Source of the DNA: an uncultured Verrucomicrobiae bacterium
Lineage (GTDB): Bacteria; Verrucomicrobiota; Verrucomicrobiia; Chthoniobacterales; Chthoniobacteraceae
Direction of reading: 5' to 3'
Assembly (NCBI GenBank): GCA_963836755.1
Contig: CAWIKF010000002.1
Location: 2,080,001 to 2,144,000 of the forward strand
DNA: 64,000 nt
Part shown: positions 1 through 64,000 of the stretch, piece after piece
Position numbering within the stretch: the stretch's first letter is position 1
Layout of the letters: the number at the start of each line of letters is the position of its first letter
Position numbers and translations under genes: made by a program
Notes under the pieces: model-generated
Database searches by the model: none
The model's input: the letters and a program-made list of their open reading frames with translations, nothing else
Told to the model about the DNA's origin: nothing

Positions 1-52
1 GCATCAAGAACGGAACGAGAAAAAAACGCGCCTTCACTTTCAACCGCAACAT
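1..52 (-). CDS. Possible 5' end of a gene running off the window edge ([17 protein letters not shown]...)
   Basis: ATG at 52-50, open to position 1; basic then hydrophobic, like a signal peptide; divergent from fcl. Confidence 0.3.
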
Positions 53-123
53 CGTCCGCGCACCCGCGGCGGCAAAGACAAAACAATCCACAGCGCGCGC
101 GCCGCGTGCTAGCTTGCGCTCCC

Positions 124-1062
124 ATGAAATCCAAAACGATCTTTGTCGCCGGTCATCGCGGTCTCGTCGGCGGCGCCATCGTCCGCGATTTGCAGGCGCA
201 CGGCTGCACGCGCATCGTCACGCGGACGCGCGCGGAGCTTGATTTGATGCGGCTGGAGGAAGTGCGCCGCTTTTTCGAACAAGAGCGCCCGCAGATCGTG
301 GTGGACGCGGCGGCGAAGGTCGGCGGCATCAAGGCGAACAACGATTTTCCGGTCGAGTTTCTACTCGATAATCTCGCGATTCAAAACAACGTCATCCGAT
401 GCGCGCACGAGTTTGGCGTGGAGAAATTACTCTTCCTCGGCAGCTCCTGCATTTATCCAAAATTTGCTGAGCAGCCGATTTCAGAATCGGCACTGCTGAC
501 AGGCGCGCTCGAGCCGACGAATGAAGCTTACGCGATCGCTAAAATCGCCGGCATCAAACTTTGCCAATCTTACGCGCGCGAGTATGGAAGCGATTTCATC
601 AGCGCGATGCCGACGAATCTTTACGGCCCGGGCGACAACTTTGATCTGCAGAATTCGCACGTGCTTCCCGCGCTGTTGCGCAAAGTGCACGAGGCGAAAA
701 AATCGGGCGCGCGCGAAGTGGTGGTGTGGGGCAGCGGAACGCCGCGGCGCGAATTTCTGCATGTGGACGATCTCGCAAAGGCGTGCCGCTTTCTTTTGGA
801 AAAATATGATTCGCCGGAAATCGTCAACGTCGGCACCGGCGAGGATGTAACGATCCGCGAACTGGCCGAGTTGGTCTGCGATGTCGTCGGCTTTGAAGGC
901 GCCCTCGCCTTTGACGCGAGCAAGCCCGACGGCACGCCGCGCAAACTGCTCGACATCTCGCGAATCAAGGCGCTGGGCTGGTCGCCGGCGATCACGCTGC
1001 GCGACGGCATCGCCGGGACCTATCGCTGGTTCCTGGAAAACGGCGCATGCGGTTCGCCGTAG
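124..1062 (+). CDS. fcl: GDP-L-fucose synthase
   Basis: [11 protein letters not shown]ossmann start, [21 protein letters not shown] catalytic Yxxx[21 protein letters not shown]. Confidence 0.95.
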
Positions 1063-1117
1063 CTGAGGCTTTACAACTGCGGCCCGTTTGCATTTAGCTG
1101 AGGCGGTTCCCCTCCTT

Positions 1118-2026
1118 ATGTCGCTGCAAAAAAGTTCCCTCGTCGCCGTTCTAATTTTGTCGCGCGTCGCCTTCTCGCAGGACGCCCAGCCGGTCGATAC
1201 CGCCTCGATGCTGCAGAATCTCCAGCAGATCGAGACCAAGCACGAAAGCGCTTTGAAAGCGCAGAACAACAAGCTCATTCAGGACCTGAGCGCGGCTGGC
1301 GCGGACAACAGCAGCGCGATCAACTTTTACCTGCAAGCGGTCGAGCAAGTGCAATTCCAGGGCCAGACGCGCGAGCACACGCAATTCCAGGAATGGAAAA
1401 AGAAGGACGCGAACCAGTTGAAGGATCCGGACATGCAGAATGCCGTGCGGCTGCATCTCAATTACCTCGTCATTTCGCTTCAGCACGCGATGGGCGCGAC
1501 CGTCGAGCAATTGATGCCGAGCCTGCTCAACTACGTGAATCAGGTCGAGACCGACCAGGACGCGATCGCGTCGCAGAACCTGATGAAGCAAAGCATCGCG
1601 AGCAGCATTTTCGTGAAATGGTATGGCCTCGGCGGGATGATCGTCGGATTGAAGGATTGGGAAATGTTGCCGGGCAATGTGGAGGGCATTTACTCCACGA
1701 CGTTGCTCCCCGAGATGCGCAAAAACAAAGACCCGCGCCTGCTGCAATATTGGGATCAAAAAATTTCACGCGAAGCGGCGCAGGCCTCGAAATCAAATCT
1801 CTCCTTCACCACACAGGATTTCGAGCAACTGCGCCGGCCGAAGCTGCTCTGGTCGCGCGCGCAGGATGAATTGCTGCTCGGCCAGCGCAATCGCGCGATC
1901 AGCGACATGTTTGCGCTGATCAAAAACTACGGCAATCATCCGAACGCTGGCGCGTGGATCAGCGAGCTGAAAGGAATCCTCGCACCAGCGCCTGCGGAAC
2001 CTTCCGCGACGCCGGCGGGAGGCTAA
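1118..2026 (+). CDS. Secreted helical hypothetical protein
   Basis: Long ORF with host-like codon use; signal peptide MSLQKSSLVAVLILSRVAFS-Q. Confidence 0.75.
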   Translation: MSLQKSSLVAVLILSRVAFSQDAQPVDTASMLQNLQQIETKHESALKAQNNKLIQDLSAAGADNSSAINFYLQAVEQVQFQGQTREHTQFQEWKKKDANQLKDPDMQNAVRLHLNYLVISLQHAMGATVEQLMPSLLNYVNQVETDQDAIASQNLMKQSIASSIFVKWYGLGGMIVGLKDWEMLPGNVEGIYSTTLLPEMRKNKDPRLLQYWDQKISREAAQASKSNLSFTTQDFEQLRRPKLLWSRAQDELLLGQRNRAISDMFALIKNYGNHPNAGAWISELKGILAPAPAEPSATPAGG

Positions 2027-2037
2027 GACAAAGTTCT

Positions 2038-3330
2038 TTACGCGCCGTCATGCACGCGCGCGGCAACTTTGAGCCGGAGCGCATTCAATGCGATAAAACC
2101 GCTCGCGTCGCTTTGGTTGTAAGCTTTCGTCGGGTCGGCTTCCATCGTCGCGATGTGCGGATTGTAAAGGCTCACGGGCGACTTGCGGCCAGCGGTGATG
2201 ATGTTTCCTTTGTATAACTTCAGCCGCACAATGCCTGTCACGTTGTTTTGCGTCTCGGTCACTAGCGCCTGCAGCGCGAGCCGCTCTGGCGCAAACCAGA
2301 AGCCGTTGTAAACGAGCGTCGAATATTTCGGGATCAGCGAGTCGCGCAAATGCATCACTTCGCGATCCATCGTGAGCGATTCGATCTGCCGATGCGCAAA
2401 GTGCAAAATTGCGCCGCCGGGGGTCTCGTAAACTCCGCGCGATTTCATGCCGACGAAACGATTCTCGACCAAATCGACGCGACCGACGCCATGTTTCCCG
2501 CCGAGTTTGTTGAGCACGCGCATGACCTGCAGCGGCGAAAGCGCGGCGCGATTTTCGGCATCGTATTCGCCGCTCGGCTGCTCGCCCAATTGATCGAGGA
2601 GCGCATCGAGACCGCCATATCCGAGCGCGGTGCAGATGCCTTTTTCAAAAACGAGTTCCACATATTCCGCCTCATCCGGCGCTTCCTCGGGCGACACGCT
2701 CAGCACATACATGTCGCGCGCGCTTTCCGCGCTGGCGTCAAACCACGGATCTTCCAGCATGCCGCTCTCGAAGCTGATGTGCAGAAGATTGCGATCCATC
2801 GAATACGATTTTTTCGCGCTTGCGGCGACCGGGATTTGATTTTTTTCCGCATACGCGATCATCTCGGCGCGACCGGGAAATTGTTCGCGAAAACGTTCCT
2901 GCCGCCACGGGGCGATCACTTGCAGCTCCGGCGCGAGCGCGGCTGCGGTCAGCTCGAAGCGCACCTGATCGTTTCCTTTGCCGGTCGCCCCGTGCGCGAT
3001 CGCATCGGCGTTTTCCGCGCGGGCAATCTCGACCATCCGTTTCGCGATCAAAGGCCGCGCGATGCTGGTGCCGAGAAAATATTGGTTTTCATAAATCGCG
3101 CCGGCCTGGATCATCGGAAAAATAAAATCGCGCGCAAATTCCTCGCGCAGATCGTCGATGAAACATTTCGCCGCGCCCGTCCGCAGCGCTTTCGCATCGA
3201 GCCCGTGCAATTCTTCCTCCTGGCCGACATCGGCACAAAAGGCGATGATTTCCGCGGAGTAGGTTTCCTTTAGCCATGTGAGCAAAACGGACGTGTCGAG
3301 TCCGCCGGAATACGCGACGACTATTTTCAT
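2038..3330 (-). CDS. argG: Argininosuccinate synthase
   Basis: [50 protein letters not shown]. Confidence 0.97.
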
Positions 3331-3422
3331 AAGCGCGTTGTTGTAACCGCCACCGCGCGCGGAGGGAACACGCATTTTCGCGTGCTTGTGCTTTTCGCCG
3401 ATTCGCCGTTTGCTTTCGGGCC

Positions 3423-3767
3423 ATGGGCGACAAACTCGAGCAAGGTTTGGAAAAAGCGGGCATCGCCGGCGCGCGAAAGCATCTATTTATTTGCATCGGA
3501 CCCGATTGTTGCAAATCCCGCGAAGGCGAAGTGACGTGGGATCATATCAAGCGCCGCGTGAAGGAGTCTGGCGTCAAAGTTATGCGGACGAAGGCCGCCT
3601 GTTTTCGCATCTGCACCGGCGGGCCGTGGCTTGTGGTCTATCCGGACGGCATTTGGTATGGCGAGGTGACGCCTGAGCGATTCGAGCGGATTTTTGAAGA
3701 GCACGTTCTGGGCGGCGAGCCTGTTCGCGACTGGGTTGTCGCGGAGAACGATCTCGCGCGGCGTTGA
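3423..3767 (+). CDS. Thioredoxin-like [2Fe-2S] ferredoxin
   Basis: HLFIC...[32 protein letters not shown]. Confidence 0.88.
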
Positions 3768-3817
3768 AAGACCTTCCGTAAGATCGGAAGTGGCGTGGCG
3801 CTTGCTATGAGAGAGGC

Positions 3818-4969
3818 ATGCGTAATTTCAAAGTCGCTCTCGCCATCGGTGTGACGGCAGCCGCAGCGGTCGGCACCGCCGTCGCGTTCCGCCCGCACGC
3901 CGCCGCGCCTCAAGCCGCTGCGCCGGTCAAACCCGTTGCCGCCGCCGTCGCAAAGCCCGCGATGCGTGTGACACTGGATTTGCCCGCGGCACTTTTGCAA
4001 AATCGCGTTCGCGCTGAATTCAAGGGCAACGGCAAAGATCGGATCGCATTTACTTTGCATAACAACGGCGCGGAGCCGCTGCGGCTGCACATTGCCGGCG
4101 GGCAATTTTTCACGTCGGCAAAATCGAGCGTCGCATTGCTGCGCTCGTGCGATGTGGACATCGAACCGAACTCGCGCAAATCCGACGAATGGCACACCGT
4201 CGCGACGAGCTCCGCAAATTTGATCGGCGACGACGCCTTCAACATTTCCGCCGCGAAGTTGCCGCATCTCGACACACTTTTCGCCTATCTCGACGAACAT
4301 CCGGAAGTCCCGATCGGCGCCGCGCAAGCCGCCACACTCGCGCTGACCGAGAACGTGCCGCTGAGCGCTTTCGCAAGATTTTCCATGCCCGACGGCGGCG
4401 CGACTTCGAAGGTCGATACGACCGCTTTTAAAACAGACACGTGCGACATCGTCGCGGCGCTGATGGTTTTGCGGGACGCGAAACTTGATGCGCAGCTCGC
4501 GCTGGCCGTTGATCCGCAGCTCAAGATCGAGGCGATGATCGACCCGCTCGCGCACGCGATGGCGCTTCATTATTACGACATCCACGACGAGTGGGCTTAC
4601 TGGAAAAACGAGCTGCTGCAGGGCAATCTCGCGACGCGGCATTACGCGCTTTTCGGCATCGGCCGTTTTTACCCAGAGATCGCGGTGCAGATGCTGCCAA
4701 AGTGGATTCGCTCGCAGCAAACCAGCGCCGTGTTTCGCAAATCCGCCATTCAAGCGCTCGCGGAAACGCAGCAGCCGGAAGCTCTTGGAATCCTGCGCCA
4801 GCTCCAGAATGAATTCGGCGCCGGCAGTGAATACGGAAAAATCTCGCAGACAGCCGCTGACTATCTCGACGCGCAATTCAGCAAACCCGCGACCGCGAAG
4901 ACCGGCGTTCCATTTCGCGCCTCGAGAAATTTCGCGCAGCAAAAGCCGGTCATTGCCGCGATGAATTAA
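3818..4969 (+). CDS. Exported hypothetical protein with C-terminal HEAT-like repeats
   Basis: Signal or anchor plus Ala/Pro linker; TRHYALFGIG and FRKSAIQALAE resemble HEAT helices. Confidence 0.65.
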   Translation: MRNFKVALAIGVTAAAAVGTAVAFRPHAAAPQAAAPVKPVAAAVAKPAMRVTLDLPAALLQNRVRAEFKGNGKDRIAFTLHNNGAEPLRLHIAGGQFFTSAKSSVALLRSCDVDIEPNSRKSDEWHTVATSSANLIGDDAFNISAAKLPHLDTLFAYLDEHPEVPIGAAQAATLALTENVPLSAFARFSMPDGGATSKVDTTAFKTDTCDIVAALMVLRDAKLDAQLALAVDPQLKIEAMIDPLAHAMALHYYDIHDEWAYWKNELLQGNLATRHYALFGIGRFYPEIAVQMLPKWIRSQQTSAVFRKSAIQALAETQQPEALGILRQLQNEFGAGSEYGKISQTAADYLDAQFSKPATAKTGVPFRASRNFAQQKPVIAAMN

Positions 4970-4987
4970 TTTCATTTTCCCCGCGCC

Positions 4988-5030
4988 TGCGTCGCGAGTG
5001 GATTCGTTCTGCTCGCGGCGCATTTTTTTT
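4988..5030 (+). terminator. Intrinsic terminator
   Basis: TGCGTCGCGAG / CTCGCGGCGCA stem followed by T8, downstream of the 3818 ORF. Confidence 0.6.
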
Positions 5031-5043
5031 GCGCAAAAGCCGC

Positions 5044-5061
5044 TTGTGAAATTTTTCACAA
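5044..5061. promoter_or_regulatory. Rex-type operator (also fits CRP/FNR geometry) upstream of nuoD
   Basis: Perfect palindrome TTGTGAA-ATTT-TTCACAA, 60 nt before the nuoD ATG. Confidence 0.7.
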
Positions 5062-5120
5062 AAGTCGCTTGCGCCGCGCCTTTGAGCGCACGTAGAGTTT
5101 TGCGCCTTCCGGCACGACGC

Positions 5121-6365
5121 ATGGCTCTGACCACACAAGAAATCGAATCGCCCGATACCGCCGCACGCGTCGCGCAGGTGGCCGCCGGCGACGATTTACT
5201 CGGCGAGAAATTGATTTTAAATATGGGGCCGTCTCATCCCGCGACGCATGGCGTGCTGCGGATCGTGCTGGAACTCGACGGCGAGCTGGTCACGAAAGCG
5301 ACGCCCGATGTCGGTTATCTCCATCGCGGCGACGAAAAAATCGCGGAGGCGATGCAATATAATCAGTTCGTTCCTTACACCGATCGGCTCGATTATCTGG
5401 CGCCGCTGGCGAATAACGTCGCCTACGCGCTCGCAGTGGAAAAGCTGATGGGCTGGGAGCTGCCGCCGCGCGGCCAGGCGATTCGCGTGATCTGCTGCGA
5501 GCTCGCGCGCATCTCGTCGCATCTGCTCGGGCTCGGCGCTTACGCGATGGATGTCGGCGCTATGACTGTGTTTCTTTACACATTCACGGAGCGCGAAAAA
5601 ATTTACAATTTGTGCGAGCAAATTTCCGGCGCGCGTTTTACGACCAGCTACACGCGCATCGGCGGCCAGACGCGCGATTTGCCGCCGGAGTTTTTCCCAT
5701 GCGTGCGAAAATTTCTCGATGAATTTCCGGCGAAAATCGACGAGTCGGACAATCTGCTCACGCGCAATCGGATTTGGATTGAGCGAACGCGCGACGTCGG
5801 CGTGATCACAAAGGAAAATGCGATCGACTACGGATTGTCCGGCCCGAACCTGCGCGGCTCCGGCGTCGATCACGACCTTCGGAAAAAGCATCCATATCTC
5901 GGTTACCAAAACTACGATTTTGACATTCCGGTCGGCAGCGTCGGCGACTGCTACGACCGCTATCTCGTGCGGCTGGAAGAGATGCGCCAAAGCGTCCGCA
6001 TTTTGAATCAAGCGCTCGCGAAGCTTCCGGATGGCCCGATCAACGTCGTCGATCCGAAAAATTTTCCACCGACGAAAACCGAGGTGCTTACGAAAATGGA
6101 GGAGCTTATCCACCATTTCATCATCCACACCGAAGGCCCCGACGTGCCTGCCGGCGAAATTTATTTCGGTGCGGAAAATCCGAAAGGCGAGCTCGGCTTT
6201 TACATCAACTCACGCGGCGGCGGCACACCGCATCGGCTGAAAATTCGCGCACCCTCTTTTTGCAATCTCAGCATCCTGCCCGCGCTTTTGCCGGGCCACA
6301 TGATGAGCGATGTCGTGGCGATCCTCGGCTCGCTCGATTTCGTGATGGGAGAATGTGACCGATGA
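5121..6365 (+). CDS. nuoD: NADH-quinone oxidoreductase subunit D
   Basis: LNMGPSHPATHGVLR, GYLHRG, DRLDY, ENPKGELG, DFVMGECDR. Confidence 0.97.
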   Translation: MALTTQEIESPDTAARVAQVAAGDDLLGEKLILNMGPSHPATHGVLRIVLELDGELVTKATPDVGYLHRGDEKIAEAMQYNQFVPYTDRLDYLAPLANNVAYALAVEKLMGWELPPRGQAIRVICCELARISSHLLGLGAYAMDVGAMTVFLYTFTEREKIYNLCEQISGARFTTSYTRIGGQTRDLPPEFFPCVRKFLDEFPAKIDESDNLLTRNRIWIERTRDVGVITKENAIDYGLSGPNLRGSGVDHDLRKKHPYLGYQNYDFDIPVGSVGDCYDRYLVRLEEMRQSVRILNQALAKLPDGPINVVDPKNFPPTKTEVLTKMEELIHHFIIHTEGPDVPAGEIYFGAENPKGELGFYINSRGGGTPHRLKIRAPSFCNLSILPALLPGHMMSDVVAILGSLDFVMGECDR

Positions 6366-6646
6366 AATTCACGCCGCTGATCTTCATGCTCGCTCTCGGC
6401 CTCGGCGCATGCGGCCGACGCGTGACCGATACAAATCTCGATTGCGTGCGGCCCGACATGAGCACGAAGGAAGTCGAGTCGATTCTAGGCCAGCCGACGC
6501 GCGTCAAAACTCACGAGCTGACGCTGCTCACCGAAATGAAAACACTGCCGGCGCAGCGCTATTATTATGAGCAGGATGGCCAGACCGTGGAGCTGATTTT
6601 CGTGAACGACAAACTCGTCGGCAAAAACGGGAGTTTCAACAAATGA
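6362..6646 (+). CDS. Small lipoprotein (BamE/SmpA-like pattern) inside the nuo operon
   Basis: Lipobox LGAC; PDMSTKEVESILGQP pattern; ATGA overlaps with both neighbours. Confidence 0.75.
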   Translation: MKFTPLIFMLALGLGACGRRVTDTNLDCVRPDMSTKEVESILGQPTRVKTHELTLLTEMKTLPAQRYYYEQDGQTVELIFVNDKLVGKNGSFNK

Positions 6647-8679
6647 CAATCGATCCTGATTTCGAAAAACAGATCGACGAGGTCATCTCGCATTATCCGG
6701 TGTCGAAGCGGAGCGCGTCGCTGCCGCTGCTTCATTTTTTCAACGAAAAGTTCGGCTTCGTTTCGGATGACGCGGTCACGTGGATCGCCGCGAAGCTAGA
6801 CCTGGAGCCGATCAACGTCCTTGAGCTCGTCACATTTTACCCGATGTTTCGTCGCGCACCCGCCGGCGCAAAACACATTCGCGTCTGCCGCACGCTCTCG
6901 TGCGCAATGGCAGGCGGCTACGAGCTTCGCGCGAAACTCGAGCGAGCTTGCGGCATCGAGATGCCCGCCGCAAATCAGCACGGCGCGAGCGATCAAGAGC
7001 ATTCAAACTCGATCGAGAAAGTTGCGCACACTGATGTGCACAACCCCGGACACGGCAATCCAATAACCGTTTCGCCCGATGGAAAATTTTCCATCGAATT
7101 TGTCGAATGCCTTGCGAGCTGCGGCAGCGCGCCGGTCGCGATGGTGAACGACGATTTGCACGAAAACGTGAAGCTCGATCGCATCCCTGAGTTCCTCGCG
7201 AGCAGCGAATCGGACGCGACGAAGCCGAAACTTCGTGCGCCGCATCCGCGCGAGCGTCGGATCGTTTTCGCAAACGTTGATCGCGAAGGCTGGCGCACCG
7301 ACATCGACACTTATTTAAACAACGGCGGTTACAACGAATTGAGGAAAGCGTTGACGATGCCGCCGCAGGAAATCGTCGAGGAGGTGAAAATATCCGGCTT
7401 GCGCGGACGCGGCGGCGCCGGCTTTCCGTGCGGCGTGAAGTGGAGTTTCATCAAGCCCGGCGGACCAAAACCGACGTATCTCATTTGCAACGCCGACGAG
7501 TCCGAGCCCGGCACATTCAAGGATCGATACATCATTCATCAGGACCCGCATCAGCTGCTCGAAGGGATGATCATCGCCTGCTTCGCGGTCAATGCGAAGC
7601 TTGCCTACATCTACATCCGCGGGGAATTTCCCGAGGGCGCGCAGATTTTGGAGAAGGCGCTAGTCGAGGCGCGCGCGAAAAATTTTCTTGGCAAAAACAT
7701 TCTCGGCAGCGGCTTCGACTGCGAGATTTACGTGCACCGCGGCGCGGGCGCTTACATCTGCGGCGAGGAAACAGGATTGATCGAATCGCTCGAAGGTAAG
7801 CGCGCTTATCCGCGCATCAAGCCGCCCTATTTTCCGGCGGTGCTCGGCCTTTATCAATGTCCCACAATCGTCAACAACGTGGAGACGTTGTGTGATGTTA
7901 AACACATCGTCAAAATGGGGGGTGCCGAATACGCGAAGATCGGCAAACCGAACAATACCGGCACGCGCATTTTGTGCGTCAGCGGGGACGTTCAGCGGCC
8001 GGGTTATTTTGAATTGGAAGTCGGCGCGGTGACGATGGGCGAGCTGATCAACGACCTTTGCGGCGGCTTGAAACCTGGTCGCAAACTCAAGGCGATCATC
8101 CCTGGAGGCTCATCAGCAAAAGTTTTGCGGGCTGGTGAGAAATTTAAACTGAAAGAAAAACAAGCGGACGGTTCGATGGCTGAGCGCGAAATTTCGCTCG
8201 AGGAAATCCCGATGGATTTCGATTCGCTCGCGGCTTGCGGGTCGATGGCCGGTTCCGGCGGTGTGATTGTTCTGGACGATTCGCGCGACATGGTCGCGAC
8301 GCTCAACAACATCAACGAATTTTACGCGCACGAGTCATGCGGCCAATGCACGCCGTGTCGCGAAGGCTCGCTTTGGATGAAAAAAATCACCGACCGAATG
8401 CTCGCCGGCGGCGGCGTCGATCGCGATACGGCGGTTTTAAAAACCGTCGCTGACAATATCGCCGGCCGCACGATCTGTGCTTTTGGCGAGGCGTGTTCGT
8501 GGCCGACGCAGAGCTTTGTCGCGAAATTCCGGGAAGAGTTTGACGCGCGAGCGCAAAAGCCTGTGCCGCCGCCGATGCCGCCGGAATACAATCCGGAACA
8601 ACTGGAGAGCATGGTGAAAATCGAAGCCATTCCTGGCGCGCGCGATCAGGGCATGATGGCACCCGCGGCGACTGAATGA
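6643..8679 (+). CDS. nuoF: Fused NuoE-NuoF
   Basis: NuoE CRTLSC and ECLASC; Nuo[50 protein letters not shown]; single open frame. Confidence 0.93.
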
Positions 8680-8686
8680 TTTTTCC

Positions 8687-10396
8687 ATGAGCACCGAAAT
8701 CGCCGCTCCACCTTCAATGCTGAACGTCCAGATCGACGGCGTCTGGATGCAGTTCCCGAAAGGCACGCGCATGATCGAGGCGTGCGCGCAGGCGGGCAAA
8801 TTCATCCCCCGTTATTGCTATCACCCGAAACTTTCGTCGCCGGGAAATTGCCGGATGTGCTTGATCGAAATGGGCATGCCAAAAATGGGGCCGGACCGCA
8901 AACCGATCATCGGCGCGGACGGCAAAGCGGAAATCGGCTGGATTCCGCGGCCGCAAATTTCCTGCGCGCAGGACATCGCGGAAGGCATGGGGATTCGCAC
9001 GAATTCGCCGCTGGTGCAGGATTGCCGGCAGGGCGTGATGGAGTTTTTGCTCATCAATCATCCGCTCGATTGCCCGATTTGCGACCAGGCTGGCGAATGC
9101 CGTTTGCAGGAATTTTCCGTGGAATACGGCCACGGCAGATCCCGCTTCCTCGAGAACAAAGTCAAGAAGCCGAAAAATGTCGAGCTTGGCCCGCGCGTCA
9201 CGCTCGATGCCGAGCGTTGCGTGCTTTGCTCGCGCTGCATCCGTTTTATGAAAGAGGTCGCGCACGACGATGTGCTCGGCTTTGTCGATCGCGGAAGTTT
9301 TTCGACGATCGCTTGTCATCCCGACAAAAAACTTGAGAGCAACTATTCGTTAAACACCGTTGATATATGCCCCGTCGGCGCGCTGACTTCGAGCGACTTT
9401 CGTTTCAAGATGCGCGTCTGGTTTTTGCAGGAAACCAAAAGCTTCTGCACAAGCTGCGCGACGGGCTGCAACACCGTCATCGGTGCGCGGCAAAATGTGA
9501 TTTATCGCCAGACGCCGCGCGAAAACAATGACGTCAACTCAGTCTGGATGTGCGACTACGGCCGGCTGAATTTCCATTATTTGCAAAGTCCGGAACGCCT
9601 GACGTTGCCGACGGTGCGCGATGCTGACGGCCACGCGATTACATCATGGGAGGTCGCGATCTCGCGCGCGGCGACGGCGCTGAAAAAGTTCGCCGGCTTC
9701 GAAATCGGAATCATCGCATCAGGAAAGATGACAAACGAGGAGCTGTTCCTGACGAAGCGGCTCGCGAGCGCTTTAAACACGCGTTTGTTCGACATCGTGC
9801 CGCACAAGGGAGAAGGCGACGACATCCTGCTCAGCCCGGATCGCAATCCCAACACAGCGGGCGCGAAATTGCTCGGCATCACCGGCGAGCAACCTGGCGC
9901 GCGGCTGCCGGAAATTTCCATCGGCTTGAAAACGAGCCTCGTCAAAGCTCTGCTCGTTTTCGGCGAAGACGCGACGGCGGTCCTTGGAAACGAAATTGCC
10001 AATGCGCGGCTGATCGTCGCGATGAACATTCTTCCGAACGCAACGACGAAGCTCGCACACGTCGTTTTGCCCAGCTCCGGATTTGCGGAAAAGCGCGGTT
10101 CGATGATCAACAAAACTGGACGGTTGCAGCGTCTGAACCGCGCGACCCAGCCGCCCGGCGAAGCGCGCGACGACTGGGAAATTCTGCGCGATTTGATCCA
10201 GGGCGTCTCGGGTTCCAACGGCATTTACATGATCGAGGACGTCTTCAAACAGATGGCAGCAGCGCAGCCGGAACTTGTGGGATTGAGCCTGAGCAAGGTC
10301 GGCGATCTCGGCGTGCAGGTTTTGAAAAAGCCCGCCGATCCTGCATCCACGCGGCTTGACGCCGATCAGCCCAACGCGAAAACACCGACGCCGTGA
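8687..10396 (+). CDS. nuoG: NADH-quinone oxidoreductase subunit G (short form)
   Basis: PRYCYHPKLS..GNCRMC, NHPLDCPICDQAGEC, CVLCSRC, CTSCATGC. Confidence 0.93.
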   Translation: MSTEIAAPPSMLNVQIDGVWMQFPKGTRMIEACAQAGKFIPRYCYHPKLSSPGNCRMCLIEMGMPKMGPDRKPIIGADGKAEIGWIPRPQISCAQDIAEGMGIRTNSPLVQDCRQGVMEFLLINHPLDCPICDQAGECRLQEFSVEYGHGRSRFLENKVKKPKNVELGPRVTLDAERCVLCSRCIRFMKEVAHDDVLGFVDRGSFSTIACHPDKKLESNYSLNTVDICPVGALTSSDFRFKMRVWFLQETKSFCTSCATGCNTVIGARQNVIYRQTPRENNDVNSVWMCDYGRLNFHYLQSPERLTLPTVRDADGHAITSWEVAISRAATALKKFAGFEIGIIASGKMTNEELFLTKRLASALNTRLFDIVPHKGEGDDILLSPDRNPNTAGAKLLGITGEQPGARLPEISIGLKTSLVKALLVFGEDATAVLGNEIANARLIVAMNILPNATTKLAHVVLPSSGFAEKRGSMINKTGRLQRLNRATQPPGEARDDWEILRDLIQGVSGSNGIYMIEDVFKQMAAAQPELVGLSLSKVGDLGVQVLKKPADPASTRLDADQPNAKTPTP

Positions 10397-11556
10397 TGGA
10401 CGCTTTTGCTTCTTTCGACTGGTTTTTGATCGCGACGTCGCTTGCGAAAACCATTTTTCTGATCTTCCTCGTCGTGCTGCCGATGGTCTCTTACACGGTT
10501 TACGCGGAGCGTCGCGTCAGCGCATTGATTCAGGATCGCCTCGGGCCTAATCGCACCGGCTTTCCGACGACTTTGCTCGGAATGAAAAACGATTTTTCGC
10601 CGTTTCTCGGCGGTCTCGGTCAGCCGATCGCCGATGCGGTGAAATTGTTGATCAAGGAAGATTTCACGCCGGCGCACGTGAACAAATTTTACTACTGGCT
10701 CGCCCCTGGTCTTGGCATCGGCGCGATTTTGATCACGCTCGCTGTGATTCCATTTGGCAGTTCGTTTCTGGGTGTGCCAATGGTGATTGCGAACGTCAAT
10801 GTCGGCCCGCTTTTCATCTTCGCGATTTCATCGTTGAGCGTTTACGGCATCGTGCTCGCGGGCTGGTCGTCGAATTCCAAATATTCCTTTCTCGGCGGCA
10901 TGCGATCGAGCTCGCAGATGATTTCCTACGAACTCGCGCTCGGCCTTTCGGTCGTGCCGTTGTTCCTCATTTTGGGCCGACTCAATCTCCCTGAAATCGT
11001 CCGTTATCAAGCGCAGCATGGCTGGATGCTGGTGCCGTTCACCGACGGGCATTTCACGTTGCGCAAATGCGTTCTCTGGATTCCGATTTTCGTCTCGTTC
11101 ATCATTTTCACGATCTCGATGTTTGCGGAAACCAACCGGCTGCCGTTCGATTTGCCCGAGGCGGAGCAGGAGCTCGTCGGCGGTTATCACACCGAGTATT
11201 CGTCCATGAAATTCGCGCTTTTTTTCCTCGGCGAATACACCGCGATGATCGCCGGCTCATCACTTGTAGTGACTTTGTTTTTCGGCGGCTGGCATCTGCC
11301 TTTTATCCCCGATGGAAGCGGCGCCGGCGGGCTCAGTGCGCTTCACGTCGTGCCCGCGTGGATTTGGGGATTGGTGAACATCGGCGTCTTCTTCGGCAAA
11401 GTCGGCGCGCTGCTGCTTTTTTTCATCTGGGTCCGCTGGACGCTGCCGCGGTTTCGCTACGATCAACTCATGCGGCTCGGCTGGATTTTCTTTTTTGAAA
11501 TCGCGCTGGTGAATGTTTTTTTAACTGCGGGCATCCTCGCATTTTTCCCAAACTGA
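10396..11556 (+). CDS. nuoH: NADH-quinone oxidoreductase subunit H
   Basis: ERRVSALIQDRLGPNR, QPIADAVKL, ETNRLPFDLPEAE, RFRYDQLM. Confidence 0.96.
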   Translation: MDAFASFDWFLIATSLAKTIFLIFLVVLPMVSYTVYAERRVSALIQDRLGPNRTGFPTTLLGMKNDFSPFLGGLGQPIADAVKLLIKEDFTPAHVNKFYYWLAPGLGIGAILITLAVIPFGSSFLGVPMVIANVNVGPLFIFAISSLSVYGIVLAGWSSNSKYSFLGGMRSSSQMISYELALGLSVVPLFLILGRLNLPEIVRYQAQHGWMLVPFTDGHFTLRKCVLWIPIFVSFIIFTISMFAETNRLPFDLPEAEQELVGGYHTEYSSMKFALFFLGEYTAMIAGSSLVVTLFFGGWHLPFIPDGSGAGGLSALHVVPAWIWGLVNIGVFFGKVGALLLFFIWVRWTLPRFRYDQLMRLGWIFFFEIALVNVFLTAGILAFFPN

Positions 11557-11557
11557 A

Positions 11558-12088
11558 ATGGCCTACACCGTCTCTCGCCCGAAACTCAGCTTCGCGGAAA
11601 AATGCTATCTGCCGCAGGTCATCGCCGGCCTCGCGATCACGTTTAAGCACTTCAAAAACATGATCCTCGGCCGGACAAAAGTCGTCATGCAATACCCCGA
11701 GGAAAAATGGGACGCGAACATGCCGTCGTATTATCGCGGCGCGCCGACGCTGGTGCGCGATGAAAAAGGCCGCGAGCGCTGTGTGGCGTGCCAGCTTTGC
11801 GAATTCATCTGCCCGCCGCGCGCCATCAAAATCACGCCCGGCGAAATTCCGGCGGAGAGTAAATGGGCGAAGGTTGAAAAATTTCCGCAGGAGTTTGATA
11901 TCGACATGATCCGCTGCATTTACTGCGGCCTTTGCGAAGAAGTTTGCCCCGAGCAGGCGATTTTTCTGCGCAAAGATTATTCGATCACCGGCTTGAGCCG
12001 CGCGGAAATGGTGCATGACAAGGCGAAGCTCTACGAGCTGGGCGGCGTGATGCACGGCGTCGTGAACAAGTGGAACAAGTTGAAATAA
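11558..12088 (+). CDS. nuoI: NADH-quinone oxidoreductase subunit I
   Basis: Two [4Fe-4S] motifs CVACQLCEFICP and CIYCGLCEEVCP. Confidence 0.96.
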   Translation: MAYTVSRPKLSFAEKCYLPQVIAGLAITFKHFKNMILGRTKVVMQYPEEKWDANMPSYYRGAPTLVRDEKGRERCVACQLCEFICPPRAIKITPGEIPAESKWAKVEKFPQEFDIDMIRCIYCGLCEEVCPEQAIFLRKDYSITGLSRAEMVHDKAKLYELGGVMHGVVNKWNKLK

Positions 12089-12094
12089 CTAGCC

Positions 12095-12595
12095 ATGTCG
12101 CCGGTGCTGTTTTGGTTTTTTTCAATCTTGATGCTCGGCTTCGGCCTCGCCGTGATTTTCAACCGCAACCCCGTCGCGAGCGCGCTCAGCCTCGTCGTTT
12201 CTTTTCTCGGTCTCGCGGCGCTTTACATCACGCTCAACGCCTATTTCATCGGAACGATTCAGGTGCTCGTTTACGCCGGCGCGGTGATGGTGCTCTTTCT
12301 TTTCATCATCATGCTGCTCGACTTGAAGGCCGAGGAGCGGCGCAAATTCAACGTCGTCGCAGTGACCGGCGGCGTCTTGGTCACGCTCACTTTTTTGGGT
12401 GAGCTGGTCGCGGTGTTGCACAAATTGCCGTTCGGCAACGAGCCGTTTCTTACGCTCACCGCGCCGCTCGATGACGTGCGAAACATCGGGTCGCTACTTT
12501 TTTCCGCATACAATTTGCCGTTCCAGGTCGTGGGCGTGCTGCTGCTCGTCACGAGCATCGGCGTGGTCGTGCTGAGCAAGAAAGAGCTGAAATGA
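12095..12595 (+). CDS. nuoJ: NADH-quinone oxidoreductase subunit J
   Basis: [22 protein letters not shown]. Confidence 0.95.
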
Positions 12596-12912
12596 TCACG
12601 CTCAATGATTACCTGCTCGTCAGCGGAATGCTCTTCACCATTGGGTTTGCGGGCGTTTTGCTTCGCCGCAACATCCTCATCATTTTCATGTCGCTCGAGC
12701 TGATGCTCAACGCCGCGAACCTTTCTCTCGTCGCCTTCTCACGCTTCCGCCTCGGCGCGAATGGACTGCCGAATTACAACGGCCAGATGCTCGTATTTTT
12801 CATCATCACCGTCGCGGCTGCGGAGGTCGCCGTCGGCCTCGCAATCATCGTCGCGGTTTATCGCGCACGGCACACGACGCATGTTGAAGACATGAACAGC
12901 ATGAAGTTTTAA
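12592..12912 (+). CDS. nuoK: NADH-quinone oxidoreductase subunit K
   Basis: [28 protein letters not shown]. Confidence 0.96.
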
Positions 12913-12915
12913 CCG

Positions 12916-14718
12916 ATGACGCTGCCCTGGATCATCCTGCTCGCGCCGCTCTTGAGCGCGATCGTCATCACGCTGTTTACGCAACGGTTGCGCAACCTAA
13001 GCGCCGGGATTTCGGTGTGCGCGGTGCTGATTTCGTTTCTTGGCGTCTGCGTTTTATTCTTCAAAGCCGAGCCGACTGCGCCGATGCAAGTGCCGTGGCT
13101 GAACTTCGGACGGGACTTTTTTGTTCCGATCGGCTTCACGATTGATCGCCTCAGCAAAGCGATGCTGTTTGTTGTCACCGGCGTCGGCGCGCTCGTTCAC
13201 ATTTATTCGCTCGGCTACATGGCGAAGGACGAAGGCAAGTCGCGCTACTTTGCCGGGCTTTCGCTCTTCATGTTTTCGATGCTCGGCATCGTCTTCGCCG
13301 ACAACTTCGTGATGATGTTTATTTTTTGGGAGCTGGTCGGCGTCAGCTCGTTTATTTTGATCGGCCATTGGTTCGACAGACCTGCGCCGCCAGCGGCCGC
13401 GAACAAAGCGTTCATCTCGAATCGCGTCGGTGATTTCGGATTTATGCTCGGCATTTTGATGGTCTGGCTGAGCACCGGCTCAGTCGTTTTTACCGACATT
13501 CACGCGAACCTCGGCCACCTCACGGCGAACCCGGCTTATCTCACGACCGCGGCGCTTCTGGTATTCTGCGGCGCGGTCGGCAAGTCCGCGCAATTCCCGC
13601 TGCACGTCTGGCTGCCCGATGCGATGGAAGGCCCGACGCCCGTTTCCGCGTTGATCCACGCGGCGACCATGGTTGCGGCCGGCGTCTACATGCTCGCGCG
13701 AATTTTTTTCCTCATTCAGGCATCGCTCGGCGCGCAGCACGTCATCGCATGGATCGGAATCATCACTGCCGTCATGGCTGCGCTCATCGCCACGCAGCAG
13801 AACGACATCAAGCGCATCCTCGCCTACTCCACCCTCTCGCAGCTCGGCTACATGATCATGGCAATCGGCGTCGCGTCGAGCACGGCGGCAATGTTTCACC
13901 TGTTTACACACGCGTTTTTCAAGGCGCTACTTTTCCTCGGCGCCGGCTCCGTCATCCATGCGCTGCACCACGAGCAGGATATCTGGAAAATGGGCGCGCT
14001 AAAAAATCGGATGCCGATCACTTTTTTCACGTTCGCGGCTGCGACGCTCGCGCTGACTGGCTGCCCCGGCTTCAGCGGATTTTTTAGCAAAGACGCCATC
14101 CTTCTCGCCGCGCACGACCGCAGCCACTTGATTTATGCGCTCGGCGTCATGACGGCATTTTTGACCGCGTTTTACATGTTCCGCCTTCTCGTCGTCGTCT
14201 TTTTCGGTCGGGCAAAATCTGACCGCGCCTCGCACGGCCACGAAGGTCCCGGCGTGATGACCGCGCCGCTCGTCCTGCTCGCGATTCCGTCGCTCATCGC
14301 AGGCTACGCGTTTTTCGCCGGCCGTTTTCTCCCACTGCCGCACGAAGGCGTCGCCAGCCTCGGGGCAATGCTCCTGCCAATCCTCGCATTCGTCGGCGGA
14401 GCGGGCTGCGCGCTGTTTCTGTATGCGAGCAAAACTGAAGACCCGATTCACATCCCGCTTTTCGCGAACAAATTTTACATCGATGAATTTTACGCATTCC
14501 TCATCCGCTGGACGCAGGATTTGCTCGCTACTTTCTGCGCTTGGTTTGACCGCTGGGTGCTCGATGGCGGCATCGTGCGCGGCCTGATCGGCGGCGGGAC
14601 ATGGGCCACCGGATTCACGCTCCGTTTCCTGCAAATCGGCAATCTGCAGGCCTACGGCTTCGTCTTCGGAATCGGCGCCGTAGCATTCATTTTCTACATT
14701 TTATTCGGCAAATCCTAA
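12916..14718 (+). CDS. nuoL: NADH-quinone oxidoreductase subunit L
   Basis: WELVGVSSF, NRVGD, KSAQFPLHVWLPDAMEGPTPVSALIHAATMV, HAFFKALLFL. Confidence 0.97.
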   Translation: MTLPWIILLAPLLSAIVITLFTQRLRNLSAGISVCAVLISFLGVCVLFFKAEPTAPMQVPWLNFGRDFFVPIGFTIDRLSKAMLFVVTGVGALVHIYSLGYMAKDEGKSRYFAGLSLFMFSMLGIVFADNFVMMFIFWELVGVSSFILIGHWFDRPAPPAAANKAFISNRVGDFGFMLGILMVWLSTGSVVFTDIHANLGHLTANPAYLTTAALLVFCGAVGKSAQFPLHVWLPDAMEGPTPVSALIHAATMVAAGVYMLARIFFLIQASLGAQHVIAWIGIITAVMAALIATQQNDIKRILAYSTLSQLGYMIMAIGVASSTAAMFHLFTHAFFKALLFLGAGSVIHALHHEQDIWKMGALKNRMPITFFTFAAATLALTGCPGFSGFFSKDAILLAAHDRSHLIYALGVMTAFLTAFYMFRLLVVVFFGRAKSDRASHGHEGPGVMTAPLVLLAIPSLIAGYAFFAGRFLPLPHEGVASLGAMLLPILAFVGGAGCALFLYASKTEDPIHIPLFANKFYIDEFYAFLIRWTQDLLATFCAWFDRWVLDGGIVRGLIGGGTWATGFTLRFLQIGNLQAYGFVFGIGAVAFIFYILFGKS

Positions 14719-14720
14719 GC

Positions 14721-16190
14721 GTGCTTTTTCTACTAATCTTCATCCCGATTCTCGCCGCCGCCGCGATTCTGCTCGGCGCAAAGGCTCGTGCCACAGCGCT
14801 TCTCGCGGCCTGCGTGAATCTCGCGATCACTTTGCTCGCGACGATTCGATATCAGCAGGCGCAGGGCGGCTTTCAGCTCGAATCGAGCTTCACGATTCTG
14901 CCCGATTGGGACCTGAAATTTTTCGTTGGCGTCGATGGATTGAGCGTTCTGATGCTTTTGCTCACGGCGATCGTCACCGTCGCCGCGATCTGGGTGACGC
15001 CAGTCATCGAGAAGATGGAAAAGGAGTTTTACGCTTGCCTTTTGCTCATCGCCGCCGGAGCGACTGGCGCATTCGCGTCTCTCGACCTCTTTTTCTTTTA
15101 CGCGTTTCACGAGCTCGCGCTCATCCCGACCTTCCTGCTGATCGGCATTTGGGGCACGGGCGACCGGCGCACGGCCGCGTGGAAAATCACGATCTACCTC
15201 GCAGTCGGCAGTTTCATTTTACTACTCGGACTGATCGGGCTTTATCAAAGTTTACCGCTTGGCCAGCGGACGTTTGACATTCCAAGACTGCAGGCGCTGG
15301 CGCAGTCGGGCGCGTTTTCTCCCGCAAACGCGAACGTGATCTACCTGTTCTTGCTGATCGGTTTCGGAATTTTGATTTCACTTTTCCCGTTCCATTCATG
15401 GGCGCCGCAAGCTTACGCATCCGCGCCCGCGCCCGCCGCGATGCTCCATGCGGGCGTCCTGAAAAAGTTCGGGCTCTACGGTTTGCTTCGCGTCGCATTG
15501 CCGCTCCTGCCCGATGCCGCGCGGCACTGGACGAATCTTCTGCTCGTCCTGCTCATCGGAAACATTATTTACATCGGGCTCGCCACGATTGCGCAAAAGC
15601 GCCTCGACCAGATGCTCGGCTATTCGAGCGTGATGCACATGGGTTACATTTTTCTCGGCATCGCGGCGTTTAATTCGCTCGGGCTCAGCGGCGCGGCGCT
15701 GCTCATGTTCGCGCACGGCCTGTCGATCGCGGCGTTGTTTGCGATCACTGGCCAGCTTCGCCAGCGCACGGAGACGCTCACGTTCGCCGATCTCGGCGGC
15801 CTTGCAAAGCCAATGCCGGTGCTCGGATTTGCATTCGGCCTAGCCGCATTTGCCTCGATCGGATTGCCCGGCTTTGCAAATTTCGCGTCGGAAGTGCTGG
15901 TCTTTTTTGGCGCGTTTCGCCACGGCACCGCGGCGCCATTTTCGAAGATGCAACTCACCACGATGCTCGCGCTTTGGGGCGTCGTCATCTCCGCGGTTTA
16001 TATGCTGCGCGCCTATCGCGCCGTTTTTCTGGGAGAAATCAACCAGCGCTGGTCGGCGCTGCGCGATGTCGGCACGATGCGGTGGCCGATCATCTTGCTG
16101 CTCGCCACGCTCATCCTCGCCGGATTTTTTCCGCAGCTCTTTTTGAATTTCCTCACACCCGCCGTGAAAAGTTTTCTCGCCACCCGATGA
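14721..16190 (+). CDS. nuoM: NADH-quinone oxidoreductase subunit M
   Basis: GVDGLS, FPFHSW, YSSVMHMG, GLPGFANFASE; GTG start 2 nt after the nuoL stop. Confidence 0.94.
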   Translation: MLFLLIFIPILAAAAILLGAKARATALLAACVNLAITLLATIRYQQAQGGFQLESSFTILPDWDLKFFVGVDGLSVLMLLLTAIVTVAAIWVTPVIEKMEKEFYACLLLIAAGATGAFASLDLFFFYAFHELALIPTFLLIGIWGTGDRRTAAWKITIYLAVGSFILLLGLIGLYQSLPLGQRTFDIPRLQALAQSGAFSPANANVIYLFLLIGFGILISLFPFHSWAPQAYASAPAPAAMLHAGVLKKFGLYGLLRVALPLLPDAARHWTNLLLVLLIGNIIYIGLATIAQKRLDQMLGYSSVMHMGYIFLGIAAFNSLGLSGAALLMFAHGLSIAALFAITGQLRQRTETLTFADLGGLAKPMPVLGFAFGLAAFASIGLPGFANFASEVLVFFGAFRHGTAAPFSKMQLTTMLALWGVVISAVYMLRAYRAVFLGEINQRWSALRDVGTMRWPIILLLATLILAGFFPQLFLNFLTPAVKSFLATR

Positions 16191-17668
16191 TCGCTCCCGT
16201 TTTCCTCGAGATCGCCGTCCTCATCATCGGCGTCTTCATGCTGTTGTATGAAGCGTTCGCGTCGGACGAGAAAAAAAGTTTCGTCGCGTGGCTCGGCATT
16301 TCCGGGCTGACGCTCGTGCTCGTGCTCAGTTTTTTCAGCGGCGAAACCGTCGCTCACGCACCGTCGGGCGCCAGCTATCTCCGCTTTTATCGGACCGACG
16401 CGCTCGCGCTTTTTTTCAAGCGCTTCGCACTTTTGACTACGATCATCGTGCTCGTCATGTCGCTGGAATATCGCGACGTCGTGCGCCGATTTATCTTCGG
16501 CGTCAAAAACGAAGCGGGCGTCGGCGAGTTTTACGCGCTGCCCGTCTTCACTTGTGCCGGGCTGATGTGGATGGTGTCGGCCGTTGATTTCGTGCAAATT
16601 TTCGTCTCGCTCGAGCTTGTCACGATTTCCTTCTACATCCTCGTCAGCTACATGCGGCGCAGCCCCGGCTCGCTCGAGGCTGGCGTGAAATATCTGATCC
16701 TCGGCGCACTCTCCACCGGCTTTCTCGTCTATGGCATCACCTGGATTTTCGGCATCACGGGGGAGACCAATCTCGACCGGATCGCGTTGAAATTGCAGAC
16801 GCTGCACGCCTTCAACACTCCCCTGCTCTTCGGCGTGATGCTGATTCTCGCAGGGCTTGGGTTCAAAATTGCCGCCGCGCCTTTCCAAATCTGGGTGCCC
16901 GATGTCTATCAAGGCGCGCCAACTCCGATCACAGCTTTCCTATCCGTCGGGTCCAAAGCCGCCGGATTTGTCGTCCTTCTCCGCGTCCTCGAAACATTTC
17001 TCGCAGCACCTTTTCTGCGCGACAAAATTCTCGCCGTCGTTGCCGCGCTCGCGGCGTTGACGCTCATCTACGGAAACCTTGCTGCGCTTCCGCAAAATAA
17101 TCTCAAGCGTCTTCTCGCCTATTCCAGCATCGCGCACGCCGGCTACCTGCTCATCGCCGTCGCGAGCATCGGCGCGATCGGCTCAGGCGAAGCGGTCGCA
17201 TTCTATCTTGCGGGTTACTTGCTGATGACGCTGCTTTCGTTTCTGGTCATCACGGTCGTAGCCAATGCCGCCGGCGGCGACGACATTTCAGATTTTAACG
17301 GCCTCGGACGCCGCGCGCCCGGCCTCGCCTTCGCACTCCTCATTGCGATGTTGTCACTCGCCGGCGTTCCGCTCACCGCGGGCTTCTTCGGCAAATTTTT
17401 TGTCTTTTCCGTCGCGCTGCAACAGCATCATTACGCCCTCGTCGCGATCGGCATCGTCACGGTCGGCGCGGGATTTTATTACTACCTCAAAGTCGTGCGC
17501 GCGATGTATTGGCTCGAGCCGCGCGAGACAACGCGCATTCCCGCGGCAGGGCTGACGAAGTTCACCATCGGAGTTTTGACGGCATTGATTTTCCTTCTCG
17601 GAGTTTATCCGCAGCCCGTTCTGACAATGCTGCGCGAGCCGAGCGGCCCTGTCATTGCCGCGCGCTAA
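16187..17668 (+). CDS. nuoN: NADH-quinone oxidoreductase subunit N
   Basis: EAGVKYLILG, FKIAAAPFQIWVPDVYQGAP, KRLLAYSSIAHAGY. Confidence 0.96.
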   Translation: MIAPVFLEIAVLIIGVFMLLYEAFASDEKKSFVAWLGISGLTLVLVLSFFSGETVAHAPSGASYLRFYRTDALALFFKRFALLTTIIVLVMSLEYRDVVRRFIFGVKNEAGVGEFYALPVFTCAGLMWMVSAVDFVQIFVSLELVTISFYILVSYMRRSPGSLEAGVKYLILGALSTGFLVYGITWIFGITGETNLDRIALKLQTLHAFNTPLLFGVMLILAGLGFKIAAAPFQIWVPDVYQGAPTPITAFLSVGSKAAGFVVLLRVLETFLAAPFLRDKILAVVAALAALTLIYGNLAALPQNNLKRLLAYSSIAHAGYLLIAVASIGAIGSGEAVAFYLAGYLLMTLLSFLVITVVANAAGGDDISDFNGLGRRAPGLAFALLIAMLSLAGVPLTAGFFGKFFVFSVALQQHHYALVAIGIVTVGAGFYYYLKVVRAMYWLEPRETTRIPAAGLTKFTIGVLTALIFLLGVYPQPVLTMLREPSGPVIAAR

Positions 17669-17674
17669 TTTTAG

Positions 17675-18304
17675 TCATCCATTGACTCGCCGGTAGAAAC
17701 GGAGCGCCTCAATCTCCCGCGCCAAATCCCGCAGCGGATACAGCCCGCGCGAAGCGCCCGCACCGGGATCGCGGATTAAATAATCAAATCCTCGCTTGCC
17801 CGCGATGACGACAAAGTGCGTGACGCCGCTTGGAAATCGGATGCGCACGATGCATGGGTTTCCGCGCAGCAAATTCCAATCGATCAGCCAGAATGACGGC
17901 AAATCCTCATAGGCTTTTTCGACATGACCCGGTGAAAATTCGGCAGCGCTTTCCCATCGCAACCAGCCTTCGCCTTCGTAGCCATTGTGCGTCGTCAGGA
18001 ATTGATTGAGCCGCTGCGGATCGGTGTCGATGCCGTAAAAGTTGAGCGTCATTGCGGCCGACGCCACTGCACAGCCTTGCGCGCCGAGCGTCCCTTGAGT
18101 CGCGCCCAGCAGATCATTGTGCCACCGCGGATCACCCTGCCGAAAAGATGGAACCGCGAGAGCCACACGACGGAAAAAATAAATGCCGCCGCGTGTCCGC
18201 AGTTTCCGCTTCCAAGCTAGATTCGTGACACAGGCCGCGACGCTGAGCGCCACCAGCACAGTCACTGCGACCAAAGTTCGCGATCGGATTCGTGATCTGC
18301 TCAC
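17675..18304 (-). CDS. C39-like cysteine peptidase, membrane anchored or exported
   Basis: FRQGDPRW...GCAVASAAM, HFVVI, IRDPG (Q/C/H/D catalytic set). Confidence 0.8.
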   Translation of the reverse strand: MSRSRIRSRTLVAVTVLVALSVAACVTNLAWKRKLRTRGGIYFFRRVALAVPSFRQGDPRWHNDLLGATQGTLGAQGCAVASAAMTLNFYGIDTDPQRLNQFLTTHNGYEGEGWLRWESAAEFSPGHVEKAYEDLPSFWLIDWNLLRGNPCIVRIRFPSGVTHFVVIAGKRGFDYLIRDPGAGASRGLYPLRDLAREIEALRFYRRVNG

Positions 18305-19293
18305 GCGCTGATCTGCAGCAGAATTTTTCCCCCGCGCCGACTTTTTTGCGAGTGCTCGACGGCGGCAATCGCTTCATCGAGCGGATACGTTTTTTCAATC
18401 TTCGCATCCAAAATCCCCTGCACTGCCAGCGGAAACAATGCGTTAAACATTTCTTGCACATCGCTTCTTTCCGTCTCGCGATACCAGCGCGTGATCCAGA
18501 AACCGCGAACGTGCAAATTTTTGAAAATGAGAAGCCCGTTTGGAATGCGCACCGGTTGCCGGCCCATCGCGCCGTAGGTCACGATCGTGCCGTTCTCCGC
18601 GAGCGCGTTTGCGAGGCGCAACGCGCTATCGCCGCCGACTGCGTTGAGCGCGAGGTGAACTTTGACGCCATCGGTCGCGTCCTTGATTTTGGCCGGCAAC
18701 TCCTCGTCATCCAGCAGCACCATGTCGCCACCTTCTGCGCGCAATTCCTCGATCAGCTCCGGTCGTCGAACGACATTCAACGTGCGCCATCCTCGCGCCT
18801 TCGCGAGATGGATCACTGCATGTCCGACGCTTGAGTTGGCAGCGTTTTGCAAAATCCAATCGCCGTCTTTCAGCGCGACAAAATCATGCAACATCCGCCA
18901 GGCAGTCGGTGGATTGATGTTCATCATCGCCGCTTGATCGACTGGAATTTCCGGCGGGACTGCCGTCAATTTTTGCGCGTCGATCACGCCAAATTCGCGC
19001 CAACTCCCGAACTCGTGCGGCACCAAAACCCGCGTGCCAATTTCCAGATCGCTCACCTCGTTTCCCCGCGCCACAATTTCGCCAACGCCTTCCGAGCCAG
19101 CAACGGCGGGCAACGGCGGACGCACCGCATACTTTCCCTCGATCACGTTCAGGTCGACCGGATTGATCGGCGCGGCAAGCATCCGCACCAGCACTTCGTG
19201 CGCGGCCGGCGCTTCGACATCGATTTCGCCGACGCGCAAAACTTCCAGCGGCTCGCCGCGTTCCTCGTAAATGACTGCGTGACATTTTTGCAT
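18301..19293 (-). CDS. MDR-family 2-enoyl-thioester reductase (MECR/Etr1-like)
   Basis: APINPVDLNVIEGKY, INPPTAWRML, QNAANSSVG, VTYGAM, LLIFKNL. Confidence 0.88.
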   Translation of the reverse strand: MQKCHAVIYEERGEPLEVLRVGEIDVEAPAAHEVLVRMLAAPINPVDLNVIEGKYAVRPPLPAVAGSEGVGEIVARGNEVSDLEIGTRVLVPHEFGSWREFGVIDAQKLTAVPPEIPVDQAAMMNINPPTAWRMLHDFVALKDGDWILQNAANSSVGHAVIHLAKARGWRTLNVVRRPELIEELRAEGGDMVLLDDEELPAKIKDATDGVKVHLALNAVGGDSALRLANALAENGTIVTYGAMGRQPVRIPNGLLIFKNLHVRGFWITRWYRETERSDVQEMFNALFPLAVQGILDAKIEKTYPLDEAIAAVEHSQKSRRGGKILLQISA

Positions 19294-19351
19294 GTGAGAA
19301 ATGGCGCGCACCGGTTTAACTGCGGGCGTGGTTGAAAATACTCCTCCCACC

Positions 19352-20245
19352 GTGGCCAGCAACCTCGAATCCGGCGCGCGCCTCGCCGGGCTCGGGATCG
19401 CTGTAAACGCTTCGATGGCGCTTGTTAAAATCGCTGCAGGATTGGTCGGTCATTCCTACGCGCTCATCGCGGACGGGTTCGAATCGACGCTGGATATTTT
19501 TTCGTCGCTGATCATGTGGGGCGGATTAAAAGTCGCGGCGCGTCCGCCCGACGAGTCGCATCCTTACGGCCACGGCAAAGCGGAGCCGATCGCAGCCGTC
19601 GCTGGCTCAGTCTCCATCCTTGTCGCGGCGCTGCTGCTTTCGGTGGAGAGCGTGCGTGAAATTTTGACTCCGCATCACGCGCCGGCGCCATTCACGCTGC
19701 TCGTGCTGATCGTCGTCGTCGCGGTGAAGGAAGGACTGTTTCGCGTGGTCAGCAACTCCGGAAAAATGTCGCACAGCACCGCGCTCAAGACGGAGGCGAT
19801 GCATCATCGCAGTGACGCGCTCACATCCGCGGCGGCATTCGTCGGCATCTCGATCGCGCTGATCGGTCAAAAAAATGGACGCGGCTGGGAAAGCGCGGAC
19901 GACTGGGCGGCGCTTTTTGCCTGCGTGTTGATCGCGTTTAACGGCATTCGATTGCTCAAGCCGGCGCTGTATGAGGTGATGGACACCGCGCCGCCGCGCG
20001 AGGTGGTCGAGCGCGTGCGGGAAGTGGCCGCGGCCGTCGCCGGTGTCGCGGACATCGAACGCTGCCGCATCCGGAAAATGGGTCTGGAATTTTACGTCGA
20101 TTTGCACGTCGGCGTGAACGGCGACATCTCCGTGCGCGATGGTCACAGCATCGCGCATCTGGTGAAAAATGCGGTGCGCGCTGCCGACCCGGCAATTGCC
20201 GATGTGCTCGTTCACATCGAGCCGGTGGATAGCGCTGTCAAATAA
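19352..20245 (+). CDS. Cation diffusion facilitator (FieF-like)
   Basis: SYALIADG, PPDESHPYGHGKAE, HHRSDA, DVLVHIEP; start uncertain (19301 or 19352). Confidence 0.92.
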   Translation: MASNLESGARLAGLGIAVNASMALVKIAAGLVGHSYALIADGFESTLDIFSSLIMWGGLKVAARPPDESHPYGHGKAEPIAAVAGSVSILVAALLLSVESVREILTPHHAPAPFTLLVLIVVVAVKEGLFRVVSNSGKMSHSTALKTEAMHHRSDALTSAAAFVGISIALIGQKNGRGWESADDWAALFACVLIAFNGIRLLKPALYEVMDTAPPREVVERVREVAAAVAGVADIERCRIRKMGLEFYVDLHVGVNGDISVRDGHSIAHLVKNAVRAADPAIADVLVHIEPVDSAVK

Positions 20246-20280
20246 GCAGCCGTGTTTGTTTTCGCGAACTTTGTCGCGAT

Positions 20281-22365
20281 TCATTTGCTGTGCATGACGA
20301 ACACGCCGTCCCAATTTTCCTCCGGCGGTTTTTCATGAAGCGCGGCGCAGCGCTCGGCATACATTCGCGCGAGCGGATCGTCTTTTTTCTCGTCGGCGCA
20401 TTCGTGGAAAAGTCTGCACGCTTCGAAGAAATTACCGGCGCGATAAGTCGCGAGTGCTTTTTCGTAATGTTCCAGATGTGTGACAAGCGCTGAATCAACG
20501 TTGGCGTCGATCGGACAGAGCACCGTGTAAACTTTTACCGGCTGCGTCTTGCCTTTCACACGAACGTAATCGGCGAGCTGGACGAGAAATTTGTCCCTCA
20601 CCAGCTCGGCCATTCGTTCGCCGATGATGATCTCGACGCCATATTCCTTCGTCAATCCTTCGAGGCGCGACGCGAGATTGACAGGATCTCCGATCACGGT
20701 CGGCTCCGCTTTTTCCTCGGAGCCGAGCGCGGCGAAAATCACCTCGCCGTAGTTGATGCCGAGGCCCATATGAAGCTCCGGCCAGCCGCGTGCCCGCCAG
20801 GCAACATTAAGCTCGCGCAGCGCCGCGAGCATGCGTAGCGCGGTCGTGACAGCGAGCTCGGCGTCGCGCGCGTTGCCTTCGCTGTGGACGTTTCCCCAGA
20901 CGGCGAGAATCGCGTCGCCGATGAACTTATCGAGCGTGCCGTTGGTCGAGAAAACGCATTTCACCATCTCGGTAAAATATTCGTTGAGCTGCGCGACGAG
21001 CTGCGTGGAATCCGCATTCTCGGTGAGAGTGGTAAAGCCGCGCAGGTCACTCATCAGCACGGCACAACATTTGCGTGCGCCGCCGAGCTGCTGCAAAAAA
21101 CTTGCGCGATTTTCGATCACCTCGCGGACAATATTTTTCGAAACGAAACGCTCGAACATGCGGCGCACGCGCTTGCTCTCCCGCCGCTCCGCCCATTGCT
21201 GCCAGACGAGCGCGGTAATTCCACCGGCGTCGAGCGCGACGAGCGGGCTGAAGATGAGCGGAAGGATTCCCGCCTTATTATAAAGCAGCACGACGATGCC
21301 GAGATAGACAGCGTTTAAAACAATGAAACTCCCCAATCGCCAAAGCGGCTGGCCGATCAAAATACTCAGCGCCAGCGCGGCGAGGCCGGCGACGAGGATT
21401 TGCGCGGCTTCGGCGCCGCGCCCAGGCCGCGTGATGAAGTCGCTGCAGAGCGCTTCGTTGATTGCGTTGAGATGCAGCACCGGGCCGTCCATCATGCCGA
21501 ATGGCGTGTTCAGCTGATCTTTCTGCGCGTTCCCGTGCGGTCCGATGAGGACGATTTTGTCTCTGAAAAATGTGCCGTCGGCGAAATTGGCGTGCCACAT
21601 TTCCGGGACGAAAATCGAGTAGAGCGGAATCGGTGGAAAAGCGCCGGCATCCTGCGCCGAAGCGAAGCGCAAATCGCGCACACCTCGCGGAACGGCAGCG
21701 CCGGATTTCTGCAAAACGCGCGCGGCTAGCGAGTAAAATTCGCGGGCGCCGTGCGTGTGCAAAACCTGCGCATCGGAGACGCGATAACGCGCGCTACGGA
21801 TTTTTTCGTCGATATCATCCGGCCAAAAGTTTGCAAAGCCGACGCGATCATCATGCTCGGGATCATCGATCAGCGATTTGCTCGGCTGCACAAGCGCGCG
21901 CGTGGCCGCCGCACTCTGCTCATCGACAAAATCGCTGCCGATGACGACGTGGTCGCGATACTTGTCGAGCGCGGCGCGGAGCTGTGCATCGCCTTCGCGT
22001 GGCATTGGAAACAAAATATCAAAGGCGACGACGTGCGCGCCCGCCTTCATCAACCGCTCAAGCACGTCCGCATGCACATCGCGCGCCCATGGCCACTTCT
22101 GCGCCATTTTTCGCAACGGTGGCGAAGCAGCGAGATCGTCGGCGAACACATTGTCCGAGACGTTCATCGTGGCGTTGTCGATGGCGAGAAAAACGATCTG
22201 CGGATCGACGCGCGAGCGCTGGAGCTGGCGCACAACGGAGTCGCGCACGCTGAGCTCCGCCTGTTGAAATGAAACGAAGAAGAAATGAAGGAGGAGCACG
22301 ATCGCGGCGCATGCCAGGCAGATGGCAGCGATGAAACTGCGTTGATGCGGAACGGCGCCTTGCAC
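20281..22365 (-). CDS. CHASE2-domain class III adenylate cyclase with C-terminal TPR-like helices
   Basis: WPWARD, VVAFDILF, DKIVLIG, 3 TM; SDLRGFT, DKFIGDAI, TVIGDPVNLASRLE; start estimated. Confidence 0.92.
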   Translation of the reverse strand: MQGAVPHQRSFIAAICLACAAIVLLLHFFFVSFQQAELSVRDSVVRQLQRSRVDPQIVFLAIDNATMNVSDNVFADDLAASPPLRKMAQKWPWARDVHADVLERLMKAGAHVVAFDILFPMPREGDAQLRAALDKYRDHVVIGSDFVDEQSAAATRALVQPSKSLIDDPEHDDRVGFANFWPDDIDEKIRSARYRVSDAQVLHTHGAREFYSLAARVLQKSGAAVPRGVRDLRFASAQDAGAFPPIPLYSIFVPEMWHANFADGTFFRDKIVLIGPHGNAQKDQLNTPFGMMDGPVLHLNAINEALCSDFITRPGRGAEAAQILVAGLAALALSILIGQPLWRLGSFIVLNAVYLGIVVLLYNKAGILPLIFSPLVALDAGGITALVWQQWAERRESKRVRRMFERFVSKNIVREVIENRASFLQQLGGARKCCAVLMSDLRGFTTLTENADSTQLVAQLNEYFTEMVKCVFSTNGTLDKFIGDAILAVWGNVHSEGNARDAELAVTTALRMLAALRELNVAWRARGWPELHMGLGINYGEVIFAALGSEEKAEPTVIGDPVNLASRLEGLTKEYGVEIIIGERMAELVRDKFLVQLADYVRVKGKTQPVKVYTVLCPIDANVDSALVTHLEHYEKALATYRAGNFFEACRLFHECADEKKDDPLARMYAERCAALHEKPPEENWDGVFVMHSK

Positions 22366-22453
22366 GCTTGCGGTGTAACATTCGCGCCGTGCGCAAACAA
22401 TGCCGCAAAGCTTCGCCGAGATTTGTATTGACGTGTTCGCTTTGATAGCAAAG

Positions 22454-23257
22454 ATGCGCCGCGTGTTTAACCTCAGCGTTCCTTCAAAGTCCGTGCGCTG
22501 GCTGCTTTTGGCGTCGGTGGCGATGCCGTGCGCGATGCTCGCGGCAGATCCATTCACGTCGGCGAAAGTCACGCGGCTGCAAAATGACGTCTCCGTCGGC
22601 GAAGCTCGCAACGGCCATCAGGTCGAGCGGCCCGCGGCGCTGTCGGATGTGATTCAGGCGAGCAATTATCTGCTCACGAAATCCGAGGCCCGCGCCGAGC
22701 TGCAATTTTCCGACCACTCGCTTGTGCGCGTCGGGCAAAACACCGTTTTTTCATTCGATGCGAAATCGCGCACGCTCTCGCTGCAAAAGGGCGCGATTCT
22801 TTTTTACATCTCGCCAGGATCGGGCGGCGGTGTGATCAAAACGCCGAGCATGACCGCTGCGGTCACCGGCACTCTTGGGCTGGTGACACCGAATTTGATC
22901 GCGTGCTTGCAGGGAACTTTGCACACAAAATTCGGCGACGTGCCGGCCGGATTTTCGGTAGATTCCAACGGCAACATTCAGAAGTTTGACTGGAAAGATG
23001 TGGTGGGTAAAAGCGCGCTCGTCAATTTCGGCGGTCCGCCGCCGACGCTTCCATTGCAGCCGCCGCTCGGCCCCGAAAACGGCGACGTCTCGACACTGAT
23101 GTCCGAATTTCCCGGCCTGCCGGATTATCGAATTCTCGACATTCAGGAAGCAACGCAGGTCAATCCTCGCGTGCGCGATTTCCTGAATACATCCCCGCCG
23201 AAGCCGACGCCGACCCCTCCGCCAGCCGTTCCGTCGCCCGGCCGGTATTTCTATTGA
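22454..23257 (+). CDS. Exported FecR-domain protein
   Basis: Signal peptide; ARAELQFSDHSLVRVGQNTVF, IKTPSMTAAVTGT; Pro-rich tail. Confidence 0.82.
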   Translation: MRRVFNLSVPSKSVRWLLLASVAMPCAMLAADPFTSAKVTRLQNDVSVGEARNGHQVERPAALSDVIQASNYLLTKSEARAELQFSDHSLVRVGQNTVFSFDAKSRTLSLQKGAILFYISPGSGGGVIKTPSMTAAVTGTLGLVTPNLIACLQGTLHTKFGDVPAGFSVDSNGNIQKFDWKDVVGKSALVNFGGPPPTLPLQPPLGPENGDVSTLMSEFPGLPDYRILDIQEATQVNPRVRDFLNTSPPKPTPTPPPAVPSPGRYFY

Positions 23258-23272
23258 GCCTCGATTACGATC

Positions 23273-24136
23273 ATGAAACTCCTTTCATTTTTTTTCCTGC
23301 TCCTCGGCGCTGGCGTCGCATGCGCTCAATCCGATGGCAAAAGCGCCATGGCGAGCACGGGGAATGTAACCCTGAGCGCCTCGCAAAAAGAAGACGTCGG
23401 CGACATTCATCCCGCAGGACCCGACAGGTTCCTGTCTCACGTCCACGTGAACGCGCAAACGCAAGGCGAGTATGTCACGAACGCGAAGTTGCTCGGCAAT
23501 AACAGCAGCAGCGATTTCCTCACCATTCCAGCGGTCGAATTGCGATACAGTGCGCCGCTCGTGCGCGGCTTCAGCGTCGATGCCGTCGCTCGGTCGGAGT
23601 CGACGATTTACGCCGACAACGGCTCGCGCAGTTTCTGGGGTTTCAGCGGCAGCGGTTTTCTCGACTGGCGCTATCAGCCAAAAGCGCCGCGGCTGTTCGT
23701 CGGCATCGAACCCTATTTCTACAACAGTTTTGATACAGAGCACCGCCTCGCCGATGCATTGGCTATCTCCACCGGCATCGACCAGGGTTTCGTGTTCAAT
23801 CAACACCGGACGCTCTTTACCGTTGGCTACAAGTTTTCAAACTACTACGCCTCGCCCGGGCTCGACGATCGCGACGCGCATCAGGTCACCGTTGGATTCA
23901 CCCACCAAATTCGTCCCGCGCTTTACGGTCAATTGTTCTACCAATTCCAATACAGCAACTACGACAACGAAAGCCGCCACGACTCACGTAACATCGTTGG
24001 CCTGAACTTGATTTACGAAATCACCTCGCATCTTTACGCCACCCTCGGCACCGACTTTATCGACAACGATTCGAACATCGGTTTGGCGACGTATCAAAAC
24101 TTCACCGTCCACGCGGGGCTGGCGCTGCAATATTGA
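23273..24136 (+). CDS. Outer-membrane beta-barrel protein
   Basis: Signal peptide, amphipathic Tyr/Phe-rich strands, C-terminal beta signal AGLALQY. Confidence 0.78.
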   Translation: MKLLSFFFLLLGAGVACAQSDGKSAMASTGNVTLSASQKEDVGDIHPAGPDRFLSHVHVNAQTQGEYVTNAKLLGNNSSSDFLTIPAVELRYSAPLVRGFSVDAVARSESTIYADNGSRSFWGFSGSGFLDWRYQPKAPRLFVGIEPYFYNSFDTEHRLADALAISTGIDQGFVFNQHRTLFTVGYKFSNYYASPGLDDRDAHQVTVGFTHQIRPALYGQLFYQFQYSNYDNESRHDSRNIVGLNLIYEITSHLYATLGTDFIDNDSNIGLATYQNFTVHAGLALQY

Positions 24137-24218
24137 TTCGGCAGGCGCGGTGCCTGAGCGCCGCTGAGGAAGAGTTGGTTCGATTCACCGCATCTGCGGT
24201 GTTAACCAATCCTGTGCA

Positions 24219-24836
24219 ATGACCACCGCCAATAAAATCACCGTCGTTAGGATCATCCTCATTCCGGTGTTCGTGATGATGGCGATCTATTACGGCAAAA
24301 GTGTCCGCGACGGACATCCGGAAAACTGGGAGCGCTTTCTCACCATCGCCATTTTTATCGTCGCAGCGGCAAGCGACGGCATCGACGGTTACGTGGCCCG
24401 CCGCTTCAATCAGCGCAGCGCGCTCGGCGTCATCTTGGATCCAATCGCCGACAAAGGTTTGCTTCTTGCCGCCATCATCACGTTGAGTTTCAGCAATTGG
24501 ACCTATGAATTTCCGCTTTGGTTTCCAGTCCTCGTGATCACCCGCGACGCCGTCATTGTGCTCGGCAGTGCGCTGTTGCATTATCTGGTCGGCAAAGTTC
24601 ATGTCCGCCCCAGTTGGATTGGAAAAACCGCGACCGCGCTACAGATGACCGCCATTTCGCTCGTGCTGCTCCAGCTGGATTTCTTCCAATCAAAAATCAA
24701 CTTTGCGGGTCAAAGTTACGATTTCCATTTCTTGGATATTCCTGTTGCACTCGCCGGACTTTTCACCTTCATCTCCGGCATCGGCTACGTCACGGAAGGC
24801 TTTCGACAACTTCACGCCAGCGGACATGAAACTTAA
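24219..24836 (+). CDS. pgsA: CDP-alcohol phosphatidyltransferase (PgsA-like)
   Basis: ANKITVVR, DGIDGYVARRFNQRSALGVILDPIADK. Confidence 0.85.
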   Translation: MTTANKITVVRIILIPVFVMMAIYYGKSVRDGHPENWERFLTIAIFIVAAASDGIDGYVARRFNQRSALGVILDPIADKGLLLAAIITLSFSNWTYEFPLWFPVLVITRDAVIVLGSALLHYLVGKVHVRPSWIGKTATALQMTAISLVLLQLDFFQSKINFAGQSYDFHFLDIPVALAGLFTFISGIGYVTEGFRQLHASGHET

Positions 24837-26187
24837 AACAATCGCCATTGTCGGCCGCCCGAATGTTGGCAAATCAGCGTTGTTCAATCGCCTAGCAGGA
24901 CGAAAAATTTCCATCGTCCACGATCAGCCCGGCGTAACGCGGGATAGAATTGCCGCAGAGTGCAAGCTCGGCAGGCAACCTTTTACAGTCGTCGACACAG
25001 GTGGCATCGGCAGCACAGTCGATCCGAGCTTCTCCAAGCAAGTGCGGGTGGAAGCGGACATCGCCATTGAAACGGCCGACATCATCCTTTTCGTAGTCGA
25101 TGGACAGGCGGGGCTCAATCCCGTCGATCTCGAACTCGCACGCCTTCTTCGGAAGGTTGAGAAACCGATCGTTCTCGTCGTGAACAAGATTGATGATCCG
25201 AAGCACGCATTGCTCGAATCGGAATTCACCCGCCTCGGTTTCACTAACATCCTTTCCATAAGCGCCGAGCACAGTCGTGGAATTCAGTCGCTTCTGGAAT
25301 CGGTCGAGAGCTTTCTGCCACAAAGCGAAGAAGATTCGTCGCCTAAAAGTGCAGCAGTGCAGCTGGCAATTGTGGGACGTCCGAACGTTGGCAAGTCCTC
25401 GCTGATCAATGCCATCCTTCACGATCGCCGCACTCTCGTCAGTTCCATCTCTGGCACGACCCGTGACGCGGTTGACATCCCCTATTCACGCGGCGAACAG
25501 CAATATACGTTGATCGATACCGCTGGAATCCGGCCGCGGGGCAAAGTCAGTAATTCCGTCGAAGTCTTCAGCGTCATGCGCGCCGAGCGTAGCATTCGCC
25601 GCGCAGACCTTTGCGTTCTTGTAATCGATGCCGCCGAGGGCGTGACCGCGCAGGACAAAAAAATCGCGGGATTGATTCAAAAATCAGAAAAGCCATGCAT
25701 CATTGCGGTTAACAAGTGGGACCTCGTCGAAATCGGTGATGATCAGAAAACTTTTCTTCGCGAATTCATGGCAGAGGTCCATGCAGAGCTGTTCTTCGTT
25801 GATTACGCTCCGATAGTTTTGCTTTCAGCGAAGACTGGCGACAACGTCGACCGGCTCTTTCGAATCATCGAACAAGTCCGCGAAGGTTCCCGCGGCCAGA
25901 TCACGACCGGCGTCCTCAATCGAATGCTGCAGTCGATTCTCAGCGCCAATCCTCCGCCCATTCGAAGCGGACATCGGTTCAAAATTCTTTACGCCACGCA
26001 GGTTGAGGGAAAAAGATCGGAGCCAATCCCAGTGCCGAAATTTCTGCTCTTCGTAAACAACCCGCTGGTCTTGCCCGATTCGTATCGCAAGCACATGGAC
26101 GCGCAATTTCGAGAACACGAGCGATTCATGGGGCTGCCGATCCTGCTCCAGCTGCGCGGACGCGAGTCACGGAAGAAGCCCAAATAA
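24826..26187 (+). CDS. der: Ribosome biogenesis GTPase Der (EngA)
   Basis: Two GRPNVGKS G-domains, PGVTRD/GTTRD, DTGG/DTAG, NKID/NKWD. Confidence 0.97.
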   Translation: MKLKTIAIVGRPNVGKSALFNRLAGRKISIVHDQPGVTRDRIAAECKLGRQPFTVVDTGGIGSTVDPSFSKQVRVEADIAIETADIILFVVDGQAGLNPVDLELARLLRKVEKPIVLVVNKIDDPKHALLESEFTRLGFTNILSISAEHSRGIQSLLESVESFLPQSEEDSSPKSAAVQLAIVGRPNVGKSSLINAILHDRRTLVSSISGTTRDAVDIPYSRGEQQYTLIDTAGIRPRGKVSNSVEVFSVMRAERSIRRADLCVLVIDAAEGVTAQDKKIAGLIQKSEKPCIIAVNKWDLVEIGDDQKTFLREFMAEVHAELFFVDYAPIVLLSAKTGDNVDRLFRIIEQVREGSRGQITTGVLNRMLQSILSANPPPIRSGHRFKILYATQVEGKRSEPIPVPKFLLFVNNPLVLPDSYRKHMDAQFREHERFMGLPILLQLRGRESRKKPK

Positions 26188-26205
26188 TTTCGCTTGCGCA
26201 CTTTC

Positions 26206-26222
26206 ACTTTGTGGGACAAAGT
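26206..26222. promoter_or_regulatory. Palindromic operator 1
   Basis: ACTTTGT-GGG-ACAAAGT, 5 nt before ATG 26228; matches the site at 27155. Confidence 0.65.
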
Positions 26223-26227
26223 TAGGA

Positions 26228-26836
26228 ATGAACGTGACCACTGAGGCTGAGGAACATCTTCGTGTTATCCGCACGTTGATGGAACGCGCCACGATTTATC
26301 GCGCAATCTCTGCGCCCACGGCTTTGGTTGGCGGAGTTACCGCAGTGATCGCGGCTCTCTGCTCGAAGAGGTGGCCACAGCACTTCTTTGGGTGGTGGCT
26401 TCTCGCTCTCGCGATCACTCTTTCCGCCAACACGATCTTTATTTGGCGCGCTGCGGCTAAACGACACGAACCACTTTTTTCCCCATCATTCAAACTCGCG
26501 TTGGTCGCCCTCTTCCCACCCTGCCTCGCCGGCGGCATCATTTCACTTCTGATCGCTCACGTTTTAGGCAGCCGCATTGTTGTGGCGATTGTGTGGACGA
26601 TTTTTTACGGTCTCGCGCTCCTGGCGACTGCTCATTTTTCGCCGCGGTCCCTTGTCATCCTCGGTTGGGCCTTTCTGTTGACGGGGATCTGCGCTTTTAT
26701 TCTGCAATTCTCTTCCGCTGCTTTCATCGGTGTCCCTTTCTCGTCTGACGAAATAGGCAGCTACGTGATGGGCGTGACTTTCGGGTTGTTTCACTTGGTT
26801 TACGCCGTCTGCACATGGCCGCGGAAAGTTGCATGA
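26228..26836 (+). CDS. Integral membrane protein (about 6 TM)
   Basis: EEHLRVIRTLMER N-terminus followed by hydrophobic helices; next to a wHTH gene. Confidence 0.8.
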   Translation: MNVTTEAEEHLRVIRTLMERATIYRAISAPTALVGGVTAVIAALCSKRWPQHFFGWWLLALAITLSANTIFIWRAAAKRHEPLFSPSFKLALVALFPPCLAGGIISLLIAHVLGSRIVVAIVWTIFYGLALLATAHFSPRSLVILGWAFLLTGICAFILQFSSAAFIGVPFSSDEIGSYVMGVTFGLFHLVYAVCTWPRKVA

Positions 26837-26840
26837 AGAG

Positions 26841-27137
26841 ATGCTCGATTTCGATAAACTCGACAAAATCATCCACGAAAAAGGACGTCTTGCCATCATG
26901 ACTCTCCTCGCATCCCGCAAAAGCTGGTCATTTCAGGATTTGAAAACCGAACTGAAAATGAGCGACGGAAATCTCGTCACGCACATGCGATCCTTGCACC
27001 AGCGCGGCTATGTGGCGGTGACGAAAGCTGTGCTGGATCGTCCGCAAACCACCTACGCGTTGACGGAAAAAGGGCGTAAGGCATTTCAGGACTACTTGCG
27101 CGTATTGGAACAAATTGTGAAAGCGGGAAAGCGATGA
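26841..27137 (+). CDS. Winged-helix transcriptional regulator (HTH_34, ArsR/MarR-like)
   Basis: LDKIIHEKGRLAIM, SDGNLVTHMRSL, PQTTYALTEKGRKAF. Confidence 0.9.
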   Translation: MLDFDKLDKIIHEKGRLAIMTLLASRKSWSFQDLKTELKMSDGNLVTHMRSLHQRGYVAVTKAVLDRPQTTYALTEKGRKAFQDYLRVLEQIVKAGKR

Positions 27138-27154
27138 ATCATTTTTGCCATGAA

Positions 27155-27171
27155 GCTTTGTGTCACAAAGT
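27155..27171. promoter_or_regulatory. Palindromic operator 2
   Basis: GCTTTGT-GTC-ACAAAGT, 6 nt before the ispH ATG. Confidence 0.65.
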
Positions 27172-27177
27172 AATAAT

Positions 27178-28050
27178 ATGAAAGTTATTTTAGCAGAACA
27201 TTACGGCCTTTGCTTCGGAGTGGAAGATGCGCTCGAACAGGCAAGGAAACTTGCGCAGCAAGCGCCGCTGACGATTCTCGGTGAGCTCGTGCACAACCCG
27301 CTCGTCCGGGAGGAGCTGTCTCGCATCGGCGCGGTGCAAGGCCAAATCGATGATCTGCAGAGTGCGTCCACACGGCAGGTAATGGTTACTGCGCACGGAG
27401 CGTCAGACGCGGCGCAAGCGGCGTGGCGCGGCGCGGGATTTGGCGTCGCCGATGGGACGTGTCCATTGGTCAAACATGCGCACGCCCGGCTGAGATCACT
27501 CGTGGAGCTCGGGTATCATCCGGTCGTGATTGGGCAAAAAGGCCACGCCGAAGTCATGGGTCTGATCGGCGATTTCCCCGACGCGACCGTGATCGCGCAG
27601 GAGAGCGATTTTGGCAACTTGCCTGTGCGCACACGATACGGCGTGATCTCTCAAACCACGCAGCCGATTGAAAAGGCGCGTGCGCTGGTGGAAAACTTGC
27701 GCGCGGCTCGGCATGAGAGCGAAGTTCGATTTTGCGACACCGTCTGCAAACCGACCAAAGATCGCCAACGAGCGCTGCGAGAGCTTTTGGAGCGGGTTGA
27801 TGTCTTGATCGTCGTGGGCGGACGCAACAGCAACAACACGCGCCAACTTGTCGAGGCGAGCCTTGCCGCGGGGATCGTCGCACATCACATCGAGCGGCCG
27901 GCGGAGCTCGACGTGCGATGGTTCCGAGCAAATGAAACTGTCGGGCTGACTGCAGGGACTTCGACATTGCGCGAGACCGTCGGCGCGGTGCATGCGCGCC
28001 TTCTTGCCATTGCCGCGGATTTCGTTTGCAAAGGCGGGAGCGAAATATGA
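27178..28050 (+). CDS. ispH: 4-hydroxy-3-methylbut-2-enyl diphosphate reductase
   Basis: GLCFGV, LVHNP, AHG, DGTCPLV, GHAEV, SQTT, DTVCKPTKDRQ, GGRNSNNT, TAGTST. Confidence 0.94.
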   Translation: MKVILAEHYGLCFGVEDALEQARKLAQQAPLTILGELVHNPLVREELSRIGAVQGQIDDLQSASTRQVMVTAHGASDAAQAAWRGAGFGVADGTCPLVKHAHARLRSLVELGYHPVVIGQKGHAEVMGLIGDFPDATVIAQESDFGNLPVRTRYGVISQTTQPIEKARALVENLRAARHESEVRFCDTVCKPTKDRQRALRELLERVDVLIVVGGRNSNNTRQLVEASLAAGIVAHHIERPAELDVRWFRANETVGLTAGTSTLRETVGAVHARLLAIAADFVCKGGSEI

Positions 28051-29552
28051 ATCCGCCGCCGCTTCCTGAAGATCGCGTTACCAAGCCGCGTCTTTTTTCA
28101 ATCACGCTCTCGGTTTTTCTGATCACATTTTCGGGCGATTTCTTGTTCTGGTTTGTCACACCTGGGCTTTCGCTCGCGCTCTTTGTTCTTGTTCTTACGG
28201 CCGCTGTCATGGCGAACCGGACATCGCGCGAGTTTCGAAGAGGCGAAATTTTCACGCTATTGTTAGTCTGCGGCGCTGCCTTCCAGGCCGGAGTGGAGAT
28301 CTCGTTTTCGAACATTCTCGTTCTTCTTGTTTTGCTCGTTGTGCTGACTGGAGAGGCATTTTTCGGACGACTTTCGCCCGGGTGGCCGCGGTGGTCAGAA
28401 TCGCTTTGGTCATTTGTTAAAACACCAGTTCGCTGGTTGCTGCTGCTCGGCGAGATTGGGCGGCAGCGCACTGCGGAAAACGGCGGCAGTTCCGCCGCAC
28501 GCGGAATCGCGCGCGGACTGCGCATTTGCCTGCCGGCAATACTGCTGACGTTTGTCTTCACGACGATCCTCGCAAATGGCAACGCCATTTTCGGAAAATG
28601 GATCTCGGGAATCGCGAATGCTTTTTTGCAGTGGCTCACGCATTTTGATGTGACCGCCGGGCGCATCTTTTTCTGGATGGCTGTTGCATTTTTCGCATTG
28701 CCGTTCGTGCAGCCGGGCAGGCTGCCAGCAAGCGCGAGATGGTGGACACGCGCGATCCCGCCGCTGCCGGAGCCCGCGGAAGTCGGCGTCAGATTATGGC
28801 AAATCCGCCTGATGCTCATTTTGCTCAACGCGCTTTTTTTCTCGGTGAACACGATCGACGCAATCTATCTCTGGATTCACAGCACGCTCCCGGCGGGCGT
28901 GACCTATAGCAGCTTTGTCCATAGCGGAGTTTTCTCGTTGGTCCTCGCGGTGCTGCTCTCCGCGCTGATCCTGGTCGCGGTCTTTCAACAAGCCGATGTT
29001 GTCAGCCGTGAAAAATCGCTGCGCGTCCTGGCGCTGCTTTGGATCGCGCAAAACATCGTGCTCGTCGCGAGCGTGCTGCTGCGGTTGAAACTTTACGTCG
29101 ACGCTTATCAGCTCAGCGAACTGCGGATTTACGTCGCATTCTTTTTGCTGCTGGTCACTGCCGGTTTTCTCTTGCTCGCGGTGCACGTGCAATGGCGCAG
29201 GACGCTGAACTGGCTCTGTTTTACTAACGCCGTCGCTGTGTTTGTTCTGTTTTACATTGTGCAGTTTGCCGACGTCGGCAGGTTCGTGGCGCATTACAAC
29301 GTCGAACAGTGGAAAGCGAATCCGTCGTGCCCGCTCGACGTCGGGTATCTCCGGCGGCTCGGTCCATCTGCGTGGCCCGAATTGCAAGCAGTCGCACGCG
29401 AAAACAATTCGGTTGCATCCACTGATGCGCGCGAGAAATTGAAAAAAGTTCGTGAGGAAGAATCAAACTATCTCGCTACTCTGCAGTGGCGTTCATGGCA
29501 GGCGCGCCATGTGCATTACGCGCGGGAATTGACGGCGGGCGCAGCTCCATGA
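28047..29552 (+). CDS. DUF4173/DUF4153-like polytopic membrane protein
   Basis: YSSFVHSGVFSL, RLKLYVDAYQLSELRIY, LDVGYLRRLG. Confidence 0.75.
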   Translation: MNPPPLPEDRVTKPRLFSITLSVFLITFSGDFLFWFVTPGLSLALFVLVLTAAVMANRTSREFRRGEIFTLLLVCGAAFQAGVEISFSNILVLLVLLVVLTGEAFFGRLSPGWPRWSESLWSFVKTPVRWLLLLGEIGRQRTAENGGSSAARGIARGLRICLPAILLTFVFTTILANGNAIFGKWISGIANAFLQWLTHFDVTAGRIFFWMAVAFFALPFVQPGRLPASARWWTRAIPPLPEPAEVGVRLWQIRLMLILLNALFFSVNTIDAIYLWIHSTLPAGVTYSSFVHSGVFSLVLAVLLSALILVAVFQQADVVSREKSLRVLALLWIAQNIVLVASVLLRLKLYVDAYQLSELRIYVAFFLLLVTAGFLLLAVHVQWRRTLNWLCFTNAVAVFVLFYIVQFADVGRFVAHYNVEQWKANPSCPLDVGYLRRLGPSAWPELQAVARENNSVASTDAREKLKKVREEESNYLATLQWRSWQARHVHYARELTAGAAP

Positions 29553-30397
29553 ATCGCCGTAGATTTTTGAAAATTTGTGCTGGTAGTGCGCTCGGCGGAG
29601 TCGCTGCGGTGACACTTGGGCACGGAATTTATGAAACGGAGATGCTCACCGTCCGGCACCTGTCGGTTCGCGTGCGTCATCTGCCCGCGCCGTTTTCCGG
29701 CGCGACGATCGCCTTTCTTTCGGACTTTCACCACAGCCAGGTCGTTCCTCGCGCATATCTCGAAAGAGTGGTGGCGACTGCGAACGCGCTGGAAGCTGAT
29801 TACATCGTGCTCGGCGGCGATTACGTGACGGCCGGTTGGAAATACAACCTTCTTCACGGCAAGAGCTACATCGCACCTTGCTTTGAGGTTCTGTCGAAAT
29901 TGCGCGCGCGGTCTGGGAAATATGGAGTGACTGGAAACCACGACACGTCCGTCGGACTCGATGAAGTTAATTCCGCAATGACGGCTGCGGGAATTTTCAA
30001 TCTGTCCAATCGCGGCGTGTGGCTCGAGCGAAATGGAACTCGCCTGCGGCTTTGCGGCGTCGGTGATCTTTTAACCCAATCGCGACATTTACCCGCAGCG
30101 CTTGGCGATGCGACCGAGCGCGATGCGGTGATTCTCGCGACGCACAATCCCGACTACGCGGAGCATATGGATGACCCGCGCGTCGGGCTGATCTTGTCCG
30201 GCCACACGCACGGCGGGCAGGTCGTGCTGCCCATCATCGGCGCGCCCGTGAATCCTTCCTACTTTGGCCAGAAATATCTCTACGGTCTCGTGCAGGCGCC
30301 GCACACGCAGGTGTATGTCACGCGCGGGATTGGCGTGCTGCCGATTCCGATCCGCGTGAACTGTCCGCCGGAAATCGCGGTGTTAACTTTGTGTTAA
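29549..30397 (+). CDS. Tat-signal metallophosphoesterase (YkuE-like)
   Basis: MNRRRFLK; SDFHH, GGDYV, GNHD, HNPD, SGHTHGGQ. Confidence 0.92.
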   Translation: MNRRRFLKICAGSALGGVAAVTLGHGIYETEMLTVRHLSVRVRHLPAPFSGATIAFLSDFHHSQVVPRAYLERVVATANALEADYIVLGGDYVTAGWKYNLLHGKSYIAPCFEVLSKLRARSGKYGVTGNHDTSVGLDEVNSAMTAAGIFNLSNRGVWLERNGTRLRLCGVGDLLTQSRHLPAALGDATERDAVILATHNPDYAEHMDDPRVGLILSGHTHGGQVVLPIIGAPVNPSYFGQKYLYGLVQAPHTQVYVTRGIGVLPIPIRVNCPPEIAVLTLC

Positions 30398-30404
30398 AGA
30401 AGCG

Positions 30405-30857
30405 TTAGCTGCGTTCCTTCGGCCAGTTCAGCACATCGAGATTCGGCTTCACCGGCTCCTTGTCTGGCCACTCAAACTTGCAATCCTCGCAAAAATAATG
30501 GCGCGGAATGAAATGGACCGCCGCAAGCACGCCGAAGAAAAACGCCATTCCCGTGCGCCGCGAGAATTGCGGATACTCGATTTGAGAGGAGCCGCACTGC
30601 GGGCAGCGCACCGCTTCCTGCATGAAAGTTTCCGTTTTGTTCCACTCGCTCATCAGCGCGAGCGCCCGTTCATTGTCGACCTTCGGCACGCGCACGCGCA
30701 TGTGCGCCCGCGGGTGAGCCGTCGAAAAGAAAATCGCCTGCGTCCCCGATTCGTCGAAAAGTTCGGCGCGCAAACCGGCGTCGAGGAACTTGTCCTTGAG
30801 CGCTTCCGCTGGGGCTTCGCTGTTGAAAGTGGCGACGGTGATCATTTGCTCGAGCAT
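30405..30857 (-). CDS. DUF2007-like protein with zinc ribbon
   Basis: N-terminal MITVATF..AEALKDKF; CPQCGS ... CEDC flanking a hydrophobic segment. Confidence 0.7.
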   Translation of the reverse strand: MLEQMITVATFNSEAPAEALKDKFLDAGLRAELFDESGTQAIFFSTAHPRAHMRVRVPKVDNERALALMSEWNKTETFMQEAVRCPQCGSSQIEYPQFSRRTGMAFFFGVLAAVHFIPRHYFCEDCKFEWPDKEPVKPNLDVLNWPKERS

Positions 30858-30866
30858 GGGGAAATT

Positions 30867-33440
30867 CTATTTGTTAAAAACGATTTTGCCACCCCGAACA
30901 TCGGCCTTGATGGTGTCGCCCTCGCGGAATTCGCCTTCGAGCACGCGCAGCGCGAGCGGGTCGAGCAGGTCGCGCTGGATCGCGCGCTTGAGCGGGCGCG
31001 CGCCGTAAACCGGATCGTAGCCTTCATGTGCGATCAAACTTTTCGCTTCGTCTGTGACAACAAGCGTTAAGTTTTGCGCGTCCAAACGTTTTGTTAAACG
31101 CGCGAGCTGAATCTCGACAATCTTTTTCAAGTCGTCGTCGCTGAGCCGGTCAAAAATAATCACCTCATCCACGCGATTCAGAAACTCTGGGCGAAAGTGT
31201 CCGCGCAGCGCCTCCATCACACGAGCCTCGCGCTGCTCGGCGTTCGTGTCCGCGAGGATGAACTGCGACCCGAGATTGCTGGTCATGATGATGACGGTAT
31301 TTTTGAAATCAACAGTCTTCCCCTGCCCGTCCGTGATGCGGCCATCGTCGAGCACTTGTAAAAGAACGTTAAACACATCGTGGTGCGCCTTTTCGATCTC
31401 GTCGAAAAGAATCACGCTGTAAGGCCGGCGACGCACCGCCTCGGAAAGTTGTCCGCCTTCCTCGTAGCCGACGTAGCCCGGCGGCGCGCCGATCAAGCGC
31501 GCGACGGTGTGTTTTTCCATGTATTCGCTCATGTCGATGCGCACCATCGCGTTCTCGTCATCGAACAAAAACTCCGCGAGAGCGCGCGCGAGTTCCGTTT
31601 TGCCGACGCCGGTCGGGCCGAGAAAAATGAACGAACCGATCGGCCGATTTTCGTCTTGCATGCCGCTCCGCGCGCGCCGCACCGCATTCGACACCGCCTG
31701 GATTGCCTGCTTTTGGCCGATGACGCGCTTCCCGAGACGCTCCTCCATTTTGACCAGCTTCTCGCGCTCGCCTTCCTGCAAACGCGACACGGGAATGCCG
31801 GTCCAGCTCGCGACGACTTCCGCGATGTCTTCGTCGGTCACTTCTTCTTTCAACATTTGGCGACCGCCGGTTTGCACTTCCGCGAGTTTCGCATTGTGCT
31901 CGTTGAGTTGCCGCGTCAGCTCCGGAATTTTTCCGTATTGAATCTCGCTCGCCTTGCTCAAATCGCCGCGCCGCTGCGCCTGCTCGAGCTCAGTTTTCGC
32001 GGCGTCAATTTCTTCCTGCAATTTGCGCGACTTGTCGATTTCGGCCTTCTCGCTTTGCCATTGCGCCTTGAGCTGCGAGCTTTGTTCTTTCAAATCCGCC
32101 AGCTCTTTTTCGAGTTTCGCGAGACGCTCCTTGCTTGCGGCGTCTTTTTCTTTTTTCAAAGCCTGCCGCTCCATTTCGAGCTGCATCACTTCGCGCTCGA
32201 TCACGTCAATCTCCGTCGGCATCGAGTCGAGCTCGATCTTCAAACGCGACGCCGCCTCGTCCATCAAATCGACCGCTTTGTCGGGCAAAAATCGGTCGCT
32301 GATGTAGCGATGCGAGAGCACCGCGGCCGCGACGAGCGCCGCGTCCTGAATGCGCACGCCATGATGCACCTCGTAACGCTCTTTTAAACCGCGTAAAATC
32401 GCGATCGTATCCTCGACGCTCGGCTCGCCCACTTGCACCGGCTGGAAACGCCGCTCGAGCGCAGCGTCTTTCTCGATGTATTTCCGATATTCATCGAGCG
32501 TGGTCGCGCCGATCGTGCGCAGTTCGCCGCGCGCCAGTTGCGGCTTGAGCATGTTGCTCGCATCGACCGCGCCTTCGCTCGCGCCCGCGCCGACGATGGT
32601 GTGCAGCTCGTCGATGAACAAAATCACCTCGCCCTCGCTGTCGGTGACTTCTTTCAAAAACGCCTTCAGCCTATCCTCGAATTCTCCGCGAAATTTTGCG
32701 CCAGCGAGCATTGAGCCGATGTCCATCGCGACGAGCCGCTTGTTCTTCAAACTCTCCGGCACGTCACCGGAAACGATCCGCCGCGCGAGCCCTTCCACGA
32801 TCGCAGTTTTGCCGACACCCGGCTCGCCGATCAGCACCGGATTATTTTTCGTGCGGCGCGAGAGCACCTGCATCACGCGCCGGATTTCGCCGTCGCGCCC
32901 GATCACCGGATCGATCTTTCCCTTGCGCGCCGCCGCGGTGAGATCGCGGCCATATTTTTCGAGCGTCTGATATTTTCCCTCGGGATTTTGGTCGGTCACG
33001 CGCTGAGATCCGCGCACCTGCTGGAGCGCCTGCAACAAGCGCGCATGAGTCACGCTCGAGTCACTTAAAAGTTTCGCCGCATCCGTTTTTGACTCACACA
33101 GCGCCAGCAAATAATGCTCCGCGCTCAGATACTCGTCCTTCAGTTTCGCCATCTCTTTTTCCGCCGCGTCGAGCACCGCACGCAACTCGTTTCCGATGAA
33201 AATCTGCGTGCTGCCTTGAACCTTCGCGCGTCGCTGCAAAACCTCGCGCAGCCGATCTTCGAGCGCGGGAATCGAGACGCCGATTTTTTCCAAAAGCGGG
33301 CGCGTTACGCCATCGCTCTGCGCGAGCAATGCCATCAAAAAATGCTCGTTCGTCAGCTCCTGCTGCGAAAATTCCTCCGCAACGTTTTGCGCCTCTTGCA
33401 GCGCCTCCTGCATTTTCTGAGTAAATTTTTCCGGCCGCAT
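30867..33440 (-). CDS. clpB: ATP-dependent disaggregase ClpB
   Basis: GEPGVGKT and [11 protein letters not shown] domains, coiled-coil middle domain, GARPLKR. Confidence 0.98.
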
Positions 33441-33511
33441 CGTTGTAGAAGATGATTCGCGAGAACGGCGCGAACAAGCCGGAAGCGACGGGGAAAAAGC
33501 GGCGCGGGCTT

Positions 33512-34813
33512 TTAAAAATTCAGCATAAACCGCGCGCCAATGACTGTCGCATTGGCCGTCTCCGCAGTCGCGCCGGGATTGATGACGTATTGCAGATCCG
33601 GCTGAAAAGTCAGCCAGTCCGCGAGCGTGATTTGATACGTCGCCTCAATGACGGTCTCGTGATGCGACGCAACGGCTGCACCGAAATCGTCTCGCGCTTC
33701 ATCGCTGATGTGCGTGTAGCTGCAAGCGAGTCCGCAGACGTCCTTGTCGCGGCCCGGCAGCAAGCCTTTGTAGCTCAACCCACCCTCGATGTAGCTTGTC
33801 ACCAGCGCGCGATCGTCCGGCCCCGCCACGCCAAAACGTGTGAAAACATTCAGCCCTTGATCGCTGGCTGCCGCTGGATTTTTTTCATCTTTTTGACAGC
33901 AGCATTTCTCGCGATAGATCGCCTGATCGGCGATAAAGTAAACGCCATAAATGCCGCGTTCCGCGCGACCGCTTTGGTCGAGATTTTCCGATTTTCCAGT
34001 ATCGCAAAATCCGCCGAGCTTGAACGTCCCCGGCAGCCCGACCGCATCCGCGCCTGCATGGGTTTTGTAAGCGGCTTCGACGAGGATGTGCGCGCCGTCG
34101 TCGCCATTGAACGCGAACCGGCCGCCATGTTTGTTGTTGCCGTCCTGCGTGCCGATGTCGCCATCGTAAATTCCCGCGCGCAGAAGGAACGACTCGGCCG
34201 GCGTCCATTCAAGCCGGACAGCGGGCGCGGACGATGGGTAGCCCGGCGTGTCGAAATTCAAGCTCACGACCGGCTGCTGGCCGAAGCAACTGTTGAAAAA
34301 AAGCGCGCCGCTGTCGCAAACCAAAAACTCGGTGTCGGCCGCAAGCTCGCCGAGACGAATGGAAAATTTGTCGCCGAAAAACTTTTGCTCGAACCACGCT
34401 TCATCGAGCCGCACCGAATCGTAGGCGTCGATGTTGCTGACAACGTTTAAATCATGAACATACTTTTGCGTGATGCTCGCGCCGTGCGGATAAAGTGCGT
34501 TCGCAAACAAAGTAGCGCCGTGCCAGCCGCAGATTTTTTCGAGATTGAACTCGATGCCCGCCTTCAGCAAAGCATCGTAAATCGCGCCGCGGCGATAACC
34601 GCCAGAGACGTTTCCGAGGACTTCGCTCGTGTAATTGAACTCGATCTTCACGCCGGGAAAAGGCTGCGTATATTGTTTCATCCGATCGAAAAGCGCGGGG
34701 TTCGCCGGCTGCTGCGCGGCGCTGGCCGATTGCGCGGATGCGCTGGAAGTGAAAAGCGAAATGCAAAGCGCCCCTGCGAGCGGCGCGACACAAGCCGCGA
34801 AGCTTTGTTTCAT
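33512..34813 (-). CDS. OprB-family porin
   Basis: Signal peptide, [28 protein letters not shown], terminal Phe. Confidence 0.88.
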
Positions 34814-34826
34814 TCCGGCTGCGGGA

Positions 34827-35417
34827 TTAAGCGCAGAGCATGTAAACGCCGCAGCACGCGATCGCTCCGCCAGCGGCGCGCACTAAATTCGGCATCGTGA
34901 TTCTCCGCGAAAACATCCCGAGACCGATGCCAAACAAGTGCAAGCAAGCTGTTGCCGCAATGAAACCGGCGCTGTAAGCAACGCCGGACGCAGTGTCGGA
35001 CATTTCCGCTCCGTGCGCGTGGCCGTGGCAAATGGCAAATCCGGCCACGATGAAAACGCTTGCGACCAATGGCAACCGGACTGCGGCCGCGATCAGCACG
35101 CCGAGGGTCAGCACCGAAAGCATGATCCCTTGTTCTGCAAAAGGAAGTGCGACGCCTGCCATGCCGAGCGCGCCGCCCACCGCCATGACGGTCACGAAAG
35201 TCAGCGGCACGAGCCAAAGCGCGCGGCCTCCTTTTTGCGCAGCCCACAAACCGACGGCGATCATCGCGCAGATGTGATCGAGACCGGTGATCGGATGCTG
35301 CACGCCGTGGAAAAATCCGCTCGTCGGCCCGACGCCGACGTGCGCGTGCGCTAGCGAAGGCGCGAGCAAGGCGAGAGCCAGGAGCGGAAGCGTTTTGACG
35401 AGCGGATTTGTTTTCAT
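34827..35417 (-). CDS. HupE/UreJ-family Ni/Co transporter
   Basis: AHAH after the signal, HPITGLDHICAMIAVGLWA, CHGHAHGAE. Confidence 0.92.
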   Translation of the reverse strand: MKTNPLVKTLPLLALALLAPSLAHAHVGVGPTSGFFHGVQHPITGLDHICAMIAVGLWAAQKGGRALWLVPLTFVTVMAVGGALGMAGVALPFAEQGIMLSVLTLGVLIAAAVRLPLVASVFIVAGFAICHGHAHGAEMSDTASGVAYSAGFIAATACLHLFGIGLGMFSRRITMPNLVRAAGGAIACCGVYMLCA

Positions 35418-35586
35418 AGTTACAGTGCTATTCGGATTGCAAAAAAAACCACGTGTGGCGGAGCTGCGGAATCGCGTGGCTCGTGCGAGCACAAATCCGC
35501 TGCGAAATTTCGTCAAGGAAATTCAGGGCGGGAGTGGGCATTACTCGCTCTTGAAAAGAGCGGTGCCTTTGCCGTAGAAAAACAGG

Positions 35587-36024
35587 ATGAACGTGCCAGA
35601 CCTGCGCAGCCCTCACGATAAAGTCGGCGGGATTTTTTACTTCGGGCGAATGCTCGACAAAATCCGCCTTCACGCGCGCGAAAAACTTCCGGAGGATTAT
35701 CAGAAAAATCTCGGCCGCGGCTTTGATGAACGGTGTGTTAACTTTCTGTGGATCGAGTATCCGGCGCTCGTCGAGCAGGTGAAACGCAATGACGCGAGCG
35801 ATGAGGAAATCCTCGAGTGGTGCTTCGCGCAAGGCCGCAAGCTGAGCGACGAGGAGATTGAGATCTGGAATGATTTCATGCGCAAGCGCGGCTGGAACGA
35901 TGAGGTCTCGGCGATCCTCGAGCGGCGTAAAAAAGAAGGCGGTTTCGCGGAACGCGATGATGTCGAGACGATGTTTGATTTCATCGACCTCGACGAAGGG
36001 CGCGATCCGCGCGAGCGCGCCTAG
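35587..36024 (+). CDS. DUF5069-family protein
   Basis: LRSPHDKVGGIFYFGRMLDKIR, SDEEILEW, FDFIDLDEGR. Confidence 0.78.
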   Translation: MNVPDLRSPHDKVGGIFYFGRMLDKIRLHAREKLPEDYQKNLGRGFDERCVNFLWIEYPALVEQVKRNDASDEEILEWCFAQGRKLSDEEIEIWNDFMRKRGWNDEVSAILERRKKEGGFAERDDVETMFDFIDLDEGRDPRERA

Positions 36025-36596
36025 CCGCCGACTGCCGAGGCGGGCGCGACGGGAACCGCCGGCATGAACGGCTGATTGACGATCCGGACTTGCGCGCCGA
36101 CGCCGACAATGTCGAAAAGTTGAATCACGTCGTGCGAGCGCATGCGGATGCAGCCGAAGCTCGCCGGCTGGCCAATTTTTGCTTCTTCCGTCGTGCCGTG
36201 AATGTAAATGCAGCGGCCGAATGCATTCCGATTTTGCGCTTCCAAGCCGCGCAGCCAGAGGATTCGCGAGACGATCGGGTCGCGGCCCGGTGCGTCTGGC
36301 GCGACGATTTCGCCGGTCGCGTGACGGCTCGTGAATTTCATCCCGCTCGGCTCGCCGCCGCCGATTTTGCGCGCGATTTCCATCTCGCCGAGCGGCGTGC
36401 CGCGACTGCCGGGCGTATCGCTCAGACAATATTTCGAGGTCGAAATCGGGAACTCCGCGATCGGCTGATCTTTTTGATAAACGATCATCCGCTGCTCCGG
36501 CACGCTGATGACGATGCGGTGAACTTTGTCTCGCGTGGCGCACGATGAAAGCAGTAGCGCGGCGAGAAGTGGCAGGCAAAGTTTGCGCGCGTGCAT
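36021..36596 (-). CDS. L,D-transpeptidase (YkuD) lipoprotein
   Basis: Lipobox LSSC; IYIHGT...ASFGCIRM. Confidence 0.9.
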   Translation of the reverse strand: MHARKLCLPLLAALLLSSCATRDKVHRIVISVPEQRMIVYQKDQPIAEFPISTSKYCLSDTPGSRGTPLGEMEIARKIGGGEPSGMKFTSRHATGEIVAPDAPGRDPIVSRILWLRGLEAQNRNAFGRCIYIHGTTEEAKIGQPASFGCIRMRSHDVIQLFDIVGVGAQVRIVNQPFMPAVPVAPASAVGG

Positions 36597-36627
36597 CCGT
36601 GCCGGGAAAATAATCGGAACCTCATCA

Positions 36628-37101
36628 ATGGCAATTCACACTTTTAGAAAAGCGCAGTTGATCCGCGCGACGCTCGATGACTGCTGGCGCTTTTTTTCCG
36701 ACCCGCGAAACCTCGCACGCATCACGCCGCCGACGCTCGATTTCCGCGTGCTATCCGATTTGCCGCAGAGCATCCGCGCGGGGCTGCTCATCGAATATCG
36801 CGTGCGGCCGCTGCTCGGCGTGCCGGTGCGCTGGCTCACGGAAATCACGCACGTCGATGCGCCGCACTACTTCGTCGATGACCAGCGCGCGGGGCCATAT
36901 CGGATATGGCATCACGAACATTTTTTCGCCGAACAACCGGGCGGCCTCGTGGAAATCCGCGACCTCGTGACTTACGCGTTGCCGTTTGGCCCGTTTGGAA
37001 ATCTCGCGCACCTGCCGATCGTGCTGCCGCAGTTGCGGAAAATTTTTGCCTATCGCGAAAAGGCCGTCGTCGAGATTTTCGGCAAAGTCACGGCAGCGTA
37101 A
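36628..37101 (+). CDS. SRPBCC-family protein
   Basis: FFSDPRNLARITPP, WLTEITHV, GPYRIWHHEHFF. Confidence 0.88.
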   Translation: MAIHTFRKAQLIRATLDDCWRFFSDPRNLARITPPTLDFRVLSDLPQSIRAGLLIEYRVRPLLGVPVRWLTEITHVDAPHYFVDDQRAGPYRIWHHEHFFAEQPGGLVEIRDLVTYALPFGPFGNLAHLPIVLPQLRKIFAYREKAVVEIFGKVTAA

Positions 37102-37993
37102 AAGTCTCGCCGACTTCGCGCCAGCCGATCCGCTCCGGCTCGTTCGCAAGCGCGGCTGTGAACCGCGCGATCGGCTCTGCCCTTGGTTCCGCGCTGAGCT
37201 TGAATGTCTGGTGATGGATCGGCAGCAAAACTTTTGCGCCAGCCTGGTTCGCCATCGTGACCGCCTGCTCGGGCGAGCAGTGGCTGCGAATCCACGGATT
37301 GTAAGCGCCGATCGGCACTGCGATCGCGTCGATGCCGCCGGGCCGCGCGACGTGCGAGAAATCGGTGAATGCCGTGTCGCCGGCGATGCAGATGCGGCGG
37401 CCGTTGCGCTCAAGCAGGTAGCCGTTGTAGCCGCGATGATCGTCGCGCCGCATGCGCGCGCCCCAATGCGCCACGCGAAAAGCCTGCACGCGCACACTTC
37501 CGTGCGGGGTTTCGATTTCGCACGCCTCGTCCCAATGAAGCTCGCGCACCGCCGTGAAGTTTGCGCCGGCCAGCAAATCCGCCGTCGCCTTTGCCGTCAC
37601 CGCTTGCGCGCCGCGCGCGACTTTTTTCAAAGTCCATTGATCGAGATGATCCATGTGCGCGTGCGTGAGCAGCACGAGATCGATCGGCGGCAAATCCTCC
37701 ACGCCGAGCGCGGGCGCGATGTAGCGTTTCGGGCCGATGGTGAATGGGCCGAGCTTGAGGCCGATGCGCGGACCGAGCGCGGGATCGGTGAGAACTTTGA
37801 CGCCGAAGAAATTGATGAGCAGCGTCGAATGCCCGAGCCACGCGAGCGTCGCCGCATCGTCCGGCCATCGCGCCGGATCGGGCCGGTGCGGGGCGGGCAG
37901 GATCGGGCGCGAACGCTGCGCGAAAAGTTGCTTTGCAAAACGAAAATCGCGCGGGCTGAAGTGCCGCAGCCACTCCCAGCGCGGCCAATTCAT
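37088..37993 (-). CDS. MBL-fold metallo-hydrolase (RomA/NAPE-PLD-like)
   Basis: WLGHST, LTDP, THAHMDHLD, AGDT, PIGAY, PIHH. Confidence 0.9.
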   Translation of the reverse strand: MNWPRWEWLRHFSPRDFRFAKQLFAQRSRPILPAPHRPDPARWPDDAATLAWLGHSTLLINFFGVKVLTDPALGPRIGLKLGPFTIGPKRYIAPALGVEDLPPIDLVLLTHAHMDHLDQWTLKKVARGAQAVTAKATADLLAGANFTAVRELHWDEACEIETPHGSVRVQAFRVAHWGARMRRDDHRGYNGYLLERNGRRICIAGDTAFTDFSHVARPGGIDAIAVPIGAYNPWIRSHCSPEQAVTMANQAGAKVLLPIHHQTFKLSAEPRAEPIARFTAALANEPERIGWREVGETFTLP

Positions 37994-38421
37994 CTGCGGC
38001 GGAACTTTTTCATGTCGCGCTCAAAATCCGACCGAGCACCTTCGAGCAGCGTCTTCAGTTCCTCCACGGTAATGTAAGAAGCGCCGAACGCGCTGACGGT
38101 CTGCTGCTCGAGATGATCGGACGTGGCGACCGTCAAATCATGCTGCGACGCGTATGCTGACGCCATCCGCTCGATGAGGTCGTCCGCTGTTTTGTTAGAG
38201 CCTGCATAGAAAACCTGAATCCCTCCTGGTTCGGTAGTTTCCGACCATTTTACGCCTTTGCCGTCAAAAACAACTGCGACGTGTGTGCCAGTCGAATCCT
38301 GATATTCCGTGAGCAATTTCGTCACCGCCTCCCGCGCCAGCGCCTGCCGCTGCGCGTGGAGCTTCCGCATTTCCGGCCACGCAAAAATGACGCTGTGTCC
38401 ATCGACGATCAGAATGCGCAT
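37990..38421 (-). CDS. NYN/PIN-domain nuclease (YacP-like)
   Basis: LIVDGHS, VVFDG, TADDLIE, VATSD. Confidence 0.88.
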   Translation of the reverse strand: MRILIVDGHSVIFAWPEMRKLHAQRQALAREAVTKLLTEYQDSTGTHVAVVFDGKGVKWSETTEPGGIQVFYAGSNKTADDLIERMASAYASQHDLTVATSDHLEQQTVSAFGASYITVEELKTLLEGARSDFERDMKKFRRR

Positions 38422-38424
38422 GCG

Positions 38425-38616
38425 CTAGCTCATTTCGGCCGAGGCGTTGATCGCGAAGATCTCGCCCGGCTCGCACTCTATATATAATGAGATCGGCCGG
38501 CAGCAGACGGCGCAATCCTCGACCATCGCGTGACTGCCTTGCGAGCTGTCGATCATTGTCGAAAAAGTCTCGCCGCAATGCGGACATTCGATCGCGCTTT
38601 CGATGAGCAGCGACAT
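38425..38616 (-). CDS. CPXCG-motif cysteine-rich protein
   Basis: CPHCGE ... EDCAVCCRPI. Confidence 0.88.
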   Translation of the reverse strand: MSLLIESAIECPHCGETFSTMIDSSQGSHAMVEDCAVCCRPISLYIECEPGEIFAINASAEMS

Positions 38617-38967
38617 CTAGGTTGCCGGCAGCGGCAGGCGCGGCGCGTCGCTCCACAAATCCTCGAGCGAGTAGAAGCCGCGTTTGCTCTCGTGAAAAAT
38701 GTGGACGAGCACGTCGGAGTAATCGAGGACGATCCACTGGCTCATCGGATAGCCATCGACGGCGTGGGCGCGGACGCCGTGATCCTCGCGCAGCCGCTCC
38801 TGGATTTCATTGGCGATCGCCTTGAGATGCGGCTCGGAAGTTCCAGCGCAGATCACGAAAAAATCAGTGAAGCTCGAGATGCCGCGCAGGTCGAGCGCGA
38901 CCGGCTTTTCCGCCTTTTTATCGCCGGCGTATTGCACGCAGAGGCTGGCTAGCTTTTCGGCTGTTAT
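38617..38967 (-). CDS. rsfS: Ribosome silencing factor; probable start is ATA at 38967 (first canonical start GTG at 38937)
   Basis: DKKAE, DFFVICAGTS, WIVLDYSDVLVHIF, RGFYSLEDLW. Confidence 0.93.
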   Translation of the reverse strand: MTAEKLASLCVQYAGDKKAEKPVALDLRGISSFTDFFVICAGTSEPHLKAIANEIQERLREDHGVRAHAVDGYPMSQWIVLDYSDVLVHIFHESKRGFYSLEDLWSDAPRLPLPAT

Positions 38968-39530
38968 AACTCGGGTTCCCGGTAAAGTTTTTCGCGTTCG
39001 ATGATGGCCAGCACTTTGTCCGGAACCAGATAGCGGATTGAAGCGCCTTCCGCAACCCGGCGTCGAATCTCCGTGGCGGAAATGTCGAGCCGCCGCCGAA
39101 GCGTCACAAACGGATGCGGCGTTTTTTCATCCGTGCGATTGAGCACGACGAACTGCACGAGCCGTTGCAACTCATCCACGCGCCGCCACGTGTGCAGCTC
39201 CGGCACATTGTCCTCACCGATCAAATAAAACAGCTCCGCGTCCGGCTCGCGCTCCTTCATTTGTAAAACAGTGTCGATCGCATAGCTCACGCCGCCGCGC
39301 GCGATCTCGCTTTCATCCAGCGTGAAAAGTGGCTCGTCCTCGATGGCGGCGGCGACCATCTCGCGGCGCACGGATGCAGGCGCAGAGCGGCTTTGCGGCT
39401 TGTGCGGCGAGAGCGTGTTTGGGATGAAAATCACGCGCGATAGCTCGAGATATTCCATCGCGTCGCGCGCGAGCACGAGATGGCCGAGATGAATCGGATC
39501 AAAAGTTCCGCCGTAAAGACCGATTCGCAT
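38964..39530 (-). CDS. nadD: Nicotinate-nucleotide adenylyltransferase
   Basis: GGTFDPIHLGH, SPHK, SYAIDT, LIGED, ISATEIR. Confidence 0.95.
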   Translation of the reverse strand: MRIGLYGGTFDPIHLGHLVLARDAMEYLELSRVIFIPNTLSPHKPQSRSAPASVRREMVAAAIEDEPLFTLDESEIARGGVSYAIDTVLQMKEREPDAELFYLIGEDNVPELHTWRRVDELQRLVQFVVLNRTDEKTPHPFVTLRRRLDISATEIRRRVAEGASIRYLVPDKVLAIIEREKLYREPEL

Positions 39531-39541
39531 CGCGGCTCCTT

Positions 39542-40726
39542 TCAATACAGCAGGAACGGCGACCGCTCCGCCTCGAATCGGCTGAGGGTCGCATTCCAGC
39601 TCCCGACGATGCGCGGCACCGGCGTCCGGTTTTCGATCTCCGTCTGGATCGACGCGCTGCCGTAGCTCTTGAAAAAAAGATTCAGTTTGTCCCCGCGCGA
39701 GCGGATGAAAAGATCGGGGCTCGCGCCGGCGTTGAGTTGCTGCAGCAGATAAATGCCGAGCGCCGTGAGGTTCGTCCCATTGTGCGGCTCGATGTGCAGC
39801 CGCACGCCCTGGAAGCCCTGCGCGTATGGCGTAAAAGTTACCCCCGGCGTGTGCAGCTCCTCCATCGCCCGCGTCACGCGCGCCGCGCTCGCGAACTTCG
39901 TCGCCGCGATCTCGAATGGCGTCGCGCCGCCGACTCCGGTCTCGAAGCCCGCCAGCTCGCCGATCATCCCCGTCACCACATAATAAGCAGGCGAGCTCGC
40001 GTAGGGAATATTCGGCGAGGGCTTCACCCATCGCAGCCCCGTATCCTCCCACGTCATCTGCCGGCTCCAGCCGCGCATCCCGACCACCGTCAAATGGCAG
40101 CGCGGCTGCACCCAGCCGAGAGCGTTCGCCATTTTCGCCAGCTCGCCGCACGTCATCCCATGCACATACGGCACCGGCAATTGCCCGATGAAAGAAATCC
40201 AGCGCGCCTCCATCGGCGGCCCTTCCACGCGAATGCCGCCCAGCGGATTCGGCCGGTCGAGCACCACGAAGTCGATCCCCTTTTCCCCGCACGCCTCCAT
40301 GCACTTCGCCATCGTGCTGATGTAGGTGTAACTGCGGCAGCCGATATCCTGCATATCGTAAACGAGTGTATCGATGCCGTTCAACATTTGCGGCGTCGGC
40401 TTGCGCGTCGGTCCGTAGAGCGAATGCGCGGTCAGCCCCGTCACCGGATCGCGCCGCGACGCCACATACCGCCCCGCGCCTTCGGTCCCATCGAGTCCAT
40501 GCTCCGGCGTGAAAAGCGCCACGAGTTTGCAGATGTGCGTGCGGCTGAGAAGCAGCCGCGTGCGCGTGCCGTGGGAATCGACGCCCGTCTGGTTCGTGAC
40601 CAGTCCCACGCGCCGCCCGGCCAGCACCGCGAAGTCGCTCCGTTCCAGCTCATCGATCCCGAGCGACACCGCCGCGCGCGCGGAGATCGCGAGGAGAAGA
40701 TAGATGAAAAGAAAGCGAACCTGCAT
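39542..40726 (-). CDS. namZ: Exo-beta-N-acetylmuramidase NamZ (DUF1343)
   Basis: GLVTNQTG, PEHGL, SLYG, DMQDIGCRSYTY, DRPNPLGG, HGMTCGELA, PSPNIP. Confidence 0.88.
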   Translation of the reverse strand: MQVRFLFIYLLLAISARAAVSLGIDELERSDFAVLAGRRVGLVTNQTGVDSHGTRTRLLLSRTHICKLVALFTPEHGLDGTEGAGRYVASRRDPVTGLTAHSLYGPTRKPTPQMLNGIDTLVYDMQDIGCRSYTYISTMAKCMEACGEKGIDFVVLDRPNPLGGIRVEGPPMEARWISFIGQLPVPYVHGMTCGELAKMANALGWVQPRCHLTVVGMRGWSRQMTWEDTGLRWVKPSPNIPYASSPAYYVVTGMIGELAGFETGVGGATPFEIAATKFASAARVTRAMEELHTPGVTFTPYAQGFQGVRLHIEPHNGTNLTALGIYLLQQLNAGASPDLFIRSRGDKLNLFFKSYGSASIQTEIENRTPVPRIVGSWNATLSRFEAERSPFLLY

Positions 40727-40873
40727 TCAGCACGAAGAGATGATCAAGGCCGCCATCATAGACTTTCGCGCCATTCGGTCAATTTCCACCGCGCGCAAAG
40801 AAAACCTTCCCGCAGCGCACTAAAGATTACCGGCTTATACAGAGGCTGCATGCCGTCAAAAACCAAAAGACAT

Positions 40874-41920
<1,047 letters not shown>

Positions 41921-42058
41921 TCATCGCCGCTGCGCAACGCGTTCCTTGTGGCATTGCATGAATGATTTGCGCGATCTCTTCGACTCGCGATCGGACATGA
42001 AATCGGAACGCCCACGACGCGATCTTCCAAACTGCGGGAACGAAAGACGGTCACGATT

Positions 42059-42346
42059 TTTCCTCCGCGAGCTGCATTGCGGGCTCATCGTCGTTCGCGC
42101 CGGCGGCGCGAGGCGCGATTAGTGCGCGGGCGGGCAAGAAATTGCTCCGGGAGCTGTGTTGCGAGCTCGCCGCATCTCGCGCGGCCGGATGGAGATCTGA
42201 TTTTCGCTCATCGCGGCTCGCGCTGCCGGCGCGGGGTGCGATGAGCCCGCAGCGCGGGAAGATTTTGCTCCGCGGCTGGTCTCGGGGGCTCATCAGCCCG
42301 GGCGCTGTCGGCGCGAGCGGCGATGAGCCCGCAATCTCCCATCCGG
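42059..42346 (+). repeat. Degenerate palindromic repeat array on a 41-nt register
   Basis: 41-nt units GCTCATC-N27-GAT(G/T)AG(C/T) at 42083, 42206 and 42288; CTCCG at 42063, 42145 and 42268; all offsets are 82 or 123. Confidence 0.8.
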
Positions 42347-42377
42347 CATTCACGATCTCTTCGCGCTCGCGCAGCGC

Positions 42378-43082
42378 ATGGACGACGGCCTGCGGCTCCA
42401 CGCGCGCTGGCTGAAAATTTTTGACGAAAAGGATGTGGCGCGGTTTCAGGAAAAATTTGGCGCGGCGAAAACGGCGGAGTCCGATTACGCGGTGGCGCGC
42501 TCGCGGCAGTGCGATGCCGCGCGGCGGCAGGAGACGGCGGATGCGGCGCAGACCGAATGGCTCGGGAAGGCGCGGCTCATTTTCATCCTGCGCAAAGGCG
42601 CGCGCTGGTCGGAGGCGTGGGCCGAGACCGGTTTCACGCATCGCTCGACGAGCGTGCCGAAACGCGGCGTCGCGCGGACGGCGCTTTGCGGCGCGGTAGT
42701 GCAATTTTTTACGCGGCGCGCGGATTACGAATATGCGTTTGCAAATGTGACGGCGGAGGCCGGCGCGGCGATTCATGCGGAAATGCTGGCCGCCTCGCAC
42801 GCGTCGCTCACGGCGCAGGCCGAGGCGCGGGCGCAACGGCAGGCGCGCGATGCGGCTGAGCGCGAGCTGCGCCGGGCGATGCGCCTGGTGCGTGTTTTCC
42901 TCGCCTTTACATTCACGACGGACGATGTGCGCTGGGCGAGCTTCGGCTTGAACCAACCGACGAGCACCCGCAGCGCCCTGGAGCCGCGCAGCGTTTCCGC
43001 CCCTTCCCTCGCGGAAGTGATCGCTCTGCCGCCGCGCACGGAGATCGCGGCGGAGTTCGCGCCCACGCAAGCGGTGGCGTGA
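42378..43082 (+). CDS. Ala-rich helical hypothetical protein
   Basis: 234-aa ORF; frame open 17 codons upstream; DDVRWASFGLNQP near the C-terminus. Confidence 0.65.
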   Translation: MDDGLRLHARWLKIFDEKDVARFQEKFGAAKTAESDYAVARSRQCDAARRQETADAAQTEWLGKARLIFILRKGARWSEAWAETGFTHRSTSVPKRGVARTALCGAVVQFFTRRADYEYAFANVTAEAGAAIHAEMLAASHASLTAQAEARAQRQARDAAERELRRAMRLVRVFLAFTFTTDDVRWASFGLNQPTSTRSALEPRSVSAPSLAEVIALPPRTEIAAEFAPTQAVA

Positions 43083-43191
43083 TCACGAAAAATCACCGTT
43101 ACTAAAGTGGCGGCGACCGAGCGCGCGGCCGATGAAACTTTGACTCCACGCGCGCTGTTGATTTTTAATTCGCAGCGCGATTAACTCCGCG

Positions 43192-44280
43192 ATGCCCATC
43201 GGCCAACTCCTCCTCATCGGCGTCCCCGGCCCGGAACTCGATGCGGCCACGGCCGAAACCTTCCGCGCGATCCAGCCCGGCGGCTTCATTTTATTCGGCC
43301 GCAACATCGTCTCGCCCGCGCAACTGCGGAAGCTCATCGACGACCTGCGCGGCTTAAGTGAAATCGAGCCGATCATCACGATCGACCAGGAAGGCGGACG
43401 CGTCTCGCGATTGAAATTGATCGGCCAGGAGCCGCCGAATGCGCAGCAACTGCGTGTTAAAAATGATTTAACACTCATCGAACGCCACGGGCACATCACC
43501 GGCCGGCTGCTCCGGCTCTTCGGCTTCAATCTCGACCTCTGCCCGGTGCTCGACATCTCCTTTGACGACGATGCGGACAATTCCCTCCGCGGCCGCTGCT
43601 GGGGAGGCGATGTCGCGCAGGTCGTGCGCAACGCCAGCGCATTCAATCGCGCGCTCCGCGAGGAAAAGATCGCGAGCTGCGGCAAACATTTTCCCGGCTA
43701 CTCCGCCGCCGCGATCGATGCGCACCACGAGCTGCCGCTCATCACCCGCACACGCGCGGAGCTCGATGCGCACGAGCTCGCAGTCTTTAAACACTTTGTC
43801 GACAAAGTGGACAGCATGATGATCTGCCACGCGCAATATCCGCATCTCGATCCCGCATTTCCCGCATCGCTTTCCCACCGCATCATCACGGAAATCCTGC
43901 GCGGCGAGTTTGGCTACGACGGCCTGGTGATGACCGACGATCTCGACATGGGCGCGATCCTGAACCATTACGATCTCGCCGAAATGCTGCACCTCGCCAT
44001 CGCCGCCGGCAACGATCTCGCGATGATCTGCCATCGGATCGAATGCGCGCGCGATGCGCTGTCGATTTTGAAAACATTACCCACCGCGCAGCTCGACCGC
44101 GCGCTCGCGAGCGTGGCGAAATTCAAGGCGCGCATGACGCCGCCCGATCCATTTTCCGTGGAGGAATTTCGCCGTCGCGATGCTGAGGTGTGGGACCTGC
44201 GCGTCGCCACGCTCGGCGCGGACGCCGCCGCGCAGCGCAGCCCCGAGGATGGCAAGCGCTCGCCGGTGGAGATGTATTGA
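43192..44280 (+). CDS. nagZ: GH3 beta-N-acetylhexosaminidase (NagZ-like)
   Basis: GGFILFGRN, IDQEGGRVSRL, KHFPG..DAH, MTDDLDMGA. Confidence 0.88.
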   Translation: MPIGQLLLIGVPGPELDAATAETFRAIQPGGFILFGRNIVSPAQLRKLIDDLRGLSEIEPIITIDQEGGRVSRLKLIGQEPPNAQQLRVKNDLTLIERHGHITGRLLRLFGFNLDLCPVLDISFDDDADNSLRGRCWGGDVAQVVRNASAFNRALREEKIASCGKHFPGYSAAAIDAHHELPLITRTRAELDAHELAVFKHFVDKVDSMMICHAQYPHLDPAFPASLSHRIITEILRGEFGYDGLVMTDDLDMGAILNHYDLAEMLHLAIAAGNDLAMICHRIECARDALSILKTLPTAQLDRALASVAKFKARMTPPDPFSVEEFRRRDAEVWDLRVATLGADAAAQRSPEDGKRSPVEMY

Positions 44281-44584
44281 ACGCGGCGCGTGACTGATGA
44301 AAGCGATCGTCTGCCGCCTCGCTGCATCTTTGCTCAGCGCGGTAAACTCGCGAGGCGCAGATTCGACGCCTTACGGGAACTTCGCTGTTTGGAACGCTAC
44401 CTCTCCGGACAAGCGATACTTTGCAGCCGCGAGACGGATGCCTCAGCCTGACGTGATTTGGAAGGAAGAATTCGACGGATTCCAGTTCGCAAAGCCGATT
44501 CGCCGCTAAAGATCGGAATCACATCGCAATTTCGGCGCAGCGAGGAAGTGGACAGCGGCAGCGGCGCATGTAAAATCTTGCGAA

Positions 44585-45676
44585 ATGGTCGCTCCGCTTT
44601 TGGATCAAACAGTTGCCGACAAAGTTCTCGCGGGCGAGCGGATCTCGCGGGACGAGGCGCGCGAGCTTTACCACGCACCGCTCAATGAGCTCGGCGCGCT
44701 GGCCGATTTCCGCCGCCGCGAGGCGACACGCGCGCGTCACGGCGGGCGCGGCGAGGAGATCGCGACTTACATCGTCGATCGCAACATTAATTACACCAAC
44801 GTCTGCAACGTCTATTGCAAGTTTTGCGCGTTTTACCGCACGGAAAAAGATGACGACCATTACGTGCTCACACGCGACGAACTCGACGTAAAACTCGACG
44901 AGCTGAGCGCCGTGGGCGGCGTGCAGATTTTAATGCAGGGCGGTCATCATCCGAAGCTCGGGCTCGACTGGTATCTCGATCTGCTCGCGCACATCCGCGA
45001 AAAATATCCGCACATCAACATCCACGGATTCAGCCCGCCGGAGTTCAACCACTTCGCGCAGGTGTTTAACATGCCGTTGCGCGAGGTGATCGCAAAATTC
45101 AAGGAAGCCGGCCTCGGCTCGATCCCCGGCGGCGGCGGCGAAATCCTCGTGGATCGTGTGCGGCAGCGCATTTCGCCGCTGAAATGCATGAGCGATCAAT
45201 GGCTCGAAGTGATGCGCATCGCGCACGAGCTCGGGCTGAACTCGAGCGCGACGATGATGTTCGGCCACGTGGAAAACATCGGCGACCGGCTGGAGCATTT
45301 GCAAAGGCTGCGCGACTTGCAGGATGAGACCGGCGGCTTCACGGCGTTCATCTGCTGGACGTTTCAACCTGACAACACTGTGTTGAAAGCGACGCCGGTC
45401 GGCTCGATGGAATATCTGCGGATGCAGGCGCTCTCGCGCATCTTTTTGGACAACTTTGAAAACGTGCAAAGCTCGTGGGTCACGCAGGGTCCGAAGATCG
45501 GGCAGATCGCGCTGAAGTATGGCGCGAATGATTTCGGCAGCGTGATGATGGAAGAAAATGTCGTCAGCAGCGCCGGCACTTCGTTCCGCTTGTGCGCGGA
45601 GGAAATCGAATCGCTCATCCGCGGGGCCGGCTACGAGCCGCATCGGCGCGACAACTGGTATCGCCTGCTCTCGTGA
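44585..45676 (+). CDS. mqnC: Cyclic dehypoxanthinyl futalosine synthase (radical SAM)
   Basis: DRNINYTNVCNVYCKFCAF, QGGHHP, TMMFGHVE, QSSWVTQG, GANDFGSVMMEENVV. Confidence 0.92.
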   Translation: MVAPLLDQTVADKVLAGERISRDEARELYHAPLNELGALADFRRREATRARHGGRGEEIATYIVDRNINYTNVCNVYCKFCAFYRTEKDDDHYVLTRDELDVKLDELSAVGGVQILMQGGHHPKLGLDWYLDLLAHIREKYPHINIHGFSPPEFNHFAQVFNMPLREVIAKFKEAGLGSIPGGGGEILVDRVRQRISPLKCMSDQWLEVMRIAHELGLNSSATMMFGHVENIGDRLEHLQRLRDLQDETGGFTAFICWTFQPDNTVLKATPVGSMEYLRMQALSRIFLDNFENVQSSWVTQGPKIGQIALKYGANDFGSVMMEENVVSSAGTSFRLCAEEIESLIRGAGYEPHRRDNWYRLLS

Positions 45677-45738
45677 GCGCACGCGCGAAAAGAATGCGTG
45701 ATTTTCCGCCGTTGTCCGCTAGCTTTTTGCGTCCACCC

Positions 45739-46413
45739 ATGAAGAAATCCGCCTTTACGCTCATCGAACTCCTCGTCGTCATCGCCATCATCGCGATCCT
45801 CGCCGGCATCGCGCTTCCCGTGTTTTCAAAAGTGCAGGAAAAGGCGCACGCGACGCAGGATGCCAGCAACATTCGCCAGCTCGGGCTCGGGGTCATCGGT
45901 TACATGAATGACAACACCGACACGTATCCGGCGCTCGCCGGTCCGTGGACGAAGAAGTTAAACCCGACCTACGTCCCCGGCTGGAAAGTTTTTCTCTCCC
46001 CTTTCGACAAGCGCACCTCGAACGAGAACGGCGATGGGACAACGCCCGTTAGCTACGACATGAACGCGAATCTCACGACGAAGGCGGGCGGCAGCGGCGG
46101 GCCGGCATCGAGCAGCGATGTCGTGAACCCTTCCTCGTGCATCCTGATGGCGCCGAATATCAATGACCCGGTCAACATCAACAGCGCCGCAGTCGGCTGG
46201 AAAGGGACTGCGCTCAATCCGGGTCAGCCAAGCGTGCTGAGCATGTCCAGCAACGGCTCGGGCGCGACCGGCGGCACGCACGCGGGCGGCAGACATATCA
46301 ATGTCCTTTTCGCCGATGCGCACGTGGCGGACATGCTGATGAGCGATTTCCATTCGACGCTTCCAAACTCCGACACGACCAGCTCGATCACGGACGTGCG
46401 GTGGAATAAATAG
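45739..46413 (+). CDS. Prepilin-type N-methylation domain protein (PVC pseudopilin family)
   Basis: AFTLIELLVVIAIIAILA; C-terminal THAGGRHINVLFADAHV. Confidence 0.9.
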   Translation: MKKSAFTLIELLVVIAIIAILAGIALPVFSKVQEKAHATQDASNIRQLGLGVIGYMNDNTDTYPALAGPWTKKLNPTYVPGWKVFLSPFDKRTSNENGDGTTPVSYDMNANLTTKAGGSGGPASSSDVVNPSSCILMAPNINDPVNINSAAVGWKGTALNPGQPSVLSMSSNGSGATGGTHAGGRHINVLFADAHVADMLMSDFHSTLPNSDTTSSITDVRWNK

Positions 46414-46416
46414 GCG

Positions 46417-47478
46417 GTGCTCACCGTCGACGTCGCGCTCGCGGCGCAGCCTTATCGCGTCACGATCGGCGCGGGCCTGCTCGATTCTCTCGGCGATGCG
46501 CTGACGGAATCAAAGTTGCCCGGGCGCTGCGCGATCATCACGGATGAGAACGTCGAAAAACTTTACGCGGCGCGCGTCACAACTGCGCTGAAAGCCGCGG
46601 ATCCTTTGCTCATCAGCGTTCCCGCCGGTGAGCGATCAAAGTCGCTCGCGCAAGCAGAGACGATTTGCGACCGGATGATCGAGGCGGGATTCGATCGCGG
46701 ATCATTCGTCGTCGCGCTCGGCGGCGGCGTGGTTGGCGATCTCGCGGGATTCGTCGCGGCGATTTATTTTCGTGGAATCCCGTGCGTGCAGGTGCCGACA
46801 ACAATCGTCGCACAAGTAGATAGTGCCATCGGCGGCAAGTCCGGCGTCAATGCGCGCGGCGGCAAAAATTTGATCGGCGCATTCCATCAGCCGCGTGCCG
46901 TTTTTGCCGATGTCGAGACACTGCGGACGCTGCCGCAACGGGAGTTTAACGAAGGTTTTGCGGAAGTGATCAAGCACGCGATTATTCGCGATGCGCAAAT
47001 GTTTAACGAGCTGGGAAACTTTGACCGCGAAAATCTCGCGCCGCTCATCGCGCGCAATGTGCGGATAAAGTCAGACATCGTCGCGGCCGACGAGCGCGAG
47101 ACGACGGGCGAGCGCGCGCTGTTGAACTTTGGCCACACCGTCGGACACGCGATTGAAAACGCCGCCGGCTACGGCCGCTTCCTGCACGGCGAAGCAATCG
47201 CGATCGGCATCGCCGCCGCCGCGGACTTGTCCGTCCGCCACGCCAATCTCTCGCCTGACGATCAAGCGCGCATCCTCGCGCGGCTCAAGCAATTCGAACT
47301 GCCCACGCATTTGCCGCATGACATCAGCACCGACGCGATCATGTCCGCGCTGCGCACTGACAAAAAGTTTGCCGCGGGCCACATCCGCTTTGTCCTCACG
47401 TCCGGCATCGGCTCCGCTTTCGTCTCGAGCGACATCACGCTCGGCGAGATCCGCGACGCGATCGCGCGGCTGCGGTAA
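46417..47478 (+). CDS. aroB: 3-dehydroquinate synthase
   Basis: GGGVVGDLAGF, PTTIVAQVDSAIGGK, KNLIGAFHQP, LNFGHTVGHAIE, LHGEA. Confidence 0.97.
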   Translation: MLTVDVALAAQPYRVTIGAGLLDSLGDALTESKLPGRCAIITDENVEKLYAARVTTALKAADPLLISVPAGERSKSLAQAETICDRMIEAGFDRGSFVVALGGGVVGDLAGFVAAIYFRGIPCVQVPTTIVAQVDSAIGGKSGVNARGGKNLIGAFHQPRAVFADVETLRTLPQREFNEGFAEVIKHAIIRDAQMFNELGNFDRENLAPLIARNVRIKSDIVAADERETTGERALLNFGHTVGHAIENAAGYGRFLHGEAIAIGIAAAADLSVRHANLSPDDQARILARLKQFELPTHLPHDISTDAIMSALRTDKKFAAGHIRFVLTSGIGSAFVSSDITLGEIRDAIARLR

Positions 47479-47519
47479 AGCCGATTGACTCGCCTTCGCC
47501 TTCCATTATCGTCAGCGAA

Positions 47520-47605
47520 ATGCGGGGGCGCCGTTTGGCTGAGACTTCGGTGAGTGCCGAAGAACCCCTTGAACCTGATGCGGGTCATGCCGCCGAAGGG
47601 AGCAA
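47520..47605 (+). ncRNA. TPP riboswitch aptamer
   Basis: GGGG...GCTGAGA...ACCC.TTGAACCTGATGCGGGTCATGCCGCCGAAGGGA directly upstream of thiC. Confidence 0.93.
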
Positions 47606-47610
47606 GGTCC

Positions 47611-47640
47611 AGCCACGCACTCGCGTGGCTTTTTCTTTTT
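47611..47640 (+). terminator. Riboswitch expression-platform terminator
   Basis: AGCCACGC-ACTC-GCGTGGCT then TTTTCTTTTT, before the thiC ATG. Confidence 0.8.
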
Positions 47641-47648
47641 AGGACATT

Positions 47649-49615
<1,967 letters not shown>

Positions 49616-49660
49616 GGCGGTATGCCTCGACGTGACTCCGGCTCGTTGTAATTAAACTCT

Positions 49661-52477
49661 ATGGCGAAACTCCGAGTGCTCGCTAGCGGATCAACTCCAT
49701 CTGCGCGCTCGCAGAAGCGGGGAAAGCTTTTTGAAAGCTTGATGACGGACGTGTTCAGGCGTTTCGGCTACACCTTCAATGGGACGGCGAGCACTAATTA
49801 CTCCGGGATGGAGATAGATATTGATGGCATTCACACAGCTACCAACTTGCCACTTTATGCGGAGTGCAAATGTTACGAGTCAGAAGTTGACTCTCCCAAA
49901 CTACAGGCATTCTTCGGAAAGTATGTTGCTCTTTGGATGAAGGACAATCGGGCACATGGGATTTTTGTCGCGATCCCAGGCATCAATCCCCACGCGAAGG
50001 GATTTTATCGCGACAACTGCGAGGCGAATCCAAAGCTAACGCTTCGGCTTTACCAAGAAGACGAGGTGCTCCAAGCATTAATTGATTCCGGCAAATTATC
50101 CCACCCTTCAACGGTCCCCAAATGCATCCCGCTCGACGTGGGATCGGCGGGCGAACAGTTGACGTTATCAACCGAACTAGGGATTTTCGTGGTTCAATTC
50201 ATTATCCCCACTGGTAGCGCTATCGCCTCACACTTTGCACTATTTGACGCGCGCGGTCAGTTTCTGACGGACCGCGGCTCTATCGAGACCCTAATCGACC
50301 TAGAGCCGGAATTGAAAGCGTTCGAATTCGTATCGCTTGGACCAGAACCACTGATAACTCCCGCCCGAAGCGCGGAAGTGCCTGAAACAATTGTTGAAGT
50401 CAAAGGTAGCTCGTCGTGCTTCGAGTTTCAGTTTCCAGCCTCTCCCGAACATTTCGTGGGCCGCACGAATTTGCGAGGCGAGGTTAAAGACTTCGTTGCT
50501 GACGTTGTGGCCCGGCGAACCGCTGCGAGAGGATTACTTTTTGAAGCCAATTCAGGCTGGGGCAAGAGTTCCGCAGTCCTTTCTTGCGCAGAACATCTTC
50601 GTGGAGTTGGGCATTACTCGGTTGCGATCGACTCTCGCTCGGCGTCGTCCTCTCAATTCATTCTGCGGGTTGTCCAGCACACTGTTCAGGCCCTTCTGGT
50701 TCAGGGCATTTCTCTCAATGGCGCTGACAGCCAGATTTCCGGATTCGATAGTGCGGCGGAAATCCTAGTTAAAATAGGCCAAGAGCTTGCACGACGCGGA
50801 AAGCTACTTGTGATCTTTTTAGATCAATTCGAGAATTTGTTCTTCTTACCCGACGCCTTCAAGCGGATAAGGGACCTTTTCCTTAAGGTAAGCAATGCGG
50901 AGACTAATGTAGTGTTTGGTTTCTGTTGGAAGACAGACCTCGTTGGACTGACTAACGAATTTCCATATCAGCTCCGCGATTCGATTAGGACAGTTAGTCG
51001 GGTCGTTCAGTTGGAAAAGTTCACAGAAGCGGAAACAAGCGAACTTCTGAACAAGCTAAGTGCGGAAATCGGTGCGCCCTTACGAAAAGACCTTCGTTTT
51101 TTCCTTTCCGAGTTTTCACAGGGCTACCCTTGGCTGCTGAAAAAGCTCTGCGCTCATGTAAAATCACAGCGAGAAGCAGGGACGCCACAGATCGCAATCG
51201 CGAATGGACTCCTAAATGTGGAGCAACTGTTTCAAGAAGACTTGAACGGCCTTTCCCTTCAACAGGAAGAAGCTCTTCGCCGAATCGCTAAGCTGGCTCC
51301 GATAGCTATAGCGGATTTGGGTGACGAACTAAGCCCCACCGTCCTTCATAGCTTGATTGATCGGCGTTTGGTCGTGCGTATCGGAACAAAGTTGGACATC
51401 TATTGGGACATCTTCCGTGACTTTCTCAATACGGGTCGAGTTCCAGCTCAAGAGCAATACATCCCTCGACTTGGGACGCGAAGTGTATATCGGGCCTGTA
51501 AGATTTTGGCGGACGCGGGCAAAGCCATCTCAGTTCAAGAACTAGCTACGCGCGCGAAGGTAAGCTCTCAATCGTTCTACAACGTTGCGCACGAGTTTCG
51601 CATGCTTGGCCTTGCTACGATATCCGGCGAACTGGTGTCGTTAAATCCTGCTCTAGCTGCGGCGGCGGATTTTCAGGCAGCATTTCGCGCTTACCTCAGC
51701 GACAAGCTGAAGCGGAATCGTTTAGTTCTGTTGATGCTCGATAAGTTGACTGTCGAGCCTGACTTAAGTGTAGAGCAGATCGGACAGTTTCTCATGAGTA
51801 GCTGCCCATATATTTCGGCATCGGCGTCGAGTTGGGAGGATTACTCGGATATCTTTTGCGACTGGCTGGACGCCGGTGATTTGGCCATTCACGACCGTCG
51901 TGGGAAGAGACTTCGGCGTTATCAACCAGGCACTGAAATCCGGGAGCGACATTTTTCCCGTCTTACCCGGCGAGGGGGAACCAGCGTGCTTCAAGTTCAC
52001 TACGGCCCGGTGGCGGCCGTGGCAAAAGCCCTCGCGCAGATTCTTCATGGTGGAAAATTCGCTTGGCCTCAGATGGGGCCGAGCACCCGACAAAAAGCCC
52101 TGCTTGTCCTCGAGGATTTTGGCTATATCACCCGAAAATCGGGATCTATTACTGTGCTATTGACGCTGAAGCCTTTTGGGCAGCCGGATTTTGATGTCCC
52201 AAAAGCTTTGGGAGATGCCGCGTTAAAGATTGCGTCATTCCGCGAGTTTATAGGCATTCTTTCCAATGACACTGGGAAAAAGAAAAGTCACTTAGAGTTA
52301 GGACGCTTGTTGATGGTGGGTATGAATTCTGAATGGAGCGATGGCACCGCTCAGACAACGTCCAAAATTCTGATGGACTGGGCGCGGCATACAGGTCTTG
52401 CGCGAGGACCTTACGCTAAGTTCGTCCAAAGAAGTGCAAGCGAAGCGGGTTTTACAGCGCAGGCACCACTTTTGTGA
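49661..52477 (+). CDS. Mrr-like PD-(D/E)xK nuclease fused to a STAND-type P-loop NTPase and C-terminal helical/wHTH-like domains
   Basis: RGKLFE..EIDIDG..AECKCY; FVGR, ANSGWGKS, VIFLDQFE, GYPWLL; AT-richer than flanks. Confidence 0.8.
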   Translation: MAKLRVLASGSTPSARSQKRGKLFESLMTDVFRRFGYTFNGTASTNYSGMEIDIDGIHTATNLPLYAECKCYESEVDSPKLQAFFGKYVALWMKDNRAHGIFVAIPGINPHAKGFYRDNCEANPKLTLRLYQEDEVLQALIDSGKLSHPSTVPKCIPLDVGSAGEQLTLSTELGIFVVQFIIPTGSAIASHFALFDARGQFLTDRGSIETLIDLEPELKAFEFVSLGPEPLITPARSAEVPETIVEVKGSSSCFEFQFPASPEHFVGRTNLRGEVKDFVADVVARRTAARGLLFEANSGWGKSSAVLSCAEHLRGVGHYSVAIDSRSASSSQFILRVVQHTVQALLVQGISLNGADSQISGFDSAAEILVKIGQELARRGKLLVIFLDQFENLFFLPDAFKRIRDLFLKVSNAETNVVFGFCWKTDLVGLTNEFPYQLRDSIRTVSRVVQLEKFTEAETSELLNKLSAEIGAPLRKDLRFFLSEFSQGYPWLLKKLCAHVKSQREAGTPQIAIANGLLNVEQLFQEDLNGLSLQQEEALRRIAKLAPIAIADLGDELSPTVLHSLIDRRLVVRIGTKLDIYWDIFRDFLNTGRVPAQEQYIPRLGTRSVYRACKILADAGKAISVQELATRAKVSSQSFYNVAHEFRMLGLATISGELVSLNPALAAAADFQAAFRAYLSDKLKRNRLVLLMLDKLTVEPDLSVEQIGQFLMSSCPYISASASSWEDYSDIFCDWLDAGDLAIHDRRGKRLRRYQPGTEIRERHFSRLTRRGGTSVLQVHYGPVAAVAKALAQILHGGKFAWPQMGPSTRQKALLVLEDFGYITRKSGSITVLLTLKPFGQPDFDVPKALGDAALKIASFREFIGILSNDTGKKKSHLELGRLLMVGMNSEWSDGTAQTTSKILMDWARHTGLARGPYAKFVQRSASEAGFTAQAPLL

Positions 52478-52508
52478 ATTGCATGCCGCTCTTATTAAGA
52501 AATTGAAC

Positions 52509-53009
52509 ATGAGCACGGACCTCATCCACCCTGCCGTCCGCATCGGGCATGTGCATTTGAAGGTGGCGGACTTGGAGCGGGCGCTTTCGTTTTACCGCGA
52601 TGTGCTCGGGTTTGAAGTGACGCAGCGGATGGGAAAGCAGGCGGCGTTTCTTTCGGCGGGCGGGTATCATCATCACATCGGGCTCAATACCTGGGAGAGC
52701 GCGGGTGGGCGGGCGCCGGCGCCGGGGACGACGGGGCTGTATCACCTGGCGATTTTGTATCCGACGCGGGCGGAGCTGGGCGATGCGTTGCGGCGGCTGA
52801 TGAAGGCGGGCATTCCGCTCGAAGGCGCGTCGGATCACGGCGTGAGCGAGGCGCTTTATCTGCGCGACCCGGATGGCAATGGCGTGGAGCTGTATTGGGA
52901 TCGGCCCATGGAGGAATGGCCGCGCACGCCGGAGGGCGAGCTGGCGATGTTCACGAAGCCGCTCGACGTGGAGTCGCTTTTACTGCTCGTTCCCGAAGCG
53001 CTACGCTAA
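52509..53009 (+). CDS. VOC/glyoxalase-family protein (CatE-like)
   Basis: IGHVHLKVADL, GGYHHHIGLNTW, GLYHLAILYP, DHGVSEALYLRDPDGNGVELYWDRP. Confidence 0.92.
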   Translation: MSTDLIHPAVRIGHVHLKVADLERALSFYRDVLGFEVTQRMGKQAAFLSAGGYHHHIGLNTWESAGGRAPAPGTTGLYHLAILYPTRAELGDALRRLMKAGIPLEGASDHGVSEALYLRDPDGNGVELYWDRPMEEWPRTPEGELAMFTKPLDVESLLLLVPEALR

Positions 53010-53619
53010 CTTTCGCAACTGGAGGGAAACAACCAAGATGCGGGTTTCGTCACCCGCGGCGGGCGGCCTCGATCTTGGCGACGTCGATTTTGCCCATCTC
53101 CATCATCGCGGCGAAGACGCGCTTCGCCTCCTCGCCGCCCGCGGCCACCGCCTCGGTCAGGACGCGCGGGGTGATCTGCCACGAAAGGCCCCAGCGGTCC
53201 TGGCACCAGCCGCACTCGCTGGCCTCGCCGCCGTTGGCGATGATCGCGTTCCAGTAGCGGTCGGTTTCCTCCTGGGTGTCGGTCGCGATCTGGAAGGAGA
53301 AGGCACAGCTGTGTTTAAACTGCGGCCCGCCATTGAGGCCGACGCAGGGGATGCCGCAGACTGTGAACTCGACGACGAGGATGTCGCCAGCCTTGCCCGA
53401 TGGATAGTCGGTGGGCGCGTGGTGGACCGCCGTCACTTCGCTGTCCGGAAACGTGGCCGCATAGAAGCGCGCGGCTTCGAGGGCATCCTTGTCAAACCAC
53501 AGGCAAACGGTGTTTTTGGAACTGGTCTTTTGCATCGAGTGAATCTGGTCGGGTCCGGTTCGGCAGAGAAGCCTAAAGACGTCTTTTATTTTTCGTTCCG
53601 AACGCGCTACGCTAACTTT
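52998..53619. repeat. 16-bp exact direct repeat GCGCTACGCTAACTTT (52998-53013 and 53604-53619) bracketing one gene
   Basis: Identical cores; similar flanks CGTTCC.GAA / G.AAC..GAGG.AAA. Confidence 0.7.
53050..53535 (-). CDS. PhnB/3-demethylubiquinone-9 methyltransferase-like VOC protein
   Basis: CLWFDKDALEAARFY, LNGGPQF, QEETDRYW, CGWCQDRWGLSWQITP. Confidence 0.9.
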   Translation of the reverse strand: MQKTSSKNTVCLWFDKDALEAARFYAATFPDSEVTAVHHAPTDYPSGKAGDILVVEFTVCGIPCVGLNGGPQFKHSCAFSFQIATDTQEETDRYWNAIIANGGEASECGWCQDRWGLSWQITPRVLTEAVAAGGEEAKRVFAAMMEMGKIDVAKIEAARRG

Positions 53620-53635
53620 TGGAACGAGAGGAAAT

Positions 53636-54704
53636 TTAGTCGGGATTCTGCTCCGCTTTCAGCGTCGCCATATCGATGACGAAGCGGTATTTGACCTCGC
53701 CTTTCACCACGCGCTCCCACGCTTCATTGATGTCTTGAATGGCGGTCATCTCGACCTCGGGCAGGACGCCGTGCTCGGCACAAAAGTCGAGCATTTCCTG
53801 CGTCTCGCGAATGCCGCCGATGGCGGAGCCGGCGAGCGAACGGCGTTGCATGATGAGCGGGAAAACCTGCGGCGACGGATGCGGCGTGGCCGGCGCGCCG
53901 ACGAGGACCATGGTGCCGTCGAGCTTGAGGAGATTGATGTAGGGATCGAGATTGTGCGCCGCGGCGACGGTATTGACGATGAGGTCGAGCTGGCCGGCGT
54001 AGCGTTTCATTTCCTCGGCGTTTTTCGAAATGATGACGTCGTCGGCGCCGAGCTCTTTGCCGTCGGCGACTTTGTCGGGCGAGGTGGTGAAGAGGATGAC
54101 TTTCGCGCCCATGGCGTGCGCGAGTTTCACGCCCATGTGGCCGAGACCGCCGAGGCCGACGATGCCGACGGTTTTGCCGGGGCCGGCATTCCAATGGCGC
54201 AGCGGCGAATAAAGCGTGATGCCTGCGCAAAGCAGCGGGCCGGCTTTGGAAAGGTCCATGCCTTTGGGCACGCGCAAGACATAGTTTTCATCCACGACGA
54301 TGACGGTGGAGTAGCCGCCCTGCGTCGGCCGGCCGGTTTGCTTCTCGACGCCCATGTAGGTGCCCTGCATTCCCTCGATGCAGTAGTTCTCGAGATCGGC
54401 CTCGCAGTTCGCGCAATGGCGGCAGCTATCGACGATGCAACCAACGCCGACAAAGTCGCCGGCTTTGTGTTTGGTCACGTTTTTCCCGACCTTGACCACC
54501 TGGCCGATGATCTCGTGGCCGACGACCTGCGGATAAGTCAGCGGCATCCATTCGCCGCGCGCGTAGTGCAGATCGGAATGGCAGACGCCGCAATAATAAG
54601 ATGTCGATCTGCACGTCGTCGTCGCCGACATCGCGGCGCTGGAAGTCCCAGGATTTGAGCGGAGTTTTGGCGTCAAAGGCGGCGTAGGAATGGGCGTCGA
54701 TCAT
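53636..54704 (-). pseudogene. Zn-dependent NADP alcohol dehydrogenase (YahK/AdhC-like) with a +1 frameshift near 54595
   Basis: MIDAHSYAA...DVQIDIL in one frame continues as YCGVCHSDLH, GHEIIG, PLLCAGIT, GLGGLGH in the next. Confidence 0.85.
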
Positions 54705-54827
54705 AATGGGATGTGGAGTTGAGTGAGTGAGTTGAATGGTTCGCTGCGGGCGCTCTTTTTGCGCGTCTTCGTTCTTAAGTTTTACGGTAGGCTGTCCTTT
54801 GATGAAAGATACGATGGAGCGCGACTT

Positions 54828-55595
54828 TTACGTCAGCCGCCTCCGCTGTGGTGCGTGCGAAGTCTGCGCTGACACGCGCGAGACGCGGACTTCGGGGCGA
54901 TAGGTGATGCGCACGAGCAAATCCCCTCGTCCGCCTCTTGGCTTCGGCATTCCTTCGCCGACAATGCGAATGATTTCACCGCGCCCAACACCGGACGGAA
55001 TCTGCACGCGGAGCGGCGCTCCGGCGGGACTGGCGATCATTTCCGTTCCGCCCGCGGCAGCGCGACTCGAGCTGATGCGCAGATCGCAGCGCAGATCGGA
55101 GCCGCGGACTTTGAAACGAAAACCGGGCATGGGTCGCAGGCGCACATTGACGAACCCGCCGGCAAAGACGCCGGTGCGCGGAAGCCTAAAACGGGCGTTC
55201 GGCGCGGTGCCGGGAGGGATGTGCAGCGGATAGGTCTCGGGGCCGTCGGGGTTGGCGGGATCATTGACGCGCACTTCCAGCGATGTGCCACGGAGAAAAT
55301 CTTCGAGGCGAAGACGAACATCTTGCGCGATGTTTCGCTCGATCTTTCCGCCGCGAATGGGGGCTGATGCTTTACCGTTTCCCGTTTCGGAGTCGTAAGC
55401 GCGCCGGCGCGCGGGATCAATCAAGACTTCGTAGGCGGCGTTGAGTTCGCGGGTTCGCTCGTCGGCACTGGGCGAATCCGGATTTACATCGGGATGGTGA
55501 CGCTTTGCGAGCAGCCGGTAGGCGCCGCGAATCTGCGCGGCAGTGCAGGATCGGTCGAGGCCAAGCGTGGCGTAATGATCGGGTTCCAGTTGCAA
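54828..55595 (-). CDS. J-domain protein with DnaJ C-terminal domain (CbpA-like, no zinc finger)
   Basis: DHYATLGL, HHPDVN, LNAAYEVL, GEGMPKPRGGRGDLLV; start uncertain (55595 or 55631). Confidence 0.85.
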   Translation of the reverse strand: MQLEPDHYATLGLDRSCTAAQIRGAYRLLAKRHHPDVNPDSPSADERTRELNAAYEVLIDPARRRAYDSETGNGKASAPIRGGKIERNIAQDVRLRLEDFLRGTSLEVRVNDPANPDGPETYPLHIPPGTAPNARFRLPRTGVFAGGFVNVRLRPMPGFRFKVRGSDLRCDLRISSSRAAAGGTEMIASPAGAPLRVQIPSGVGRGEIIRIVGEGMPKPRGGRGDLLVRITYRPEVRVSRVSAQTSHAPQRRRLT

Positions 55596-55708
55596 TCGTT
55601 TACAAAAAATGTGGCGCAATCCTATCACCATGCGCTTAGTCCGTTAAACTGTTTACTGGTTTATCTTTCGCCGGTTCGGTGGGAAGCTAAAGGAATAGCT
55701 CGTATCGC

Positions 55709-57241
55709 ATGAAGAAGGACAACGGAAATCCCACGAAAGAACTCTACCAGCAGTTGCGCATGCTCACGTGCGACGAGCTATGGGACAAGGAGGTGACGCG
55801 GTTTAATCGTGCAGCTCCGCGCGAGCGACTGGAAAGAGTGGCCGTCGTGCGTGCGGTAGGTGTGGTCTTCTCGGAATCCGGGACTGAGATTCATAAAAAC
55901 AACGCGCGAAGCTGGCTGCGTGGACTGCTCAATGATCCTGCTGAAAAAATACGACGCTATGCGATCGCGGCCTTACCGAAGATCGGCGCGGGAGTGAACG
56001 AAGAAGCGGAACTTTTATCCCTGCTGGAAACAGCGAAAGTAGATCGCGAGAAGAAGTTTCTAGGTCATGCCCTGGAAAAAATCGGCGGCAGGAGGACCTT
56101 GGAAGTGATCGAGAAAAGTGGACTGGACTTGCAAACTCGTCAGAAGGTTAGAGCCAGTGTCGCACGACATGAGAGTCCTAGCGCGATCCGCATGGCTGCT
56201 GTGGTTGCGAATTACAAAGGACTGCGCATACACCTCCGCGGTCGTGATGGGTTGGAGAGCATCGTGGCTGATGAGGTAAAAGAATCGCCATCGGCGCGGA
56301 AGAAATTCCACGTCGAGCACGTCGGCCGTGGACTAGTAGCCATTACTCCAGCAGCTCCTTTTACACTCGCCGATATCTATCAGCTTCGCTGCTTTGGAAC
56401 CGTCAGCTTCGTTCTAGGTGTGGCAAATAAGTCTCACGAGATGGAAGCTCTCGCTTCGCTCATTACTTCACCACTCTCGCGGCGACTCTTTGAGACCTTT
56501 ACGGAAGGTTCCATTCGCTACCGCCTCGACTTTGTCGCCAAAGGTCATCAAAGAGGCGCGGTGCGGCAGATCGCCAATCGCATTTTTGCCTTATGCCCGG
56601 AGATACTGAATGACGCACGCAACGCTCCGTGGACGATCGCCATTTATGCTGCGGAACAAGGCGGCACGGTGGAGTTAAGTCCCAGGCTAGTTCCCGATCC
56701 GCGTCTCTACTTCCGGCGGCAGGATGTTCCCGCCGCATCGCACCCTCCCCTCGCCGCCTGCATAGCCCGTGTGGCGAGGCAGATGGCTGATGAGATAGTT
56801 TGGGACCCGTTCTGCGGCTCGGGGCTGGAGCTCATCGAGCGGGCGCTGCTTGGCGGAGTTCGCAGCCTTTACGGCACAGACCTAAGCGCCGATGCCATCG
56901 CGACTGCGAGGAACAATCTGGCCGCGGCAAAGCTCGCTCCTATGGAAACAAAGTTTACCTGCGGCGACTTCCGCGACTTTGCTGAGACGTTGAGCCCTAG
57001 CAGCGTCAGCCTCGTGATCACCAATCCGCCGATGGGAAAGCGTGTTCCGATTCCCGACCTGCGCGGCTTGATCGCGGACTTGTTCACCGTGTCGGCGAGA
57101 GTATTGAAACCGGGCGGCCGCCTCGTGTTTGCCAATCCATTTCGGATGGAAAGCCCTTCCCGCTCCTTGAAGCTCCAGTTCCGGCAAAGGGTGGATTTCG
57201 GTGGCTTCGATTGCTGGCTGGAGAAGTATCTGAAGACTTAG
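55709..57241 (+). CDS. HEAT-repeat plus class I SAM amino-methyltransferase (RlmL/Trm14-like)
   Basis: LLNDPAEKIRRYAIAALPKIG; WDPFCGSG motif I; TNPPMG motif IV; LKPGGRL. Confidence 0.8.
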   Translation: MKKDNGNPTKELYQQLRMLTCDELWDKEVTRFNRAAPRERLERVAVVRAVGVVFSESGTEIHKNNARSWLRGLLNDPAEKIRRYAIAALPKIGAGVNEEAELLSLLETAKVDREKKFLGHALEKIGGRRTLEVIEKSGLDLQTRQKVRASVARHESPSAIRMAAVVANYKGLRIHLRGRDGLESIVADEVKESPSARKKFHVEHVGRGLVAITPAAPFTLADIYQLRCFGTVSFVLGVANKSHEMEALASLITSPLSRRLFETFTEGSIRYRLDFVAKGHQRGAVRQIANRIFALCPEILNDARNAPWTIAIYAAEQGGTVELSPRLVPDPRLYFRRQDVPAASHPPLAACIARVARQMADEIVWDPFCGSGLELIERALLGGVRSLYGTDLSADAIATARNNLAAAKLAPMETKFTCGDFRDFAETLSPSSVSLVITNPPMGKRVPIPDLRGLIADLFTVSARVLKPGGRLVFANPFRMESPSRSLKLQFRQRVDFGGFDCWLEKYLKT

Positions 57242-57719
57242 CGAAAGACCCGCGATCTTCACCGTTGACATGAGCTGGCGCGTTTCAAAAACTGCGCAGA
57301 CCTATGGCACGAACTACGTTTCGCGAGCGGCGGCTGCGGAGTAATCGGCACGCTTCGCAACAATGAGCACGCTTGCCGATGAGTTTGTAGTATGGGTGAT
57401 GGCGGAGGAGCGGACGCAGGAAATTCCCCGGCTGGACCGAGGACGACGAGAAGGCATGAGGGAAGGATTCGGAAACGAAAACGCCATAGTTCCGACAAGG
57501 CCGCGCACGTAGCTTTGTAACATTTGGGTGACAATGCCATTCGCTTTTGCCGTCTCGCCCGGAAGCGTGTAACATCGTCGGCATATCGAGCCAAAACCAT
57601 CCAATGCCACTTGGACGCCGGTCGATCTGCGCACGCTGATCGGTCACACCCTCTCCGTCCCGGCGAACTGCCCGCTGGAGCAAGTCCACCAGCAGTTCGG
57701 AACGCACAATCGGAAATTC

Positions 57720-58892
57720 ATGGCCGTGCTCGATGGCGATGAAGTGCTAGGCGTGTGCTCGCGGCACGAGATCGGCATGCGGCTCGGCGCGCGCTATGGC
57801 TTCGCACTTTTCTCCCGCAAACCGGTGCGCAACTTTCTCTCCTCCTCGCCTCTCCTCGTGCAGGAGGATCAGGCGATCACCAGCGTCCTCGAAACGGTCT
57901 CGTCGCGCTCGGATGAAAGTTTTTACGACGATGTGCTGTTGCTCGATGCGAACGGGAAATTTCTCGGCCTGATCTTTGTCCACGCGCTCGTCCGGCTGCA
58001 GACGCAATTCCTCAGCGACAACATCGGCTTGCTCGAGGAGCAAAAGCGGGTGATCGATGAAAAGAATCGGCAGATGGAGGAAGATCTCGCCATGGCCCGC
58101 GAGATGCAGCTCGCGATGCTGCCGCGCGGGCAACTTTGCTTTCCCGCCGGTGCCGATGCCAGCGACCCCTTGATCCGATTCGCGCGGATCTACGTGCCGA
58201 CGCAAAAGGTCGGAGGCGACTTTGTCCACGTCGTGCAGCTGGGCGACGAATGCGTCGGCGTATTCATCGCCGATGTCATGGGTCATGGCGTTCGCGCCGC
58301 GCTCGTCACTGCGATGCTGCGCGCATTCGTCGAGGAGACTGGCTCCCGCGGCACCGAGCCCGGCCAATTACTCACGCAGCTCAATCGCGACCTTACCGCC
58401 ATCCTTCGCGAAGCCGGCGACCTCACCTTTGCCACCGCCTTTTATCTCATCGTCGACAGCCGCGCCGGGATGTTGCGCTACGCATGCGCGGGACATCCGT
58501 GCCCGGCCCGACTCAACCGGCGTCTCGGCACGGTCGAAATGCTCCACTGCCCGCGCACGATCGCGGGTCCCGGCTTGTGCGTCTTTCCCAATGCCGTCTA
58601 CGGCACGAGCCAAAGCAGCATCGAGGACGACGATGTCATCCTGCTCTACACCGACGGCGTCACCGAGGCGAGTAACTCCGACGACGAACTTTTCGGCATC
58701 GAACGCCTTCAGCAGGCTTTGCAAAAACATGCCATGCTCGAAGTGACCGCACTCGCCGAAGCCGTTTATAGCGAAGTCGAGCATTTCGCCGCCGACGCCC
58801 CCTTCGCCGACGACATCTGCCTCGCAGCGCTGAATGTCAGCCTTTGCGACTCGCCTCATGGGCTAGTGAAGGTGGGCCAGCAGCACGAGTAG
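57720..58892 (+). CDS. CBS-domain SpoIIE/RsbU-type PP2C phosphatase (true start probably further upstream)
   Basis: CBS-like N-terminus, coiled coil, AREMQLAMLP, VGGDF, ADVMGHG, AGHP, LYTDGVTEA, DDIC. Confidence 0.9.
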   Translation: MAVLDGDEVLGVCSRHEIGMRLGARYGFALFSRKPVRNFLSSSPLLVQEDQAITSVLETVSSRSDESFYDDVLLLDANGKFLGLIFVHALVRLQTQFLSDNIGLLEEQKRVIDEKNRQMEEDLAMAREMQLAMLPRGQLCFPAGADASDPLIRFARIYVPTQKVGGDFVHVVQLGDECVGVFIADVMGHGVRAALVTAMLRAFVEETGSRGTEPGQLLTQLNRDLTAILREAGDLTFATAFYLIVDSRAGMLRYACAGHPCPARLNRRLGTVEMLHCPRTIAGPGLCVFPNAVYGTSQSSIEDDDVILLYTDGVTEASNSDDELFGIERLQQALQKHAMLEVTALAEAVYSEVEHFAADAPFADDICLAALNVSLCDSPHGLVKVGQQHE

Positions 58893-59010
58893 AAGACTGC
58901 AGCTAAAAGCTTGCTGGAGCCAACCGAGAAAAGGCGGCGAGCTTTGTGCCGAGGCGTGGCTCATGGGCGAGGCTGGACTTTTAGAGTCCTAAGACCTTAA
59001 GCGATGGCAT

Positions 59011-59220
59011 TTGATTACTAGAAACACAGTTTTCATTCTAGGTGCCGGAGCTAGAGGAGCTGTGGGATATCCGTTGAGCAAGACGCTGCACGATGACCTT
59101 ATTACCCACATTTCTAATCGTTGGATTTTCCAAGGAGTCAGCGAGATTGACCTCAGTTTGGCAGAAGAGGAGTATCCGAGGCTCAGTAGTGGGCGTAGCC
59201 GGCATCACCGACTGGAGTGA
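59011..59220 (+). pseudogene. Truncated SIR2-like N-terminal fragment
   Basis: TVFILGAGA..GYPL resembles the SIR2 GAGxS start; only 69 codons; AT-richer. Confidence 0.5.
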
Positions 59221-59304
59221 CAGCGGGAGTTTGATGGTGGTGTAGCAGTCGCGGCAGCAAATCCGACCATCCGGCGAAGCGATGGCGTGCGAAATATTGG
59301 CGAC

Positions 59305-59646
59305 ATGGGATTGGTGAAACGCAAAACTCGCAAGGCGATCAAGAAGCAGGTCGGCAAAGTCATCAAGAAGCAGGGGCCGCAAATCGCGGCGGCGCTGGCG
59401 GCTTCGGTCTTGTCCAGTCTGGCGACGATGCTTTCGGCCGATTCGGAGACTGGCAAAAAGGCGAAGAAGAAGCTCACGAACACGGGCGCGGCGACTGGCG
59501 ATGCGGTTCATCTGCTCGGCAATGCTTTGTCGAAAATCCCGGCGGTGCAAAAGACGGTGGATGTCGTAGCCGAGACGGTCGGCGTTTCTAAAAAAAAGAA
59601 CCGCCCTGGCAAGGGTCGCGCGAAGGCGAACGGCGCGGAACAATAG
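59305..59646 (+). CDS. Small Lys-rich hypothetical protein
   Basis: ORF with host-like codons; basic termini around a hydrophobic core. Confidence 0.6.
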   Translation: MGLVKRKTRKAIKKQVGKVIKKQGPQIAAALAASVLSSLATMLSADSETGKKAKKKLTNTGAATGDAVHLLGNALSKIPAVQKTVDVVAETVGVSKKKNRPGKGRAKANGAEQ

Positions 59647-59660
59647 GGCATGAACTGGCT

Positions 59661-60008
59661 GTGTCGATTCACGATTGGCTGCGGCACCCGAAGGATGCGG
59701 CGCTCTCCGCGGGCGCGCGGTTTTACTGCAATCACAAACTGCGGGAGATGGGCGAGATGACGGAATTTTCAATTGATACAAAGAATCACTCAGTGCGACT
59801 GCGTCTGGATTTGCTCGGCGAACCCCAGCCGATCGAGGTGCAAGTCGCGAAGTTTTCGCTCAAGACAAAAGGCGGCGAGACGCGGATCGTGGTGGAGGAA
59901 GCGTCGGCGTCGCGCGAATGGATGAACGTGGCGCTGCGTGAGTTCGTGGTCGGGAAATCGTTCCCGGTGCCGCCGCAAGCGGCAACGTTGCTGAAGGTGC
60001 TCGTGTAG
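59661..60008 (+). CDS. Hypothetical protein
   Basis: 115-aa ORF with host-like codons, co-oriented with neighbours. Confidence 0.65.
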   Translation: MSIHDWLRHPKDAALSAGARFYCNHKLREMGEMTEFSIDTKNHSVRLRLDLLGEPQPIEVQVAKFSLKTKGGETRIVVEEASASREWMNVALREFVVGKSFPVPPQAATLLKVLV

Positions 60009-60144
60009 GTGTCGCGCGCGGCTGATGGGCTGGCGCAACTTTTACTCCGACGGGAAGACGAGAGCTATGCGCTGAGGCTCGACATCGCGCTCAACTTCCA
60101 CAAGGATGCGCACGCCGTTAAGCATTTTTCCAAAGGAGAATATC

Positions 60145-61311
60145 ATGAGCTCAGTCCGCGTATTAGTTGGCACGAAGAAAGGGGCGTTCGTCCTCACATC
60201 CGATGGGACGCGCAGCGATTGGAAAGTGACCGGGCCGCACTTCGCCGGCTGGGAGATTTACCATCTCAAGGGCTCGCCGGTCGATCCGGAGATCATCTAC
60301 GCGTCGCAGTCGAGCGGCTGGTTCGGCCAGGTGATTCAGCGCTCGGTCGATGGCGGGAAAACGTGGAATCCGCCGGGCAGCCGACCGGAGGATTTGGTCG
60401 GGCCGGGCGGCATGCCCAACGGCGCGAGCAACCTTTTCAACTACGAAGGCGGGACCGGCACGCACAAATGGTATGACGGGACGCAGCACCCGTGGGAATT
60501 TAAGCGCGTCTGGCATCTCGAGCCCTCGCACGACGACCCGAATACCGTCTTCGCCGGCGTGGAGGATGCCGCGCTTTTCAAGACGACCGATGGCGGCAAA
60601 AGCTGGAACGAACTCCCGGCCCTGCGCGGCACGAAGGGAAGCCTCTGGCAGCCGGGCGCGGGCGGGATGGCGGTGCACACGATCTTGCTCGATCAAAAGA
60701 ATCCGCAGCGCATTTACGTCGCGATCTCGGCGGCGGGCGCGTTTCGCTCCGATGACGCCGGCGCGACATGGAAGCCGATTAACCGCGGGCTGAAGTCGCC
60801 TTACGAACTTCCCGATCCCGATGCGGAAGTCGGCCATTGCGTCCATCGCATCGCGCTGCATCCGTCGCGGCCCGATGTCCTTTTCATGCAGAAGCATTGG
60901 GACGTGTTGCGCACCGACGATTCCGGCGAGCAATGGACCGAAGTCAGCGGCGATCTGCCGAGCGACTTCGGTTTCCCCATCGATGTCCACGCGCACGAGC
61001 CCGAGACGATCTATGTGGTGCCGATCAAGAGCGACTCCGAGCATTTCCCGCCCGAGGGCAAGCTGCGCGTCTATCGCAGCCGGACCGGCGGCAACGAATG
61101 GGAGCCGCTGACGAAAGGTCTGCCGCAAGAGCATTGCTACGTGAATGTCCTGCGCGACGCCATGGCTGTCGATTCGCTCGATGACTGCGGGATTTATTTC
61201 GGCACGACCGGCGGCCAGGTCTACTGCTCGCCCAATGGCGGCGACACATGGGCGCCGATCGTGCGCGATTTGCCGCCGGTCTATTCCGTGGAAGTGCAGA
61301 CGCTGCGGTGA
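60145..61311 (+). CDS. BNR/Asp-box beta-propeller (sialidase-like) protein
   Basis: AAGGAG RBS; repeated SxDGGxTW boxes; no signal peptide. Confidence 0.88.
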
Positions 61312-61388
61312 AGTAGTAGGAGTGCTTGGTAAGTAGTGCTTGGTAAACACTGACACTTACTACTAAGCACTAGGCACTAAGCACTAAA
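61312..61388. repeat. Short tandem plus inverted repeats (AGTGCTTGGTA x2; CACTAAG/CACTAGG heptamers)
   Basis: AGTGCTT(G) units on the left are complementary to TAAGCACT units on the right. Confidence 0.7.
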
Positions 61389-61691
61389 ATGCCTTCCATC
61401 CGCATCATCATCCCCTACCACCTGCGCAATCTCGCGCACGTCGACTCTGAAGTGCGGCTCGAAATCGCACCGCCGGTCGCCATCGGCAAAGTCCTCGATG
61501 CACTGGAGGAAAAGTTTCCGGTCCTTCGCGGCACGATTCGCGATCACGTCACGCGGCAGCGCCGACCTTTCATCCGCTTCTTCGCCTGCCAGGAAGATTT
61601 TTCGCTCCACTCGCCCGACGCGGAATTGCCCGCGGCTGTAGTCAATGGCGAGGAGCCATTGATGATCGTCGGTGCGATGGCCGGCGGGTGA
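61389..61691 (+). CDS. MoaD/ThiS-family ubiquitin-like protein
   Basis: [19 protein letters not shown]-terminal AMAGG di-glycine. Confidence 0.88.
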
Positions 61692-61694
61692 GCC

Positions 61695-64000
61695 CTACTG
61701 CTGGGTGTTAAGCTTGGCGGCAACTGATTCGTCCACGTGGACCTCGAAGCGATCGAGGTGGAGTTTGTCGGGCCTGCTGCCGTAGAGATCGAAGACTACG
61801 AGATCATTGTCGCCTTCTTTCAACCAGCACTCCGGCATGTAAAGCGGGTAGTTTTGCGGCGAACGCGATTCGCCGAGGTTGTGGCCATTGAGCCAGACGT
61901 GCCCGGCCTTCAATCCATCGGTGAGCAGACCGATCGTCTCGCGCATGCCGGCTGGTTGATGGTAGTCAAAAGTGCATTTCCAAAAGATAGGTCCTGAAGG
62001 CGCCGAGCCCGACTGCCACGGCTGATGCGCGAGAAAGTCGCTCCAATTCGTCACCTTCCCGATGATGCCAGTTTCTTCCAAGTCATCGAGGCCGCCATGG
62101 AAGTGCCAGGTCGCATGCGCCAGTGGTGAGTTATGCCAGAGGCTTAAGCCAAGCTGCCCGGTGTCACCGCCAAGCCGGCTTCGGATCAGGACAAGGACCG
62201 TGTTCTTGCCGGGGATGAGGAGCTTCGATGCGTCGACGGTTTGGTCCGCCAGCAACTGGCCGTTGAGATAAACGATGACCTTGGGAGGCTGAGGCTCTCG
62301 TTGCCCCTTCACCGCCGGCGGCGGATCGAAGCGGGGCGATTCGATCATCGAGTCGACTTGCGCCGACGTGACGTTGAAGGCGCCGCGATACAAAGAGTCG
62401 CCGCGCGCAATGGTGAGCGCGAGCGCGGATGGATTGACCGCAGTCCACGCGGAATCGTCGTAGTCGGGTTTGGCGACCTCAGCGACGTCGCCCTTGGTGG
62501 CCTGCTCCCATTTTTTCCAAATGACATCGAGCCGCGTCGCAGCCGAATCGGTGGAGACTCCGCCCCACAATCCGCGCGCCGTCCGCATGCCATCGAGGTC
62601 ATAGAAGAGGGTCTTCGATCGTGGAGACGACTTGACGAGAATGGCCAAAGAGTTGTCGCCCGGCTGCGCGTCGGGAAAGGTGAGCGAGCCGGACTCGCCG
62701 TAGTTCAGCGTGGTCGTCGTGCCGGCTTTGCCGTTGAGGTATGGGATAAAAGTTCCGGACTGGCCGCCGAAGTGCAACGAAACCGGCCCGGCCTTGTCCG
62801 CATGCAGCGTGGCGCGATACCAGCCATAACGGTTCTGAAAGCTGTCGTAAGTTTCCATCGGATGCGGGCCGGTCGAGGAAAGCCACGTGTCGGTTTTCAG
62901 CTTCGCATCCCGCTCCGGCGCGGCATCGCGCCAAGTCCAGCTTCCAAGCGCGGGAAGATCGGGAACCTTGGCGGCCGCCTGCGCCACTTCCGATTTTCCC
63001 GAGGCCGCGTAGATCGTCGCTTTTCCACCCTCCGGTGGAAACTCCATTTGGCCATCTTCGCGCACGAACGATGGGCCGATGATGATCTTTCCCTGCGTGA
63101 GCCACGTGCGGTTCGTCATCTCCGTGTTCATGACAAGGAGCACGGTATGCCGGCCGTCGCTCGCAGGGAGGTCGATTTCTGATACGGAGTCGCCCGCGGG
63201 ATAGGTGAAATCAAACTGAGTCCGCGGCATCCGCTCGGCGTTCAGGAAGCGCAGCGTGACCTCGCCGGTGTCGCCGGCCGGGCCGTAGCAAATCCAGTAG
63301 TCGGTCTTGCCGATCGTCTGACGCGCCATGACGTTGGTGCAGATCGATTCAAACGACGCGTTCTCCGTCCATGGCACGCTGAGCAAAATCGTCCGCGGCT
63401 CACCGGTGCCGATGTGGAAGCTCCCCTTGTGCGGCAACGTCAACCCACCCACCGTCACATGTGTCTCCAGCGGAATGTTCGGATCGGCAGCAGGCGCGCC
63501 CTTGCGCTGGAAATTATCCACCATGATGAAACTGCCTTGCGTAGGATTGGTGCGCGCGGTCACGCGCAGCGCGGGCTGGTCGCAAATCGCGAGCGTCGGA
63601 TCATTGTGGCTGCCGGTTAAAAGCGGCGTGAAAGTTTGCGCGAAATACGCCGCGCGCCGGGCGGGAAAATAAAGATTGTGCAACTGTCCTGCCTCACCGA
63701 CCGGCGCGGAATAATCATACGAGACGCCGGGCGATTCGCCGTCGCCGGAGTAGCCGAAATTCGTCCCGCCGTGCCCCATGTAGTAATTGTAGCCTGCGCC
63801 GCCGAACGCGATGATCTTCCAGGTGCCGTGGATCTTTCCATCGAGCGCGCCCTTCGAGAGATCGCCATTGGTCCAGGTCGCAGTCGGTCTGCCGACGTAG
63901 CCGGTCCAGAACTCGGTGCTATACCAAGGCGACGGAGTGATCGCAAAGGGCGCCTCATCCGACGCCGTGGGATCGGAGCGGTGACGCAGACCGGAGTTAA
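61695..64000 (-). CDS. GH35 beta-galactosidase-like protein, 5' end beyond the window
   Basis: Frame open to the edge; STEFWTG nucleophile region, YNYYMGHGGTNFG, SYDYSAP, GHVWLNGHNLG, YMPECWLKEGDN. Confidence 0.88.
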   Translation of the reverse strand, partial: NSGLRHRSDPTASDEAPFAITPSPWYSTEFWTGYVGRPTATWTNGDLSKGALDGKIHGTWKIIAFGGAGYNYYMGHGGTNFGYSGDGESPGVSYDYSAPVGEAGQLHNLYFPARRAAYFAQTFTPLLTGSHNDPTLAICDQPALRVTARTNPTQGSFIMVDNFQRKGAPAADPNIPLETHVTVGGLTLPHKGSFHIGTGEPRTILLSVPWTENASFESICTNVMARQTIGKTDYWICYGPAGDTGEVTLRFLNAERMPRTQFDFTYPAGDSVSEIDLPASDGRHTVLLVMNTEMTNRTWLTQGKIIIGPSFVREDGQMEFPPEGGKATIYAASGKSEVAQAAAKVPDLPALGSWTWRDAAPERDAKLKTDTWLSSTGPHPMETYDSFQNRYGWYRATLHADKAGPVSLHFGGQSGTFIPYLNGKAGTTTTLNYGESGSLTFPDAQPGDNSLAILVKSSPRSKTLFYDLDGMRTARGLWGGVSTDSAATRLDVIWKKWEQATKGDVAEVAKPDYDDSAWTAVNPSALALTIARGDSLYRGAFNVTSAQVDSMIESPRFDPPPAVKGQREPQPPKVIVYLNGQLLADQTVDASKLLIPGKNTVLVLIRSRLGGDTGQLGLSLWHNSPLAHATWHFHGGLDDLEETGIIGKVTNWSDFLAHQPWQSGSAPSGPIFWKCTFDYHQPAGMRETIGLLTDGLKAGHVWLNGHNLGESRSPQNYPLYMPECWLKEGDNDLVVFDLYGSRPDKLHLDRFEVHVDESVAAKLNTQQ

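Follow-up and report, generated by a model that had tools for sequence, protein, structure and literature searches.

Known sigma-54 enhancers (UAS, as for NtrC and PilR) consist of 2–5 sites of one conserved sequence that is matched to one activator. Bacterial tandem repeats of a different kind, with a constant length of 20–21 nt and a variable sequence, have been published with their function unexplained, and in passages of that work Subirana and Messeguer consider, in connection with them, small RNAs or a DNA-binding protein that polymerises (PMC8161180). PMC3177203 describes the sopC centromere of plasmid F as 12 direct repeats of 43 bp, each containing a 16-bp inverted repeat, which are bound by SopB. 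In Porphyromonas gingivalis, according to sections of PMC4596501, MITE464/PgRS contains 41-nt tandem direct repeats and BrickBuilt contains 23-nt repeats. A limited literature search found no report linking arrays of the type described below to the gene family that accompanies them or to sigma-54 promoters.

The locus analyzed here lies in a 64,000-nt stretch of DNA (the window) from the 3.18-Mb, 58% GC genome of an uncultured Verrucomicrobiae bacterium. It consists of a repeat array at 42059..42346 followed by a gene encoding an all-helical protein at 42378..43082 on the + strand. The array resembles the constant-length repeats in that these are, in the passages of PMC8161180, non-coding arrays with a unit fixed at about two helical turns and a sequence that varies within a genome. 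A genome-wide TRF run similarly yielded 66 merged arrays with periods of 20–21, 41–42, 63 or 84, which are built from many different consensus units and group into small, scattered sequence families. However, the window array has a unit of 41 nt (2 × 20.5), is strongly dyad-symmetric, shows no sub-period of 20/21 nt, and is tied to a specific gene family, a link to a gene or promoter being absent from those passages.

With sopC, which is a protein-binding platform, the window array shares tandem units of about four helical turns and a dyad in each unit. In contrast to sopC, it is chromosomal and single-copy, its units are far more diverged, it is flanked by an aldo/keto reductase (AKR), a helical protein of no family and a GH3 protein with no partition gene adjacent, and the family gene found no match in plasmid and phage collections. 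MITE464/PgRS and BrickBuilt are, in the sections of PMC4596501, multi-copy elements with IS5-type terminal inverted repeats, whereas the window element is single-copy and gene-linked. As for sigma-54 enhancers, the arrays of the closest relatives hold the enhancer position, 3–307 nt 5′ of a sigma-54-type promoter, with helically phased sites, but family arrays have 3–10 units and a different sequence at every locus, the genome has just four activators with none adjacent (67 loci), and the window copy is without a sigma-54 promoter.

The array, its units and its surroundings

Autocorrelation of 42059-42346 peaked at lags of 123, 82 and 41 nt (z 7.05, 6.79 and 5.05), values that were reached at any lag by 0, 0 and 1 of 1000 dinucleotide shuffles, respectively. 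The 41-nt periodicity that the earlier note had claimed is therefore significant at 41, 82 and 123 nt, and there was no sub-peak at 20–22 nt. TRF reports no array at 42059-42346, the copies being degenerate enough for this program to miss them. A repeat search found four head-to-tail 46-nt copies starting at 42083, 42165, 42206 and 42288, with identities of 76, 63, 100 and 78% and spacings of 82, 41 and 82 nt. The array, at 70% GC, is organised as an 82-nt higher-order repeat plus a single additional 41-nt unit, on an apparent lattice of about 20.5 nt.

Three of these copies are the 41-nt palindromes that had been proposed, and the motif GCTCATC-N27-GATGAGC was recovered at 42083 (2 mismatches), 42206 (0) and 42288 (0). 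At up to 2 mismatches, it matched 5 times in the window against 0.39 expected, a count reached by 0 of 100 shuffles. Copy 1 (42083..42123) has the most decayed right arm (GATTAGT), and its hairpin has 17 Watson-Crick and 3 G-T pairs of 24. Copy 2 (42206..42246) has exact outer arms (GCTCATC/GATGAGC) and inner arms GCGCTG/CGGCGC, with 16 Watson-Crick and 3 G-T pairs of 20. Copy 3 (42288..42328) contains an ATG at 42323-42325 in its right arm that is out of frame with the gene, and the degenerate copy at 42165..42205 has 63% identity with copy 2. A comparison of the three palindromes shows that their outer arms (7 nt) and inner arms (6 nt) are conserved and that the 7 nt between these are variable and often unpaired, and by reading of the pairing table only one pair has changed on both sides.

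An alternate unit (ATTTTTCCTCCGCGAGCTG...) occupies 42056..42082 and has further copies from 42138 and 42261, laid out in the 41-/82-nt register. The second motif of the earlier note, GCTCCG/CCTCCG, is indeed present at offsets of 82 and 123 nt, but its positions had been placed one base off and are really 42062, 42144 and 42267. The view of 42141-42181 as a degenerate copy of 42059-42099 agrees with a manual count of 29 identical positions of 41. In contrast, the claim that every offset is a multiple of 41 does not stand: GATTTT occurs at 42055 and 42199, which are 144 nt (3.5 × 41) apart. This 144-nt offset and the two-fold symmetry within each 41-mer point to an underlying lattice of about 20.5 nt in place of a strict 41, although the autocorrelation has no peak at 20–22.

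The array copies form three long inverted repeats (repeat search). The repeat search and a count of pairs placed the arms of one of them at 42076..42122 and 42289..42335 (47 nt, 79%). Inside it lies the 34-bp stem between 42076-42109 and 42302-42335 that had been described previously, and the count of 30 Watson-Crick and 4 G-T pairs with no other mismatch was reproduced. The additional pairing of 42185-42196 with 42334-42346 amounts to 8 contiguous pairs (42185-92/42339-46) and nothing more, which we estimate to be chance level since, roughly, about two such 8-mer pairings are expected by chance per 300 nt of this composition.

The array is non-coding. A reading as a coding repeat was rejected because the ORF at 42142-42414 shows no coding-like pattern in its GC contents at the three codon positions (0.60/0.71/0.77), and an antisense ORF of 339 aa across the array, which belongs to no family (0.76/0.56/0.71), was likewise rejected. 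Separately, an imperfect 19-nt direct repeat (CGATCTCTTCG.CTCGCG) at 41972-41989 and 42353-42371 brackets the whole array, with 18 of 19 positions identical and one gap; its right copy lies within the first codons of the gene, and its alignment score was reached by 2 of 300 shuffles.

Divergent from the array is the AKR gene (40874..41875, - strand). The AKR gene, the array and the helical-protein gene make up a segment of about 2.4 kb (40727..43191) between namZ and nagZ. In both congeners, namZ and nagZ are divergent direct neighbours that are 15–22 nt apart, and the AKR gene, the array and the helical-protein gene are all absent from this syntenic spot. The AKR gene does not travel with the module, as it was found at no other family locus, and no terminal repeats were seen by eye at the boundaries of the segment.

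The helical-protein family, its arrays and its promoters

The downstream gene encodes a basic protein of 234 aa, with a GC3 of 0.80 that is coding-like and a conserved C-terminus. It had been called an orphan, which is not the case: homologs are present in 8 of the 41 relatives that were sampled, in 32 of the 151 genomes belonging to its own family, often in several copies per genome, and in 7 of 71 genomes of f14, another family of the same order. The family belongs to the Verrucomicrobiota, is built as a helical rod that is usually followed by an FN3 domain, and its HMM matched the window ORF with an E value of 2.8e-76. No family for the 234-aa protein was found in Pfam, PHROG or NCBIfam, and a protein atlas returned only hypothetical Verrucomicrobiota clusters. 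AlphaFold confidently models a full-length paralog (pLDDT 90.4) as a rod of two packed helices, each about 54 residues long, with an FN3 sandwich after it, and the window protein (pLDDT 88.5) as the rod alone, a helix-only structure without the C-terminal FN3. A Foldseek search of the rod against the PDB found nothing better than E 0.31.

The FN3 domain is present in the long forms, and the short form is a conserved subfamily. This short subfamily is basic (pI 9.5–11) and comprises the window protein, its closest homolog P0002 (253 aa), which is 53% identical to it and shares its C-terminal tail, as well as P0003 and the f14 proteins; the nearest relatives of the window protein are thus found outside its own family. 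Basic proteins occur in the short subfamily only, the pI of the long forms being mostly 4.7–7. Most of the long-form proteins encoded behind clean arrays are acidic or neutral, which speaks against the idea that the module protein coats its own array.

Downstream of the stop codon of the helical-protein gene, at 43125-43170, a GC-rich imperfect stem (AGCGCGCGG ... CCACGCGCGCT) followed by TTGATTTTT was seen by eye. This is a possible terminator, with a 17-nt loop that is longer than the scanner accepts.

Upstream regions of homologs of the protein were evaluated for the same register by autocorrelation at lags of 12–100 in a set of 39 distinct loci with at least 400 nt of upstream sequence, after dropping 4 loci with less than 400 nt and 5 duplicate proteins. 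The best lag was 41 in 13 loci, 42 in 14 and 82–84 in 5, which gives 32 of 39 loci, and at least half of the positions matched in 29 of those 32. The window locus has both features of these loci, a 41/42-nt period (lags 41, 82 and 123) and a family gene directly 3′ of the array. Clean 41-nt arrays also precede both full-length paralogs in the genome. Neither of these two arrays is related in sequence to the other or to the window array, and their copies are 88% and 97% identical versus 63–78% in the window array. The earlier suggestion that unit length is constrained despite sequence divergence is thus borne out by the 41/42-nt period, with unrelated sequences, at 32 of 39 homolog loci and both full-length paralogs.

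Only the period is conserved across the family arrays. Of 28 arrays, only 3 showed significant dyad symmetry, and by the standards of the family the window array stands out as palindromic. Intrinsic curvature from phased A/T tracts was rejected as a family feature, there being no enrichment of such tracts (0.82 per 41 nt inside versus 0.95 outside in 28 arrays). The window array is of the same 41/42-bp-period class as the arrays preceding most helical(-FN3) family members. Since 5 of 7 short-subfamily relatives were at noise level for arrays, it could nevertheless be a local invention and not inherited.

Sigma-54-type sites were scored as matches of at least 9/11 to TGGCAC-N5-TTGCW within 250 nt of the ATG, against a background of 0.02 such sites per 250 nt. 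In the paralogs and in many relatives, TGGCAC-N5-YTGCT is found between the array and the ATG. Matches were found at 13 of 39 loci, namely for 12 of 16 proteins of at least 320 aa and 1 of 23 shorter ones, and in the short subfamily at 6 of 7 loci; the 304-316-aa subfamily has arrays and lacks the motif (the 1 of 23 shorter proteins). Where array and site could both be defined, the array was wholly 5′ of the sigma-54 site at 8 of 9 loci and separated from it by 3–307 nt. Genome-wide, only the two paralog arrays out of the 66 have a site scoring 10/11 or better within 300 nt, and therefore the arrays cannot be sigma-54 enhancers in general.

The genome encodes rpoN and four enhancer-binding proteins, and no enhancer-binding-protein core was found in 67 family loci. 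There was no conserved upstream regulator, the neighbours being heterogeneous (74 of 105 candidate ORFs scanned): an integrase at 2 loci, an XRE-type HTH protein at 3, a LuxR-type protein at 2, and otherwise unrelated housekeeping genes. At the window locus, the best sigma-54 score was 7/11 and no sigma-70-like site was found in 41876-42377, so a sigma-54 or sigma-70 promoter between array and gene was rejected.

Several further observations were made at related loci. In a 306-aa subfamily, nine loci (L009, L016, L023, L039, L051, L052, L055, L057 and L059) have a conserved same-strand downstream ORF with collagen-like G-X-Y runs, and an XRE-type HTH gene is located 5′ of the array in 5 loci of this subfamily, the HTH being confirmed for L009, L023 and L048. 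In G024, three different 42-nt arrays (L009, L023 and L024) share the sub-motif GGAGTCTCC and differ in the rest of the unit; the shared GGAGTCTCC may point to one reader that is common to the arrays of this genome. A tyrosine recombinase gene (Phage_integrase + Phage_int_SAM_4) at L021 2693-3538 on the - strand, corresponding to G000:C2 ~765,050-765,900, ends just ahead of the cleanest 41-nt array in the same orientation, and an integrase is upstream also of a second family locus, L007.

Three shorter ORFs of G000, at C2:1250079-1250714, 2209759-2210547 and 2228703-2229689, match the last helix and FN3 of the family HMM with E values of 3.5e-7 to 8e-3, and each has a 21/42-nt array 190–340 nt upstream. 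At G000:C2:1315842-1316096, there is a gene-less sibling of the 41-nt array of a paralog (C2:764695-765011) that also contains the first bases following that array. Its surroundings have no sigma-54 site and no family gene nearby, and the ORF downstream of it looks, from its N-terminal sequence, like thymidylate synthase.

The junction between array and gene

The similarity between copies 2 and 3 stops at a CAAT word at 42332..42335, and homology to the gene family begins at 42333, in frame and 5′ of the ATG at 42378, where NLPSGIHDLFALAQR aligns to NTLPSGLLDLLQLARP of P0002. A TGA is located at 42324-42326, and the only nearby ATG, at 42323 in the right arm of palindrome 3, is not in the reading frame of the gene. 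As the array ends at 42346 and the homology starts at 42333, the promoter and leader otherwise found between array and ATG are absent from the window locus. As judged from this alignment, the normal start, leader and promoter are missing, with the last repeat unit joined to approximately codon 3–4. The gene may still be expressed from the ATG at 42378.

Two contigs from soil metagenomes cover this region. Contig X1 has 0 differences over 42199-42351. Contig X3 (depth 2.6), which could be chimeric, has 3 differences in 200 flanking nt and 71 unmatched letters between 42335 and 42332, so that it contains 75 extra nt at the junction with a CAAT word on each side. The difference between X3 and the window is a possible natural 75-nt deletion or insertion polymorphism.

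Interpretation of the array

Because the same 41/42-base arrays front most relatives of the gene, they likely act on DNA and not as folded RNA. The interpretation we favor, to which we assign a probability of about 0.5, is that the array is a DNA-level, helically phased platform belonging to a cassette and situated 5′ of its promoter, and that the window copy is uncoupled and decaying. In this model, the 41-bp spacing (about four helical turns, 2 × 20.5) would place equivalent sites on one face of the duplex, and a putative DNA-binding factor would read the phased units and modulate promoter use. A lineage-specific loss of about 75 nt, delimited by two CAAT words, would have taken the promoter, leader and start codon out of the window copy and joined its last unit to the gene at codon 3 or 4. 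With its promoter gone, the array would have been left to drift, which may account for copies that are 63–78% alike versus 88–97% in the paralog arrays. Of the candidates offered by the earlier note, phased protein sites fit best, and the structured leader or RNA is not supported, 8 of 9 arrays in relatives being located outside the mRNA that the sigma-54-like promoter would yield.

The alternative that fares best, although we consider it unlikely, is that the arrays are a neutral satellite without a regulatory role, produced, for example by slippage or repeated fixed-length duplications, as the cassette is duplicated or moved, with the window array being simply old and decaying. Such an origin is consistent with the conservation of length alone across arrays, to the exclusion of sequence, dyads and A/T tracts, with the gene-less sibling at C2:1315842-1316096, with the scattering of small array sequence families over the genome, with the occurrence of the module in unrelated contexts and its absence here from the congeners, and with the fact that the window copies are just 63–78% alike. 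However, it leaves unexplained why a period of 41/42 (or 21) nt recurs at 32 of 39 loci with unrelated sequences, and why the arrays are consistently placed 5′ of the promoter.

It is decidedly less probable that the array arose by local duplication of the 5′ end of the gene, with the ATG at 42323 as the ancestral start, the 82-nt units as tandem and inverted duplicates of the leader and first codons, and a hairpin that would occlude the start on the mRNA. The codons ATG AGC CCG CAA at this start read MSPQ, compared to MSQN or MAQN in relatives, which begin MSQNTLPSG, MAQNTLPSG or MPQNTLPSG. Furthermore, in a by-eye alignment a relative-like start minus 5 nt gives the window sequence, ATGAGCCCGCA is common to copies 2 and 3 beyond the palindrome, and the start region has its exact reverse complement in the left arm, at 42076-42090. 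Nevertheless, the ATG at 42323 and the gene are in different frames, and the 75 extra nt of contig X3, being a multiple of three, would not restore the frame. No promoter was found upstream of the array, and the 41-nt register matches that of the family upstream arrays, which lie outside the mRNA.

The earlier note had read the constant length and the one-strand wobble pairs as selection on a single-stranded structure, such as a structured leader acting in cis, an ncRNA or a processed repeat RNA, in which local hairpins would alternate with a long-range fold. This is, in our estimation, improbable. The + strand has a minimum free energy of -193.6 kcal/mol (z -5.08 versus shuffles), all 4 of the 4 mismatches in the 34-bp stem are G-U on this strand, and passages of PMC8161180 discuss the constant-length repeats of Bacillus as possibly transcribed. 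However, the - strand (-168.4 kcal/mol) is equally exceptional with a z of -4.79, and the energy gap between the strands was also seen in shuffles. The G-U excess on the + strand matches the expectation for a G+T-rich array (38% G, 19% T), with an expected G-T share of transition-type mismatches of 0.66, such that P was 0.19 for 4 of 4 in the long stem and 0.18 for 7 or more of 8 in the three local hairpins. A strand-specific RNA signal was therefore rejected on the strand z-scores and the composition-corrected G-U counts, and the proposed selection on a single-stranded RNA is not supported.

The long stem itself is explained by the fact that any repeated palindrome yields one automatically, and the conserved arms that flank a variable, often unpaired middle, with one two-sided pair change among three copies, likewise argue against a conserved RNA fold. 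A search of Rfam at E values of up to 1 over 41000-43500 found no match in the array and only a sub-threshold snoRNA model outside it. Since the family arrays are 5′ of the sigma-54-like promoter in 8 of 9 loci, they lie outside the mRNA that would be made from that promoter, and this placement, predicted from motif matches, is what weighs most heavily against a structured mRNA leader.

Membership in a dispersed REP/BIME or MITE family, suggested by the palindromic, GC-rich, intergenic units and the 47-nt inverted repeats flanking the array, is hardly credible, since BLAST of the element against the genome returned self matches only, the exact palindrome motif occurs nowhere else in the genome, a profile of the three copies run with nhmmer --max had its next best match at E 0.02, and an element that is single-copy in 3.18 Mb is therefore not such a family. 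Taken together, the periodicity is significant, arrays are present beside homologs of the gene, and no scattered REP or MITE family was found, all three outcomes running counter to those that the earlier note had named as refuting its claim.

A bolder form of the favored DNA-level platform, which we put forward as speculation and regard as quite doubtful, is that nothing but the geometry of these cis elements is read: their spacing would be gauged by a factor that forms rods or filaments with a repeat of about 14 nm, and in this way the promoters of a mobile cassette, sigma-54 promoters among them, would be controlled. The basis for this idea is that the four-turn spacing is kept while sequence, dyads and A/T tracts are free, and that no dedicated regulator gene travels along. 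The reader could be the module's own basic, FN3-less helical rod as encoded here. If this were true, the window would contain the dyad-symmetric extreme of such an element and a natural promoter-deletion allele.

The window copy alone is a degenerate example, and better-preserved arrays are present in the same genome. Two ideas are weakened by the present analysis, that of the repeats as structured RNA and that of the adjacent protein coating its own array. The locus ties a constant-length array to a defined gene family and, by way of the relatives, to predicted sigma-54 promoters. The window copy adds a strongly palindromic 41-nt variant to these arrays, as well as evidence that they decay when uncoupled from the promoter.

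Follow-up and report, generated by a model that had tools for sequence, protein, structure and literature searches.

A candidate anti-phage family of stand-alone nuclease–STAND proteins whose duplicated helix-turn-helix sensor is predicted to resemble restriction-type DNA-recognition modules

In Avs-type defence, ligand binding releases autoinhibition, the STAND domains oligomerise, and the clustered nucleases cut DNA. ATP-bound STAND oligomerisation has been shown for Avs7, and Avs22–24 protect without a known protein trigger (Lee et al., PMC13581612). The nSTAND1 domain was named in PMC8195603. Paired winged helix-turn-helix (wHTH) sensors have been described in Menshen NsnA (PMC12065111), a likeness of BrxA to FokI, BpuJI, and SspB has been stated (PMC12839542), and END nucleases provide a methylase-free, IIS-like defence (PMC12191111). 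The anti-phage hotspots of P4 and P2 were defined in PMC9122126; hotspot cargo protected against phage in 7 of 19 tested cases in that study and in 6 of 8 in another (PMC13586616). Here, we report on a gene of an uncultured Verrucomicrobiae bacterium, found in a window of 64,000 nucleotides (the whole stretch of DNA that was analysed), whose product combines a predicted nuclease and an NLR-type ATP switch with a duplicated module of predicted DNA-reading fold. The gene is an intact ORF on the plus strand, 49661–52477, that encodes 938 amino acids with no internal stops. Its features are as follows.

49661..52477, + strand: single gene for a nuclease, an accessory domain, a STAND NTPase, and two double-HTH sensor units (from the ORF, Pfam, conservation, and profile comparison).
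49661..50095, + strand: Mrr-like PD-(D/E)xK nuclease, aa 1–145, with E25, D53, E68, and K70 (Pfam Mrr_cat, E 9e-8; conservation).
50096..50380, + strand: accessory domain, aa 146–240, acidic and fast-evolving (median net charge −5; lowest mean identity, 21%; blank in Pfam).
50381..51448, + strand: STAND module, with a nucleotide-binding domain (aa 241–455), a helical domain with GxP (aa 456–522), and a winged helix (aa 523–596), these sub-boundaries being inferred from motifs (Pfam nSTAND1; invariant motifs).
51449..51928, + strand: sensor unit 1, aa 597–756, a winged HTH and a second HTH with the predicted FokI/BspD6I/BpuJI recognition-domain and BrxA fold (model; Z 9.6/8.8/8.5/8.1 across 146–155 residues; DUF7226 profile Prob 86%).
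51929..51994, + strand: Arg-rich basic linker joining the units, aa 757–778 (overall charge positive in 91% of 138 homologues).
51995..52420, + strand: sensor unit 2, aa 779–920, a duplicate of unit 1 (hhalign Prob 98.8%, E 7e-17; DUF7226 Prob 94%, E 9e-8; Pfam AAA_assoc_C in many homologues).

The N-terminal Mrr-like PD-(D/E)xK domain of the original prediction is borne out by the Mrr_cat match (aa 21–118) and by 147 full-length homologues (20–59% identity), in which D53 is invariant and at least 90% keep E25, E68, and K70. The FVGR, Walker B, and GxP motifs that had been read from the sequence also hold, with G267-R268, D388/E391, and G488/P490 invariant in the same 147 proteins. Walker A (ANSGWGKS) is present with G299/G301/K302/S303 invariant; the form described as a variant is the commonest one in close homologues (97 of 136). 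Pfam nSTAND1 (PF20703) covers aa 261–470 at E 2e-6, scoring 27.9 bits (cut-off 27.1) with a match to the first half of the model only, and the same model gives 30–43 bits in six homologues. No NACHT domain was matched by Pfam in the query, and one homologue reached 24.3 bits, under the cut-off of 26.7. The NTPase is the most conserved part of the protein, with a mean identity among homologues of 36–46% versus 23–27% for the sensor. As had been claimed, the tail is free of TPR and WD40 repeats at the level of Pfam (neither matched in the query at E<=0.1).

The tail had instead been said to look like tandem winged helices, and an AlphaFold2 model of the sensor (62 sequences; mean pLDDT 94, pTM 0.83) agrees, predicting four HTH/winged-HTH domains. 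The sensor (aa 597–920) is an internal duplication of a double helix-turn-helix unit of ~145 aa. In hhalign, the two units align over 140 columns, the first HTH pairing with the third and the second with the fourth, and the remaining non-overlapping segment pairs stay at Prob <32%. Of 220 full-length proteins searched with a unit profile built from the family, 210 have two units and the other 10 have one; among proteins of 169–581 aa, there was no sensor standing alone or fused to other domains (four matches, apparently fragments).

A fold search against 48,161 PDB representative chains, run chiefly with unit 1, placed N.BspD6I at the top (Z 9.6, rmsd 3.7, 154 aligned), followed by BrxA (Z 8.8, rmsd 3.1, 146 aligned), FokI residues 9–270 (Z 8.5, rmsd 3.9, 155 aligned), the BpuJI DNA-binding domain (Z 8.1, rmsd 3.7, 151 aligned), and 3bhw, an uncharacterised Magnetospirillum protein (Z 8.0, rmsd 3.5, 145 aligned); SspB gave Z 6.5 over 153 residues. 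Please note that Z values of 8–9.6 are moderate, at the edge of the range reached by unrelated helical folds, and that the sequence identity of the sensor unit to these neighbours is 10–15%. The recognition-domain matches span the whole unit, and most generic HTH matches (MarR/ArsR-type) align 50–110 residues, i.e., half of it. Foldseek against the PDB gave no match at E<=0.001, PDB sequence searches gave no relative (weak HTH, P-loop, and FokI rows only), and profile–profile comparison with BrxA gave no match from a BrxA profile of 6 sequences. We consider the sensor unit as predicted, at moderate Z, to adopt the two-HTH DNA-recognition fold that Type IIS recognition domains share with BrxA and SspB. 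The last HTH is net basic in 82% of the 138 homologues, as is the linker in 91%. Against DNA reading stand the first two HTHs, which are marginally basic (54–57% of homologues net positive), the binding of RNA and proteins by winged helices (SelB and UFL1 appear among the Foldseek matches), and the protein nature of all known Avs triggers.

The sensor is also linked to restriction enzymes by profile comparison. DUF7226 forms the C-terminus of proteins of ~425 aa, which match a PADLOC Type II REase model (REase_II, E 4e-150). A Dam-family methylase adjoins this REase in all 46 loci whose flanks reach 1 kb or more on either side, from 84 loci examined, many of them near-identical; the same was seen in 5 of 5 plasmid loci. 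A DUF7226 profile of 17 diverse rows matched unit 2 with a score of 43.6, against a block-shuffled maximum of 21.3 (40 shuffles), and unit 1 with a score of 37.1, against a block-shuffled maximum of 16.2. The match depends on profile depth: narrower profiles gave Prob 33–75%, and the merged two-unit profile gave <5%. One DUF7226 protein also scores above the AAA_assoc_C cut-off. As judged from these profiles, both sensor units are homologous to the DUF7226 domain of a methyltransferase-paired Type II restriction enzyme, and DUF7226 may well be the recognition domain of the DUF6996-DUF6997-DUF7226 REases. The original idea of nucleic-acid sensing through HTH domains, which we still infer, gains specific support from the predicted Type IIS/BrxA/SspB fold and from the DUF7226 homology.

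The gene had been called AT-richer, with rare codons, and the genome comparison agrees, its codon usage being foreign. Its GC of 0.512 and GC3 of 0.528 fall in the lowest 2% (genome medians 0.588 and 0.709), and CTA, TTA, ATA, and AGA together make up 4.0% of its codons versus a median of 0.7% (top 1%); the reference was 895 mechanically called ORFs of the genome of at least 400 aa. It does lie directly after thiC, starting 45 bp past the thiC stop, and its downstream neighbour is a glyoxalase/VOC gene. As had been claimed, it has no DNA methyltransferase beside it; the nearest methyltransferase gene (55709–57241) is of RlmKL-like/UPF0020 type. A Dam-based self-mark for the host was considered and rejected, there being no Dam-family gene in the genome. 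Two short stretches border the slot.

49474..49614, + strand: 3' end of thiC, the left arm of the cargo slot, with a 91% copy elsewhere in the host genome and extra copies behind thiC in relatives.
52522..52601, + strand: 5' end of the VOC/glyoxalase gene, the right arm of the slot, of which an 89% copy closes a second cassette of the host genome.

This second cassette (C2:1290416-1292609) consists of the 141-bp thiC tail (91%), a GmrSD_N/NsnA-like gene, a HEPN gene, and the 80-bp VOC head (89%), and a Type ISP enzyme lies after it. In relatives, each genome has different DNA behind thiC, and genes of ParE/Phd, MNT-HEPN, GmrSD_N/NsnA-like, or methylase type are often found there; a same-genus genome (G002) has a different 514-aa gene between thiC and the VOC gene. 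An empty thiC–VOC site, for which the original prediction had looked to relatives, was not found, the closest relative carrying other cargo. Because the post-thiC cargo varies and a second armed cassette exists, the slot looks like exchangeable cargo held between two homologous arms.

The family is widespread. A search of a large protein set returned 420 matches among 7,999 scored candidates (near full length in 119 of the 120 listed), a profile search returned 485 representatives at E<=1e-30 with fragments counted, and 230 stretches of GTDB genomes encode a relative. The 80 GTDB stretches retained come from Acidobacteriota, Chloroflexota, Thermodesulfobacteriota, Actinomycetota, Pseudomonadota, cyanobacteria, and archaea. 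Among 60 relatives of the host genome there was no full-length match and one nuclease-only match, and GenBank phages gave no match. In a FastTree tree of 83 rows, the query protein and two Acidobacteriota sequences fall together (SH 99), from which we name no donor. A conserved partner gene was sought and rejected: in the 80 loci no neighbour is conserved across lineages, and the widely shared neighbours are confined to one Desulfobacterales clade. Nor is there an antitoxin partner. The Desulfobacterales clade (20 members) stands apart and counts against a defence role: its gene is vertical at one fixed locus, has host-like GC (gene GC under flank GC in 1 of 7), and has drifted in the nuclease motif, with DCK instead of ECK in 12 of 20. 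Outside this clade, the alignment shows the catalytic residues kept.

Family genes were found in 22 viral-contig loci. In two of these (L141 and L151) the gene sits alone between psu and the integrase of P4-like satellites, as called with PHROGs, and L142–144 and L149 repeat the protein and layout of L141 (of these, only L143 was scanned, in part). The P4-like occupants lie on two separate tree branches, and an annotated E. coli locus agrees. Four others (L134, L139, L145, and L150) are P2-like prophages in which the gene neighbours those for replication and/or the portal. Both positions are the hotspots defined in PMC9122126. L141 encodes WP_000113630.1 (913 aa), which is 29% identical to the query over 669 aa and occurs in 54 of 5,426 complete E. 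coli genomes. This protein is system 13, 'AAA_35/Mrr_cat', 'NLR-like', with 97 occurrences in Rousset et al. 2022 (PMC9122126, Table S1B). Among the 9 supplement files, its sequence start is in Table S1B and in none of the others, so it was apparently outside the systems tested there; the text of that paper mentions 'C-terminal repeats' for system 13 and does not identify the sensor. DefensePredictor (2026, PMC13092281) predicts WP_000113630 to be defensive, with a log-odds of 8.5, the accession appearing in Table S10 only.

Many homologues reside in integrative elements, plasmids, and prophages. Gene GC lies below flank GC in 40 of the 43 non-Desulfobacteraceae loci with enough flank. A neighbour scan covered 182 of the 187 nearest ORFs from 52 loci, five being dropped as overlapping the family gene. 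An RM, toxin-antitoxin, Abi, KAP, HNH, AAA_21, or TIR-STAND gene was among the two nearest ORFs per side in 11 of the 52 loci, a count without a matched control, and a neighbouring integrase, resolvase, relaxase/T4SS, transposase, or intron RT was seen in 10. RM genes stand beside 4 of the 52 loci and are of differing types; a Dam-like gene occurs in 3 of 102 family loci, 5–7 kb off. Hotspot occupancy, mobility, neighbours, and the outside prediction all support the proposed single-gene phage defence, and we regard it as very probable that the gene defends against phages.

How it might do so is less certain. In our working model, to which we give an even chance, the product is a stand-alone NLR-like anti-phage protein whose recognition modules bind foreign DNA, upon which the STAND domain oligomerises and the nuclease is activated. 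The tandem modules would bind invader DNA and lift autoinhibition, the STAND domain would form an ATP-bound oligomer, and the clustered N-terminal nucleases would become active and cut DNA. With no cognate methylase, self and non-self might be told apart by modification state, by DNA structure, or by sites crowded closely together on phage DNA as it replicates, and the two tandem units would need two sites or one long site, a requirement that would act as a threshold. The cuts would destroy the invader, and the host chromosome would probably be lost too; this abortive outcome is the least certain step. That the ligand is DNA, whether it acts on a STAND switch or in cis restriction, we consider fairly likely.

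An alternative, which we think rather unlikely, is a protein-sensing receptor of the Avs type, in which the restriction-like modules serve as a decoy: a DNA mimic or some other protein of the phage would bind to them and so trigger the nuclease. Every Avs trigger identified so far is a protein (PMC13581612), and PARIS, another system of the P4 hotspot, responds to the anti-restriction protein Ocr (PMC9122126). The sensor has also diverged faster than the NTPase, and no cognate methylase is there to shield self DNA. However, the query has no TPR, WD40, or FGE sensor, the fold neighbours of its predicted sensor are DNA-recognition domains, and the linker and last HTH are basic. Unlikely as well is a Type IV-like restriction enzyme, dependent on modification or specific to a site, that would spare the cell and cut the invader in cis, its NTPase being a scaffold or loader rather than an immune switch. 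An Mrr-like nuclease, a weak PADLOC mREase_IV match, the predicted recognition-domain fold, the absence of a methylase as for END nucleases (PMC12191111), and the RefSeq name 'restriction endonuclease' are all consistent with such an enzyme. The PADLOC match is nevertheless limited to the catalytic domain, and the full STAND signature, with GxP and the winged helix that follows, is the most conserved part of the protein.

The gene may also have nothing to do with phages, which we consider improbable: it could serve mobile elements as a selfish or addiction nuclease, or be a DNA-binding regulator that has been domesticated. The many homologues in mobile elements and the vertical Desulfobacterales clade with its DCK motif would suit this reading; the missing antitoxin partner, the catalytic residues conserved outside that clade, and the presence in hotspots where tested cargoes protected at the rates given above (PMC9122126; PMC13586616) speak against it. 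Returning to DNA-triggered defence, its boldest form would make the family a prokaryotic NLR-like receptor that DNA itself switches on, with a duplicated restriction recognition module wired to a STAND switch and no methylase; we favour this tentatively, at slightly short of even.

If true, restriction-type DNA reading and NLR-type signal amplification would be joined in one protein, from E. coli satellites to archaea; an NLR-like switch would have gained a DNA-reading sensor from restriction enzymes, and self would be told from non-self without a methylase. The family is a concrete candidate that can be tested directly, with a natural E. coli member and defined residues to mutate, and it might yield a DNA-triggered nuclease.

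A full-length match to a named system, which the original prediction had set as the mark of a family that is not novel, was found in neither PADLOC 2.0 nor NCBIfam. This point is partly touched by two earlier listings of the family among candidates (PMC9122126 Table S1B; PMC13092281 Table S10). In PADLOC 2.0, the query at E<=1 matched no Avs model and gave only a weak mREase_IV match (E 4e-4, aa 17–116), eight homologues at E<=1e-8 gave no match, and NCBIfam and PHROGs had no match for the query. The family is not mentioned in the accessible parts of PMC13586616, PMC11754643, and 10.1101/2025.09.30.679545, and a literature search, whose coverage took in few subscription papers, found no description of this architecture, its sensor, or DNA sensing by it.

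The closest relative is system 13 of the P4 hotspot, which is homologous to the query over the nuclease, the NTPase, and both sensor units. With Avs/AVAST (Avs3, Avs4, and Avs7–24; PMC13581612) the query shares an N-terminal nuclease, a central STAND, a C-terminal sensor, and a mobile single gene, with an intact catalytic nuclease motif and Walker A, Walker B, and GxP all present; it differs in a sensor of two double-HTH units rather than TPR, WD40, or FGE, and nine family members left the PADLOC Avs models unmatched. It would work like an Avs but, failing the TPR-sensor and PADLOC tests, is not filed under Avs1–5, and that the family is one of Avs22–24 we think distinctly unlikely. From Type IV (Mrr-like) enzymes it differs in that its mREase_IV match is by the catalytic domain only. 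Type II/IIS RM systems share the two-HTH recognition module (a predicted fold at moderate Z), whereas the query family has no cognate methyltransferase alongside; having a restriction-type reader but no methylase, the query is not a Type II system. The DUF6996-DUF6997-DUF7226 Type II REases (PADLOC PDLC03513) have a C-terminal DUF7226 homologous to each sensor unit, but they possess a single unit, lack an NTPase, and are accompanied by a Dam-family methylase. Compared with FokI, N.BspD6I, BpuJI, BrxA, SspB, and NsnA, the module of the query is duplicated and fused behind a STAND NTPase, with neither a methylase nor a multi-gene complex. The query is a real member of a widespread family previously listed as a candidate, and the identity of its sensor is the new element.

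The site of the nuclease-STAND gene has a counterpart elsewhere in the same genome: the thiC tail and the head of the VOC/glyoxalase gene, which form the two arms of this slot, also occur as copies that bound a second cassette.

49474-49614 of the window, thiC tail, slot arm
52522-52601 of the window, VOC head, slot arm
G000:C2:1290416-1292609 (L159:12416-14609), second cassette, bounded by a thiC-tail copy and a VOC-head copy

The cargo of this second cassette is a GmrSD_N/NsnA-like gene together with a HEPN gene. It is flanked on one side by a mobile-looking block (PD-(D/E)XK, WGR-ligase, beta-clamp-like and DUF932 genes) and on the other by a Type ISP RM gene. In the window, thiC itself lies in two overlapping frames (47649-49615), and its alignment with a same-genus genome shows small indels, one of them a single extra base; the split is therefore due to an error in the sequence data or to a genuine frameshift.

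Between the nuclease and the NTPase of the 938-aa protein sits an acidic, fast-evolving domain (aa 146-240, window 50096-50380), for which no family match was found; speculatively, it might take part in autoinhibition. One homologue (L138:241-3567, 1108 aa) carries a C-terminal extension which, from motifs recognised by eye, looks like a subtilisin-type protease, and another (L154:7833-10781) has, also by eye, an additional short HTH-like tail beyond the two sensor units. A 606-aa ESM Atlas cluster combining Mrr_cat, nSTAND1 and NA-iREase1 may represent a sister family that is shorter and lacks the sensor units. The DUF6996-DUF6997-DUF7226 genes (L160-L163, L170-L254), whose DUF7226 is homologous to each unit, are Type II REase-like and paired with Dam-family methylases; some records label their products "translation elongation factor" or "transcriptional regulator". 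In a Desulfobacterales clade (L029-L047, L051, L060, L064, L078) the family gene is found at a fixed locus, with a conserved 140-aa ORF as its neighbour. Its GC there resembles that of the host, its nuclease motif has drifted, and it is possibly domesticated.

In loci of relatives (L113-L119, i.e., G014:C473, G001:C387, G024:C16, G054:C3, G005:C154, G029:C22 and G046:C222), the 3' end of thiC recurs in stacked additional copies spaced about 0.8-2 kb apart, with up to five matches in a single contig. Often a copy begins with the ATG that opens the final ~44 codons. In G001, two VOC heads lie in tandem (G001:C106). Behind thiC in the same relative, the slot is occupied by a pentapeptide-repeat plus ion-channel gene (L114:526-1407), whose product has the same domain pair as one Hailong-like component described in PMC13586616.
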